A DNA stretch of 32,000 bases. Origin: Promethearchaeia archaeon (GTDB lineage: Archaea; Asgardarchaeota; Lokiarchaeia; Sigyniarchaeales; SOKP01). Each line of letters begins with the position of its first letter. Within the stretch, counting starts at the first letter, position 1. The notes under the pieces are model-generated. The model made no database searches and was not told the origin of the DNA. It was given only the letters and a program-made list of their open reading frames with translations. The translations under genes and the position numbers were made by a program. This document shows, piece after piece, positions 1 through 32,000 of the stretch. The stretch lies in assembly GCA_046497275.1 (NCBI GenBank), contig JAWOFX010000167.1, positions 16,825 to 48,824 of the forward strand. Reading direction: 5' to 3'.

Positions 1-393
1 ATTCCTCATCTAAAAGAAGCGAAAAAGAGAGGACTAGGAGTAGGAAACCTTAAAGACATAGAAATTGTAGGTATTCCGTTATACGAGGCTAAAAAATTCA
101 CTCCTGAATTTAAAATTCCAGGCAAACGAATGATAAAGATAGGAGCATATATTACAAGCCGTCTTGTATATAAAATTACTAAAAAAATTCCTATTTTAGA
201 TAAAAAGAAATGCATAGGTTGTCAAGAATGTGCCCAAATATGTCCTGCAGAGGCTATCGAATTTATTGATTCAAACTTTCCCCAATTTCAAAGAAGTAAA
301 TGTATTTCATGTTTATGTTGCTCTGAACTCTGCTCTCAACAGGCAATAACAACTAAGAGGAGAGGAATTAAGGGTTTATTTAAAGGAAATTAA
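1..393 (+). CDS. DUF362-family protein with C-terminal 2x[4Fe-4S] ferredoxin domain (5' truncated by window edge)
   Basis: Frame 1 is open from base 1 (IPHLKEAKKRGLGVGNLKDIEIVG, resembling the end of a DUF362 domain) into the listed ORF 130..393. That ORF has two CxxCxxCxxxC-type motifs (CIGCQECAQICP; CISCLCCSELCS). Confidence 0.75.
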   Translation: MPHLKEAKKRGLGVGNLKDIEIVGIPLYEAKKFTPEFKIPGKRMIKIGAYITSRLVYKITKKIPILDKKKCIGCQECAQICPAEAIEFIDSNFPQFQRSKCISCLCCSELCSQQAITTKRRGIKGLFKGN

Positions 394-422
394 ACCAAAT
401 TTAGATTTTGACCAATCTTTCT

Positions 423-1808
423 TCACAAATATTTCTGATAATTCATTAAAAATAAATAATATCCAATCCTTGCATTTTCAATTGATTTTAATTGTACAAA
501 TTCATTAGCAGTATGGGCATATCCCCCTACTCCTAACCCTCCTGTTATATAGTCAGTCTCAAGGTTATTTTGAAGAATATTCAAAGGAGAGGCAGCTGCA
601 CTTATAGGCCAGAGTTCAGTAGATATATTCAATTCTTTAAAAGAATCGATAAGGCTTTTAACCAATTTAGAATCTTTAGAAACTCGTGAGCTCCTATATC
701 CTATAGTTTTAGATATATTTAAATTGGAGTTTATTAATGAAGATAATTTTTTTGCTTTTTCTTGTATTTCATCGAATATATTTTCAATTGGAACGTCATG
801 AGCAAACCTAATATCAATATTACATGAACAGGAATTAGGAACGGAATTTTTGATTCCAGTATTCAAATAACCTGATTTTAACGTGGAAATATTAAATGTG
901 GGGTCGAAAAGATACTTAAGAAAAAATTGTCTTGGATCTTGAAAAATAAAATTATTTACACCTGCTTTTTGCGCAATCTTTTCTATATTTATGCTAGATT
1001 TAAGATTTTCAATTAGCATATCCTCTTCATTATTTAATTGATAATCACTTGAGAGGGAATGAATGGATATTTGGTTATTTGAATAAAGTAAATTAATTAC
1101 TTTTATTAAATCTCTAGCTGGGTTTGGAATCACATTACTATAGGAAGAATGAACCTCTTCATTCTCGGAAGATGTTTCGATAGTGAGAGATATGATACCT
1201 TTATAACCCAGTTTTAAAACAGCTTTTCCCTCGAGATTTTGTTTTAATGCGGGATAATAAACACCATTGCATTCTTTTAATATTTTTTCATATTTTTGAA
1301 TAAAATATGGCAAGGAAGGAGAGCCAATTTCTTCCTCTCCGTCAAAAAGCAAATAAAGAGAAAATGGTAAAGCGTGTTTTGATTTTAATATTTTAATAAC
1401 ATTCAAAAAACAAATTAAAGGAGTTTTAGAATTATAAGCTCCTCTTGCAATAATACAATCCCCTAATTTAGGCAAGAAAGGCAATTTTCTTATTTTTGCT
1501 TCAAATGGAGGAGATATCCAACTCTTATTATCTTTAATTGGTTGAGTATCATACATCATATAAATTAATAAGGAAGATTCAGTATTTCCCTCTATATATG
1601 AGAGTAATATAGGATTAAATTCTCCCTTAAATTCAATAATATTCTCTGAAATTGGAGAAAGAGAAGATTTTATAAATTCAAGTGTTTTAGAGATTCCATC
1701 TGGATTATTAGATTCACTAGAAATTTGTAAAAATGGGGTTAATTCATTTTTAATAAATGATGTATTAGTTTTGGTTATTTTTTTTATTTCAATATTTTTT
1801 TCTGTCAT
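423..1808 (-). CDS. M20/M25/M40 (ArgE/DapE-like) metallo-hydrolase with an atypical metal site
   Basis: Motif order YMMYDTQP, ARGAYNSK, DGEEEIGSP, LGYKG, HSS, AHTANE matches the M20 peptidase layout. Confidence 0.85.
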   Translation of the reverse strand: MTEKNIEIKKITKTNTSFIKNELTPFLQISSESNNPDGISKTLEFIKSSLSPISENIIEFKGEFNPILLSYIEGNTESSLLIYMMYDTQPIKDNKSWISPPFEAKIRKLPFLPKLGDCIIARGAYNSKTPLICFLNVIKILKSKHALPFSLYLLFDGEEEIGSPSLPYFIQKYEKILKECNGVYYPALKQNLEGKAVLKLGYKGIISLTIETSSENEEVHSSYSNVIPNPARDLIKVINLLYSNNQISIHSLSSDYQLNNEEDMLIENLKSSINIEKIAQKAGVNNFIFQDPRQFFLKYLFDPTFNISTLKSGYLNTGIKNSVPNSCSCNIDIRFAHDVPIENIFDEIQEKAKKLSSLINSNLNISKTIGYRSSRVSKDSKLVKSLIDSFKELNISTELWPISAAASPLNILQNNLETDYITGGLGVGGYAHTANEFVQLKSIENARIGYYLFLMNYQKYL

Positions 1809-1884
1809 TTTTTTTCAATTCATTGTAAAATTAAATTGCTATTAATAATTACTCTAGATAAATATAAGCGAATCTCATAAATAT

Positions 1885-2280
1885 ATGAATGAAAAAAACT
1901 TATCAGATCCTTCAAATATTGATAGGTTGAGTCAAATAATCCAGAGTCTTAAAGAGAAGGCAAATTTATCTGGAATAATTCTATCCTATAGGGACGGTAG
2001 AACTATAGTAAAAGAGATTGAGGGAGTCCATCAGATTGATCAGTTTATACCTTTGATTGCTTCTGCATTACGTAGTGCTGAGGATTTGGGAATTACTGTT
2101 AATGGAAGTACTCTTCACAAAATAATTGCTCAATTAGAGAATTTTTCTATTATGATTTTAAAATGTAGTAGTAAAGATGTCTTTTTAACTTTAATTATCA
2201 ATGAAGCGTCTAATCTTAAACCCATTTTAGAAAATTATGAGGAACTTTCAAAAAAGATTGCAAAACATATAGAGATTTGA
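1885..2280 (+). CDS. Roadblock/LC7 (MglB-like) domain protein
   Basis: 131 aa with the roadblock pattern: helix, GIILSYRDGRTI strand pair, helix (ALIASALRSAEDLG), then three strands and a terminal helix. Confidence 0.8.
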   Translation: MNEKNLSDPSNIDRLSQIIQSLKEKANLSGIILSYRDGRTIVKEIEGVHQIDQFIPLIASALRSAEDLGITVNGSTLHKIIAQLENFSIMILKCSSKDVFLTLIINEASNLKPILENYEELSKKIAKHIEI

Positions 2281-2379
2281 AGGTATTAGTAAAATGAAGA
2301 GGAAAAATTAAATTATAACGTAATTAAATTCATATTATCATAATTAAAAATAATGTGGAAAAAAAAAAAGGGGATTTTA

Positions 2380-3261
2380 ATGAATAGAGATTTTATGAAA
2401 GATGAAACATTCAATGGAACATATCCATTTAAACCGAATTTTGAATCAATAAATGGATTTAATATGCATTATGTTGATGAAGGGAAAGGAGACCCAATCG
2501 TGTGTTTGCATGGAGAACCAACATGGAGTTATTTATATAGAAACTTCATAATCGAATTATCAAAGAATAATCGGCTAATAAGCCCAGATCAAATGGGTTT
2601 TGGCAAAAGCGATGTCCCGCAAGATAAAGAATATCGAATGGATGAACATATTGATAATCTAACAAAATTATTATTGAGGTTAGATTTAAAGAACATAACT
2701 TTAGTTATTCAAGACTGGGGCGGTCCGATTGGACTTGGGTTCGCTGTTAATAATCCAGAACGAATTAAACGTCTTGTTATCATGAATACATCTATTGGTG
2801 TAATGAGAGCTGATAAAAAGCCTTGGTATGCCACAGTTGAGGAGAAAGGAATTTATAAACAATTTATCATGAATATTGAGGGATTACTAAAAGGAGGTAT
2901 TTACAGGAAGGGGAATATTACAGATTCTATGATTAAAGCCTATACAGCACCATTTCCAAGCGAAGAATATTATATCGGAGCCTTTGCTTGGCCAAAAGAT
3001 ATTCCAGTTGGAGATTCCCATCCGAGTGCTCCGATTATGATGCATGTTCGAGAAAATTTAGATAAATTGTCCGAAAAGGATAAAATATTAATTTGGGGTA
3101 TGAAAGATCCCATCTTTCCGAAGAGAACAATTGATTGGTGGCATAAAATTTATCCAGATATAGAAACTCATAGAATTGAGAATGCTTCTCATTTTCTTCA
3201 AGAAGATGCTCCAGAAGAAATTATCAAAAATATAATGAATTTTCTAAAAAAGACACCCTAA
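2380..3261 (+). CDS. Haloalkane dehalogenase-family alpha/beta hydrolase (HLD-I-like)
   Basis: Motifs HGEPTWSYLYR, PDQMGFGKSD, nucleophile elbow QDWGG and HFLQED. ATG 2380 is preferred over 2353 because GGGGAT lies 5 nt upstream. Confidence 0.85.
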   Translation: MNRDFMKDETFNGTYPFKPNFESINGFNMHYVDEGKGDPIVCLHGEPTWSYLYRNFIIELSKNNRLISPDQMGFGKSDVPQDKEYRMDEHIDNLTKLLLRLDLKNITLVIQDWGGPIGLGFAVNNPERIKRLVIMNTSIGVMRADKKPWYATVEEKGIYKQFIMNIEGLLKGGIYRKGNITDSMIKAYTAPFPSEEYYIGAFAWPKDIPVGDSHPSAPIMMHVRENLDKLSEKDKILIWGMKDPIFPKRTIDWWHKIYPDIETHRIENASHFLQEDAPEEIIKNIMNFLKKTP

Positions 3262-3262
3262 T

Positions 3263-4213
3263 TTAAATTAGGATTAAAATCACACCTACAATGGTAAGTG
3301 AGACCCCAAAAAAACCTTTTATTGAAAGCTTTTCTCTGTTAAGTAAATAGCTTATTGGGAGAGAAAAAAGTGGATTAGCCGAAGCAATTAATGACATTAC
3401 AGAGGCACCTGCGATTCTTGCCGCTTCTGTGAAAAAATACACGCCTATTGAAGTTCCAATGAGAGAAGCAGATATGAGCCAAAACCACGTATTTTTTTTC
3501 TGTAAATTATTATCAAAATTTTCTTTTTTAACCATAATTAATAGGAGAAATAGTGCGAATGGAAATCTTATTACATTGCCAACAACTGAACTTAAATTTT
3601 CGTTAAGAAGGATTCTATTAATTTCATTTGTTGCATAATCTATCATTACTAACCCTATTGCCCATCCTAAAGAAGCGATCACAGCGAATATTGTGGGCGC
3701 AATTTCACTCTTTTTGTTAATGCTGTCTGATTTTCTGTTAGAGTTCTTAAATTCCATTGAATTTTCGCGATCGAGTACATTTAGCTTAATCTTATATTTT
3801 GAAATTATAAAAATTCCTACAGATATAAATAGAGCAGAGGGAATTAATAAAACATCAAATGGTCTTTCTAAGAATAATAAATCTAAAATAAATGTAAAAA
3901 AAGGAAAAGTCATAGATACTGCAAGAGCTTTTGTGGTTCCGAGTTCTTTTTGAGATTTAAAATAGAACGTGTCTCCAAGTACTTGTCCGAAGACAAAACT
4001 AATTATCAATATAAGCCATAATCCCCAAGGAAGGATAAATATTGCGGTGAAAATACCAAGAATCATTGAAAGGATTAAAAAAGTTATCAATCCAACTGCA
4101 GTTCTGAACATATTAATAAAAGTCGGTGAAACGTCATTTTCTACTCTGCGAAACATAGCATTTGAAGCAACAAATGATAAGTTCGCTAAGATTGCAACAA
4201 ATACTCCAATCAT
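3263..4213 (-). CDS. DMT/EamA family transporter
   Basis: About 10 hydrophobic segments in two repeats of 5, with GQVLGDTFYF and final G(V)SLTIVGVILIL patterns. Confidence 0.85.
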   Translation of the reverse strand: MIGVFVAILANLSFVASNAMFRRVENDVSPTFINMFRTAVGLITFLILSMILGIFTAIFILPWGLWLILIISFVFGQVLGDTFYFKSQKELGTTKALAVSMTFPFFTFILDLLFLERPFDVLLIPSALFISVGIFIISKYKIKLNVLDRENSMEFKNSNRKSDSINKKSEIAPTIFAVIASLGWAIGLVMIDYATNEINRILLNENLSSVVGNVIRFPFALFLLLIMVKKENFDNNLQKKNTWFWLISASLIGTSIGVYFFTEAARIAGASVMSLIASANPLFSLPISYLLNREKLSIKGFFGVSLTIVGVILILI

Positions 4214-4298
4214 CTAGTTGTATAAAGGCTGAATACTTTAAATTTTAATTGAATTTAGAATATTAAATTTAGATTATTAAAAGCAAATAGAAGAAGCA

Positions 4299-5723
4299 TT
4301 AAATACTTTGCATCCAAGCATTAATCAATTCAATTAGCTTGGGAGTGAATATAATTAATAGAATAACTATGCTAATCCCAAAAATAGCCCATAAAATCCC
4401 AATGATCCTGGCTTTTTTATCATTTACATCTTTCTTATAACGATGTCTTCTATGAAATGATTCTTTTGATTCTGCTTTATGATAAGCTTGTAATCCTTTT
4501 GGTGTTAATACAAGGTCTCCATCAATGATTTCCACCTCCCCACCCTTGATTAGTTTTTTGATATATTTTTCTGCTGTTTGAGCTCCAAGATCATTATAGA
4601 AGAAATCTGCATAACCTTGATAATATTTTCTACCTAACTCTAATCCATTTTTAAATGTCTCTATAAGCTCAGATTCAGATAACCGGTTTCCTCTAATGGT
4701 TGATAGTAAATATTTTGTGAGGATATTGTCATAAATATTATCAGATTTTACATTTATCGCGGAAATATCGAATTCCCACTCCTTTTTTATTAATTCTCGA
4801 AGAAATTCGTAACCTTCCTTAAGAATTAAAATACCAATGAAAAATCCGATAATGGGATCAATAAAGTAAAGATCAAAGATAGCAAAGCTAAGTCCAATTA
4901 ATACCCCAACGCTTATTAGAACATTCACTTCTGAGTCTTTTGAATCACTTAATAGAGACAGATTTCCCGATGAACGCCCCACAAGGCCCTTATAGTACAT
5001 TAAAGCATAATTTACTAAAATCGAGATCCCAATTATCAAATAGGATTCAAAATTCGGCTCTATCACTACCGGAGAGAATAATGCGCTTATATTGGACCAG
5101 ATCATCGTTATACCTGTAATTATCATTAAAGAGATGACTATAATACTCGCAATCCGGTCTTTCTTAAATCTAAGCCCTAAATAAATTATACCTATTTTTA
5201 TTAGATCTGTAAAATTCTCAAATCCCTCAGAAATCATTCCTTGACTGTCAATAGTCAGACCTAATAAAATTTTAGTGAGAGAAAGAATAACCAGAGAAAT
5301 AGCTGTGATTATCATCACAAATTTTTCTGTTAAAACTTTTCTCATCCAATGGCTGGTGACGATCATCATATAATAACTTGCTTCTATATAGGCTTTTCCT
5401 GTATCGGTTAGCTTGACTTTATCATCTGAGTCCAATGTGATGTATTTTTTGCTTCTGCCTAAGTGGATATATTCCTCTACATCATCTTCTTTAATACCTA
5501 ACTGTGACATTGTAGCTAAAAATAGCTTTTTCATCCATTTTTTAATCTCAGAAATGTCGTGAACTCCATCATATATCAAACATAAAAATCCATAAAATAA
5601 GTCAAATTGGGGTCCAGATCCTTCTCTTCCAAATCTATCCTTTTGCTCTCTTATTTTATTAAAGATAGCTTTTAGTTTAAAATCTTTTTTGGTTATTTTT
5701 GATTGTAAATCAGATATAGGCAT
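4299..5723 (-). CDS. Cation diffusion facilitator (CDF) transmembrane domain flanked by two winged-helix-like domains
   Basis: CDF-like TM2 (SQGMISEGFENFTD), TM5 (SLLSDSKDSEVN) and TM6 (IDPIIGFFIGILILKEGY). Both soluble regions end in wing motifs (VKLTDTGKAY; LVLTPKGLQAY). Confidence 0.75.
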   Translation of the reverse strand: MPISDLQSKITKKDFKLKAIFNKIREQKDRFGREGSGPQFDLFYGFLCLIYDGVHDISEIKKWMKKLFLATMSQLGIKEDDVEEYIHLGRSKKYITLDSDDKVKLTDTGKAYIEASYYMMIVTSHWMRKVLTEKFVMIITAISLVILSLTKILLGLTIDSQGMISEGFENFTDLIKIGIIYLGLRFKKDRIASIIVISLMIITGITMIWSNISALFSPVVIEPNFESYLIIGISILVNYALMYYKGLVGRSSGNLSLLSDSKDSEVNVLISVGVLIGLSFAIFDLYFIDPIIGFFIGILILKEGYEFLRELIKKEWEFDISAINVKSDNIYDNILTKYLLSTIRGNRLSESELIETFKNGLELGRKYYQGYADFFYNDLGAQTAEKYIKKLIKGGEVEIIDGDLVLTPKGLQAYHKAESKESFHRRHRYKKDVNDKKARIIGILWAIFGISIVILLIIFTPKLIELINAWMQSI

Positions 5724-5886
5724 TATGTAAATATTTCTTTTTGATTTTATTAAAAATTTGTGAAATCCGAAAGAGGATTATCTCTCCAAATCAATTAAAA
5801 TCTATTGTAATATTTAAAAAATGAAATAATATTTAAAAATTAAAAAAATAGATATATGGATAATTGAAAATTTAAGAAATTTAATT

Positions 5887-7872
5887 CTATTTTGGTACAT
5901 CAACATCCATTTTCTTACGTTCTTCTAAAAGATCTTCGACTACTGAGGGATCTGCTAAGGTAGTGACGTTCCCAATATCCGTTCCTGCTGCGATAGCTTT
6001 CAAAACTCGTCTCATAATTTTCCCGCTTCTAGTTTTTGGTAATGCATCAGCAAATTGTACGACATCTGGTTGAAATACAGGACCAATTTCTTGTCTTACA
6101 TGCATCACAATTCCCTTTCTAAGTTCTTCTGTCTTTTCAACTCCTTCCATTAGCGTGACATACGCCCAGATAGCATTTCCCTTGATTTTATGTGGGAAAG
6201 GTGCGACAGCAGCTTCAGCTACTTTCGGATGACTTACGATGGCTGATTCGACTTCCATTGTTCCAATTCTATGTCCAGAAACCTTTATCACATCATCTAA
6301 TCGTCCTAATATCCAATAATATCCATCTTCATCCCTTCTTGCTCCATCTCCAGTATAATAATATCCCTCATATCTGCTCAAATAAGTGGATTTGAATCGT
6401 TCTGTATCACCCCAGACATCTCGAAGCATTCCTGGCCACGGTTGTGCCATGCAGAAGTATCCCCCCTCATGAGGTTCAGTCACCTCGTTCCCCTCCATAT
6501 CAAAGATAATGGGTTTAATTCCTAAGAAAGGTAAACAACAAGATCCAGGTTTAGTAGGGGTAGCCGTAGCAATAGGTGTCATTATAAACCCACCAGTTTC
6601 AGTTTGCCAGTAGGTATCAACAATAGGACAGCGTTCCTTTCCAATGACTCGATGATACCAAGTCCATGCTTCAGGATTAATAGGCTCTCCCACTGTTCCT
6701 AATACACGAAGAGAGCTTAAATCATGATTATTAACTGGATCTTCCCCAAATCTCATTAAAGCACGGATAGCGGTTGGTGCAGTATAAAATTGGGTTACTT
6801 TATGCCGCTCAACTATATCCCAGAATCGATCGACATCAGGGTATGTAGGAACACTTTCAAACATCAAGGTTGTAGCGCCATTTGCTAATGGTCCATACAC
6901 GATATAACTATGACCAGTTATCCATCCTATATCTGCCGTACAGTACCAAATATCTCCTTCTTTATAGTTGAATACGACTTTATGAGTATATGAGGTATAT
7001 AAAATATATCCTGCTGTCGTATGTTTAACACCCTTGGGTTTTCCAGTGGTTCCGCTCGTATAAAGGATAAAGAGGGTATCTTCTGAATCCATTTCTTCAC
7101 AATCACATTCTGTATCCATTCCATCAATAAAATCTTTATACCAGATATCCTTATCTGTGTGGGGTACTGGATTCCCAGTTCTCTCTACAACAATTATATT
7201 TTCGATAGTTGGCACATCATCAATAATTTGGGCTACATCATTCATTTTTGGATATGTTTTTCCTGCTCGTAAGGTCTGATCGCATGTAAATAAGAGTCTC
7301 GAATCCGAATCCTCAATTCTGTCTTTTACAGCTTCTTTTGAGAATCCACCGAATACAATAGAGTGGATAACCCCTATTCTGGAACAAGCAAGCATAATAA
7401 TAGCTAACTCTGGTATCATAGGGAGCCAAATAGTCACTCTATCTCCTTTTTCTAATCCCAATTTTTTCATACCATTTGCCACTTTGCATACTTCTTCCTT
7501 GAGCTGCTCATAGGTGAACTTTCTTACTTCCCCAGGTTCATCAGCTTCCCAGATAATTGCAATTTCATCACCTTTTCCATCCTCAATATGTCGGTCAATA
7601 CAATTATAACTTACATTTAATTTACCGCCAACAAACCATTTGCCAGGAAATAGGTCGGTTTTCTCCCAGACTTTATCATAAGGTTTGAACCAACTAATTG
7701 ATTTAGCTTGTTCATCCCAAAAACCTTCCATATCTTCGACAGATTTTTTATAAAGTTCTTTATATTCCGTTAAGGAAATTCCCGTTTTAGCATAGTCGGG
7801 ATTCAATTTAACCGGATCGAAGACACGTTTCTCTGAAAGAATGCTTTCCATTTTTTCTTCTTTTTCAGTCAT
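5887..7872 (-). CDS. acs: AMP-forming acetyl-CoA synthetase
   Basis: Motifs YTSGTTGKPKG, WYCTADIGWITGHSY, GTVGEPINP, DTYWQTETG, GRLDDVIKVSGHR and PKTRSGKIMRR. ATG 7872 is chosen over GTG 7881. Confidence 0.97.
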   Translation of the reverse strand: MTEKEEKMESILSEKRVFDPVKLNPDYAKTGISLTEYKELYKKSVEDMEGFWDEQAKSISWFKPYDKVWEKTDLFPGKWFVGGKLNVSYNCIDRHIEDGKGDEIAIIWEADEPGEVRKFTYEQLKEEVCKVANGMKKLGLEKGDRVTIWLPMIPELAIIMLACSRIGVIHSIVFGGFSKEAVKDRIEDSDSRLLFTCDQTLRAGKTYPKMNDVAQIIDDVPTIENIIVVERTGNPVPHTDKDIWYKDFIDGMDTECDCEEMDSEDTLFILYTSGTTGKPKGVKHTTAGYILYTSYTHKVVFNYKEGDIWYCTADIGWITGHSYIVYGPLANGATTLMFESVPTYPDVDRFWDIVERHKVTQFYTAPTAIRALMRFGEDPVNNHDLSSLRVLGTVGEPINPEAWTWYHRVIGKERCPIVDTYWQTETGGFIMTPIATATPTKPGSCCLPFLGIKPIIFDMEGNEVTEPHEGGYFCMAQPWPGMLRDVWGDTERFKSTYLSRYEGYYYTGDGARRDEDGYYWILGRLDDVIKVSGHRIGTMEVESAIVSHPKVAEAAVAPFPHKIKGNAIWAYVTLMEGVEKTEELRKGIVMHVRQEIGPVFQPDVVQFADALPKTRSGKIMRRVLKAIAAGTDIGNVTTLADPSVVEDLLEERKKMDVDVPK

Positions 7873-8145
7873 TTTTTTCACAAGATTTATAGTAAAGAAT
7901 AATTAACACTATAGAAAAGATTAATATTAGATAAAATAATAAATTTTTTACGAACAATTTTTATGTGATCATAAGTCGAAATTATGAAATTCAAACATAA
8001 TGTTTAGATTTTCTACAATCACGCATTCAGAATCATAAAATCTTCTAATAAATCAATATTGCATATAAAAAATTATTAAAGAAAAATGAAGATAGTAACA
8101 TTTATCAAGTATCCAAATTATTCAAAATAATTTCGATCATAAAAA

Positions 8146-10044
8146 ATGGAAAATTTAGAGAAGTTAGATTCAAATTGGAGAAAAAAGTGGAGCGATAAAG
8201 AAATCGACATTGAACATGCTATTAAAAAGATCATACCAGGTAATAGAGTATTTATTGATTCTGGATGTTCCGAACCACAAGCCCTCACTAAAGAATTAAT
8301 TAGACAATCAGAACGTTTAGTTGATACGGAAATAATTCATTTTCTTACCATCGGCCCGAATAAATACTTTCAAACAGATAAACGAGAGGATGTTTTTAGA
8401 CATAATGCCCTTTTTATTGGTGATACCTTGCGAGAGGAGGTAAATAGTGGACAAGCAGATTACACCCCGATTAATGTGAGTGAAATACCGAAATTGTTTC
8501 TATCCGGAAGAAAATATATTGATGTCGCGTTAATTCAAGTTTCTCTTCCAGATCAATATGGTTTTTGTTCATTCGGGATAAATGTTGATATTGCAAAACC
8601 AATTGCTCAGTCAGCCTATTTGACGATAGCAGAAATAAATCCCCAAATGCCAAGGACATTGGGGAATAGTTTCATTCATTTAAAAGAAATAGATTATTTT
8701 ATTTATCACGATCATCCTCTCTTAAAATTCCATTTTGATGAACCCACTAAAGTTGTAAAAAAAATAGGGAAAAATCTTTCAAATTTAGTACAAGATAAAT
8801 CAACGATACATATAGGCTTTGGAGATTTACCTCATAATATTCTGAAATACTTATCAAAGAAGAAAGATTTAGGAATGCACTCTCATTATGTAACAGATGC
8901 AATAATTCCGCTGATTGAGAATGGAGTTTTAACTTGCAGGAAGAAAAATTTTCATCCTGAAAAGATCGTTACGAGTTTTGCACTCGGTTCAAGAAAATTA
9001 TATGATTTTGTCGATAATAATCCTTATATCGAATTTTATCCTTCGGATTATGTATGTAATCCGAAATATATTAGTAAAAATAAAAATATGATATCTATTA
9101 ATTCAGCTCGTCAAATAGATTTAACGGGACAAGTCAATGCATCTACAGAAGGATATTCCTTTTATTCTGGATTTGGAGAGACCGTTGATTTTATTAGGGG
9201 AGCAGCTTTTTCAGAGGGTGGAAAACCAATCATTATTATGCCTTCCACTACAAGAGATGAAAAGCAATCAAGAATAGTTTCTCATTTGGATGAAGGAGCA
9301 GGAATCTTACTATCAAGGGGTGATGTTCATTATGTCGTAACTGAATGGGGTGTTGCATATTTACACGGAAAATCTATTAGAGAAAGAGTAATTGAGTTGA
9401 TTAGTATTGCGCATCCCAAATTTAGGGAACAATTATTGCATGAGGCAAAATATTTAAATTATATTTATTCTGATCAAATGCTTCCGGTGGATGAGAATGG
9501 TTTTATAGTAAGATATCCAAAAGAATATGAAACTATCTTTAAAACTAAGAACGGAGAGGAAATTTCTATAAGACCATTAAAGACTACTGATGAAGAGATG
9601 CTTAAAGAATTATATTATTCTCTAAATGAAAGAGATCGATACTTAAGGTTTTTCGAAGTTAGAAATGAATTTGCTCATACCAAAACCCAAAATGAAGTCA
9701 ATATTGATTATAATGATATTTTCTCAATAGGGGCATTTATTGGCGAGATTGGGAATGAGAAAATGATTGGAAATGCTACATATTATTATAATCCTAATAA
9801 AAACTCAGCAGAGTTTAGTTTTGTGGTACATAAAGATTGGAGGGGTGTGGGATTAGGCTCATATCTTTATAATTATATGATAATAATCGCGAAGGAGAAA
9901 GGAATCCAATCCTTCTACGGAAATATTCATATCGAAAATAAGGGGACTGTACATGTTATAAAAAAGGCAGGGAAAGTGAGGATAACGCCCCCAGAACTTG
10001 GAGGAAAAGAACTTTTTTATGAAGTTGATTTTGAGGAAGAATAA
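8146..10044 (+). CDS. Acetyl-CoA hydrolase/CoA-transferase-fold domain fused to a C-terminal Pat-type GNAT acetyltransferase
   Basis: The N-terminal ~440 aa follow the family I (Cat2/AbfT-like) CoA-transferase pattern (SINSARQIDLTGQV, VDFIRGA, DVHYVVTEWG, IAHPKFRE). The C-terminal part has RYLRFF and AEFSFVVHKDWRGVGLG GNAT motifs. Confidence 0.9.
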   Translation: MENLEKLDSNWRKKWSDKEIDIEHAIKKIIPGNRVFIDSGCSEPQALTKELIRQSERLVDTEIIHFLTIGPNKYFQTDKREDVFRHNALFIGDTLREEVNSGQADYTPINVSEIPKLFLSGRKYIDVALIQVSLPDQYGFCSFGINVDIAKPIAQSAYLTIAEINPQMPRTLGNSFIHLKEIDYFIYHDHPLLKFHFDEPTKVVKKIGKNLSNLVQDKSTIHIGFGDLPHNILKYLSKKKDLGMHSHYVTDAIIPLIENGVLTCRKKNFHPEKIVTSFALGSRKLYDFVDNNPYIEFYPSDYVCNPKYISKNKNMISINSARQIDLTGQVNASTEGYSFYSGFGETVDFIRGAAFSEGGKPIIIMPSTTRDEKQSRIVSHLDEGAGILLSRGDVHYVVTEWGVAYLHGKSIRERVIELISIAHPKFREQLLHEAKYLNYIYSDQMLPVDENGFIVRYPKEYETIFKTKNGEEISIRPLKTTDEEMLKELYYSLNERDRYLRFFEVRNEFAHTKTQNEVNIDYNDIFSIGAFIGEIGNEKMIGNATYYYNPNKNSAEFSFVVHKDWRGVGLGSYLYNYMIIIAKEKGIQSFYGNIHIENKGTVHVIKKAGKVRITPPELGGKELFYEVDFEEE

Positions 10045-10232
10045 ATTTCTACTTATTTTTTATGTAAATATTTAATATTTTATATTTTACAAAAGAGAAT
10101 TTGATATAATTCCTATTTATATTAGTCATAAATTTAAAACAAAAACCTGACCAAATGTAATTTTAACAAGAATTTTTCAGTTCTCTTAAATTTTTTAAAA
10201 ATAATTTTTAAATATATTTTAAGATTGATTTC

Positions 10233-10934
10233 ATGGAAATTAAGGGGATAATTAAATCAATAGATAAATGGGATCAAAGTATCATCCTAAAAATTAATGG
10301 GAGAGGAGGGAAATTCATAACCACTTTATTGCGTCTTTTTTCATTTCTTGGCAGAGAGACAATATGGTTATTTTTACTGGCTTATTTTTCATTTGTATGG
10401 TTTGATCCTAAAATTTTCTCATACATTGGGGTTGGTTATACTTTAGGATTGATTATTATTGTTCCTATTAAACAAATTGTCCATAGAACGAGACCTTTTA
10501 ATGAATTGGAAAAAATTATATTATATGAACGGAAGTCGACTTCTGGCAGTTTTCCATCATGGCATTCTTATAATACCGCTTCGCAAGCGATTATAATGGG
10601 GTATCTCTTTTCTTCATCTTTACTTACGATTATATTTTTATTTATCGCTGGAGTGGTGGCCTATTCCAGAGTACATGTCGGATCTCATTATCCGAGTGAT
10701 GTTATAAATGGCTATATTATTGGAATAGTTGCTGGATTAAGTAGTATTTTTCTATTTGGGAAATATTTATTTAATTTCATCATATATCTGAATGAAATTA
10801 GCAACATTAATTTTGTATTTTATTCATTCAATCCCTTAATATTTAGCAATATTGGATATATAATGTTATGTATATTAATATTTGGAGGGATTTTTATTCT
10901 CTCGATTTACCGATATTTAAAGGGTATTTTGTAA
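10233..10934 (+). CDS. PAP2-family membrane phosphatase
   Basis: C1 KQIVHRTRP, C2 SFPSWH, C3 SRVHVGSHYPSD, plus multiple TM helices. Confidence 0.85.
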   Translation: MEIKGIIKSIDKWDQSIILKINGRGGKFITTLLRLFSFLGRETIWLFLLAYFSFVWFDPKIFSYIGVGYTLGLIIIVPIKQIVHRTRPFNELEKIILYERKSTSGSFPSWHSYNTASQAIIMGYLFSSSLLTIIFLFIAGVVAYSRVHVGSHYPSDVINGYIIGIVAGLSSIFLFGKYLFNFIIYLNEISNINFVFYSFNPLIFSNIGYIMLCILIFGGIFILSIYRYLKGIL

Positions 10935-10971
10935 GAAATAAATACTCTAAAAAGAAGTATGTGGATAGATA

Positions 10972-12210
10972 TCAGTGGTCTAGTTGCTTTTTCTTATTGA
11001 AGAGTTGTTTTAATTCATCCAAAACTTGACCGCGAACATTTTGTTCACTTGTTTCTCTAATTTGATCCGATGTTCTTATCTCGATTGGAACTCCTGATTG
11101 GGCGATATGAAATGCTCCACTCTCAACAGCATTTAATCGAGCGTCAATTTCATTTAATTGTTCTGAAATGCTTTCTGAAAGTTTAATAACAGCATTCATC
11201 ACTTCCTCTAAAGTATTACCTAAACCTTCTACTTTTTTCAATGTGGGATCTGTTAGATTATTAGTACTGATAATATCCTTTAAATATTTAGAGAATTCCG
11301 GTTTGGAAAATTTGGAATAGATTGAACTTAGGTAAGTTTCATAATTAAAATAATATTCCTTGTTTTTGAAAAGATCTTCCATTTTTTCTTTTATGAGTTC
11401 GATATTCAATTTTATTTTTGGATCATCCTTAATATCTGGATCAAACTTGTGAATTAAGATTAAGATATATGGAATCTCTTCTAATATCACTAAAATATCA
11501 AGGATTTGCCTAAAATAATCAAAAGATTCATCAAACCTTTCTGGATCTTGAACATCGATGACATAGATAAGCAAATCTATTTGTAGAAAATATTTTTCAG
11601 GTTCCTTTAGGTATTTATCCCTATATGATTTTTGACCCCCGAAATCCCAAATAAATAAATCTAAATTTTGTTTCTCAAAAGTTTGTCGATTCACTCCTTT
11701 AGTTGGTTCTAAATTAGAGAGTTCTTGTATACCCTTTTCCATCCCAACTTTTGAAACGATAGCAGTTTTACCAGCATTATCTAAACCAACAACGATAACT
11801 TTTTGAGCATTTTTATCTAATATTTGTGTTTCTCCATTAATTTGTTTTATTAGATTACTAAGTGTTATAGCTTTTTTTATATTAATCTCTAAATCGGAAT
11901 ATTTTTTTTTATAGATTTCTAATTTTATTTCTACATCTTGAGAGAACTCAGAATCTTTCTTAGACTTGCTTTGTTCTTTAATAAATTTGTTTAATGGTGC
12001 ATCTTTATCTAGTTGAGCTAATTCTTCGATATTTGAAGTTTTTAAAATCTCACTGATTACTCGTGCTTGGTTCTTACCTAAAAATTTATAAGCTGAAATA
12101 GGGAGCTTAAGAAGATCTTCAAGATTATTAAATTCTTTCTCTAAATATTCCTCATCTAAGAATCTTCTAAAAACTTCTATTACATCGGAACTTTTAGTAT
12201 CTGAAGTAAT
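10972..12210 (-). CDS. Arf/Rag-like small GTPase with N-terminal HhH-like extension and C-terminal coiled coil (~412 aa; start probably non-canonical)
   Basis: I translated upstream of the listed ATG 11742. The frame stays open to an in-frame TGA at 12217-12219 and includes the G1 motif GLDNAGKT. Downstream are G2 PT, G3 WDFGGQ, G4 HKFD and G5 SSI. ATT at 12210 lies 6 nt after GAGGAGTGA. Confidence 0.85.
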   Translation of the reverse strand: MTSDTKSSDVIEVFRRFLDEEYLEKEFNNLEDLLKLPISAYKFLGKNQARVISEILKTSNIEELAQLDKDAPLNKFIKEQSKSKKDSEFSQDVEIKLEIYKKKYSDLEINIKKAITLSNLIKQINGETQILDKNAQKVIVVGLDNAGKTAIVSKVGMEKGIQELSNLEPTKGVNRQTFEKQNLDLFIWDFGGQKSYRDKYLKEPEKYFLQIDLLIYVIDVQDPERFDESFDYFRQILDILVILEEIPYILILIHKFDPDIKDDPKIKLNIELIKEKMEDLFKNKEYYFNYETYLSSIYSKFSKPEFSKYLKDIISTNNLTDPTLKKVEGLGNTLEEVMNAVIKLSESISEQLNEIDARLNAVESGAFHIAQSGVPIEIRTSDQIRETSEQNVRGQVLDELKQLFNKKKQLDH

Positions 12211-12216
12211 TTCGAT

Positions 12217-12225
12217 TCACTCCTC
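12217..12225 (-). promoter_or_regulatory. Shine-Dalgarno-like site (GAGGAGTGA) of the GTPase gene
   Basis: Close match to the archaeal consensus GGAGGTGA, at canonical spacing from ATT 12210. Confidence 0.6.
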
Positions 12226-12534
12226 TATGTTTTTATACTCTACTAATTTAAAATATTTCACATAAAAAAAATCTTTATAATAAATATAGAAATATGTGTA
12301 TTTAAAAGAAAGTTATGATCCAGTCTTCTTAAATATGAAAGAAAAGAAATTTTTTTATATAGGATATAGTATCAAAAACCAGATTCATCAATCCTTTTTT
12401 TTTTATGAATAGTTAAATATGTGAAAAAATTCGTCAAAAAAAAATAATTATAAATATTCTATTCGCATAATAAAATTTTAGAGGAATTTAATTCAAATAA
12501 TATTTTCTAATAAATTATATTTTATTTAGAATTT

Positions 12535-13452
12535 ATGCCATCCAATGTCCATAATGATGAATTTTTAGAATTAACCATAAAGAACCCTTGTTGCGACTCT
12601 CCAAAAGTATCACAAGAGGATGGATTTTATGTTTGTATGAATTGTGGACTTGTTTTTTCCCGGATTATAGATGATTCTCCTCGCCGCGCGTTTACTGCTG
12701 AAGAGATTGAAAAACGAAAAACTAATGAGCGTGTCTATAGTCCTATAGGTCCGCGTACAATAATAAGAGGCAGTCGAGATGCGAGAGGTACATTATTAAG
12801 TCCTAAATATAAATCCAAATTTAATAGATTAGCAAAAATACATCGATCACTTACAACAAGCTTTGAACGAAATCTATGGATTGCCCTTCCAAATTTGCAA
12901 AGACTACAAAAAAAATTATGTATCCCAGATCAAGTAGCTGATGATGCTTTACGGATATATACACAAACCGTTAAAAAAAAATTAACGATGGGGCGTTCAA
13001 TAGATACTCTATTATCTGCTTCTATTTTTTGTGCCTTACGTATTCATGGAATACCCAGAACCTTAGAAGAAATAACTAGTGCGGCTCAAATTACAAAGAA
13101 AAAAGTAATTAAAAGTTATAGGTTGATATTTATGGAAATTTTACCGAAGCTAAATCTTAAAGTCCAACACTTCACTTCGGATCGCTATGTGGATAAGTTT
13201 AATGATGAATTAAATCTCTCTATGAAATGTAGAAATATTGCTGTAAAGTTAATTAAGAATGCAAGAGAAAATGGTTTTAATTCCGCTGGAAAGGATCCTA
13301 AAGGAATCGCTGCTGCATCTATTTATATTGCTTCTAAAATGTGTAATGAAAATAAAACTCAGAAAGAAGTCTCGGATTTGGCAAACATAACAGAAGTAAC
13401 TTTAAGAATGCGTGTAAAAGATCTTCAATCTTTTAATAGTATTCAAAGTTAA
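12535..13452 (+). CDS. tfb: Transcription initiation factor IIB (TFB)
   Basis: N-terminal Zn ribbon (PCC...CMNCG), RRAF B-reader remnant, two cyclin repeats (GRSIDTLLSASIF; GKDPKGIAAASIY) and C-terminal HTH (TQKEVSDLANITEVTLRMR). Confidence 0.95.
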   Translation: MPSNVHNDEFLELTIKNPCCDSPKVSQEDGFYVCMNCGLVFSRIIDDSPRRAFTAEEIEKRKTNERVYSPIGPRTIIRGSRDARGTLLSPKYKSKFNRLAKIHRSLTTSFERNLWIALPNLQRLQKKLCIPDQVADDALRIYTQTVKKKLTMGRSIDTLLSASIFCALRIHGIPRTLEEITSAAQITKKKVIKSYRLIFMEILPKLNLKVQHFTSDRYVDKFNDELNLSMKCRNIAVKLIKNARENGFNSAGKDPKGIAAASIYIASKMCNENKTQKEVSDLANITEVTLRMRVKDLQSFNSIQS

Positions 13453-13498
13453 TAAATGATATTTTCTTCAATGATATAATAAATTAGTAAATTGAGAA

Positions 13499-16400
13499 TT
13501 ATATAGGGATTAATTTTTCCTCCTCTTCAAAGAGTGGGAGATTCCGGAGCATTTGATTTATCATAGGCAAATATTTTTTTATTCTGTCTTTCCAGGAATC
13601 AAGAATGAAATCAAGTATCTCCAACTGAAAGAGTTCACTAACTATTTTTCTTATTTTTCCGAGGTTTTTTAAATATTCCTCTACATTAATTTCTATTTTA
13701 TTAAAATCTATACCTGCTTTTTTTGCGCTAATAGTATAAAGAAGTAGCATCAAAGAACTTATTTTATAATCTTTTACTTCTGAACGTTTTTTAGCTAACT
13801 CTAAATAATATTCTGAGGCTTTTTTATAATCATCATTGGATAAAGCTTTCAATATATCTTGATAATGCCTTTTCTTTAATGCTTTTCGTTTTTTAAATAT
13901 CTCTTGAAATTCCGATTTATTATCTTTTAGTTTTTGACTTAATATATCTATTTTTTGATCCATTTCTATTAATTTCTTAGATTTCTCTCCCCTTTCTTCT
14001 CTAGATAATATTTTTTCTTGAAACTCCCCCTTCTTTTCTTTCTTTAAATAAGATCTAATTAACTCTTGTTCAGGTTTAAACAAGATTAATTTTTCAGAAT
14101 ATATTTTTAGAATCATTGAAATAAGATCATCAAAATTAGCATTCCAAGCGTCTATTAGTTTTATAAATAATCTAACTTCTGGTAATTTTCCAATTTCTGG
14201 GACTTGCTTATAATACTGATCAAGATTATCTAAAGCGATCTTTTCTCTCTCATTAAATAAATTTATTAGAGAAGAAATGATTAAACAAATTCCAGCATGT
14301 TTGTTGAATCCTTTTTCGTTTAGTTCTGGAATTAATTTGAGATAAGATGAAGCAGCTTCTAAATAGTTCTGTTCTGATATATTCTTAAGTATTGATTCAT
14401 AATATCTATGCTTCATCAACTTTCGTTTAGCTATATCTTCTTTCTCATTTATTATTGCCTTAGATAAATTGCTAACCGTAGTTTTCAGTTCCTCTTTATC
14501 AATTGTAATTTTTTCTCTAACTTCTGCTTTAGATATCTTAACATAATCTATACCTAAAATATCATAAAGGATTTTTTTTTCCTCTTCGAATAAAGGTAAT
14601 TCTTCCATAAATGAGAAAGCTTGGTTTAATTTTTTCTCATCCTTGACTTTATAGAGGTCTATAATATACTCAATTAATAAAATTGGGAACGTATCCAAAA
14701 AAAGCTGATTTGATTTTGTTTTTTTCTTAGTGTATTTAATAAATTCATTCATGTTTTTTTGTTTCATTTTAATTAAACAAATTACAGCAAATGAGACTGC
14801 TGCAAGATAATATTTTCTCAATTCATTCAATTTATCTACTGTGTTTTCATAAATTTCTACAGCGTTCTGGTAATTTTCATTTTCTAAGAAATTCAACGCC
14901 TCTTTAAAATAGGCCCTTTTTAACCCTCTTCTCTGTCTAAATTCGATTTCTTTATCTAATCGTGCATCTTGAGATTTTTTTTCTATTATTGAAAGCCTTT
15001 CTTGTAATGATTTCTTTTTTAAAGTAGTTTCAATCTCTTTCGCTCTTGAGGCGATTTTTTCTTCCTCTGTTGCAGAGAGTTTGTTATATACTTGCTTTTT
15101 GTAAAACTTATCCTCAATTTTATCTAAATAACTCAATGCAGATGAGAGATCCTCCATTTCAATATATAGTTCCGATATAGCTTTATTTAGTTCGTCAAAA
15201 TCTGGCTCATAATCCTCTAAATAAGCATTTGCAATATTTTTTGCTTTTTTAATTAAATCAACAGCATAGATAATACTAGAACGATTTTTCCCTACTTCAA
15301 TAGCATTCAGAGCTTCGCTTTTAATTATATTAATAAATAATTTACTGAGTTCTTGTGATTTTTCATAAAGCATCTGGTCTCTATAAACAAGATTAGCTTT
15401 TTCTAAAAGATCCTCAACTTTCTCATATCCATAGAGGGTACTAATATCTTTGAAACTGTCAATTAGAGAAGAAAAAACAAATATTAAATAATCTTTTTGA
15501 ATTTCTTCTGTTTCAATTTTAAAATATAGATTAAATAATTCTTCTAATTGATTTGCTTCTAATAATATATTCATAGCTTCACAGAGAATTTGATCTGCTA
15601 ATCTTTTCTCCCCAATATTCGTTAAATATTCAGAATGTAATTCTAAATATTTTGCTGCTTTTATATGATTATTCTTCTTGGAGAATTGTTCAGCTTTTTC
15701 TAATTTAGTGTTGTTAATGTTTTCGATAATCATAATTTCTACTTGCCTAAATGATCTGATTGTCTCAACTCCTGTTCTTAAATCCATTTGAAGAGCTTTT
15801 CGCCTTAAAATCTTAATTCTATCTTCTATTTCTGAACTATATTCAGTTAATTTCTTTTTTAATTCTAAAGAATTTAGTTCATTTAAAAGATAAGTGGCCA
15901 TTCCGAAATCATGTTTATGTAAAAATTGTCTAATAATCTCCTCTAAACTCTCATCCAGATCAACTTTTTCAACATTAAATGCCTCCCATAAATTCTCAAT
16001 TTCATCATAAGTTCTTTTTGCGTCGTATGTCTCCTCATGTTGAATATTTTTTTGAAGAATTTTTATTAAAATATCTGCAAGTTTGTGGGTGAACCGTTCC
16101 ATTGCTTCAAATAAACCTTCTCTTTGATATGTATGGATGCTTATATACAATTGCTCCCTGGCGGCTTCTAAGTTGCCGATTGAAACTAAATAATCTGCTG
16201 CTGATAATACCTTTTCTATTAAATCCTCTAAAGTTTGTTTAATTTGTTCGTGAGGGAGCCTCTCTAAAATAGTAAATGCATTCTCTACTCTACATGCAGA
16301 GATCCAAGAATTAATGGCTAATCTAAATGATTTTATTATCAAGTCTTTATCTTTTAGTTCTATTAATGACCATTGAGCAGCATTCTCATATTGTCGTGCG

Positions 16401-17200
16401 GAAAATTCATAATCCCTTTTATTAAATAACTTATTACCTTCACGAATCATCGTTTCAGCATAAAGTCTTTTATATTCATTAGCTTTTTTCTCATTTACTT
16501 TGTCCAAAATTTTTGCTGCTTCTAAAAAAAGATTTAATTGTGAATATAAATATGCTGCTTGCTCGCTGATGATATAGTATTCTTCTTTATTAAAAACATT
16601 ACTAATAAATGCCGCCTTTTTAATTGCTTTTGCAGCTTCAAAAAAATTTTTTTGATTATAATAAAAATTCGCTTGCATAATTAAAATGGGAAACCGAAGC
16701 CATGCATTCTCTAAATTAAGTGGTTTATCACCTGAAATCATAGCAGAAGCTAAACAATGAAGAGCTTGACGAAAATCTTTGGGATGGAGATTAACAAATG
16801 CCTCAAAATCAGGGTATTTGATCCAAGATTCTTCTAATAATTCTATAGTAGATTTAGATAAGATTCCGTCTTCATTATTATACATCAAGACTGTTGGAAT
16901 ATCTCTCTTGATTTTCTTGAAAATTTCCAATATTATATTAAATAGCTCACGTTGTTCTTCATCTAAGGGATTCATAAAATAGAGAATTCCATCTACGCTT
17001 GGGATAATCTCATCAAAATTTGCTGTTAAACTTGTAATAACATCAATTTCTAACTCGCAAACATTTTCTAATATATGTATTTCTCTATTCCATTTCACAT
17101 ATGTTTCCTTATCTTTTCCGATTTCATTCAAAGCAGTAGAAACATAAGGAAGTGAAAGATCCGAATTACCTAATATTAAAATTCTGAATATATAACGCAT
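13499..17200 (-). CDS. Large alpha-solenoid (TPR/SNAP-like) protein with N-terminal degenerate small-GTPase-like domain and three C-terminal repeats
   Basis: The N-terminal strands YIFRILILG, DGILYF and IPTVLMYN mimic the Rab/Ras fold but lack GKS/T. The rest is helical, with A-x-x-x-Y/F TPR-like patterns. Confidence 0.7.
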   Translation of the reverse strand: MRYIFRILILGNSDLSLPYVSTALNEIGKDKETYVKWNREIHILENVCELEIDVITSLTANFDEIIPSVDGILYFMNPLDEEQRELFNIILEIFKKIKRDIPTVLMYNNEDGILSKSTIELLEESWIKYPDFEAFVNLHPKDFRQALHCLASAMISGDKPLNLENAWLRFPILIMQANFYYNQKNFFEAAKAIKKAAFISNVFNKEEYYIISEQAAYLYSQLNLFLEAAKILDKVNEKKANEYKRLYAETMIREGNKLFNKRDYEFSARQYENAAQWSLIELKDKDLIIKSFRLAINSWISACRVENAFTILERLPHEQIKQTLEDLIEKVLSAADYLVSIGNLEAAREQLYISIHTYQREGLFEAMERFTHKLADILIKILQKNIQHEETYDAKRTYDEIENLWEAFNVEKVDLDESLEEIIRQFLHKHDFGMATYLLNELNSLELKKKLTEYSSEIEDRIKILRRKALQMDLRTGVETIRSFRQVEIMIIENINNTKLEKAEQFSKKNNHIKAAKYLELHSEYLTNIGEKRLADQILCEAMNILLEANQLEELFNLYFKIETEEIQKDYLIFVFSSLIDSFKDISTLYGYEKVEDLLEKANLVYRDQMLYEKSQELSKLFINIIKSEALNAIEVGKNRSSIIYAVDLIKKAKNIANAYLEDYEPDFDELNKAISELYIEMEDLSSALSYLDKIEDKFYKKQVYNKLSATEEEKIASRAKEIETTLKKKSLQERLSIIEKKSQDARLDKEIEFRQRRGLKRAYFKEALNFLENENYQNAVEIYENTVDKLNELRKYYLAAVSFAVICLIKMKQKNMNEFIKYTKKKTKSNQLFLDTFPILLIEYIIDLYKVKDEKKLNQAFSFMEELPLFEEEKKILYDILGIDYVKISKAEVREKITIDKEELKTTVSNLSKAIINEKEDIAKRKLMKHRYYESILKNISEQNYLEAASSYLKLIPELNEKGFNKHAGICLIISSLINLFNEREKIALDNLDQYYKQVPEIGKLPEVRLFIKLIDAWNANFDDLISMILKIYSEKLILFKPEQELIRSYLKKEKKGEFQEKILSREERGEKSKKLIEMDQKIDILSQKLKDNKSEFQEIFKKRKALKKRHYQDILKALSNDDYKKASEYYLELAKKRSEVKDYKISSLMLLLYTISAKKAGIDFNKIEINVEEYLKNLGKIRKIVSELFQLEILDFILDSWKDRIKKYLPMINQMLRNLPLFEEEEKLIPI

Positions 17201-17222
17201 TTTAATTAAGATGAATAGTATT

Positions 17223-17328
17223 ATTAACTTTATAAAAATGTTTTTCCTATGTGATTTCTTTTCTAATATAAGATAATTAATTTTATAAAAATATTTTTCC
17301 TATATGTTTTCTTTTCATATATAAAATA
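17223..17328 (-). repeat. Tandem duplication of a 53-bp unit containing a TATA/BRE-like element
   Basis: Copy 1 is 17223-17275 and copy 2 is 17276-17328, identical at 46 of 53 positions by manual alignment. Each copy contains TTTATAAA next to TTTTTCC. Confidence 0.85.
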
Positions 17329-17354
17329 TATATTATTTACGAGGAACATCTTTT

Positions 17355-18011
17355 ATGGATTACAATGTCGAAAGGAACTATAAAATTCTAAAAGAAAAAA
17401 TGGAGGATTCACTGGAAAGTACTCTTGAATTTGGCAGAGAGTTAATAGAAACTGAACTAGATGCGGGAATTTTCGATTCTATCGTTAAGCCTATCGTTAA
17501 GAAGTTTTATGATATGTGGTGTGATAAAGATGCTCGTTCAGGTACAAAAAAACAGATAAAAGTGACTTTGGATGTCGCTAAACAACTGGTTCAAAATGGA
17601 TCACAAGAAAAATTTGATCAATTAATTAATGATAATTTCAAAGAATATCTTAGTGGAGATCAAACATATCTTCAATGTAGTAAAACCCATAAAAATTTTG
17701 GTAAATTAAAAGAAGTCACAAAAAAAGGTTTTATATCTCAAGTTAAAGAAGCGGTTAGATTTCTTAATGTTGAAGAGAATGTAATCAATTACGATGAATT
17801 AACAAGAGCTGCATTTAAAACAAAAAAAGAGGCATATAATGCTCTTTCTATACAATTAGATCATAATGATGAGGGAATTAAAATAGTAGAGAAAGATCCA
17901 TCGATTCTCAGCATTCCCACAGGAAAAAAAACAATCCTAAGAATATTACGAAAGGGTTTTGAGCAAACTAAGCGAGATCTAATTAACCGATTGGATGATA
18001 TATTTAATTAA
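17355..18011 (+). CDS. Hypothetical protein (predicted all-alpha, soluble)
   Basis: 218-aa ORF with typical composition and GAGGAA upstream of the ATG. I recognise no motif. Confidence 0.75.
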   Translation: MDYNVERNYKILKEKMEDSLESTLEFGRELIETELDAGIFDSIVKPIVKKFYDMWCDKDARSGTKKQIKVTLDVAKQLVQNGSQEKFDQLINDNFKEYLSGDQTYLQCSKTHKNFGKLKEVTKKGFISQVKEAVRFLNVEENVINYDELTRAAFKTKKEAYNALSIQLDHNDEGIKIVEKDPSILSIPTGKKTILRILRKGFEQTKRDLINRLDDIFN

Positions 18012-18055
18012 CCATCCTTATTTTAATTAATTTTGGTAATGCCACACAAGTTATC

Positions 18056-19129
18056 ATGAATGATAATAAAGATAAGAATTATCTATCTCCAAAATATAGC
18101 CTCATAAGAAGATTTTTTTTAAATCTTTTCATAATTACATTTTTAATAATGATATATTTTTACGTTTCTGATTATTTTGGATCGATATCGACCATTTTTT
18201 TAAAAAATTCTAAATTCTTTGTATCTATTAGTTTTATTTTATTGATTTTTGTGTTTTTCTCGATTTTAGCCGGACCATTGCCAGCAACTATTGCAGGGTT
18301 TTTTGGTGAATTAATTTATCAATTTTCATTTTATGAAAATATAAGGTTAGAATGGTGCATAATCGTTTCATTAATAGGATTAACCGTTAGTATCTATAAA
18401 TATAAACCTTTAAAGTACAAATCTTGGAGAAAACTTTTCTATACATTTATTTCTCTAACAATTTCCGCATTTATTATATCATTTTTAATAATAATTTTTC
18501 AGGCTATCTTAAATCCAATAATAAATTTGAATTCACTTTTAGTGGATTATGGGTGTAAATATTTGGTTCATGCACTCCTTTCTGTTGTACTTATTATACC
18601 TTTATTAGTATTGATTTATGATAGAGCTCTAGCTAATAAAGAGCAACATATTTATAATCTATTCTTAACTCACCATCCCATTTATCAAAGTGATCATACA
18701 TTTTATTTAAAGTTTGGAAGAACATATATATATTTCTGTTCTCGTTGTTCAGGTGTGATAATTGGTGGATTAATTATAATTTTTATAAATGATGTATTAA
18801 ACAGAGCTATTGGTTTTACTATTGAACCGGAAATTGCAGTAATATTATGTATTTTTTTACCTATTCCTGGATTAATAGATTGGGGCACTCAGAGATTATT
18901 ATTGCGTAAAAGTACTACAGAATCTAGACTCTTAACTGGATTTATAATAGGAATTGCTCTATATTACTTAAGTTTCACAGATAAGTATATTATTTATATG
19001 TTTTTTCTAATAATTTTTTATTTTTCAGTAGTTGGGATTGCATTATACATAGGACAAAAAAGAGAATTAAAAAAGGCAGAAGAAGAGGAATATAAATCAC
19101 CTAAACTTGAAGAGGATCAGTTTGAATAA
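18056..19129 (+). CDS. Membrane protein: ECF S-component-like N-terminal half fused to a DUF2085-like C-terminal half
   Basis: LAGPLPATIAGFFGELIYQ resembles the S-component GP..G...G signature. FCSRCSGVIIG, IDWGTQ and RLLTGFIIG resemble DUF2085 (CARC). Confidence 0.65.
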   Translation: MNDNKDKNYLSPKYSLIRRFFLNLFIITFLIMIYFYVSDYFGSISTIFLKNSKFFVSISFILLIFVFFSILAGPLPATIAGFFGELIYQFSFYENIRLEWCIIVSLIGLTVSIYKYKPLKYKSWRKLFYTFISLTISAFIISFLIIIFQAILNPIINLNSLLVDYGCKYLVHALLSVVLIIPLLVLIYDRALANKEQHIYNLFLTHHPIYQSDHTFYLKFGRTYIYFCSRCSGVIIGGLIIIFINDVLNRAIGFTIEPEIAVILCIFLPIPGLIDWGTQRLLLRKSTTESRLLTGFIIGIALYYLSFTDKYIIYMFFLIIFYFSVVGIALYIGQKRELKKAEEEEYKSPKLEEDQFE

Positions 19130-19631
19130 TATTATTTTTATTCATGGACTAGAAAGTTCTGGACATGGTTTTAAGGGAAATTTATTTAGAAAAAAGATAC
19201 CAGGATGTCTAACTCCCGACCTAAAACCATATGATCCCAGTATTCCCTACCAAAAATTATTAATAGATAGGATGCAGCAACTAAATCGAATTCTTGATGA
19301 TAGGGAATCTTGGAAAATTATCGGTTCCTCTTTCGGAGGTCTAATGGCTACGTTATTTACTCTAAAAAATCCTAATAAAGTAAAAAAACTAATTTTATTA
19401 GCGCCCCTTTTAGCTATACCCGAATTAGATCCTTCAAAATATAATTCAGTAAATGTTCCCGTAATTGTTTATCATGGAAGAAATGATCAAGTGATCTCTA
19501 TAAAACCAACCAAAAAAAGAGCCAAAAAATTATTTTCTAACCTTGAATATAACATCGTAGATGATGATCATATCCTTCATCCTACAGTAGAAGCCTTAGA
19601 TTGGCATTATTTATTAGTTTTAAAAGAATAA
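19122..19631 (+). CDS. YqiA/UPF0227-like alpha/beta hydrolase (esterase)
   Basis: Motifs FIHGLESS, GSSFGG nucleophile elbow, HGRND and DDDH. TTG 19122 follows GAGGAT and overlaps the upstream stop codon. Confidence 0.85.
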   Translation: MNNIIFIHGLESSGHGFKGNLFRKKIPGCLTPDLKPYDPSIPYQKLLIDRMQQLNRILDDRESWKIIGSSFGGLMATLFTLKNPNKVKKLILLAPLLAIPELDPSKYNSVNVPVIVYHGRNDQVISIKPTKKRAKKLFSNLEYNIVDDDHILHPTVEALDWHYLLVLKE

Positions 19632-19687
19632 ATTCTCATTCTATTCGATTATTCGATATTCATAACTAATAACAATTGGACTCCACG

Positions 19688-19695
19688 TTTTTTTT
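19688..19695 (+). terminator. Possible oligo-T archaeal terminator
   Basis: T8 run about 55 nt after the stop of the esterase gene; weak evidence in AT-rich DNA. Confidence 0.3.
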
Positions 19696-19871
19696 ATTGT
19701 TTCATATTAATTACTTTATAAAGAAGATCACTTTGAAATTTTTGATAGTTTTATTAAAAAATTAGTTGAATTTATTAGATCATAGATTTAAATCAAATGA
19801 GTGAATCATTAGAGTAAATTTGGAAAACAATAAAAATTAAAACTTATAAAAAAATTAAATCATATAAGTCA

Positions 19872-21509
19872 GTGAATGAGATGTCACAAAAAAATAGGGT
19901 CTATGTATGTGCAGAATGCGGATTTGTTTTCCCAGATGAATTAGCGGGATTGATCGAGGAGGGAACTCAAGTATATTGCGAACATTGTGGAAGACCATTT
20001 ACTTTAGAAGGGAAAAGCTTCGTTAAAATGGAGAGTAAACCTCCTGAGAGATGGGAATATCCCCGAAGTTTCAAAAAGCCTCGAAAGAAAGTTAAAACAT
20101 ATCCAACTTTAAATAAAGCAATTCAGACTTTGAATAAATTCTCATACATAGTTATTTTAATCTCAGCATTAGCATCATTAGGTTTAATGATCAGAATCTT
20201 TTGGAACCCGGGTGAATGGCAGCTAATAATTATCAGACAATCTTTTGTAGGATTAGCAGGAATCTTAATTGCGATAATTGATAATAAATATATTTGCAAA
20301 AAAATTAAGAATGGAAATTATGGTGAAGTTATTGTTGATAGTATTACATTTGGTATTCTGGGGTGTATCATTTTTGGTTCTGGTGTTTTCTTATTACTTA
20401 AGGGTGTATTAGTAATAATTTTTATTTTATTGAATAAAAAGAATCAAGAAATGGAGTTTTATGATATTGGACTTTTAATTAAAAATTCATTAAATAATTT
20501 TTCAGCGAAAGCGGGGGGAGTCATTATCATTTTCGCGTTAGTCGTTGTATTTGGTGGTCCAATTAAATTTGAAGGAATTCCATTAATATACTATCTTTTA
20601 TATTTTTCACTTTCAAATTTCCTAAAAATTTTACCTCGATTACTTGTTATTGGAATATTTCTCATTATCGCACTTAGCGCCTTAATTACTGATCACAGAT
20701 TAAAAGATAAAATCAAATATAAGCAATATTTTAAAATCAAGGATGGAGTGAGAACTATTATCTTAGGAATTCTTGGTGTAATGTTTTTGGCAGCTGGAAT
20801 ATTCATTTTGATAAAGGGGGCGTTACTAATTATTTTACATATAGCTAAGCCAGAAATTCCTAAGGATAAAGAATTTCAGAATAAAATTGAGCAAAGAAAA
20901 GAAGAATTGAAATTTAAAGCAGATGCAGATAAGAAGGAAAGAAAAACATCTCCCACTCTTGAAGAAATAGAACCAGAGTTAATATTTAAACAAAAAGAAC
21001 ATGGAGTAGAAAAGGAAGAAAAAATTAAGAGTGAAATTATCAAAATAAAAGAAGAAGAAAAAGAAGAAGATAAAAAGAAAGAAGAGATTGAAAAGAAAGA
21101 AAAGGAAAAAATAGAAGAAAAAGAAAAGGAAATAGAAATTAAACTGCACGAATCCCTATTACCTGTGAAAAATGAAAAAGATAAAAAACTCGTAAAAGAA
21201 TATTTTGCAAAAATATTTGCGGTTCTTTCTAAAGATATTCGAGAAAATATAAAAGATTTGAAAATTCCAAAAAAAGAAAAGAGAGAGATTCTCAGAGAAT
21301 TAGCTTTTCTGACAAAAGAACAGCAAATAAAATATATTGAAGCAATAGTAAATCTTTATCAAGAAAGAATTCCAAAAAAATTGATTGAAAAAATTAGGAG
21401 TCTTCCTAATGTGAAACCAGAGCATTATGAAAAAATAATTGAACAGCTCAAATATATGGATTCTGAAGAACAAATACAATTTATTCAATTTTTAGAAAAA
21501 TTGGCTTAA
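19872..21509 (+). CDS. Zn-ribbon + duplicated multi-TM domain + E/K-rich linker + C-terminal helical repeat protein
   Basis: CAECG...CEHCG at the N-terminus, two similar hydrophobic repeats, a highly charged linker, and two ~45-aa C-terminal repeats. Confidence 0.8.
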   Translation: MNEMSQKNRVYVCAECGFVFPDELAGLIEEGTQVYCEHCGRPFTLEGKSFVKMESKPPERWEYPRSFKKPRKKVKTYPTLNKAIQTLNKFSYIVILISALASLGLMIRIFWNPGEWQLIIIRQSFVGLAGILIAIIDNKYICKKIKNGNYGEVIVDSITFGILGCIIFGSGVFLLLKGVLVIIFILLNKKNQEMEFYDIGLLIKNSLNNFSAKAGGVIIIFALVVVFGGPIKFEGIPLIYYLLYFSLSNFLKILPRLLVIGIFLIIALSALITDHRLKDKIKYKQYFKIKDGVRTIILGILGVMFLAAGIFILIKGALLIILHIAKPEIPKDKEFQNKIEQRKEELKFKADADKKERKTSPTLEEIEPELIFKQKEHGVEKEEKIKSEIIKIKEEEKEEDKKKEEIEKKEKEKIEEKEKEIEIKLHESLLPVKNEKDKKLVKEYFAKIFAVLSKDIRENIKDLKIPKKEKREILRELAFLTKEQQIKYIEAIVNLYQERIPKKLIEKIRSLPNVKPEHYEKIIEQLKYMDSEEQIQFIQFLEKLA

Positions 21510-21519
21510 AGTAAAGAAT

Positions 21520-22425
21520 ATGTCGCTTGAGAAAAAAAAAGATTCTAAGGAAAAAAAGAACAGAGCCGTTTTAGAAGAGAGTTCATTTCGAGAGACAGAC
21601 TTTACTCCATTGAATTTAAAGGAAGAACAAAAAGTAGAAAAAGAGCAAGTTCCAATAGAAGAGAATAAAATACTTGAAGAGTTATCTGAAATTGAAAAAG
21701 ATGTGCTGGAGATTGCTGAAGATATACTTAAATTAAAACGGTATGATACTAAATTTGAGGTCGAATCTCAAGCGAAAATTCAAAAATATCCCATAATAGA
21801 AAAATTATATGCTACATGCATTGCTAAATTGGCATATAATAAAGGTTATAGCAAGGAGGATATATTTTTAGCTATTAGAAGTTTAGAAGAGAAAAATTGG
21901 ATCGTCACAAACGAGAGAAGAACGAAATTGGAGATCCTATCAAACGATAAACTTTCAACAATACTCGAATTTGTAAGAGAAAATCCTGGGATACATGCAA
22001 GAGATGAAAAGATTGAGGAAGAACTTGATATAACTCGCACTCCATTTTTAAAGCATATAATGACATTAGAAAATTTTGATCTTATTAGATCCAAAAAAAT
22101 TGGAAAGACGCTTCATTATTTTTTAAAAGACGTACCAGCTGATTATGATAAATTTAAAGCATTATTTTTAAACGAACTTATTCCACAGATTATTGAAGAA
22201 TTATTTAAAGATGAGGCTGTAGCGATTTCTAATATCGCTGAAAAATTGGATGTGTACCCAGGGACTGTGAATTATCATCTAAATAAGATGAAAAAAATAA
22301 ATTTAATAAAGTCCTCCACAAATAAAGAAGGAAAAAAAATACATTTAGTAAATATTGAGCTCTTAAAGAAATATAACTCTATTTTTAAGGAACCAGATTT
22401 TACAAAATTATTAAGTGGCTTATAA
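21520..22425 (+). CDS. Tandem winged-helix transcriptional regulator with acidic N-terminal extension
   Basis: ILEFVRENPGIH...KHIMTLENFDLIRSKKIG, followed by ISNIAEKLDVYPGTVNYHLNKM. Confidence 0.8.
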   Translation: MSLEKKKDSKEKKNRAVLEESSFRETDFTPLNLKEEQKVEKEQVPIEENKILEELSEIEKDVLEIAEDILKLKRYDTKFEVESQAKIQKYPIIEKLYATCIAKLAYNKGYSKEDIFLAIRSLEEKNWIVTNERRTKLEILSNDKLSTILEFVRENPGIHARDEKIEEELDITRTPFLKHIMTLENFDLIRSKKIGKTLHYFLKDVPADYDKFKALFLNELIPQIIEELFKDEAVAISNIAEKLDVYPGTVNYHLNKMKKINLIKSSTNKEGKKIHLVNIELLKKYNSIFKEPDFTKLLSGL

Positions 22426-22580
22426 ACATTTTGGATCATATTTTTTGACTGTTTAATCTTATTAATCAGTCTTCTCCTTAATAAATTTCCATGATTCCAT
22501 TTGTGTTTTTTGAGAAAAATATTATATAAAGTTAAGATTAATTCTTTTTTATAAAATATTAAAATAAATAGTGTATATTT

Positions 22581-24623
22581 ATGAGAATTCTGTTTTTTAA
22601 AACTCTAAAAAATAATAAATTGAAGAAAATCTTCATGATTATTTTAATAAGTATTTTTATCGTCAATTTCCTAACTTCATGCGTTTTAATTTCAAGAATC
22701 AGTCACTTCAATTATCAAGACATAAGTTATGGCGATTTGGATGAACTAAATATTTCCAATTCTGATTTTAATGTTTTAGAGTTTTGGAATCAAGAAATTA
22801 CACGTGTAAATAACACAGATTTAAATATTGAGTATGGACAAAATACAACTTTAGAATATATACAACCTCTCTCTGGAAATACAAGTTTTTGTGAAATTAA
22901 GGAAATTTTTTTCGACTCTCCCAATTGGGTAAATGCAAGTCCCTCAGTACTCAAACTCCATGGATATTTATTATTTCCAGAAGTAGTGAAAAGTGAAAAC
23001 CCAGGATGTTTGTGCATGCATGGACTTGGTAATCAAGCCAATAAATCCTTTAGGTTAGCGTTTGTTTATCTTGAAAAAGGTTTCATCGTATTATGCCACT
23101 CTCACCCAGGACATGGTCTTTCAGAGGGTGAGAAACCATCTCCAGGGAATTTCTTTTATACTGGAGATTTTAATCAGACCTCACACAATTATCTTACCAT
23201 TGCTGGAGCAATACAAGGATTAAGAGTATTAGAGAATCGAACAGATATTAATAATTCCCAAATTATGGTCACTGGTACTTCTTATGGAGGGTTAAACACA
23301 ATGTGGTTAGCTGGGATTTGTGGAGAAAGAATCTCGTCAGTAAATCCCATAATAGCAGTCGGAGACAATAGAAAATTAACACAAGATCCAACAAAATTAT
23401 TGTTTTGGATATGGGATATAAATCCCTATAATATTCCTGAATCTTTCTGGACTACTCAAAATCTTAGAATCGATCCTAAGTATTATTTAGAATCTGATAA
23501 AATGCCCAAAATTTTGTTCATCATAGGTACAAATGACGAATTCTTCAGTTATAAGTCTATTGGACCAACTTTTATTGCAGCTAATACAACTGAAAAATAT
23601 CTCCAAATTCACCCTAATGGACATCACGTGGTATTTGATTATGAAGAGAGTGTTTCTTTTTTCATCGAATCTACACTCAATGGAACTCAGGGATTTCTTA
23701 ATACCACTATCAATGAGGAAATCATAGAACAAGGTCTTATTGGCTCTAATTTAAAGATTAACATTTCAATTTCTGCTAAATCAACTGTTAAAAATGTTCA
23801 ATTAGCTTATAGATATTTGAATTTATTAGGGACGGGGTGGAAAACTACAGATTTAACAAACACGAGTTCTGATACTTGGATAGGAAATATACCTCCAAGC
23901 CTATTTAGTTCAAAAGTAGAATATTTTATAATTGTAAACATTGAGGGAAAAAATATATGGTTTACATCAAATATCTTTGAAGGGGGGACTTTAAAAAACA
24001 ACTTCTCAATTTTTCTGTTTATTCTATTTATAAGTCTGGCGATTATCCCTATAATTATTATTATTTGGAGAAGATATAATAAAAATTTCAAAAATTTGGA
24101 GAAAATTGCTAAAAAAAATGCTAAAAAATATCTCTCTGTCGAATTATTATTAATTGCAGCTCTTGATATTTTATTTTACGTCTCCCTTCTATTACCATTT
24201 GCAAATTTTGGCAATAATGGCGTTTCATGGTCTACCATACATTTATTTAATCATTTATTTACTTGGAACCAAATATTTGGTCAATTAACACTATTTATTA
24301 CACCTATATTTTTCCTTTTATATATTCTCAATTCATATCTATGTTATGTGAAGCCTATTATAGCTGGTTTCTGTAAATTATTTTATTTCATTTTTATGCT
24401 TTTGGTGTACATAATATTCTATAATTTAATAGCGGGGTCAAGTGAACTTTCAGCTTTTGGAGCTATTACTTTAGGAATTGGTTTTGATTTAATTCTGTTA
24501 AATTCAATTGGTTTGATCATTTTAGGGATATTCAAACGCCGATATAAAACAAAATTTCATATGAGAACTCCTAAACGAAAAATTTATAACCTTGATCGAT
24601 GGTTTGGGATAAAGAAGTTTTAA
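22581..24623 (+). CDS. Membrane-anchored exoplasmic alpha/beta hydrolase (esterase-like) with beta-rich domain and C-terminal TM bundle
   Basis: N-terminal hydrophobic anchor, MHGLG, GTSYGG elbow, GTNDEFF, PNGHH, and about 5 C-terminal TM helices. Confidence 0.8.
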   Translation: MRILFFKTLKNNKLKKIFMIILISIFIVNFLTSCVLISRISHFNYQDISYGDLDELNISNSDFNVLEFWNQEITRVNNTDLNIEYGQNTTLEYIQPLSGNTSFCEIKEIFFDSPNWVNASPSVLKLHGYLLFPEVVKSENPGCLCMHGLGNQANKSFRLAFVYLEKGFIVLCHSHPGHGLSEGEKPSPGNFFYTGDFNQTSHNYLTIAGAIQGLRVLENRTDINNSQIMVTGTSYGGLNTMWLAGICGERISSVNPIIAVGDNRKLTQDPTKLLFWIWDINPYNIPESFWTTQNLRIDPKYYLESDKMPKILFIIGTNDEFFSYKSIGPTFIAANTTEKYLQIHPNGHHVVFDYEESVSFFIESTLNGTQGFLNTTINEEIIEQGLIGSNLKINISISAKSTVKNVQLAYRYLNLLGTGWKTTDLTNTSSDTWIGNIPPSLFSSKVEYFIIVNIEGKNIWFTSNIFEGGTLKNNFSIFLFILFISLAIIPIIIIIWRRYNKNFKNLEKIAKKNAKKYLSVELLLIAALDILFYVSLLLPFANFGNNGVSWSTIHLFNHLFTWNQIFGQLTLFITPIFFLLYILNSYLCYVKPIIAGFCKLFYFIFMLLVYIIFYNLIAGSSELSAFGAITLGIGFDLILLNSIGLIILGIFKRRYKTKFHMRTPKRKIYNLDRWFGIKKF

Positions 24624-24630
24624 ATTTCTA

Positions 24631-24639
24631 TTTTTTTTT
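24631..24639 (+). terminator. Possible oligo-T archaeal terminator
   Basis: T9 run 8 nt after the stop codon at 24623. Confidence 0.4.
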
Positions 24640-24718
24640 ATTATTTTAGTTATGAGAAACTTTTATTAGGGAAAAAATAGAAAAAAGAATTAATTAAATG
24701 TAGAGATTAGATAAATTT

Positions 24719-25669
24719 ATGGAAAAGATGAAAAAAAATATTATAATTTCAATTTTAATTAGTATTTTCTCAATTATTCTAATAATTATAATTTTATTAA
24801 ATTCGATCTTCTTTCAATTCTTCTGGAATCAAGAATTAAGAAATCTTCTCCCAAATTTTGAGTTCTTTTTCCGATATATCACAGAGTTGGGAGGTACTTT
24901 AATATATTTAGGAATATTTTTTACTCTTTTTTGGGGAATTAATAAGAAATTAGCTAGAAATTTAATTTTGATATATATTAGCTCTAATTTTGTTAATTTT
25001 TACGCTAAAGCTTTTATTGGAAATCCCCGTCCAGATCAGTCAAACTGGATTTTAATAGAGGCATCCCATTTAAGCACACCAAGTGGACATGCAATGAGTT
25101 CCACAGTGGTATGGGGATATGTGGGAGTTAAAATGAAAAATATTCTAACTCTTACAATTTCTTTATTGATAATATTCTTAGTAAGTCTTTCCCGAATGTA
25201 TCTTGGTGTGCATTGGTTAGGAGATATTTTAACTGGTTGGCTATTCGGATTAATTGTTTTATTATTAGCAAATATTATAGAACACTCTGAAATAAAATTG
25301 GGGAAAAATAAGAATTTTAACATTAATATTTTTCTTATAGTTTTTGGATTTATTGCATTGATTTTAACCGAACTTTTTAATATTTCAAGCTACAATTTTG
25401 GTACAGTAGGCGGTCAATTCATTGGAATTGGAATAGGGTTTATTTTGGAGCAAAAATTTGTTAATTTTGATATTGAATTGGAGAAAATGAAATCTTGGAA
25501 AATTATTACTCGTATTTTTATTGGAATAGTGATAGTTGCAATTATCTATTTAGGATTATATCTTGTAATAGATTCTGATATATTTTGGCAAGTTACTCTT
25601 CAATATATTTTAGTATTTCTTGTAGGAATATTTCTCTGGCCTTTTATATTCCAAAAATTAAATTTATAA
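24719..25669 (+). CDS. PAP2-family membrane phosphatase
   Basis: KAFIGNPRP, STPSGHA, SRMYLGVHWLGD, and additional C-terminal TM helices. Confidence 0.9.
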   Translation: MEKMKKNIIISILISIFSIILIIIILLNSIFFQFFWNQELRNLLPNFEFFFRYITELGGTLIYLGIFFTLFWGINKKLARNLILIYISSNFVNFYAKAFIGNPRPDQSNWILIEASHLSTPSGHAMSSTVVWGYVGVKMKNILTLTISLLIIFLVSLSRMYLGVHWLGDILTGWLFGLIVLLLANIIEHSEIKLGKNKNFNINIFLIVFGFIALILTELFNISSYNFGTVGGQFIGIGIGFILEQKFVNFDIELEKMKSWKIITRIFIGIVIVAIIYLGLYLVIDSDIFWQVTLQYILVFLVGIFLWPFIFQKLNL

Positions 25670-25702
25670 ATTATTAATAATAAAAAAATAGGTGTTTAGT
25701 AT

Positions 25703-25918
25703 TTGAAAAATCAAAAAAAAGTTCAAAATGAATCTCTTACGATTTTTTGGGGGTTTATATTAATAATATTAGGTGCAATTGGTGTTATTCAAATCGGATT
25801 ACTTGAAGGTTTAACACAATTTATTATCTATGGAGGTATTCTTTTTTTCATAGGAATAGTTATATTGAGTATTGTAATATTTGTTTATAAGGATAGTACT
25901 CAAAGCCTTTCTCGTTAA
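25703..25918 (+). CDS. Small two-TM membrane protein
   Basis: TTG start 8 nt after AGGTG, two hydrophobic segments, fills the gap after the PAP2 gene. Confidence 0.6.
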   Translation: MKNQKKVQNESLTIFWGFILIILGAIGVIQIGLLEGLTQFIIYGGILFFIGIVILSIVIFVYKDSTQSLSR

Positions 25919-25982
25919 CTTAATTTTAATATTCCTTTTTATAACTTAAAATGAGGAGAAGTGTGTCAAAAAATTTATAAGT

Positions 25983-26855
25983 TCATAATAAATTTTTAAT
26001 TTCAGGGAGAGATTGAATTAGCGTTCCTATTGCATTGTCAATTCCATTTTCCATATCTGGATGAATTTCATTTGTTTCTAAAAGATCATATTCCGTACCT
26101 GGAAGATCTGATACAGCTAGGAGTGCGGTGGTTTTTAAATTATATTTTTTTCCTAATAGAAACATAACACTTGACTCCATATCAACTGCTTCAACATTTA
26201 TAGATCTCATAGCATTTAGAAACTCAGTTGTCTCGCAGAATAAAGCATCAGTAGTCCATAAATCTACTTTTTTAATTCTGTTCTGATATAATTCCTTTCC
26301 TTTATTAAATAAAATATTAGTTAAATCCTCATCTGGATAGGTTATGAAAATTTCTTGACTTCCAGCAATTAAGTTTTGGAATCTTCCTAATGGGTTTGAT
26401 ATTGAACTAAATTGCGTAGTAAGTCCTGGATATTTTAATATATATTGTGGGGAACTACCATCTCCACAATAAGTTGAATTAGCGACTATCATATTTCCAA
26501 TTGTGACATTAGAATTTAATCCTGAAACTCCTCCACAGAAATCTATTCTTATAATTTTTTTTGCTTTAGTCCTTCTTAATGCTTCAATCATAATCGCCAT
26601 GTTAGGAGCTCCCAAATGACATTGAATAATACTCACTCTAACACCATTGATAATTCCATTAAAACTCCTACCTTGCTTATTTTTTCCTTCTAATTTATTC
26701 ACCATTTTCCGCATTACAGATTTTACGGTTGGAAGAATTACAATATCACTAATGTTTTCTGGTTTTGTTTCTAAGAATAATCTGACGATTTTTTCATCTA
26801 CACTGATAAACTTTAAACCTAAATTTAACAATTCACTTTTGATTTTTTTTATCAT
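25983..26855 (-). CDS. Nucleoside phosphorylase (PNP/UDP family)
   Basis: LGAPNMAIMIEAL, RIDFCGG, WTTDALFCET, AVDMESS, AVSD. Confidence 0.85.
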   Translation of the reverse strand: MIKKIKSELLNLGLKFISVDEKIVRLFLETKPENISDIVILPTVKSVMRKMVNKLEGKNKQGRSFNGIINGVRVSIIQCHLGAPNMAIMIEALRRTKAKKIIRIDFCGGVSGLNSNVTIGNMIVANSTYCGDGSSPQYILKYPGLTTQFSSISNPLGRFQNLIAGSQEIFITYPDEDLTNILFNKGKELYQNRIKKVDLWTTDALFCETTEFLNAMRSINVEAVDMESSVMFLLGKKYNLKTTALLAVSDLPGTEYDLLETNEIHPDMENGIDNAIGTLIQSLPEIKNLL

Positions 26856-27061
26856 TATAAATCATTTGATTGGGAAAATAAATATTTATTATTTAGATAT
26901 TTGATTATGAATGATCGTTATCTAATAAGACTAATGCAATAAGTTATAATATATAAGTTCATAGATAATTTACTCTCGACTTATAAAATTTAAGAATCAA
27001 GTTAATTTTTCTATGAAGGTTTTTAATATTTATAATGTTTTAATTTCTGTGATTTGTTACT

Positions 27062-28327
27062 ATGAAAATTACGAATGAATTTGTTGAGGCATATACAAAA
27101 TCTAACTATAGAATAATAGGAGCGCATAAACATACTGCTATTAAACCATGTCATTGGTTAGAGCAAAAATTAATGACGGGAAGGGCGAACCGAAATTGTT
27201 ATAAAGAAGCGTTTGGAGTGGATAGTCATAGATGCCTTCAGAATACACCATCTTACCCATTTTGCAATCATCAATGTGTGTTTTGTTGGAGAGATATAGA
27301 AGAGGGATCTTTAGGAAGTCAATTTGAAGTGGATCCCGATGAACCTGAGGAATTAGTTGATGAGATGTTGAGACACCAACAAGATATTATTAAAAATCAT
27401 TTGCCTCTGAGAAGATACCTTGATAATTATGAATTGATGATTGATATTATTTATTTTATGCTTCTTCAAGATGATTACCACACTATCGCGTCTTTAGCTG
27501 ATAGTATTCATGTGAGTAAGAATAAAATAACTCGTGCTTTGAATCTATTAAAAAATCAGAATTTCATAATTCCAATTGATGTGAGTTTGAACCATTATGA
27601 GTTAAATAACGAAATCAAGAATTCATTAGAGGCAAAAGACGAAGTAGAACTTCTTATTCAAAGGGAATTAACCAGTCCAGATGATATTATGCGTGCTCAT
27701 TCAGAAGCTTTATATCCAAATCATGCAGCAATCTCTCTTGATGGGGAGCCTTTATTATATCCAAAAATGTCTGGATTAGTTCATGAATTTAAGAAACACA
27801 ATATGACTACTTTTATAGTAACAAATGGGACACTTCCAAAGAGAATAGAGCAATTGAATCCACTTCCATCTCAATTATATATTACCCTTCCAGCGCCAAA
27901 TGAAAAAATATATAAAAAAACATGTAGACCGATGATAAAAAATGGATGGGACAGAATCATGGAAACTTTAGCCATGATCGAATCTCTTTCAACTAGAACT
28001 CTCATAAGAGCCACCGCTGTAAAAAATCTTAATATAAATAATGATTTTATTGACGATTATATTAAAATAATTGAAAAGGCAAATCCTAATTTTTTTGAAA
28101 TTAAGGGTTTCACATTACAAGCAAAAGCTCTGGAAATTAATAATCGTCTAAAGCAAGAAAAAGAATTGCAAGAATATTTTCCGGAATATGATTATTTAGA
28201 CAAAATAGCTATAGAATTTGAAAGAAAGAGTGGTTTTCCAATAATTTATAAAAATGAAGTCAGCCGAGACTTTCTATTTGCCGTGAATTGGAATGAATAT
28301 AAAGATCCCAAAATTAGAAAACCGTAA
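27062..28327 (+). CDS. taw1: 4-demethylwyosine synthase (radical SAM) with an internal HTH insertion
   Basis: HTAIKPCHW, CYK (Schiff-base Lys), SHRC, CNHQCVFCWR, HAAISLDGEP, TFIVTNG, PSQLYITL. Confidence 0.93.
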   Translation: MKITNEFVEAYTKSNYRIIGAHKHTAIKPCHWLEQKLMTGRANRNCYKEAFGVDSHRCLQNTPSYPFCNHQCVFCWRDIEEGSLGSQFEVDPDEPEELVDEMLRHQQDIIKNHLPLRRYLDNYELMIDIIYFMLLQDDYHTIASLADSIHVSKNKITRALNLLKNQNFIIPIDVSLNHYELNNEIKNSLEAKDEVELLIQRELTSPDDIMRAHSEALYPNHAAISLDGEPLLYPKMSGLVHEFKKHNMTTFIVTNGTLPKRIEQLNPLPSQLYITLPAPNEKIYKKTCRPMIKNGWDRIMETLAMIESLSTRTLIRATAVKNLNINNDFIDDYIKIIEKANPNFFEIKGFTLQAKALEINNRLKQEKELQEYFPEYDYLDKIAIEFERKSGFPIIYKNEVSRDFLFAVNWNEYKDPKIRKP

Positions 28328-28331
28328 CTCA

Positions 28332-29558
28332 TTATTTTTGATTTATAAATGTTTTCATAAAAGTCTCTCCATCTTCAATTAAACCAAACTCTCCATTCTT
28401 TCCATTAATTTCAGAAAATTTTCTTTTTGTAAATCTTTCTTGGTTTGGATTGAAAATGGCAAATGGAACTGGTTCATTAGAATGAGTTCGTATCTTACAA
28501 GGAGTTAGATGATCTGGTAAGACTCCGATGACTAAATCGTTCTGAAATTGAGATTCCGCTTGAATTATTGGTTTCATAATTTTTTCATCAAAATCTTTTA
28601 AAGCTTCAATTTTCTTTTGTGGGTCTCCAGTATGTCCCATCTCATCAATTGCTTCAATATGCAAATACACGAAATCTTTATCTTTTAATTCATTTATAGC
28701 GGCATTTACTTTCCCAGAGTAATTTGTATCTGGAAGTCCTGTAGCACCTTTTACATGCACAGGTTTCAATCCCACAGCAATACCTAACCCAAAGACTAAA
28801 TCTACTGCTGAAATGACAGAACCCTTAAGACCATATTTTTCGTTAAATGGCTCGATATTAGGTTTTTTTCCGCCACTCCATGGCCAAATATTTGATGCTA
28901 TATTCTTTCCATGTGATTTCCTATTTTGGTTTATTTCATGGGCAATAAGTAATGAAGCGCTTTTTTCAATTAGGTTGATAATTTTATTAGCAGTCTTTTG
29001 AGCTTTTTGATTATTACTATCTTGAGGAATTGGGAGATAATCTTTGTAAGGTTTATCGAGAATATCATGAGGGGGAGTGGTAGCAATTTTTTCAGAATAT
29101 TTTTCTCCATTTAATTTTAAAATATGTCTATATTGCACACCTGGATAAAAATCAATTCCTTGCTCTCCCAAATTGTGTTGTAACATTTTTATTAATTTTT
29201 GTCCCTCTGGAGTAGAGATATGCCCGGAAGAATAATCTATAATTAAGCAATTTTCGATAGTAATTAAATTACATCTAAATGCGAGATCTGTGTCATTTAA
29301 AGGAACATTCGCACTTAACGCTTCTAATGGACCCCGTCCAGTAAGATCTGTTTTAGGATTATATCCCATAATCGTCATATTAGCACATTCACTACCTGGT
29401 TTCATCCCTTCAGGTATACTTTTTAGCAATCCCATCTTCCCATGAGATGCGATCCAATCCAAATTTGGAGTTTCAGTAGCCTCAAAGATGGTCTTATTTC
29501 CAATGCTTTCAATTGGCCAATCTGCAGCTCCATCACAAATTATAAGAATATATTTCAT
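28332..29558 (-). CDS. apgM: Cofactor-independent phosphoglycerate mutase, archaeal type
   Basis: CDGAAD, TPNLD, PGSECAN, HIEAIDEMGH, PDHLTP, HSNEPVP. Confidence 0.92.
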   Translation of the reverse strand: MKYILIICDGAADWPIESIGNKTIFEATETPNLDWIASHGKMGLLKSIPEGMKPGSECANMTIMGYNPKTDLTGRGPLEALSANVPLNDTDLAFRCNLITIENCLIIDYSSGHISTPEGQKLIKMLQHNLGEQGIDFYPGVQYRHILKLNGEKYSEKIATTPPHDILDKPYKDYLPIPQDSNNQKAQKTANKIINLIEKSASLLIAHEINQNRKSHGKNIASNIWPWSGGKKPNIEPFNEKYGLKGSVISAVDLVFGLGIAVGLKPVHVKGATGLPDTNYSGKVNAAINELKDKDFVYLHIEAIDEMGHTGDPQKKIEALKDFDEKIMKPIIQAESQFQNDLVIGVLPDHLTPCKIRTHSNEPVPFAIFNPNQERFTKRKFSEINGKNGEFGLIEDGETFMKTFINQK

Positions 29559-29633
29559 TAAGTCAATTAATAAACAGTATTTAAGATTTTTTACTATTAA
29601 TTCCTATATGGTGCTTTAAGAACTTATTCTTTA

Positions 29634-30290
29634 CTATTTAATATTTGGTTCTTGATAATTTCTCAACACAAAATGTATTGATTTTTTCAAATCTCCTAAA
29701 TTTATTTTCTTTAATGCGGAAAATTCTAAATATGGCAAGGAATGAGCATAATCATAATTGAACTCATCTAAATTGACAAAATTTAGACCATATTGTTGTG
29801 CGGTGGTGATAAAATAATTAATAATCCTTTTTTTATCAAATACAGAGACTTTGTCAATCTTGTTAATTATAATTACTATAGGAATTGAGTATTCAAGTAA
29901 AAAAGTGATGAGTTCAAAACTTAAAGGTATTGTCTTTTTCTTTCTATAATAAAATTTTTCAAGTTCATCTTCGATTCTTAGAATATTTATTACTACTAAT
30001 CCTAAAAAATAGTCATTATGGTTTTTCTCGATATGACCTACAATTTGTTTTTTAATATGTTCTTCACGTCGGTGGCTTGCCTGTTTCGCAAATCCAAAAC
30101 CTGGGAGATCCACAATTTCATACTGCATGCCCTCTTGATATATTGGTTTAATCAACAAGGTACTTCCCGGAGTCTTTCCTATTTTTCCTTTGAATTCACT
30201 TGGATTAGGTAAAAGCAATTTAGTTATTGTACTTTTTCCAACATTCGAGTTTCCAATTACTAATAACTTAGGATGATTATGATAAGGCAT
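29634..30290 (-). CDS. engB: EngB/YihA-like GTP-binding protein
   Basis: GNSNVGKST, PGST, DLPGFG, NKIDK. Confidence 0.8.
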   Translation of the reverse strand: MPYHNHPKLLVIGNSNVGKSTITKLLLPNPSEFKGKIGKTPGSTLLIKPIYQEGMQYEIVDLPGFGFAKQASHRREEHIKKQIVGHIEKNHNDYFLGLVVINILRIEDELEKFYYRKKKTIPLSFELITFLLEYSIPIVIIINKIDKVSVFDKKRIINYFITTAQQYGLNFVNLDEFNYDYAHSLPYLEFSALKKINLGDLKKSIHFVLRNYQEPNIK

Positions 30291-30397
30291 AATAATGGAT
30301 AAAAAAATCTTCTATAGAAATAATAACTAAGGAAAAGCAATAAAATTTTGGTGCTCAACTCTATAATAGAGATGTAAATAAGAATTAAGATATCATT

Positions 30398-30583
30398 TTA
30401 TTTTTTCATATGCTCTCTCAAATACATATTAACCGTTTCATAGGGAGATAAAATTCCTTCCAAGTACTTTTTTCTGGCTTTTTCCAAACATTCTGGACAG
30501 ATAGCTAGCTGTAAGTCGTTCTTAAATTCTTTTTCACATTCTAAACAAATATGATATTCTTGAGTGGATAACAAATCAAACAC
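30398..30583 (-). CDS. Small zinc-finger protein (CxxC-x10-CxxC)
   Basis: CLEC...CPEC in a 61-aa ORF. AGGTG upstream could instead serve a TTG start at 30574. Confidence 0.7.
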   Translation of the reverse strand: MFDLLSTQEYHICLECEKEFKNDLQLAICPECLEKARKKYLEGILSPYETVNMYLREHMKK

Positions 30584-30687
30584 CTTTATTTGAAACTAAT
30601 ATAGATAAGTTAACGAAAACAGGTTTAAATATAAGATGAGACTATAGATTTATTAAAAAATTCGAAAGTGATGAGTCTAGATAAATT

Positions 30688-31692
30688 TTAAAGGTCAGAG
30701 AAATCATCCTTTAAAAATTCTCGAAACATTTTCTTTTTCTTTTTATCTTCTATTTTTGGTTTGGTAATGATCGGATCTCCTGCTTTCTCTAGTATCTCCT
30801 TTAATTTGCTTGTATCATAATTAATTTTAAATTTGCTTCCAGTTTGATAACGAACGATTTGCGTATTTTCTATTTTTAAGCGCAAAATATAACCTAACCC
30901 AAAATAAAACTGATGTTCGGGTATTGGATTAATAGGAGATTTACTTGTGTCTTCTTTTAGTAAATCATACAGTATAAATTTACTTGCAGTATGGTCCTCA
31001 ACTTCAAACACTAGATAGTAGAGAGCATGATACCAGATCTTATCTCTTTTATCCTTAATATATTCTAAAAAATCCTCTTCAGTGATTATTTCCTTCTTCT
31101 CTTTTTCCTTCTTTTTCTTAAGCTCTTCTTGAATTCGCCTCTCAATATCATCAGAGAGAGAAGAGGAAGATTGTTGAGTGGATTTTATTTCCTTAGATAT
31201 TGATTCTTCTTGCTTAACTGTATCTACTGCTTGTTGCATTTGGATAAGTTCTTGGAGATCCATTTTACCTATATCGGAAAAATCTACCATCATTTCTTCC
31301 TTAGTTTCTAGTGTTTCATCTACTTCATTAACTTCTTGGAGCTCTTCACTCGGAGTAATTTCCTTGGGAATTTCTTGTGTTGTTAATCTTTCTTCAGCCT
31401 TGTTTGCGTCTTGAAGCTCTTCGCTTTGAGTAATGTCCTTAGGAATTTCTGGTGATTCTGTTGTTTCTTCAATTTCAACGACTTCCAAAGTTTCTTCATC
31501 TGCTTGAATGTTTTCTACAGTATCCTCGACCTCTTTTACATGGAAGATTGCTTCTTGCATAGCTTCAATTTCTTCCAGTTCTAGATCTTCTAGATCAGAG
31601 AAGTCAGATTTAAGTTGGGAAATTTCTTGTAAATACGTTTCATAATCATCTTCTTCATCATTAATAATATCTTCATCTTGATTATCTGACAT
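30688..31692 (-). CDS. Hypothetical protein with long acidic low-complexity N-terminus and folded C-terminal domain
   Basis: ATG 31692 lies 7 nt after GAGGTA. The N-terminal half is D/E-rich with an internal 25-aa duplication; the C-terminal ~130 aa are aromatic-rich. Confidence 0.8.
   Translation of the reverse strand: MSDNQDEDIINDEEDDYETYLQEISQLKSDFSDLEDLELEEIEAMQEAIFHVKEVEDTVENIQADEETLEVVEIEETTESPEIPKDITQSEELQDANKAEERLTTQEIPKEITPSEELQEVNEVDETLETKEEMMVDFSDIGKMDLQELIQMQQAVDTVKQEESISKEIKSTQQSSSSLSDDIERRIQEELKKKKEKEKKEIITEEDFLEYIKDKRDKIWYHALYYLVFEVEDHTASKFILYDLLKEDTSKSPINPIPEHQFYFGLGYILRLKIENTQIVRYQTGSKFKINYDTSKLKEILEKAGDPIITKPKIEDKKKKKMFREFLKDDFSDL
31300..31449 (-). repeat. Intragenic 75-bp (25-aa) tandem duplication
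   Basis: EIPKDITQSEELQDANKAEERLTTQ followed by EIPKEITPSEELQEVNEVDETLETK; the similarity is also visible in the DNA. Confidence 0.8.
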
Positions 31693-31815
31693 ATTCAATT
31701 ACCTCTAGGAATCTTGTGATTTCAAAATCTTTCTGAAATTATAAAATCCGATATTCAATAATATTATGAAAATAAAATAATTAAAATTAATTTATACATT
31801 AATCCAAATTAGGAT

Positions 31816-32000
31816 ATGGAAACATTAAACTTAGAAAATTATAAAGGGATTATTTTTGATTTGGATGGAGTTATATACGATATAACGAATGCTATCACGA
31901 AAGCCGTTGAGGATGGAGTAGAAAAATATAAACTGGAAGTAAAGATTGATGATGTTTTACAAGAAATAGCTCATCTAATTGAAGAGATACAACATTATCC
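31816..32000 (+). CDS. HAD-superfamily hydrolase (3' truncated by window edge)
   Basis: Absent from the ORF track. My translation is METLNLENYKGIIFDLDGVIYDITNAITKAV..., containing HAD motif I (FDLDG), open to the window end. Confidence 0.85.
   Translation, partial: METLNLENYKGIIFDLDGVIYDITNAITKAVEDGVEKYKLEVKIDDVLQEIAHLIEEIQHY

Follow-up and report, generated by a model that had tools for sequence, protein, structure and literature searches.

The locus analysed here lies in a window of 32,000 nucleotides (the whole stretch of DNA under study) and contains two divergent genes. On the minus strand, at 5887..7872, acs encodes an AMP-forming acetyl-CoA synthetase of 661 amino acids, and on the plus strand, at 8146..10044, a gene of 632 codons (product P0002) encodes a CoA-transferase/GNAT fusion, as seen from the ORF and its Pfam domains. 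The acs ORF opens at a GTG at 7881, but the alignment of upstream regions identified the ATG at 7872 as the conserved start, leaving a spacer of 273 bp. Both ORFs stand as an earlier note on this DNA had described them, head to head and about 270 bp apart, and the Asgard origin proposed there also held, the host being of Loki type and all close relatives coming from Promethearchaeota/Lokiarchaeota records. The spacer (7873..8145) is AT-rich and presumably serves as the archaeal promoter region of both genes, shared or back to back; an alignment of 17 intergenic regions revealed an element at 7987-8009 that related loci conserve in the form AAATTTAAACATTTTATTTATAA.

The product of acs scored above the curated cut-offs of both NF001208 (982.3 bits, cut-off 657) and TIGR02188 (953.1 bits, cut-off 725), carries the ACAS_N, AMP-binding and AMP-binding_C Pfam domains, and is the sole bona fide Acs of the genome, the next best genomic match being only 30% identical. 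In bacterial Acs the lysine of the A10 motif is the acetylation target of Pat, AcuA and related enzymes. The window protein retains it as Lys621 of PKTRSGK (residues 615-621), with its codon at 6019..6021 of the minus strand, in exact agreement with the earlier note, and this lysine is invariant across 18 Acs sequences from three Asgard families.

The two domains of the fusion protein

The N-terminal part of the fusion (residues 1-440; 8146..9465, plus strand) is a 4-hydroxybutyrate-CoA-transferase-like domain, as indicated by Pfam (PF02550 at 10-190, 97.7 bits; PF13336 at 281-434, 206.4 bits), by phmmer matches to PDB 9vag and 3eh7 (E 1e-115 to 1e-111; 3e-115 for 9vag), by an AF2 model (pLDDT 91.2, pTM 0.88) and by Foldseek matches to 3gk7 and 2oas (TM 0.93-0.95). 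Its characterised relatives, the family I enzymes AbfT/Cat2 (4-hydroxybutyrate CoA-transferase) and Yersinia RipA, share 34-42% identity with it and superimpose at TM 0.92-0.95, but the fusion departs from them by carrying HIGFGDLP in place of QLGIGAIP, by its C-terminal GNAT, and at the active site. When aligned with solved 4-hydroxybutyrate CoA-transferases, their 'hTEm' pairs with 'hSHy' of the fusion and their 'sGfGGQlDF' with 'sGfGETvDF', placing His247 (codon 8884..8886, plus strand) where the catalytic Glu is expected (Glu238 of AbfT, Glu249 of RipA), and Glu345-Thr346 (9178..9183, plus strand) where the GxGGQ oxyanion loop has its second Gly and its Gln, so that the loop reads GxGET. 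In this enzyme family the catalytic Glu, part of an HTEM/HSEM motif, carries the CoA as a thioester. Among 121 close homologues position 247 is His in 114, Tyr in four, Gln in two and Leu in one, but never Glu, while position 345 is Glu (68) or Asp (53) and position 346 is Thr in 120, so the 'pseudo' CoA-transferase of the earlier note was aptly named. The degree of conservation is about the same in this domain and in the GNAT (mean top-residue frequency 0.85 and 0.86, respectively), and the strongly conserved His247 and Glu/Asp345 are as compatible with a remodelled functional site as with a dead one. The best NCBIfam match of the N-terminal part, butyryl-CoA:acetate CoA-transferase (curated equivalog TIGR03948), remained well below its cut-off (254 bits, cut-off 675).

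The C-terminal GNAT spans approximately residues 470-632 (9553..10044, plus strand; PF00583 at 527-609) and contains the Pat-like motifs previously noted, RYLRFF (498-503), AEFSFVV (555-561) and WRGVGLG (565-571), the last including the acetyl-CoA P-loop RGVGLG (566-571), which fits the consensus Q/R-x-x-G-x-G/A. Its AEFSFVV aligns with the AEFAVLV stretch of PatZ around Glu809, the catalytic Glu of that enzyme (PMC12184503), making Glu556 (codon 9811..9813, plus strand) the candidate catalytic residue, and the two proteins also have the Y-x-R-F-F motif and the linker in common. The best PDB relatives were PatZ (9it0, E 3.6e-17), Sulfolobus Pat (3f8k), S. lividans PatA (4nxy) and Mycobacterium Pat (4orf). 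All eight top PDB sequence matches are protein lysine acetyltransferases, small-molecule GNATs appearing only from E 9e-5, and among the NCBIfam GNAT models mycobacterial Pat matched best; by sequence, clustering with small-molecule acetyltransferases, which the earlier note had considered, was not what we found. In this genome, which is 98.9% complete, only two Pat-type GNAT matches were detected, and both are CoA-transferase fusions.

A complex predicted for the full fusion with Acs residues 525-664 scored 0.63, compared with 0.00 for the best of three controls, although this speaks for compatibility and not for specificity, since any Pat-type GNAT would probably pass with any Acs. Of 80 solved complexes 58 attain the score mark used, as do 2 of 110 mismatched pairs; these rates are approximate since custom alignments were used. 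The runs shared at least 91% of their contacts, with a partner pLDDT of at least 86, and the predicted interface involves the GNAT only: Lys621 would contact residues 501-503 and 593, and Glu556 would contact Acs residues 617-619.

Linkage to acs, and the deacetylase genes of the genome

The fusion family is large: thousands of its genes are currently named only "GNAT family N-acetyltransferase", and fused forms make up about 90 of the best 150 clusters at 50% identity. Both the catalytic Glu and GG are kept in only 30 of 66 fused cluster representatives, with 11 different replacements of the Glu, so that catalysis is dispensable in the fused context.

In the Loki family f1, acs lies beside the fusion gene in 66 of the 70 loci with at least 1 kb of upstream sequence, always divergently, and the gap is below 420 bp in 48 of these linked loci. 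In genus g4 of the same family Acs is present, but the only fusion is of the Glu type and unlinked. In Thorarchaeota (f9) the fusion is divergent from a transporter-plus-acs pair in 7/7 loci, the transporter being an MFS protein or, in one locus, a GPR1/FUN34/YaaH acetate-channel protein (L103), while in a third Asgard family (f18) fusion and acs are convergent and 70-430 bp apart in 2/2 loci. The conserved linkage across Asgard genomes that the earlier note had proposed to look for was thus recovered in three different gene arrangements and on three non-sister branches of the tree, a single clade of acs-linked copies being rejected (AU test, delta lnL 460, p 9e-56). The other neighbours of the window genes are absent from the f9 loci, and at some loci unrelated genes have been inserted between fusion and acs without dispersing the pair. 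The f1 pair lies within a larger conserved block comprising PAP2, a Rag-like GTPase, TFB and a 1233-aa protein (55-69 of 80 loci), so part of the linkage in this family may represent inherited synteny. Linkage to acs was not seen in the f1 paralogues, in f2 (Harpocratesius), f24 or f20 (Heimdall), in one member of the Desulfobacterales, or in four further clades. In two loci (L123 and L125) the gene after the fusion encodes an ADP-forming acetyl-CoA synthetase.

The acs-linked copies of Thorarchaeota and f18 have kept the catalytic Glu and the GGQ loop intact. The loss of catalysis is thus a trait of one Loki family and not of the association with acs, for which, as the Thorarchaeota copies indicate, a dead domain is not required; in both of these groups the CoA-transferase domain may work as an enzyme and not as a passive sensor.

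The search for a sirtuin or Zn-dependent deacetylase elsewhere in the genome, also suggested previously, identified five Sir2 (sirtuin) and four HDAC-family genes. One of the Sir2 genes lies directly upstream of an ANL ligase with a PxxxxGK motif, and the genome encodes about 13 further ANL-family ligases, several of them with this motif. The module is not, however, the self-contained one that had been envisaged, since a deacetylase is linked to it in just 1 of 80 loci.

Comparison with known protein acetyltransferases

In bacteria and eukaryotes, reversible acetylation of Acs is a textbook example of a metabolic switch (Pat/CobB, AcuA/AcuC, SIRT with ACSS); to our knowledge it has hardly been explored in archaea. 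The type I enzyme Pat/PatZ (YfiQ), known from Salmonella enterica and E. coli (PDB 9IT0/9ISQ) and the partner of the CobB sirtuin, has the solved GNAT closest to ours, with the same catalytic Glu, Y-x-R-F-F motif and linker, and the lysine of the Acs A10 motif is its known client. In both proteins the GNAT is preceded by a large domain that descends from an enzyme of acyl-CoA metabolism and lacks its catalytic residue, and the inactive domain of PatZ binds acetyl-CoA and has an activating effect on the GNAT (PMC12184503). They differ in that the regulatory part of PatZ is NDP-forming acetyl-CoA synthetase-like and about 700 aa long, whereas that of the fusion has a family I CoA-transferase fold of about 440 aa, in an archaeal host and in a gene adjacent to acs. 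The fusion is not a type I/II Pat (class I-alpha KAT), since P0002 lacks the CoA_binding, Succ_CoA_lig and ATP-grasp_5 Pfam domains.

Type III KATs (class I-beta) combine an N-terminal small-molecule-binding domain with a C-terminal Pat-type GNAT and target Acs (PMC6456759); they include Mycobacterium Pat (cAMP), Micromonospora/actinobacterial AAPatA (ACT) and Myxococcus MxKat (NADP+). The fusion shares this layout of regulatory domain followed by GNAT, but its putative sensor fold is different and much larger, and membership was ruled out by Pfam, which detected no cNMP-binding, ACT or NADP+-binding domain. Among archaeal enzymes, Sulfolobus solfataricus Pat (PDB 3F8K) resembles our GNAT in its Pat type, YLRFF motif and catalytic-Glu context (EFSxVVH), but is a single domain of 160 aa, classified as type IV, whose reported substrate is the chromatin protein Alba and not Acs (PMC6456759). 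The gene arrangement has its counterpart in Bacillus subtilis, where acsA is transcribed divergently from acuA, and AcuA both acetylates the active-site lysine of AcsA and associates with the C-terminal domain of Acs in a complex (PMC11255334). AcuA, however, is a single-domain GNAT of another subfamily, and the deacetylase AcuC is encoded in its operon (acuABC), whereas none is linked to the fusion. A CoA-transferase-type sensor was not among the types in the published KAT classifications compared, and our literature search found no paper on the CoA-transferase-GNAT fusion architecture.

A proposed acetylation switch and its alternatives

Taken together, we consider it rather probable that the fusion is an uncharacterised kind of Pat-class lysine acetyltransferase with the neighbouring Acs as its main client; Acs acetylation, the identity of the ligand and allostery are the parts of this reading that we infer. 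Specifically, the C-terminal GNAT would take acetyl-CoA or another short acyl-CoA and, with Glu556 as general base, acylate Lys621 in the A10 motif, blocking the adenylation half-reaction, so that plentiful acyl-CoA would stop the activation of acetate by Acs until one of the sirtuins or HDAC-type enzymes of the genome undid the modification. By analogy with PatZ, the N-terminal domain is proposed to be an acyl-CoA-binding regulatory module, or allosteric sensor: standing in for the ACD-like domain of PatZ, it would bind acyl-CoA or CoA without turnover and gate or scaffold the GNAT. The acetylation switch of the earlier note is thus upheld as far as the Pat-type GNAT, the acs linkage, the deacetylases and the position of Lys621 in the predicted GNAT cleft are concerned, but not as a self-contained module.

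An unlikely alternative is that the fusion acts as a general acetyltransferase on many proteins, for instance other ANL ligases, chromatin proteins or enzymes of central metabolism, Acs being at most one client and the adjacency largely historical synteny. PatZ has many substrates (PMC12184503), the 13 or so additional ANL ligases would have only two Pat-type GNATs to serve them, the f1 synteny reaches unrelated genes, and acs linkage is absent from most bacterial relatives. Against this idea, the linkage recurs in three non-sister clades with three arrangements and differing neighbours, the pair withstands gene insertions, and by a rough estimate the chance of a given gene lying within three genes of a single acs is about 0.2% per genome.

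We regard as quite improbable that the fusion is a bifunctional metabolic enzyme, in which the CoA-transferase would handle acetate or acyl-CoA and the GNAT would acetylate a small metabolite, the proximity to acs, acetate transporters or ADP-forming synthetase reflecting a shared acetate/acetyl-CoA pool and not regulation. The catalytic Glu and GGQ persist in 30 of 66 representatives, in all Thor copies and in the f1 paralogues, acetate or MFS transporters adjoin the Thorarchaeota copies, and the butyryl-CoA:acetate CoA-transferase match and the ADP-forming synthetase of L123 and L125 point the same way. The window copy and its whole clade, however, lack the catalytic Glu, so that CoA transfer of the known kind is not possible there; moreover the closest solved relatives of the GNAT are exclusively protein acetyltransferases, with the Pat catalytic Glu in place, and the lysine loop of Acs sits in the cleft of the predicted complex. 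We give still less credence to a re-tooled N-terminal domain in which a new catalytic site would be made up of His247 and Glu/Asp345, such as a His-carboxylate dyad acting as an acyl-CoA thioesterase or self-acylating centre, instead of a dead sensor. Mere decay would be expected to drift, whereas these positions and Thr346 are nearly fixed (114/121, 121/121 and 120/121), and positions 247 and 345, by homology with AarC and AbfT, presumably flank the thioester of bound acyl-CoA. However, we know of no precedent, the sister sequence L097 combines Phe at 247 with Asp at 345, and the many non-equivalent replacements in other fused clades (F, V, C, Q, G, P, A) suggest simple loss.

We return to the Pat-class acetyltransferase acting on Acs, and regard the locus as a variation on the known Pat/Acs switch in which the proposed regulatory module is what is new. 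A bolder version, which we think unlikely and offer as speculation, is that this module is no passive ligand pocket but senses chemically, through a covalent intermediate or a remodelled site. In the Glu-type copies, those of Thorarchaeota and the Loki paralogue, a glutamyl-CoA thioester would report to the GNAT the balance of acyl-CoA, free acid and free CoA at the acetate node. In the acs-linked Loki clade the site would have been rebuilt into the conserved His247-Glu/Asp345 pair, with a new activity or a locked state. The family as a whole would then be a dedicated and hitherto undescribed control layer over both kinds of acetyl-CoA synthetase, the AMP-forming Acs and the ADP-forming ACD, in Asgard archaea as well as in many anaerobes.

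The locus provides a specific candidate pair of enzyme and substrate, open to testing, from the archaeal lineage nearest to eukaryotes, and the CoA-transferase fold, active or disabled, would extend the published list of regulatory domains (ACD-like, cAMP, ACT, NADP+). The presence of Glu-type and His-type copies in one genome offers a natural experiment on the transition from enzyme to sensor and, since the family is large and repeatedly linked to acetate-node enzymes, a single biochemical study would annotate thousands of genes.

The acs gene and its Pat-type partner

The ORF at 5887-7881 (minus strand) encodes a bona fide AMP-forming acetyl-CoA synthetase, with profile scores of 982 bits (NF001208) and 953 bits (TIGR02188) that both exceed the curated cut-offs, and with the Pfam domains ACAS_N, AMP-binding and AMP-binding_C. 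As the earlier note had described, this gene (acs) lies head to head, at a distance of about 270 bp, with the long ORF at 8146-10044 (plus strand) that encodes P0002, the 632-aa CoA-transferase-GNAT fusion, and Acs keeps the lysine of the A10 motif PKTRSGK (residues 615-621; lysine codon 6019-6021). When the upstream regions of relatives are aligned they converge on MTEKEEK, which fixes the true acs start as ATG 7872 and gives a spacer of 273 bp. An in-frame TGA in some orthologues was considered as recoding and rejected, as it sits 5' of the real start codon. The second-best Acs match in the window's genome is just 30% identical, leaving this protein as its sole true Acs. Within the spacer, positions 7987-8009 and the matching place in the context loci L013-L029 hold a conserved AT-rich element, which reads AAATTTAAACATTTTATTTATAA in most relatives and is more diverged in the window than in their copies; it possibly serves one of the two promoters as BRE/TATA region.

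The GNAT domain of P0002 (PF00583, residues 527-609) is of the Pat type. The best match of residues 440-632 was E. coli PatZ (9IT0, E 3.6e-17), followed by Sulfolobus Pat (3F8K), then the GNAT of Streptomyces lividans PatA (4NXY) and then Mycobacterium Pat (4ORF), with phosphinothricin-type small-molecule GNATs appearing only from E 9e-5. The Pat-like character previously read from motifs is thus borne out by the nearest solved relatives, all of them Pat-type, and clustering with small-molecule acetyltransferases was looked for and not seen. The stretch AEFSFVV aligned with AEFAVLV of PatZ, which holds Glu809, the proposed catalytic base (PMC12184503), and the two proteins have in common the linker 'VR-YP..E....NGE...RP' and a Y-x-R-F-F motif.

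We also predicted a complex between the full-length fusion and residues 525-664 of Acs, which scored 0.63 against 0.00 for the best of three controls; 58 of 80 solved complexes and 2 of 110 mismatched pairs attain the score mark, counts that are only rough here because our own alignments were used. Contact agreement between runs was at least 91%, and partner pLDDT at least 86. All predicted contacts on the fusion side fall in the GNAT (496-512, 545-558, 591-597 and 617-621), with Acs Lys621 touching 501-503 and 593, and Glu556 touching Acs 617-619. The model speaks for a pair that is compatible with Pat-type catalysis, rather than for binding as such, and since a similar pass would be expected for related Pat/Acs pairs, it says little on specificity.

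A CoA-transferase domain without its catalytic residues

The N-terminal part of P0002 (PF02550, residues 10-190; PF13336, residues 281-434) has the fold of a CoA-transferase: a search with residues 1-440 gave solved 4-hydroxybutyrate CoA-transferases with E-values between 1e-115 and 1e-91, and the AlphaFold2 model (71-row alignment, pLDDT 91.2, pTM 0.88) superposes on 3GK7 and 2OAS with TM 0.93-0.95. In residue-by-residue alignments, however, P0002 has HSHY (His247) where the solved enzymes have the catalytic HTEM, and GFGETVDF where they have GFGGQLDF; without the catalytic Glu and the GGQ it does not belong to the active family I CoA-transferases. Among 121 homologues with 69-97% identity, position 247 is H in 114, Y in 4, Q in 2 and L in 1, and never Glu; all 121 carry E or D at position 345, and 120 carry T at position 346. 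Since the catalytic Glu is absent throughout this clade, its members cannot transfer CoA by the known glutamyl-thioester mechanism. The domain is as conserved as the GNAT, a pattern that clearly points to selection on it despite the lost catalytic residues, and the strictly conserved His247 and Glu/Asp345 leave room for a remodelled site.

Across the wider family, both Glu and GG are kept in 30 of 66 fused representatives (50% clusters), with eleven different replacements of the Glu, and in 38 of 54 stand-alone relatives. Such repeated, non-equivalent losses in the fused proteins argue that catalysis is dispensable there, as expected of a regulatory domain. The acs-linked fusions of Thorarchaeota nevertheless keep HTEM and GGQ in all copies, so the association with acs is independent of catalytic loss. 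The description of the domain as a pseudo-CoA-transferase therefore holds for the P0002 clade, but the loss that it denotes is not tied to acs linkage.

Linkage to acetyl-CoA synthetases in Asgard archaea

Linkage was assessed in the window's own Loki family (f1) using 80 loci from genome assemblies, in 70 of which the upstream DNA extends for at least 1 kb. Of these 70, 66 have acs upstream of the fusion and divergent from it, with a gap below 420 bp in 48 and of 0.7-5.8 kb in the remaining 18. The genes inserted in these 18 gaps (Rce1-like, ferredoxin, DUF4386, TPR, TPR-TIR and radical SAM) were rejected as functional partners, being heterogeneous and unrelated; one of them, L015:1986-4349, encodes a 787-aa TPR-TIR protein, and in L075 the corresponding position is taken by a TPR protein of 646 aa.

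Inherited synteny could by itself account for the linkage in this family, since the pair is part of a larger block and the close orthologues all fall in f1. Downstream of the fusion, the order of a PAP2 gene (10233-10934), a Gtr1/RagA-like GTPase (10972-11742, minus strand), a TFB (12535-13452) and a 1233-aa protein that matches no Pfam family (13499-17200, minus strand) recurs in 55-69 of these 80; on the far side of acs, a CDF transporter gene (4299-5723) is conserved in none of them. In 300 genomes of the phylum, all orthologues with at least 67% identity belong to a single GTDB family, f1 (63 of 68 genomes), and for this reason the record labels "Hermodarchaeota", "Odinarchaeota" and "Thorarchaeota" on the 80 close loci were rejected as proof of phylum-wide spread. 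One contig, L028 (DATKTW010000124.1), titled 'Candidatus Nanopelagicaceae bacterium', encodes a fusion that shares 74% identity with the Loki protein and is probably mis-binned.

The class-level spread of acs linkage rests instead on loci fetched separately from two other families. In f9, whose cluster bears the name Thorarchaeota, 7 of 7 loci have a fusion that shares 43% identity with P0002 and diverges from a two-gene unit of a transporter followed by Acs (53-58% identical to the window Acs). The transporter is of the MFS type except in L103, where it is an acetate-channel protein of the GPR1/FUN34/YaaH kind; the window's remaining neighbours are all missing from the f9 loci. In both genomes of the third Asgard family, f18, a 41%-identical fusion is convergent with an Acs of 79-80% identity, 70-430 bp away. 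A tree built from 75 family members keeps the three acs-linked groups apart, with full support for each, and forcing them into a single clade costs 460 log-likelihood units (p-AU 9e-56), a very large margin for a constrained group that was chosen after viewing the tree. At least three changes of linkage state are required. The conservation of the gene pair across Asgard genomes that the earlier note had proposed to examine is thus found in three separate groups, and on this tree the pairing has been kept or re-established from one Asgard class to another. One Thorarchaeota chromosome carries two tandem fusions beside the MFS and acs genes (L104:7992-11885), the second copy having HTERFGD vs HTEMFSD.

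Linkage is not a property of the whole family, an idea we rejected. No acs was found near the f1 paralogues, which adjoin an HhH-GPD glycosylase gene, near the fusion in the contexts of f2 (Harpocratesius), f24 and f20 (Heimdall), or in six contexts of distant members (Desulfobacterales L094, L097, P0277 type, P0280, P0140 and P0151), which cover a Desulfobacterales member and four other clades. Behind further fusion copies in f24 (L123:6495-10682) and f18 (L125:3-4246) lies, on the same strand, a gene for an ADP-forming acetyl-CoA synthetase of the fused type (719 or 734 aa; CoA_binding_2, Succ_CoA_lig and ATP-grasp_5). Taken with the acs pairings, these ties link the family repeatedly to enzymes of the acetate/acetyl-CoA node.

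Deacetylases and the proposed switch

The only Pat-type GNAT matches in the window's genome, which is 98.9% complete, are P0002 and a second fusion. The latter is split by an assembly break between C97:1784-3180 and C16:1-738 (L002 and L003), contigs whose ends overlap identically; its two parts are 55% and 47% identical, it keeps the HSEV Glu and GIGGQ, and its 3' neighbour is an HhH-GPD glycosylase-wHTH gene, as in L107, L113 and L098. Elsewhere in f1, the two genomes of genus g3 (99-100% complete) have neither Acs nor fusion at 1e-60, and in genus g4 two of three genomes have Acs and the only fusion is an unlinked one of the Glu type, so co-occurrence of Acs and fusion is partial. Twelve metatranscriptome runs from salt-lake studies hold 0.27-0.47 of the sampled words, a match that assigns no gene and bears on neither expression nor habitat.

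A deacetylase elsewhere in the genome, which the earlier note had proposed to look for, is represented by five Sir2 and four HDAC-family genes. Only one of about 110 context loci has a deacetylase beside the fusion: in L091 the gene directly 3' of it (8043-9215) belongs to the HDAC family and shares 62% identity with one of the four in the window's genome, and deacetylase linkage was therefore rejected as a feature of the module. On another contig of the window's genome (L126, G000:C7), a Sir2 gene (363-1145) lies directly 5' of an ANL acyl-CoA ligase gene (1497-3119, PQTVIGK), to which a second ligase gene (3215-4225, PLTAVGK) is convergent; by its arrangement this may be a sirtuin/ligase pair.

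For the GNAT lysine acetyltransferases of prokaryotes, two published classifications name ACD-like (types I and II) and cAMP-binding, ACT or NADP+-binding (type III) regulatory domains (PMC6456759, PMC12184503). A CoA-transferase fold is absent from both classifications, no CoA-transferase-GNAT acetyltransferase was described in the literature searched, and P0002, unlike type I/II Pat, is without an ACD-like domain. Its closest working analogue is PatZ, whose acyl-CoA-enzyme-like domain has no catalytic activity but takes up acetyl-CoA and thereby opens the GNAT (PMC12184503), and the closest genetic analogue of the pair is B. subtilis acsA, divergent from acuA (PMC11255334).

The acetylation switch suggested earlier, with the CoA-transferase fold as sensor, is partly supported: the Pat-type GNAT, the linkage to acs and the deacetylases speak for it, but loss of CoA-transferase catalysis is not needed for the linkage. 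The reading we favour, somewhat ahead of even chances, is that the GNAT would acetylate Acs Lys621 in an acyl-CoA-dependent manner, that the disabled CoA-transferase domain would bind acyl-CoA and have a regulatory or scaffolding role, and that unlinked sirtuins or HDACs would undo the modification. The acs/fusion pair is a variant of the known Acs acetylation switch, new in having a CoA-transferase fold as its proposed regulatory domain.

Follow-up and report, generated by a model that had tools for sequence, protein, structure and literature searches.

The gene at positions 8,146 to 10,044 of the 32,000-nucleotide stretch of Lokiarchaeial DNA analysed here (the window) encodes a protein with the fold of a CoA-transferase in which the catalytic glutamate (Glu) is replaced by histidine (His), which raises the question of what such a protein is for. 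A preliminary description of the DNA had offered two answers, a dead enzyme retained as a ligand-binding domain or a catalytic carboxylate that has moved to Glu345. Three features absent from that description, i.e. the fusion to a GNAT domain, the neighbouring acetyl-CoA synthetase (Acs) and an intact paralogue, decide the identity of the protein. The features of the locus are listed in Table 1.

Table 1. Features of the fusion gene and of the adjoining acs gene, in positions of the window.
Feature	Position	Strand	Basis
AMP-forming acetyl-CoA synthetase, 664 aa, probable substrate	5887..7881	-	Pfam ACAS_N + AMP-binding + AMP-binding_C
Divergent intergenic region shared with acs, 264 bp, A+T-rich	7882..8145	.	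sequence
H-type fusion gene (remodelled AbfT-like CoA-transferase domain + Pat-like GNAT)	8146..10044	+	ORF list, Pfam, AF2
CoA-transferase-like domain, residues 10-434	8173..9447	+	Pfam, phmmer, Foldseek
Lys218 (8797-8799), His222 (8809-8811) and G-F-G loop of HIGFGDLP	8797..8832	+	family alignment
His245-Ser246-His247, with His247 (CAT, 8884-8886) in place of the catalytic Glu	8878..8886	+	AbfT alignments, codon, orthologues
Cys304 (TGT) for Asn of YVNDP	9055..9057	+	family alignment; AarC Asn347 counterpart by offset
SGFGETVDF loop, with Glu345 (GAG, 9178-9180) for the second Gly of the GG loop	9166..9192	+	phmmer, codon, orthologues
Pat-type GNAT domain, residues 475-609	9568..9972	+	Pfam, PDB matches, Foldseek

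Domain architecture and replaced reaction-centre residues

The predicted product of the fusion gene has 632 aa. Pfam assigned residues 10-190 to AcetylCoA_hydro (PF02550; E 1e-27), residues 281-434 to AcetylCoA_hyd_C (PF13336; E 3e-61) and the C-terminal domain to GNAT (PF00583). Pfam and Foldseek both recovered the two-domain alpha/beta fold of the acetyl-CoA hydrolase/transferase family. An AF2 model of the whole protein (pLDDT 90.7, pTM 0.88) superimposed on AbfT with CoA (2oas_A) with a TM of 0.95 and an rmsd of 1.5 A, and phmmer comparison with five solved AbfT-type CoA-transferases (9vag, 3eh7, 2oas, 3d3u, 3gk7) gave E values of about 1e-115 to 1e-91. The AbfT/Cat2-type 4-hydroxybutyrate and butyryl-CoA:acetate CoA-transferases (3gk7, 2oas, 3eh7 and RipA, 3qli) share the fold (TM 0.91-0.95) at 34-42% identity. 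In contrast to these enzymes, the window protein lacks the catalytic Glu, the asparagine (Asn), the second glycine (Gly) of the GG loop and the glutamine (Gln) of QxGxG, and carries a C-terminal GNAT domain; it scores 254 bits against an NCBIfam equivalog cut-off of 675 bits.

Alignment with the five solved enzymes paired LGMHSHY (residues 242-248) with DLG(V/I)HTEM, SGFGETVDF (residues 341-349) with SG(F/T/V)GGQ(L/V/M)DF and HIGFGDLP (residues 222-229) with LQ(M/L)GIGAIP. The Glu of HTE, which forms the acyl anhydride and the glutamyl-CoA thioester, is missing, and so is the second Gly of the GG loop. His247, Glu345 and the altered HIGFGDLP loop, all three of which the preliminary description had pointed out, are thus borne out by these alignments and, for the first two, by the codons. 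His245 is invariant across the CoA-transferase family. Two more family-invariant positions, beyond those described before, are replaced in the H-type proteins, i.e. those that share this remodelled centre: position 304, which is Asn in 89% of the canonical members and cysteine (Cys) in 99% of the H-type, and position 218, where lysine (Lys) is found in 95% of the H-type. Canonical enzymes have Gly at 218, Gln at 222 and G-(I/V)-G in the loop. Altogether, the protein retains 59 of the 67 positions conserved in the family, and at five the residue is exchanged (G218K, Q222H, E247H, N304C and G345E/D).

By alignment offsets only, positions 222, 247, 304 and 345 map to Gln267, Glu294, Asn347 and Gly388 of AarC. 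In AarC, the CoA thiol site is lined by Gln267 and Val270; Asn347 forms the internal oxyanion hole and buttresses the nucleophile; the external oxyanion hole comes from the backbone NH of Gly388, a residue reported to be strictly conserved in class I; and the CoA analogue's end is ~4 A away from both Gln267 and the CA of Gly388 (PMC4876117). In RipA, a G-V-G loop beside the catalytic Glu gates the acyl-CoA cleft (PMC3180442). The four replaced positions would, by this offset, be the nucleophile, both oxyanion-hole residues (the carboxamide of the internal one at 304) and the Gln of the CoA-thiol pocket. Judged from these replacements, the window protein has probably lost its transferase activity.

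Conservation of the H-type and the wider fusion family

Among the 120-121 closest homologues and orthologues (69-97% identity), position 247 is His in ~94% and rarely Tyr, Gln or Leu (~6%), and position 345 is Glu in 56% and Asp in 44%, with no other residue. Since the replacements are common to ~120 orthologues, they are due neither to chance nor to an assembly error, and the exchange of Glu for His is not private to this assembly, an outcome that the preliminary description had left for checking. The H-type CoA-transferase domain is under selection and evolves as slowly as that of the intact fused paralogue with Glu and GG (81.0% versus 80.5% domain identity across 21 genome pairs). Proteins with the rebuilt site form a monophyletic clade (98 SH-aLRT), and its sister lineage, P0122, has Phe247 and Ser304.

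A tree of 136 family representatives shows at least 20 losses of the catalytic Glu, which 31 of the 72 fused representatives lack; a comparison of Glu loss in fused and stand-alone proteins with phylogenetic control had few informative pairs. Of the 87 family members that bear Glu247, 7 have Cys304. A coupling of N304C to the loss of Glu247, as expected of a nucleophile switch to Cys, was rejected on this count and on an independent-pairs comparison, which showed no association.

The same genome encodes a fused paralogue in which Glu, GG and Asn are intact (contigs C97/C16). Its neighbours are an HhH-GPD glycosylase, a radical SAM enzyme and peptidases, and within the loci of the window protein's archaeal family no Acs was found within 6 kb of it. 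Intact fusions of the same architecture and linker, at 40-55% identity, comprise this paralogue, proteins of the Asgard families f7 and f16 and those of many bacterial phyla. Glu, GG and Asn are all present in these proteins, which may be bifunctional, whereas the window protein belongs to the rebuilt-site clade. Some intact fusions also adjoin Acs: in two Asgard families other than that of the window protein, a fused gene whose site is intact is linked to Acs, and ~8 of 60 bacterial fused genes have Acs within 5 kb.

The fusion of a CoA-transferase to a GNAT is widespread, with hundreds of bacterial and archaeal species. Our search of the literature turned up no experimental work on this fusion, which also lacks a curated NCBIfam model. 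A related described pair is that of Thermus thermophilus, where the AbfT-type CoA-transferase TT_C1083 is acetylated by the GNAT TT_C1711 (bioRxiv 10.1101/2025.10.31.685773). There, too, an AbfT-type CoA-transferase and a GNAT lysine acetyltransferase work together; however, the Thermus proteins are separate and the transferase is active and regulated, whereas in the window protein the two are fused and the transferase site is gone. Because the Thermus CoA-transferase is a substrate of the GNAT, the fusion could have begun as an enzyme joined to its own regulator.

The GNAT domain and the neighbouring acetyl-CoA synthetase

The best PDB matches of the GNAT domain are PatZ (9it0/9isq), Sulfolobus Pat (3f8k), S. 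lividans PatA (4nxy/4u5y) and Mtb Pat (4orf). In Foldseek comparisons, the model superimposed on the GNAT domains of PatZ and of S. lividans PAT, including the GNAT-Acs complex 4u5y, with an rmsd of 1.7-1.8 A. In the PatZ chain 9it0, the residue aligned with Glu556 (9811-9813) is number 809, which we take to be the catalytic Glu of Pat; in the window protein, the acetyl-CoA P-loop R/Q-x-x-G-x-G/A is intact (RGVGLG, residues 566-571, 9841-9858). The domain is homologous to the GNAT of the Pat family (S. enterica Pat, E. coli PatZ/YfiQ, S. lividans PatA; E 4e-17). As in Pat and PatZ, a large, apparently inactive domain from a CoA-handling enzyme is joined to the GNAT. Unlike in these proteins, the accessory domain has a family I CoA-transferase fold; the domain of types I/II Pat that resembles NDP-forming acyl-CoA synthetases is missing, and the whole protein measures ~630 instead of ~890 residues. 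This architecture is not among the acetyltransferase types I-V in PMC8556138 or PMC12184503.

The genomic setting also resembles that of Pat systems, with linkage to an AMP-forming Acs that has the PKTRSGK lysine (Lys621, 6019-6021) and with sirtuins in the genome (five SIR2 genes). Reversible lysine acetylation as a means of controlling Acs is a textbook example of metabolic switching in bacteria; the lysine that Pat-type enzymes modify is that of the A10 motif of AMP-forming Acs. Besides the neighbouring Acs, the genome has no close one, and the next-best hit shares 30% identity. Every orthologous locus with sufficient flanking sequence (~16) has an Acs gene upstream in divergent orientation; in a second set of 13 loci it adjoined the fusion gene in 12, with divergent orientation in 11 and convergent orientation in one. 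The linkage is kept even where one to three genes, such as a TPR-TIR gene, are inserted, although synteny within one archaeal family partly reflects shared ancestry. In genus g4, a stand-alone GNAT located 201 bp from Acs is nested in the H-type GNAT clade (98 SH-aLRT). This position in the tree and beside Acs shows that the N-terminal domain was deleted there and the GNAT-Acs pair kept. Likeness to Pat and gene neighbourhood thus point to Acs as the probable target of the GNAT.

Possible roles of the remodelled domain

We consider it fairly likely that the window protein is a Pat-like lysine acetyltransferase for Acs, in which the CoA-transferase domain no longer transfers CoA and serves as a regulatory or scaffold module. 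An ancestral AbfT/Cat2-type family I CoA-transferase fused to a GNAT would have been duplicated within the Lokiarchaeal order. In one copy, the catalytic Glu, the GG loop and the Asn would have been preserved, and this copy would have been relocated elsewhere in the genome. In the copy beside acs, the centre would have been rebuilt to Lys218, His222, His247, Cys304 and Glu/Asp345, with the rest of the fold held under purifying selection. The intact GNAT would most likely acetylate Lys621 of the neighbouring Acs and so switch it off, and the sirtuins of the genome could reverse this. The pseudo-transferase domain may be a module for regulation or oligomerisation, one that takes up CoA, acyl-CoA or some other ligand and adjusts the GNAT, a role suggested by analogy with the inactive acyl-CoA-synthetase-like domain of Pat and PatZ. 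Of the two answers offered before, the dead enzyme stands as far as the sequence can speak: the nucleophile and both oxyanion-hole counterparts are gone and the domain is as conserved as that of the intact paralogue. The retained domain is also confidently predicted to fold like CoA-bound AbfT, and it may still bind a ligand.

The residues brought in (His, His, Cys, an acid and Lys) are reactive and highly conserved, so that new chemistry or a metal site would also fit. Lys218, His222, His245, His247, Cys304 and Glu/Asp345 could form a metal site, a sensor of redox state or of the CoA thiol, or a Cys-His-acid triad acylated on Cys304, in each case gating the GNAT. All five replacements fall on the old reaction centre and are each 94-99% conserved, with 345 always Glu or Asp; His, Cys and carboxylate are common in metal sites and triads, and the slow evolution of the domain fits a working site. 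The Phe247 and Ser304 of the sister lineage speak against such a site, however, as do the ~6% of orthologues without His247 and the Cys304 of proteins with an intact Glu, which has no phylogenetically independent tie to the loss of Glu. A pocket with such a new function seems improbable to us.

The domain could also be a structural remnant, only a dimerisation or Acs docking surface with a pocket that binds nothing. AbfT-type enzymes are tight homodimers (PMC3180442), the regulatory domain of PatZ directly shapes the Acs-binding pocket (PMC12184503), and polar replacements could merely fill the pocket. The specific conservation of five new pocket residues would be unexpected if the pocket were irrelevant, and genus g4 lives without the whole domain, which makes a purely structural part unlikely.

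The other answer of the preliminary description, a carboxylate relocated to 345, would leave the protein a CoA-transferase or an acyl-CoA hydrolase with Glu/Asp345 as nucleophile or general base and His247 assisting. An acid at 345 is invariant in the H-type clade and, in the wider family, was found in five sequences without Glu247 and in none with it, a pattern that amounts to only four changes on the tree and so puts co-variation with the loss of Glu beyond test; from the place of Gly388, which in AarC is ~4 A away from the CoA analogue's end, a side chain could reach the thioester (PMC4876117). Yet Glu345 would sit on the very residue that provides the external oxyanion hole, the Asn of the internal one is lost as well, and Glu and Asp alternate at 345, although an exchange of Glu for Asp at the nucleophile is known to turn a transferase into a hydrolase. 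On these grounds, and with the whole domain dispensable in genus g4, the shift is disfavoured and we hold it to be very unlikely.

For the Pat-like acetyltransferase that we favour, a further and doubtful step would be that the rebuilt site reads CoA/acyl-CoA or redox state and gates the acetylation of Acs. If this were true, it would be the conversion of a pseudoenzyme to a sensor and would add a new class to the regulatory modules of prokaryotic lysine acetyltransferases, found in the archaeal group closest to eukaryotes. All described regulated acetyltransferases known to us carry an acyl-CoA-synthetase-like, cAMP, ACT or NADP+ module; here, the fold of a different CoA-handling enzyme fills the place of that accessory module. 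One archaeal order contains a graded series of an intact transferase-GNAT, a rebuilt non-transferase-GNAT and a GNAT alone, with which the contribution of the accessory domain and the path from enzyme to pseudoenzyme can be tested directly. Lokiarchaeia are syntrophic fermenters of interest for eukaryogenesis, and the fusion protein bears on their acetate and acetyl-CoA metabolism.

Active-site residues of the fusion protein

The window encodes a CoA-transferase-like module fused to a GNAT domain, next to genes for a PAP2 phosphatase, a Rag/Arf-like GTPase and TFIIB. These neighbours and a G+C content of 29% point to an Asgard genome of the Lokiarchaeon type. Its closest homologues are labelled Promethearchaeota or Lokiarchaeota at the source. 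Source annotations name the fusion merely "GNAT family N-acetyltransferase" or "acyl-CoA hydrolase/GNAT", and no NCBIfam model reached its cut-off for the protein. At 10045-10232, the window lacks a PHP-domain gene (264-270 aa) that the related loci L038-L046 have between the fusion and PAP2 genes.

Positions of the fusion gene, its protein domains and the neighbouring synthetase gene
Feature	Position	Strand	Remark
Fusion gene	8146..10044	+	632-codon ORF
Acetyl-CoA hydrolase/transferase family N-terminal half	residues 10-190 of fusion protein		Pfam
Acetyl-CoA hydrolase/transferase family C-terminal half	residues 281-434 of fusion protein		Pfam
GNAT acetyltransferase domain	residues 475-609 of fusion protein		Pfam
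AMP-forming acetyl-CoA synthetase (Acs)	5887..7881	-	divergent, 264 bp from fusion gene

Direct codon reading confirmed the His247 (CAT, 8884-8886) and Glu345 (GAG, 9178-9180) of the preliminary description, and its motif HIGFGDLP was found at residues 222-229. When phmmer aligned the protein to five AbfT-type enzymes of solved structure (E-values 1e-115 to 1e-91), DLGMHSHY fell on DLG(V/I)HTEM, SGFGETVDF over SGxGGQxDF and HIGFGDLP over QxGIGAIP. The changes recur in orthologues and are not peculiar to this assembly: of the 120 top homologues (69-97% identity, every one GNAT-fused), ~94% have His at 247 and all have Glu or Asp at 345. In an AlphaFold2 model of the fusion protein (86-sequence alignment; pLDDT 90.7, pTM 0.88), the predicted N-terminal module overlays CoA-bound Shewanella AbfT (2oas) with a TM of 0.95 and an rmsd of 1.5 Å.

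The active-site change is broader and more targeted than first described. We compared 70 canonical family members, which have the catalytic Glu and the GG loop, with 121 H-type proteins, i.e. the window protein and its orthologues with the rebuilt site. The 67 positions with at least 85% conservation in the canonical set comprise 59 that are kept in the H-type, 3 that are variable and 5 that are consistently replaced: G218 by Lys (95%), Q222 by His (99%), E247 by His (94%), N304 by Cys (99%) and G345 by Glu (56%) or Asp (44%). In AarC, the nucleophile is Glu294, the external oxyanion hole is the main-chain NH of Gly388, which class I strictly conserves, and the Asn347 carboxamide forms the internal oxyanion hole and buttresses Glu294; the end of the bound CoA analogue lies ~4 Å from Gln267, Glu294 and Gly388, and Val270 of the G-V-G loop contacts the CoA thiolate (PMC4876117). 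This loop is a gate beside the catalytic Glu in RipA (PMC3180442). Mapping by offsets only (query 242-430 over AarC 289-466) equates positions 222, 247, 304 and 345 with Gln267, Glu294, Asn347 and Gly388. If it holds, the entire reaction centre would have been swapped, with the remaining fold untouched.

Near the old active site, the H-type orthologues form two sub-clades, with Phe225/Asp227/Glu345 and Asn225/Tyr227/Asp345, respectively. This coupling could reflect compensatory changes where the gating and GG loops touch, or mere common ancestry.

The H-type transferase-like domain is maintained and not in decay. Over all 21 pairs of the seven genomes that have both an H-type and an intact fused paralogue, its mean identity was 81.0%, compared with 80.5% for the same domain of the intact paralogue.

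Distribution and history of the family

In a set of 151 genomes from the phylum, the H-type is confined to four genera (g1, g2, g5 and g6) of the window's family; nearly every genome with it also encodes an intact paralogue and, frequently, a stand-alone AbfT-like protein. The paralogue in the window's own genome is split over the ends of contigs C97 (locus L001, 625-2019) and C16 (locus L003, 1-738), and its motifs QMGIGQIP, DLGVHSEVF and SGIGGQADF are fully canonical. Since the end texts overlap (VIPRHEVHYVVTEWG...KLPKSV), the contigs probably join at this gene. A tree of the transferase domain united intact paralogues, sister-family proteins and the H-type in a single order-level clade (SH-aLRT 100), in which the H-type was monophyletic (98) with one divergent sister, P0122 (K218, H222, F247, S304, D345). 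This nesting with intact paralogues indicates that the remodelling came after a duplication within the order.

Relatives of the query are encoded in at least 594 stretches of species-representative genomes. Nearly all of the best 80 loci carry the fusion; they belong to Thermodesulfobacteriota, Planctomycetota, Anaerolineae, Myxococcota, Acidobacteriota and Spirochaetota among bacteria, and to Thermoplasmata, Methanobacteriota and Promethearchaeota, including the cultured Promethearchaeum syntrophicum, among archaea. Five representatives (P0126, P0130, P0160, P0170, P0225) of ~960-1010 residues have a 330-aa extension N- or C-terminal to the CoA-transferase-GNAT core. Literature searches revealed no experimental study of such a fusion. 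The two acetyltransferase classifications consulted (PMC12184503, PMC8556138) distinguish types I-V, whose modules are NDP-forming synthetase-like, cAMP, ACT or NADP+; neither has a CoA-transferase module.

A tree of 136 family representatives shows at least 20 losses of the catalytic Glu, which is absent from 31 of the 72 fused ones; this pattern fits a family whose transferase chemistry is frequently dispensable. Asp takes its place (HTD) in 14 of these 72; as an E to D exchange converts glutaconate CoA-transferase to a hydrolase, the HTD fusions may be thioesterase-GNAT proteins. A stand-alone AbfT-like subfamily (P0208, P0215, P0231, P0235, P0238, P0242, P0246, P0248, P0249, P0254, P0257, P0258 and others) has Gly for the catalytic Glu (HSG) and His for the conserved Asn304 but keeps GGQ; it may represent a different active-site solution or a further pseudoenzyme group.

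The GNAT domain and its association with Acs

The best solved matches to the GNAT domain are E. coli PatZ (9it0/9isq, E 4e-17), Sulfolobus Pat, the GNAT domain of S. lividans PatA and M. tuberculosis Pat, all of them protein lysine acetyltransferases with acyl-CoA synthetases or similar proteins as targets. Glu556 lies over residue 809 of the PatZ chain, the catalytic Glu of Pat, and RGVGLG (residues 566-571) forms the acetyl-CoA loop. The model matched the S. lividans GNAT as bound to the C-terminal domain of Acs (4u5y; TM 0.92).

The window Acs retains Lys621 within PKTRSGK and is the only close Acs of the genome (next match 30% identical). Acs lies upstream of and divergent to the H-type gene in all ~16 loci with sufficient flank. 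Of the 13 H-type loci in the species-level collection of genomes, 12 have Acs as a neighbour (11 divergent, 1 convergent), and the thirteenth has an upstream flank of just 283 bp. The pairing survives one to three inserted genes, e.g. TPR-TIR; the 787-aa TPR and TIR-domain protein encoded between acs and the fusion gene at L038 of genome G150 (7026-9386) looks like a defence-type insertion. Intact fused genes are preceded by a divergent Acs in 14 of 15 loci of the Asgard family f7 and followed by a convergent one in family f16, and ~8 of 60 bacterial fused genes have, within 5 kb, an Acs with 50% or more identity to that of the window; the link to Acs thus predates the remodelling. In the window's own family, no Acs was found within 6 kb of the intact paralogue.

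Genus g4 of this family has no H-type gene and encodes a 193-codon stand-alone GNAT divergent to Acs, 201 bp away. As this GNAT falls inside the H-type GNAT group (SH-aLRT 98) and the fused P0122 outside, the transferase-like domain was lost in g4. The window's genome contains five SIR2 deacetylase genes. One of its contigs, C7, carries a SIR2 gene and an AMP-forming acyl-CoA ligase gene (438-971 and 1560-3104) on the same strand, ~600 bp apart, possibly a second acylation-control pair.

Possible roles of the rebuilt domain

On sequence grounds, the best-supported reading is that the window protein is a Pat-like acetyltransferase inactivating Acs, with a pseudo-CoA-transferase module attached. 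The GNAT domain would acetylate Lys621 of Acs and so inactivate it. The rebuilt domain would not transfer CoA and would act as a regulatory or scaffold module, corresponding by analogy to the inactive acyl-CoA-synthetase-like domain of Pat/PatZ, which binds acetyl-CoA, mediates cooperativity and forms part of the Acs pocket (PMC12184503; PMC8556138).

An attractive alternative is a new functional site: the conserved Lys, two His, Cys and acidic residue could serve as a metal or thiol sensor, or as a Cys-His-acid triad. However, some proteins combine Cys304 with an intact Glu, and Cys304 is not independently associated with loss of Glu; in the sister lineage, Phe and Ser stand at 247 and 304, and position 247 is Tyr, Gln or Leu in a few orthologues. 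A further reading is that the GNAT regulates its own transferase domain. The case of a Thermus CoA-transferase that is acetylated in trans by a GNAT may account for the origin of intact fusions, but leaves a copy without the transferase site unexplained. Of the two readings in the preliminary description, a retained dead enzyme is supported, whereas migration of the catalytic carboxylate to 345 is unlikely: an acid there occurs solely in sequences without Glu247 (five versus none, only four changes on the tree), but its side chain takes the place of the oxyanion-hole Gly, the buttressing Asn is also lost, and Glu and Asp alternate. For the Pat-like acetyltransferase with its pseudo-CoA-transferase module, the interest lies in a series of forms that nature provides, from intact through rebuilt to deleted, and in the conserved reactive residues of the rebuilt pocket.

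Follow-up and report, generated by a model that had tools for sequence, protein, structure and literature searches.

A predicted small-GTPase fold without a P-loop heads a modular helical-repeat protein of one Lokiarchaeial order

Asgard archaea carry large families of small GTPases, the cellular roles of which are almost unknown. Among eukaryotes, the class-i pseudo-GTPases (CENP-M, the pG1/pG2 domains of p190RhoGAP and the N-terminal domain of AAGAB) have a G-domain fold with the nucleotide motifs lost and serve as fixed protein-interaction or scaffold elements. The pseudo-GTPase domain of AAGAB chaperones adaptin solenoids, both CENP-M and AAGAB partner with alpha-solenoid proteins, and nucleotide binding is sometimes retained by pseudo-GTPases with degenerate motifs. 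Kinetochore assembly is stabilized by CENP-M, and nucleotide binding is absent from the p190RhoGAP domains pG1/pG2 (PMC10211241). No description of pseudo-GTPases outside the eukaryotes was found in the searchable literature.

The window analyzed here, a stretch of 32,000 nucleotides from an archaeal contig (JAWOFX010000167.1), contains a gene whose product is predicted to carry a domain of this kind. The 1233-aa open reading frame that a preliminary description had placed at 13499-17200 on the (-) strand is present as described, and the strings quoted from its translation are found at residues 1-11 (MRYIFRILILG), 11-18 (GNSDLSLP), 68-75 (SVDGILYF) and 101-108 (IPTVLMYN). The gene, its parts and two of its neighbors are as follows.

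13499..17200, (-) strand: whole coding sequence with its stop codon, 1233 aa (P0001), with more than 200 full-length homologs
16727..17200, (-) strand: residues 1-158, predicted Ras/Rab-fold pseudo-GTPase head without G1, G3 and G4 (AF2, VIA, Foldseek, Atlas, motif counts, hhalign)
16688..16732, (-) strand: residues 157-171, junction between the head and the first TPR helix, GDKPLNLENAWLRFP (conservation peak)
15881..16705, (-) strand: residues 166-440, the well-conserved first module of TPR-like helices (model hairpins, TPR_2, conservation 0.65-0.76)
15677..15868, (-) strand: residues 445-508, a charged helix of 64 residues, the first of the long continuous ones (DSSP, composition)
15125..15667, (-) strand: residues 512-692, second helical (TPR-like) module (model, sub-threshold TPR_19, self-similarity)
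14549..15109, (-) strand: residues 698-884, C-terminal repeat R1 (self-comparison, model, module alignment A6)
14045..14503, (-) strand: residues 900-1052, repeat R2, the least conserved (gap in short forms, self-comparison)
13502..14005, (-) strand: residues 1066-1233, repeat R3, reaching the C-terminus (self-comparison, model, module alignment A6)
17355..18011, (+) strand: P0168, divergent neighbor, a 218-aa soluble protein of no known family (synteny, family alignment A4)
18056..19129, (+) strand: DUF2085 polytopic membrane protein (Pfam PF09858, E 4.8e-14; synteny, hydropathy)

The preliminary description had named a full-length match to a characterized family as evidence against it, and none of the more than 200 full-length homologs is characterized. 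Homolog, profile and literature searches likewise returned no characterized member, and no description of the family was found in literature searches on pseudo-GTPases in Asgard archaea or archaea at large, on GTPase plus TPR proteins in Lokiarchaeota, or on the locus tags and accessions. The gene is single-copy in 125 of 134 (f1), 1 of 1, 14 of 14 (f3) and 2 of 4 genomes of four families, all of one Lokiarchaeial order; the phyletic distribution search found it in no other class, save for one distant, full-length homolog in Sigynarchaeota. This is an undescribed protein family, essentially restricted to one archaeal order and with no detected eukaryotic homolog, and its study therefore bears on Asgard cell biology, not directly on eukaryogenesis. 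Orthologs are present in both cultured Lokiarchaea, MK-D1 (DSAG12_01390, annotated as hypothetical) and L. ossiferum (NEF87_003838), which makes partners and location directly testable. The MK-D1 gene has an RPKM of 202 in culture (PMC7015854, Suppl. Table 3), and four metatranscriptome libraries, produced by two studies, contain contigs 100% identical to parts of the present gene; these RNA-library runs are low-depth contigs, so that the gene stretches left uncovered (e.g. 14184-14797) carry no meaning. This is a real gene under selection. It is missing from four genomes of the same genus, two of which are at least 92% complete; in a third of them, of lower completeness (G273, 61%), its absence is also seen at the syntenic locus. 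In one congener lacking the gene, the syntenic locus is intact and the gene cleanly absent, so that the gene looks dispensable there and whatever it would scaffold is not essential; species without it inside one genus offer a natural comparison.

Residues 1-158 are confidently modeled as a Ras/Rab fold. The small-GTPase strand order that had been read from the first ~150 aa is borne out by the AF2 model (pLDDT 89.8 for residues 1-185), in which DSSP gives the element order b1-a1-b2-b3-a2-b4-a3-b5-a4-b6-a5, with a b2-b3 hairpin, and the predicted head has the six-stranded G-domain fold of Ras-superfamily small GTPases. All 50 listed VIA matches, with Z from 14.7 to 11.3 and covering residues 1-158, are GTPases, the top structural matches being of the Ras, Rab or Arf type, among them Sec4p (Z 14.7, rmsd 2.9 Å over 154 residues); every listed Foldseek match is also a GTPase (E 2.4e-8, ~1e-8, to KRAS/Rab). 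In the Atlas, Asgard GTPases of the Ras type come nearest in shape (TM 0.68 over 155 residues, rmsd 3.0), and the closest language-model neighbors are Arf, Ras and RabL5. At the level of sequence, no GTPase family (Ras, Arf, Roc or Gtr1 profiles) appears in the Pfam scan of the protein even at E <= 1, the head is not among the 48 PF00071/Ras-family matches in the same genome, a profile search of 1.84 billion proteins returned no GTPase match to the head, and searches of the PDB with sequence profiles of head and solenoid gave chance-level matches only (E >= 0.035). When hhalign compares the head with Ras-type GTPases from this genome, 20 genuine ones, the alignment is not significant (probability 7.9%), so that the case for descent from a GTPase is made by the predicted fold; the same weak alignment is in register element by element, including the beta-strand patterns. 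The head is never found as a free protein of ~180 aa and always stands at the N-terminus of a protein of 1070-1410 aa.

The absence of a GKS/T P-loop, DxxG and NKxD, noted from this one protein in the preliminary description, holds across the family. Neither GxxxxGK[ST] nor [NT]KxD occurs in any of the 152 homologs with a complete head, DxxG occurs in only three of them, incidentally and at non-homologous places, and [AG]xxxxGK[ST] is absent from the first 200 residues. In the hhalign alignment, a 5-residue deletion in the head lies exactly over VGKTS, and the b1-a1 loop has just 2 residues in the AF2 model; across the family this loop is the most variable part of a head in which other positions are invariant. 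The place of G4 is occupied by N108-N109-E110-D111 here, which is not conserved, the family consensus after b5 being FYDxxG. As the P-loop is deleted and G3 and G4 are replaced in every known member, the head is most likely unable to bind GTP or to act as a switch, and the loss of motifs points to a fixed interaction surface or module. The models support a P-loop-less small-GTPase fold joined to a long helical-repeat part and, with its predicted G-domain fold and lost nucleotide motifs, the head conforms to the class-i pseudo-GTPase pattern, which is a functional class and not a homologous family. A STAND NTPase (NB-ARC/NACHT plus TPR) was considered and rejected: the head has 158 residues and Ras-type fold matches, not ~250-300 aa with Walker A/B.

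Mean column identity is 66% in the head versus 57% in the rest of the protein, and conservation peaks at 0.83 in bin 151-180, at the junction between the head and the TPR region. No other stretch of the protein is as conserved as this junction, GDxPLNxENAW(M/L)RFP; G157, P160, L161, E164, W167, R169 and P171 are invariant in 44 sequences, and the Sigynarchaeota homolog keeps it as PVNLEGAWLR. A cysteine (C48) and two acidic residues (E51 and D70) are conserved in the head as well. The reading we favor, at a probability of roughly 60%, is that of a cytosolic, nucleotide-independent assembly platform or adaptor, with a degenerate Ras-family G-domain head on a modular TPR scaffold; the scaffold role and any membrane link are what we infer. 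A G domain of the Ras family would have had its P-loop deleted and its G3 and G4 replaced, and the resulting head, which is closest to the expanded Ras/Rab-type GTPases of Asgard archaea, would be a fixed protein-binding surface, kept against the first TPR module by the invariant linker. The conserved head and first TPR module may together bind one specific partner, while the family-specific C-terminal modules, each ordered as charged helix, helical bundle and LPLFEEE cap, could through their variable count of 2-4 supply multivalent or length-setting binding sites.

The remainder of the protein, residues 160-1233, is modeled as purely helical by DSSP (pLDDT 84.4, pTM 0.39), with disordered linkers between modules, and the low pTM indicates a predicted flexible geometry between them. 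TPR-like modules, three long charged helices and three ~170-aa tandem repeats follow the head as a non-uniform solenoid; the helical-repeat character given to these ~1000 aa in the preliminary description stands, but the SNAP likeness found no specific support, and the modular C-terminus had been missed. Helix hairpins are modeled in the first TPR-like module (166-440), where TPR_2 at 173-197 is sub-threshold in this protein, as is TPR_19 at 660-701; TPR profile scores here are 15.6-19.8 bits versus cut-offs of 25-27, and among 42 relatives TPR_2 matches 22, with a best E of 3.6e-9, while TPR_1 matches 9. Canonical TPR makes up just a part of the helical region. A Pfam match to Jagunal was judged spurious, and Pfam, applied to the whole protein and to parts of it, otherwise returned only sub-threshold TPR; shape matches of the 1074-residue model in the ESM Atlas stay at TM <= 0.19 and are uninformative at such model length. 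Self-comparison relates R1 to R3 (E 3.5e-11) and R2 to R3 (E 6e-8), and weakly residues 493-583 to 921-1019. Relatives carry 2, 3 or 4 repeats: R2 is missing from the ~1070-1100-aa forms (gap at 899-1063 in 9 of 9 short forms) and doubled, giving four modules, in the 1410-aa form P0040, and module number differs even inside one genus (g12). The ~170-aa module was not found in other proteins of this genome.

These features would also suit a length-setting tether or ruler, as opposed to a multi-partner hub, with the charged helices as stiff spacers and the module number setting a distance, e.g. from a membrane complex to a cytosolic structure. Such a role, which we consider unlikely, is favored by the three continuous helices of 41-64 residues (17-22% acidic, 22-32% basic; for helix 445-508, which is H286-349 in the DSSP of model mb1fb3cb6df1c, 17% D+E and 22% K+R), by the disordered linkers and the pTM of 0.39, by the discrete copy-number change between lineages and by the persistence of the gene near that of the DUF2085 membrane protein. 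However, the center of helix 698-759 is modeled at pLDDT below 50, which makes its continuity uncertain, and the variation of module number within genus g12 is without known correlate.

P0168 (218 aa) and the DUF2085 membrane protein are the sole neighbors conserved across families (synteny, 15 loci). P0168 stays near the scaffold gene in f1 and f3, and the DUF2085 gene always comes after that of P0168, the two overlapping in f3. The pair persists without the scaffold gene and, in the class-wide distribution, occurs more widely than it, which weakens the proposed functional link. For P0168, no Pfam family or Atlas feature match was found and structural neighbors reach TM <= 0.37; the complex prediction for residues 1-445 (A5) with P0168 (A4) scored 0.00, which counts neither for nor against binding. 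In a further, rather doubtful reading, the dead head would permanently mimic one GTPase state and dock regulators or effectors of the roadblock/longin type, which are abundant in Asgard archaea, onto a scaffold working with P0168 and DUF2085. Were this true, the closest cultured relatives of eukaryotes would possess a lineage-specific, switch-less adaptor that organizes membranes, and a first pseudo-GTPase would be on record for archaea. No functional link is claimed to the adjacent Arf/Rag-like GTPase: in favor of one, its full-length ortholog is present (76% and 68% identity) only in the two congeners that keep the scaffold gene and missing from three without it; against it, the nearest GTPase in MK-D1 (f3, scaffold gene kept) is more than 1 Mb away, and at E <= 1e-30 neither L. 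ossiferum nor G135, both of which have the scaffold gene, yielded one. The tail-to-tail adjacency to TFIIB is confined to f1 and was not used as evidence.

Each of the three ~170-aa repeats is capped by LPLFEEE, a motif nearly invariant at the ends of R1 and R3. R1 consists of the long charged helix 698-759, a bundle of helices, the central one of which is hydrophobic, and the cap L868-P-L-F-E-E-E874, and R3 terminates in L1221-P-L-F-E-E-E-E, followed by the C-terminus; Y784 and E874 are invariant in A6. The hydropathy of the hydrophobic helix in each C-terminal module peaks at 1.35 here, below a transmembrane threshold; the orthologs of MK-D1 and L. ossiferum reach 1.65-2.0, and DUF2085 helices 2.6-2.8. 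The module helix is provisionally taken as a buried core helix. TPR co-chaperones clamp acidic C-terminal peptides and, by analogy with these or with AAGAB, the protein could be an assembly chaperone or co-chaperone that transiently holds client subunits, and its LPLFEEE motifs might be peptides that dock into the TPR grooves of the same protein or inhibit it. The combination of a pseudo-GTPase head with TPR modules, the near invariance of the motif and the dispensability of the gene in some species, as often with accessory chaperones, are compatible with this improbable role, but LPLF is modeled as a well-ordered turn between two module helices (pLDDT about 86), which is more in keeping with a structural cap than with a free peptide, and no Hsp70/Hsp90-type partner was found in the gene neighborhood.

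We give still less credence to a head that binds nucleotide or another phosphorylated ligand non-canonically, as a sensor or slow switch. The former G4/G5 loops do carry conserved new motifs, G112-x-x-P115 and V-N137-L-x-P140, the G4 place reads NNED in this protein, and C48, E51 and D70 are conserved without explanation; yet the phosphate-binding loop is deleted, not merely mutated, what remains of it varies more than any other part of the head, and NNED is not conserved in the family. That the head is instead a convergent three-layer alpha/beta domain of flavodoxin- or receiver-like type agrees with the lack of significant sequence similarity to any GTPase family but is scarcely credible, given eleven elements all in G-domain order with the b2-b3 hairpin, nothing but GTPases among the 50 VIA matches and the Foldseek matches listed, over residues 1-158, the in-register hhalign alignment, and 48 Ras-family matches in the genome as potential sources.

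The platform or adaptor reading can be set against described proteins part by part. Helical-repeat regions are common to this protein, TRAPPC8-11 and alpha-SNAP. The large TRAPP subunits have beta-rich C-terminal domains after the solenoid. The suggested analogy with TRAPPC8-11 was not upheld, since the present protein has no beta-rich domain and no TRAPP large subunit is among the 50 best Foldseek PDB matches of residues 160-1233, an absence that does not in itself exclude the family. As to SNAP, Pfam PF14938 matches neither this protein (E <= 1) nor any of 42 relatives (E <= 0.05), and no SNAP chain is among the listed fold matches of the helical part; for the last module, the language-model neighbors (score 0.85) are TPR proteins of Asgard archaea with Pfam SNAP matches, which is a lead only. 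The best Foldseek matches of residues 160-1233 are the long TPR scaffolds Ski3/TTC37, IFT139/TTC21B, Ctr9 and Naa15 (E 2.7e-7 to 6e-6), extended TPR-type superhelices that organize multi-subunit complexes; the likeness is one of repeat type only, the matches being generic (global TM about 0.1, identity 11-13%), and these scaffolds lack the G-domain head, the long charged helices and the ~170-aa LPLFEEE-capped modules. With Asgard Ras/Rab-type small GTPases (PF00071/PF08477/PF00025) the head shares element order and domain size but, unlike them, it is without G1, G3 and G4 and falls under every Pfam GTPase threshold. Compared with the eukaryotic pseudo-GTPases, to which no sequence relationship was detected, the host is archaeal, the P-loop is deleted by 5 residues, the nucleotide-free state is a prediction, and head and solenoid belong to one chain, joined in cis by an invariant linker. 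One Lokiarchaeial order appears to have made a G domain switch-less and placed it, by fusion, at the head of a large scaffold of helical modules, a design logic shared with the eukaryotic assembly factors CENP-M and AAGAB.

The scaffold gene, at window 13499-17200 on the minus strand, forms a single open reading frame of 1233 codons, as the preliminary description had it, and all sequence strings quoted there are found in the protein. The gene is single-copy in its genome. The window is of archaeal, Lokiarchaeial character: its G+C content is about 28%, the gene's neighbors include a TFIIB gene, a Gtr1/RagA-Arf-like GTPase and others that are typical, and all named homologs of its product come from Lokiarchaeota/Promethearchaeota MAGs. 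The best-supported reading is that the protein would combine a nucleotide-independent Ras-fold head with a TPR module and with helical modules specific to the family, whose number varies.

The head was modeled with AlphaFold2 from residues 1-185 aligned with 43 relatives, giving a mean pLDDT of 89.8, a pTM of 0.85 and the element order of a small-GTPase G domain.

Predicted elements of the head (AlphaFold2 model, residue numbers in brackets)
b1 to a2: b1 (2-10), a1 (13-24), b2 (34-43), b3 (46-55), a2 (62-68)
b4 to a5: b4 (71-76), a3 (81-96), b5 (103-107), a4 (118-128), b6 (132-136), a5 (140-156)

The top PDB chains retrieved by Foldseek with this model are exclusively Ras/Rab (E 2.4e-8, TM 0.62-0.69), and in a Foldseek-independent comparison with 48,161 chains (VIA) all 50 of the 50 matches listed are GTPases, the best being Sec4p (Z 14.7, 154 residues at 2.9 Å, covering model residues 1-158). 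Among ESM Atlas shapes, Asgard Ras-type GTP-binding proteins come closest (TM 0.68), and among language-model neighbors the clusters of Arf, Ras and RabL5/IFT22 do (0.89-0.93). At the level of sequence, the head gives no Pfam GTPase match even at E ≤ 1, and the scaffold gene is not among the 48 matches of a PF00071 search of the genome. A head profile run against 1.84 billion representatives returned 49 proteins, all of them members of the same family or fragments. When the head profile is aligned with a profile of 20 genuine Ras-type GTPases from this genome, the probability reaches only 7.9%; this weak alignment runs in register, strand by strand, and places a 5-residue gap in the head precisely at VGKTS of the Ras-type P-loop, consistent with the two-residue b1-a1 loop of the model. 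Among family members with a complete head, GxxxxGK[ST] and [NT]KxD each occur in 0 of 152, and the G4 place reads NNED in the window's protein versus FYDxxG in the family consensus. The head lacks the defining motifs of active Ras-superfamily GTPases, while its model keeps their fold.

The head is not decaying: mean column identity in the family alignment is 66%, ten residues are invariant (C48, E51, D70, G71, P78, P102, W126, E133, N137 and F143), and the most variable part is the former P-loop. It is therefore read as an old pseudo-GTPase under selection. Of the pseudo-GTPase head proposed in the preliminary description, the fold is borne out by the models and structure searches and the loss of motifs by the family-wide count, while the nucleotide-free state is what the sequence would imply.

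The conservation peak of the whole protein lies at the junction between head and repeats, G157-D-x-P-L-N-x-E-N-A-W-x-R-F-P171, which a distant Sigynarchaeota homolog retains as PVNLEGAWLR (hhalign 98.8%, 846 columns). Residues 160-1233, modeled with 41 relatives (pLDDT 84.4, pTM 0.39), consist of nothing but helices according to DSSP. The long helical region described earlier is present, but past residue 440 it is not a uniform solenoid: continuous helices are set apart by helical bundles.

Features of the helical region (residues of the window's protein)
166-440: first TPR-like module
445-508, 698-759 and 1067-1107: continuous helices, rich in Lys/Arg and Glu/Asp
888-899 and 1054-1065: low-confidence linkers of the model

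Self-comparison resolves three tandem repeats (~705-880, 885-1050 and 1060-1233; E down to 3.5e-11), each containing a run of basic residues and an invariant Tyr, with a hydrophobic helix at its center and LPLFEEE at its end. Forms of ~1070-1100 residues lack precisely the middle repeat, a 1410-residue form has four, and no other protein of the genome contains the module. The central helix is borderline transmembrane by hydropathy in orthologs from cultured strains (Kyte-Doolittle 1.65-2.0, versus 1.35 in the window's protein).

Borderline-hydrophobic central helices
MK-D1 ortholog: residues 797-815 and 968-986
L. ossiferum ortholog: residues 797-815

With the solenoid model, Foldseek retrieves long TPR scaffolds, among them Ski3/TTC37, IFT139, Ctr9 and Naa15, at a global TM of ~0.1, so that the repeat type alone is shared. 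Of the TPR/SNAP-like character suggested for the helices, TPR_2 is matched in 22 of 42 relatives and the SNAP profile in none of the 42. The suggested likeness to TRAPP gains no support of its own: no TRAPP large subunit appears among the solenoid fold matches listed, and the modeled protein has no beta-rich domain.

The solenoid profile detects the gene in 125/134, 1/1, 14/14 and 2/4 genomes of families f1 to f4 of one Lokiarchaeial order, and in none of the remaining families and classes (E ≤ 1e-8); the head profile finds 120/134, 1/1 and 13/14 genomes in f1 to f3 and essentially none elsewhere among 400 genomes of the phylum. Exact look-up identified two f3 orthologs, both annotated as hypothetical: DSAG12_01390 (QEE15564.1) of Promethearchaeum syntrophicum MK-D1 and NEF87_003838 (UYP47553.1) of Ca. 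Lokiarchaeum ossiferum. The former has an RPKM of 202, comparable to neighboring genes, and is neither assigned to a COG, arCOG or KEGG entry nor flagged as an ESP (PMC7015854 Suppl. Table 3). Two studies contribute four salt-lake metatranscriptome libraries whose contigs match parts of the window's gene at 100% identity; they hint at its transcription, weakly so because DNA carry-over is possible.

Three different queries found no scaffold gene in four genomes of the window's genus, two of which are 92% and 95% complete. One of the gene-lacking congeners, G277 (10 contigs), has an intact syntenic locus, with a TFIIB gene 121 bp from the homolog of P0168, a divergently oriented neighbor, and nothing between them; the gene therefore looks dispensable in at least this lineage.

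Synteny extends over ~30 kb within f1, so adjacency inside that family is little informative. Proteins of f1 and f3 share only 25-30% identity, and only two neighbors remain close to the gene in both families; an HVO_0163-type HTH protein is likewise retained in the vicinity.

Neighbors of the scaffold gene retained in both f1 and f3
17355-18011, plus strand: P0168, a 218-residue soluble protein of no known family
18056-19129, plus strand: DUF2085 membrane protein, directly 3' of P0168 and often overlapping it

P0168 ranges more widely than the scaffold: each of the seven families in the class has it, and it is kept where the scaffold is missing; the link between the scaffold and this pair is a lead rather than a finding. 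P0168 has invariant DQT, C108 and H112, occurs as tandem duplicates in two large genera, g12 and g13, and is always followed by the DUF2085 gene; the two overlap in f3, which suggests translational coupling there. One metatranscriptome contig (run X7; 17323-18274) runs from P0168 into DUF2085, starting 32 nt before the ATG of P0168, and the intergenic stretch 17201-17354 has almost no coverage in all four RNA libraries. Elsewhere, an f7 genome (L064:11754-19904) carries an ORF of at least 2716 residues, matching neither head nor solenoid profile, ~1.1 kb from its P0168 homolog with a 234-residue minus-strand ORF between, and an f4 genome in which the scaffold gene is undetectable (L060:9962-12231) has a P0168 homolog and, directly beside it at 189 bp and in the same orientation, a 469-residue paralog of the Arf/Rag-like GTPase.

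The adjacent Arf/Rag-like GTPase (window 10972-12210, minus strand) measures 256 residues from its first ATG and then lacks a P-loop. GLDNAGKT lies upstream in frame, in a stretch that offers neither ATG nor GTG nor TTG as far as the preceding stop, and orthologs elsewhere have 408-437 residues; a non-canonical start codon is therefore probable. Full-length orthologs (76% and 68% identity) occur only in the scaffold-keeping congeners G274 and G276, the scaffold-lacking G277, G278 and G275 having only paralogs of ≤50% identity, a pattern that does not extend to f3. In an f1 genome (G170, L023:2909-7021) three tandem paralogs of 413-422 residues adjoin the TFIIB and scaffold genes. A 131-residue ORF (1885-2280, plus strand) weakly matches Pfam MAPKK1_Int (MP1/LAMTOR3, roadblock-type; E 6e-4, below cut-off); the syntenic region of genome G273 has a homolog (L071:4069-4482).

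In the proposed mechanism, the Ras-fold head would act independently of nucleotide, fixed on the TPR module, with the family-specific helical modules behind it in variable number and the whole protein serving as a cytosolic scaffold or adaptor. Less probable alternatives would be a length-setting tether, an assembly chaperone, a head that senses nucleotide in a non-canonical manner, and convergence of a non-GTPase domain on this fold. A literature search found no publication describing the family. New here are the deletion in the P-loop, the series of forms with two, three or four modules, the restriction in range to an order, the cultured-strain orthologs with expression in MK-D1, the conserved proximity to P0168-DUF2085 and the natural losses of the gene. 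The nucleotide-independent scaffold is proposed to work as eukaryotic class-i pseudo-GTPases such as CENP-M and the p190RhoGAP pG domains do (PMC10211241); no homology to them is detectable at any level examined.
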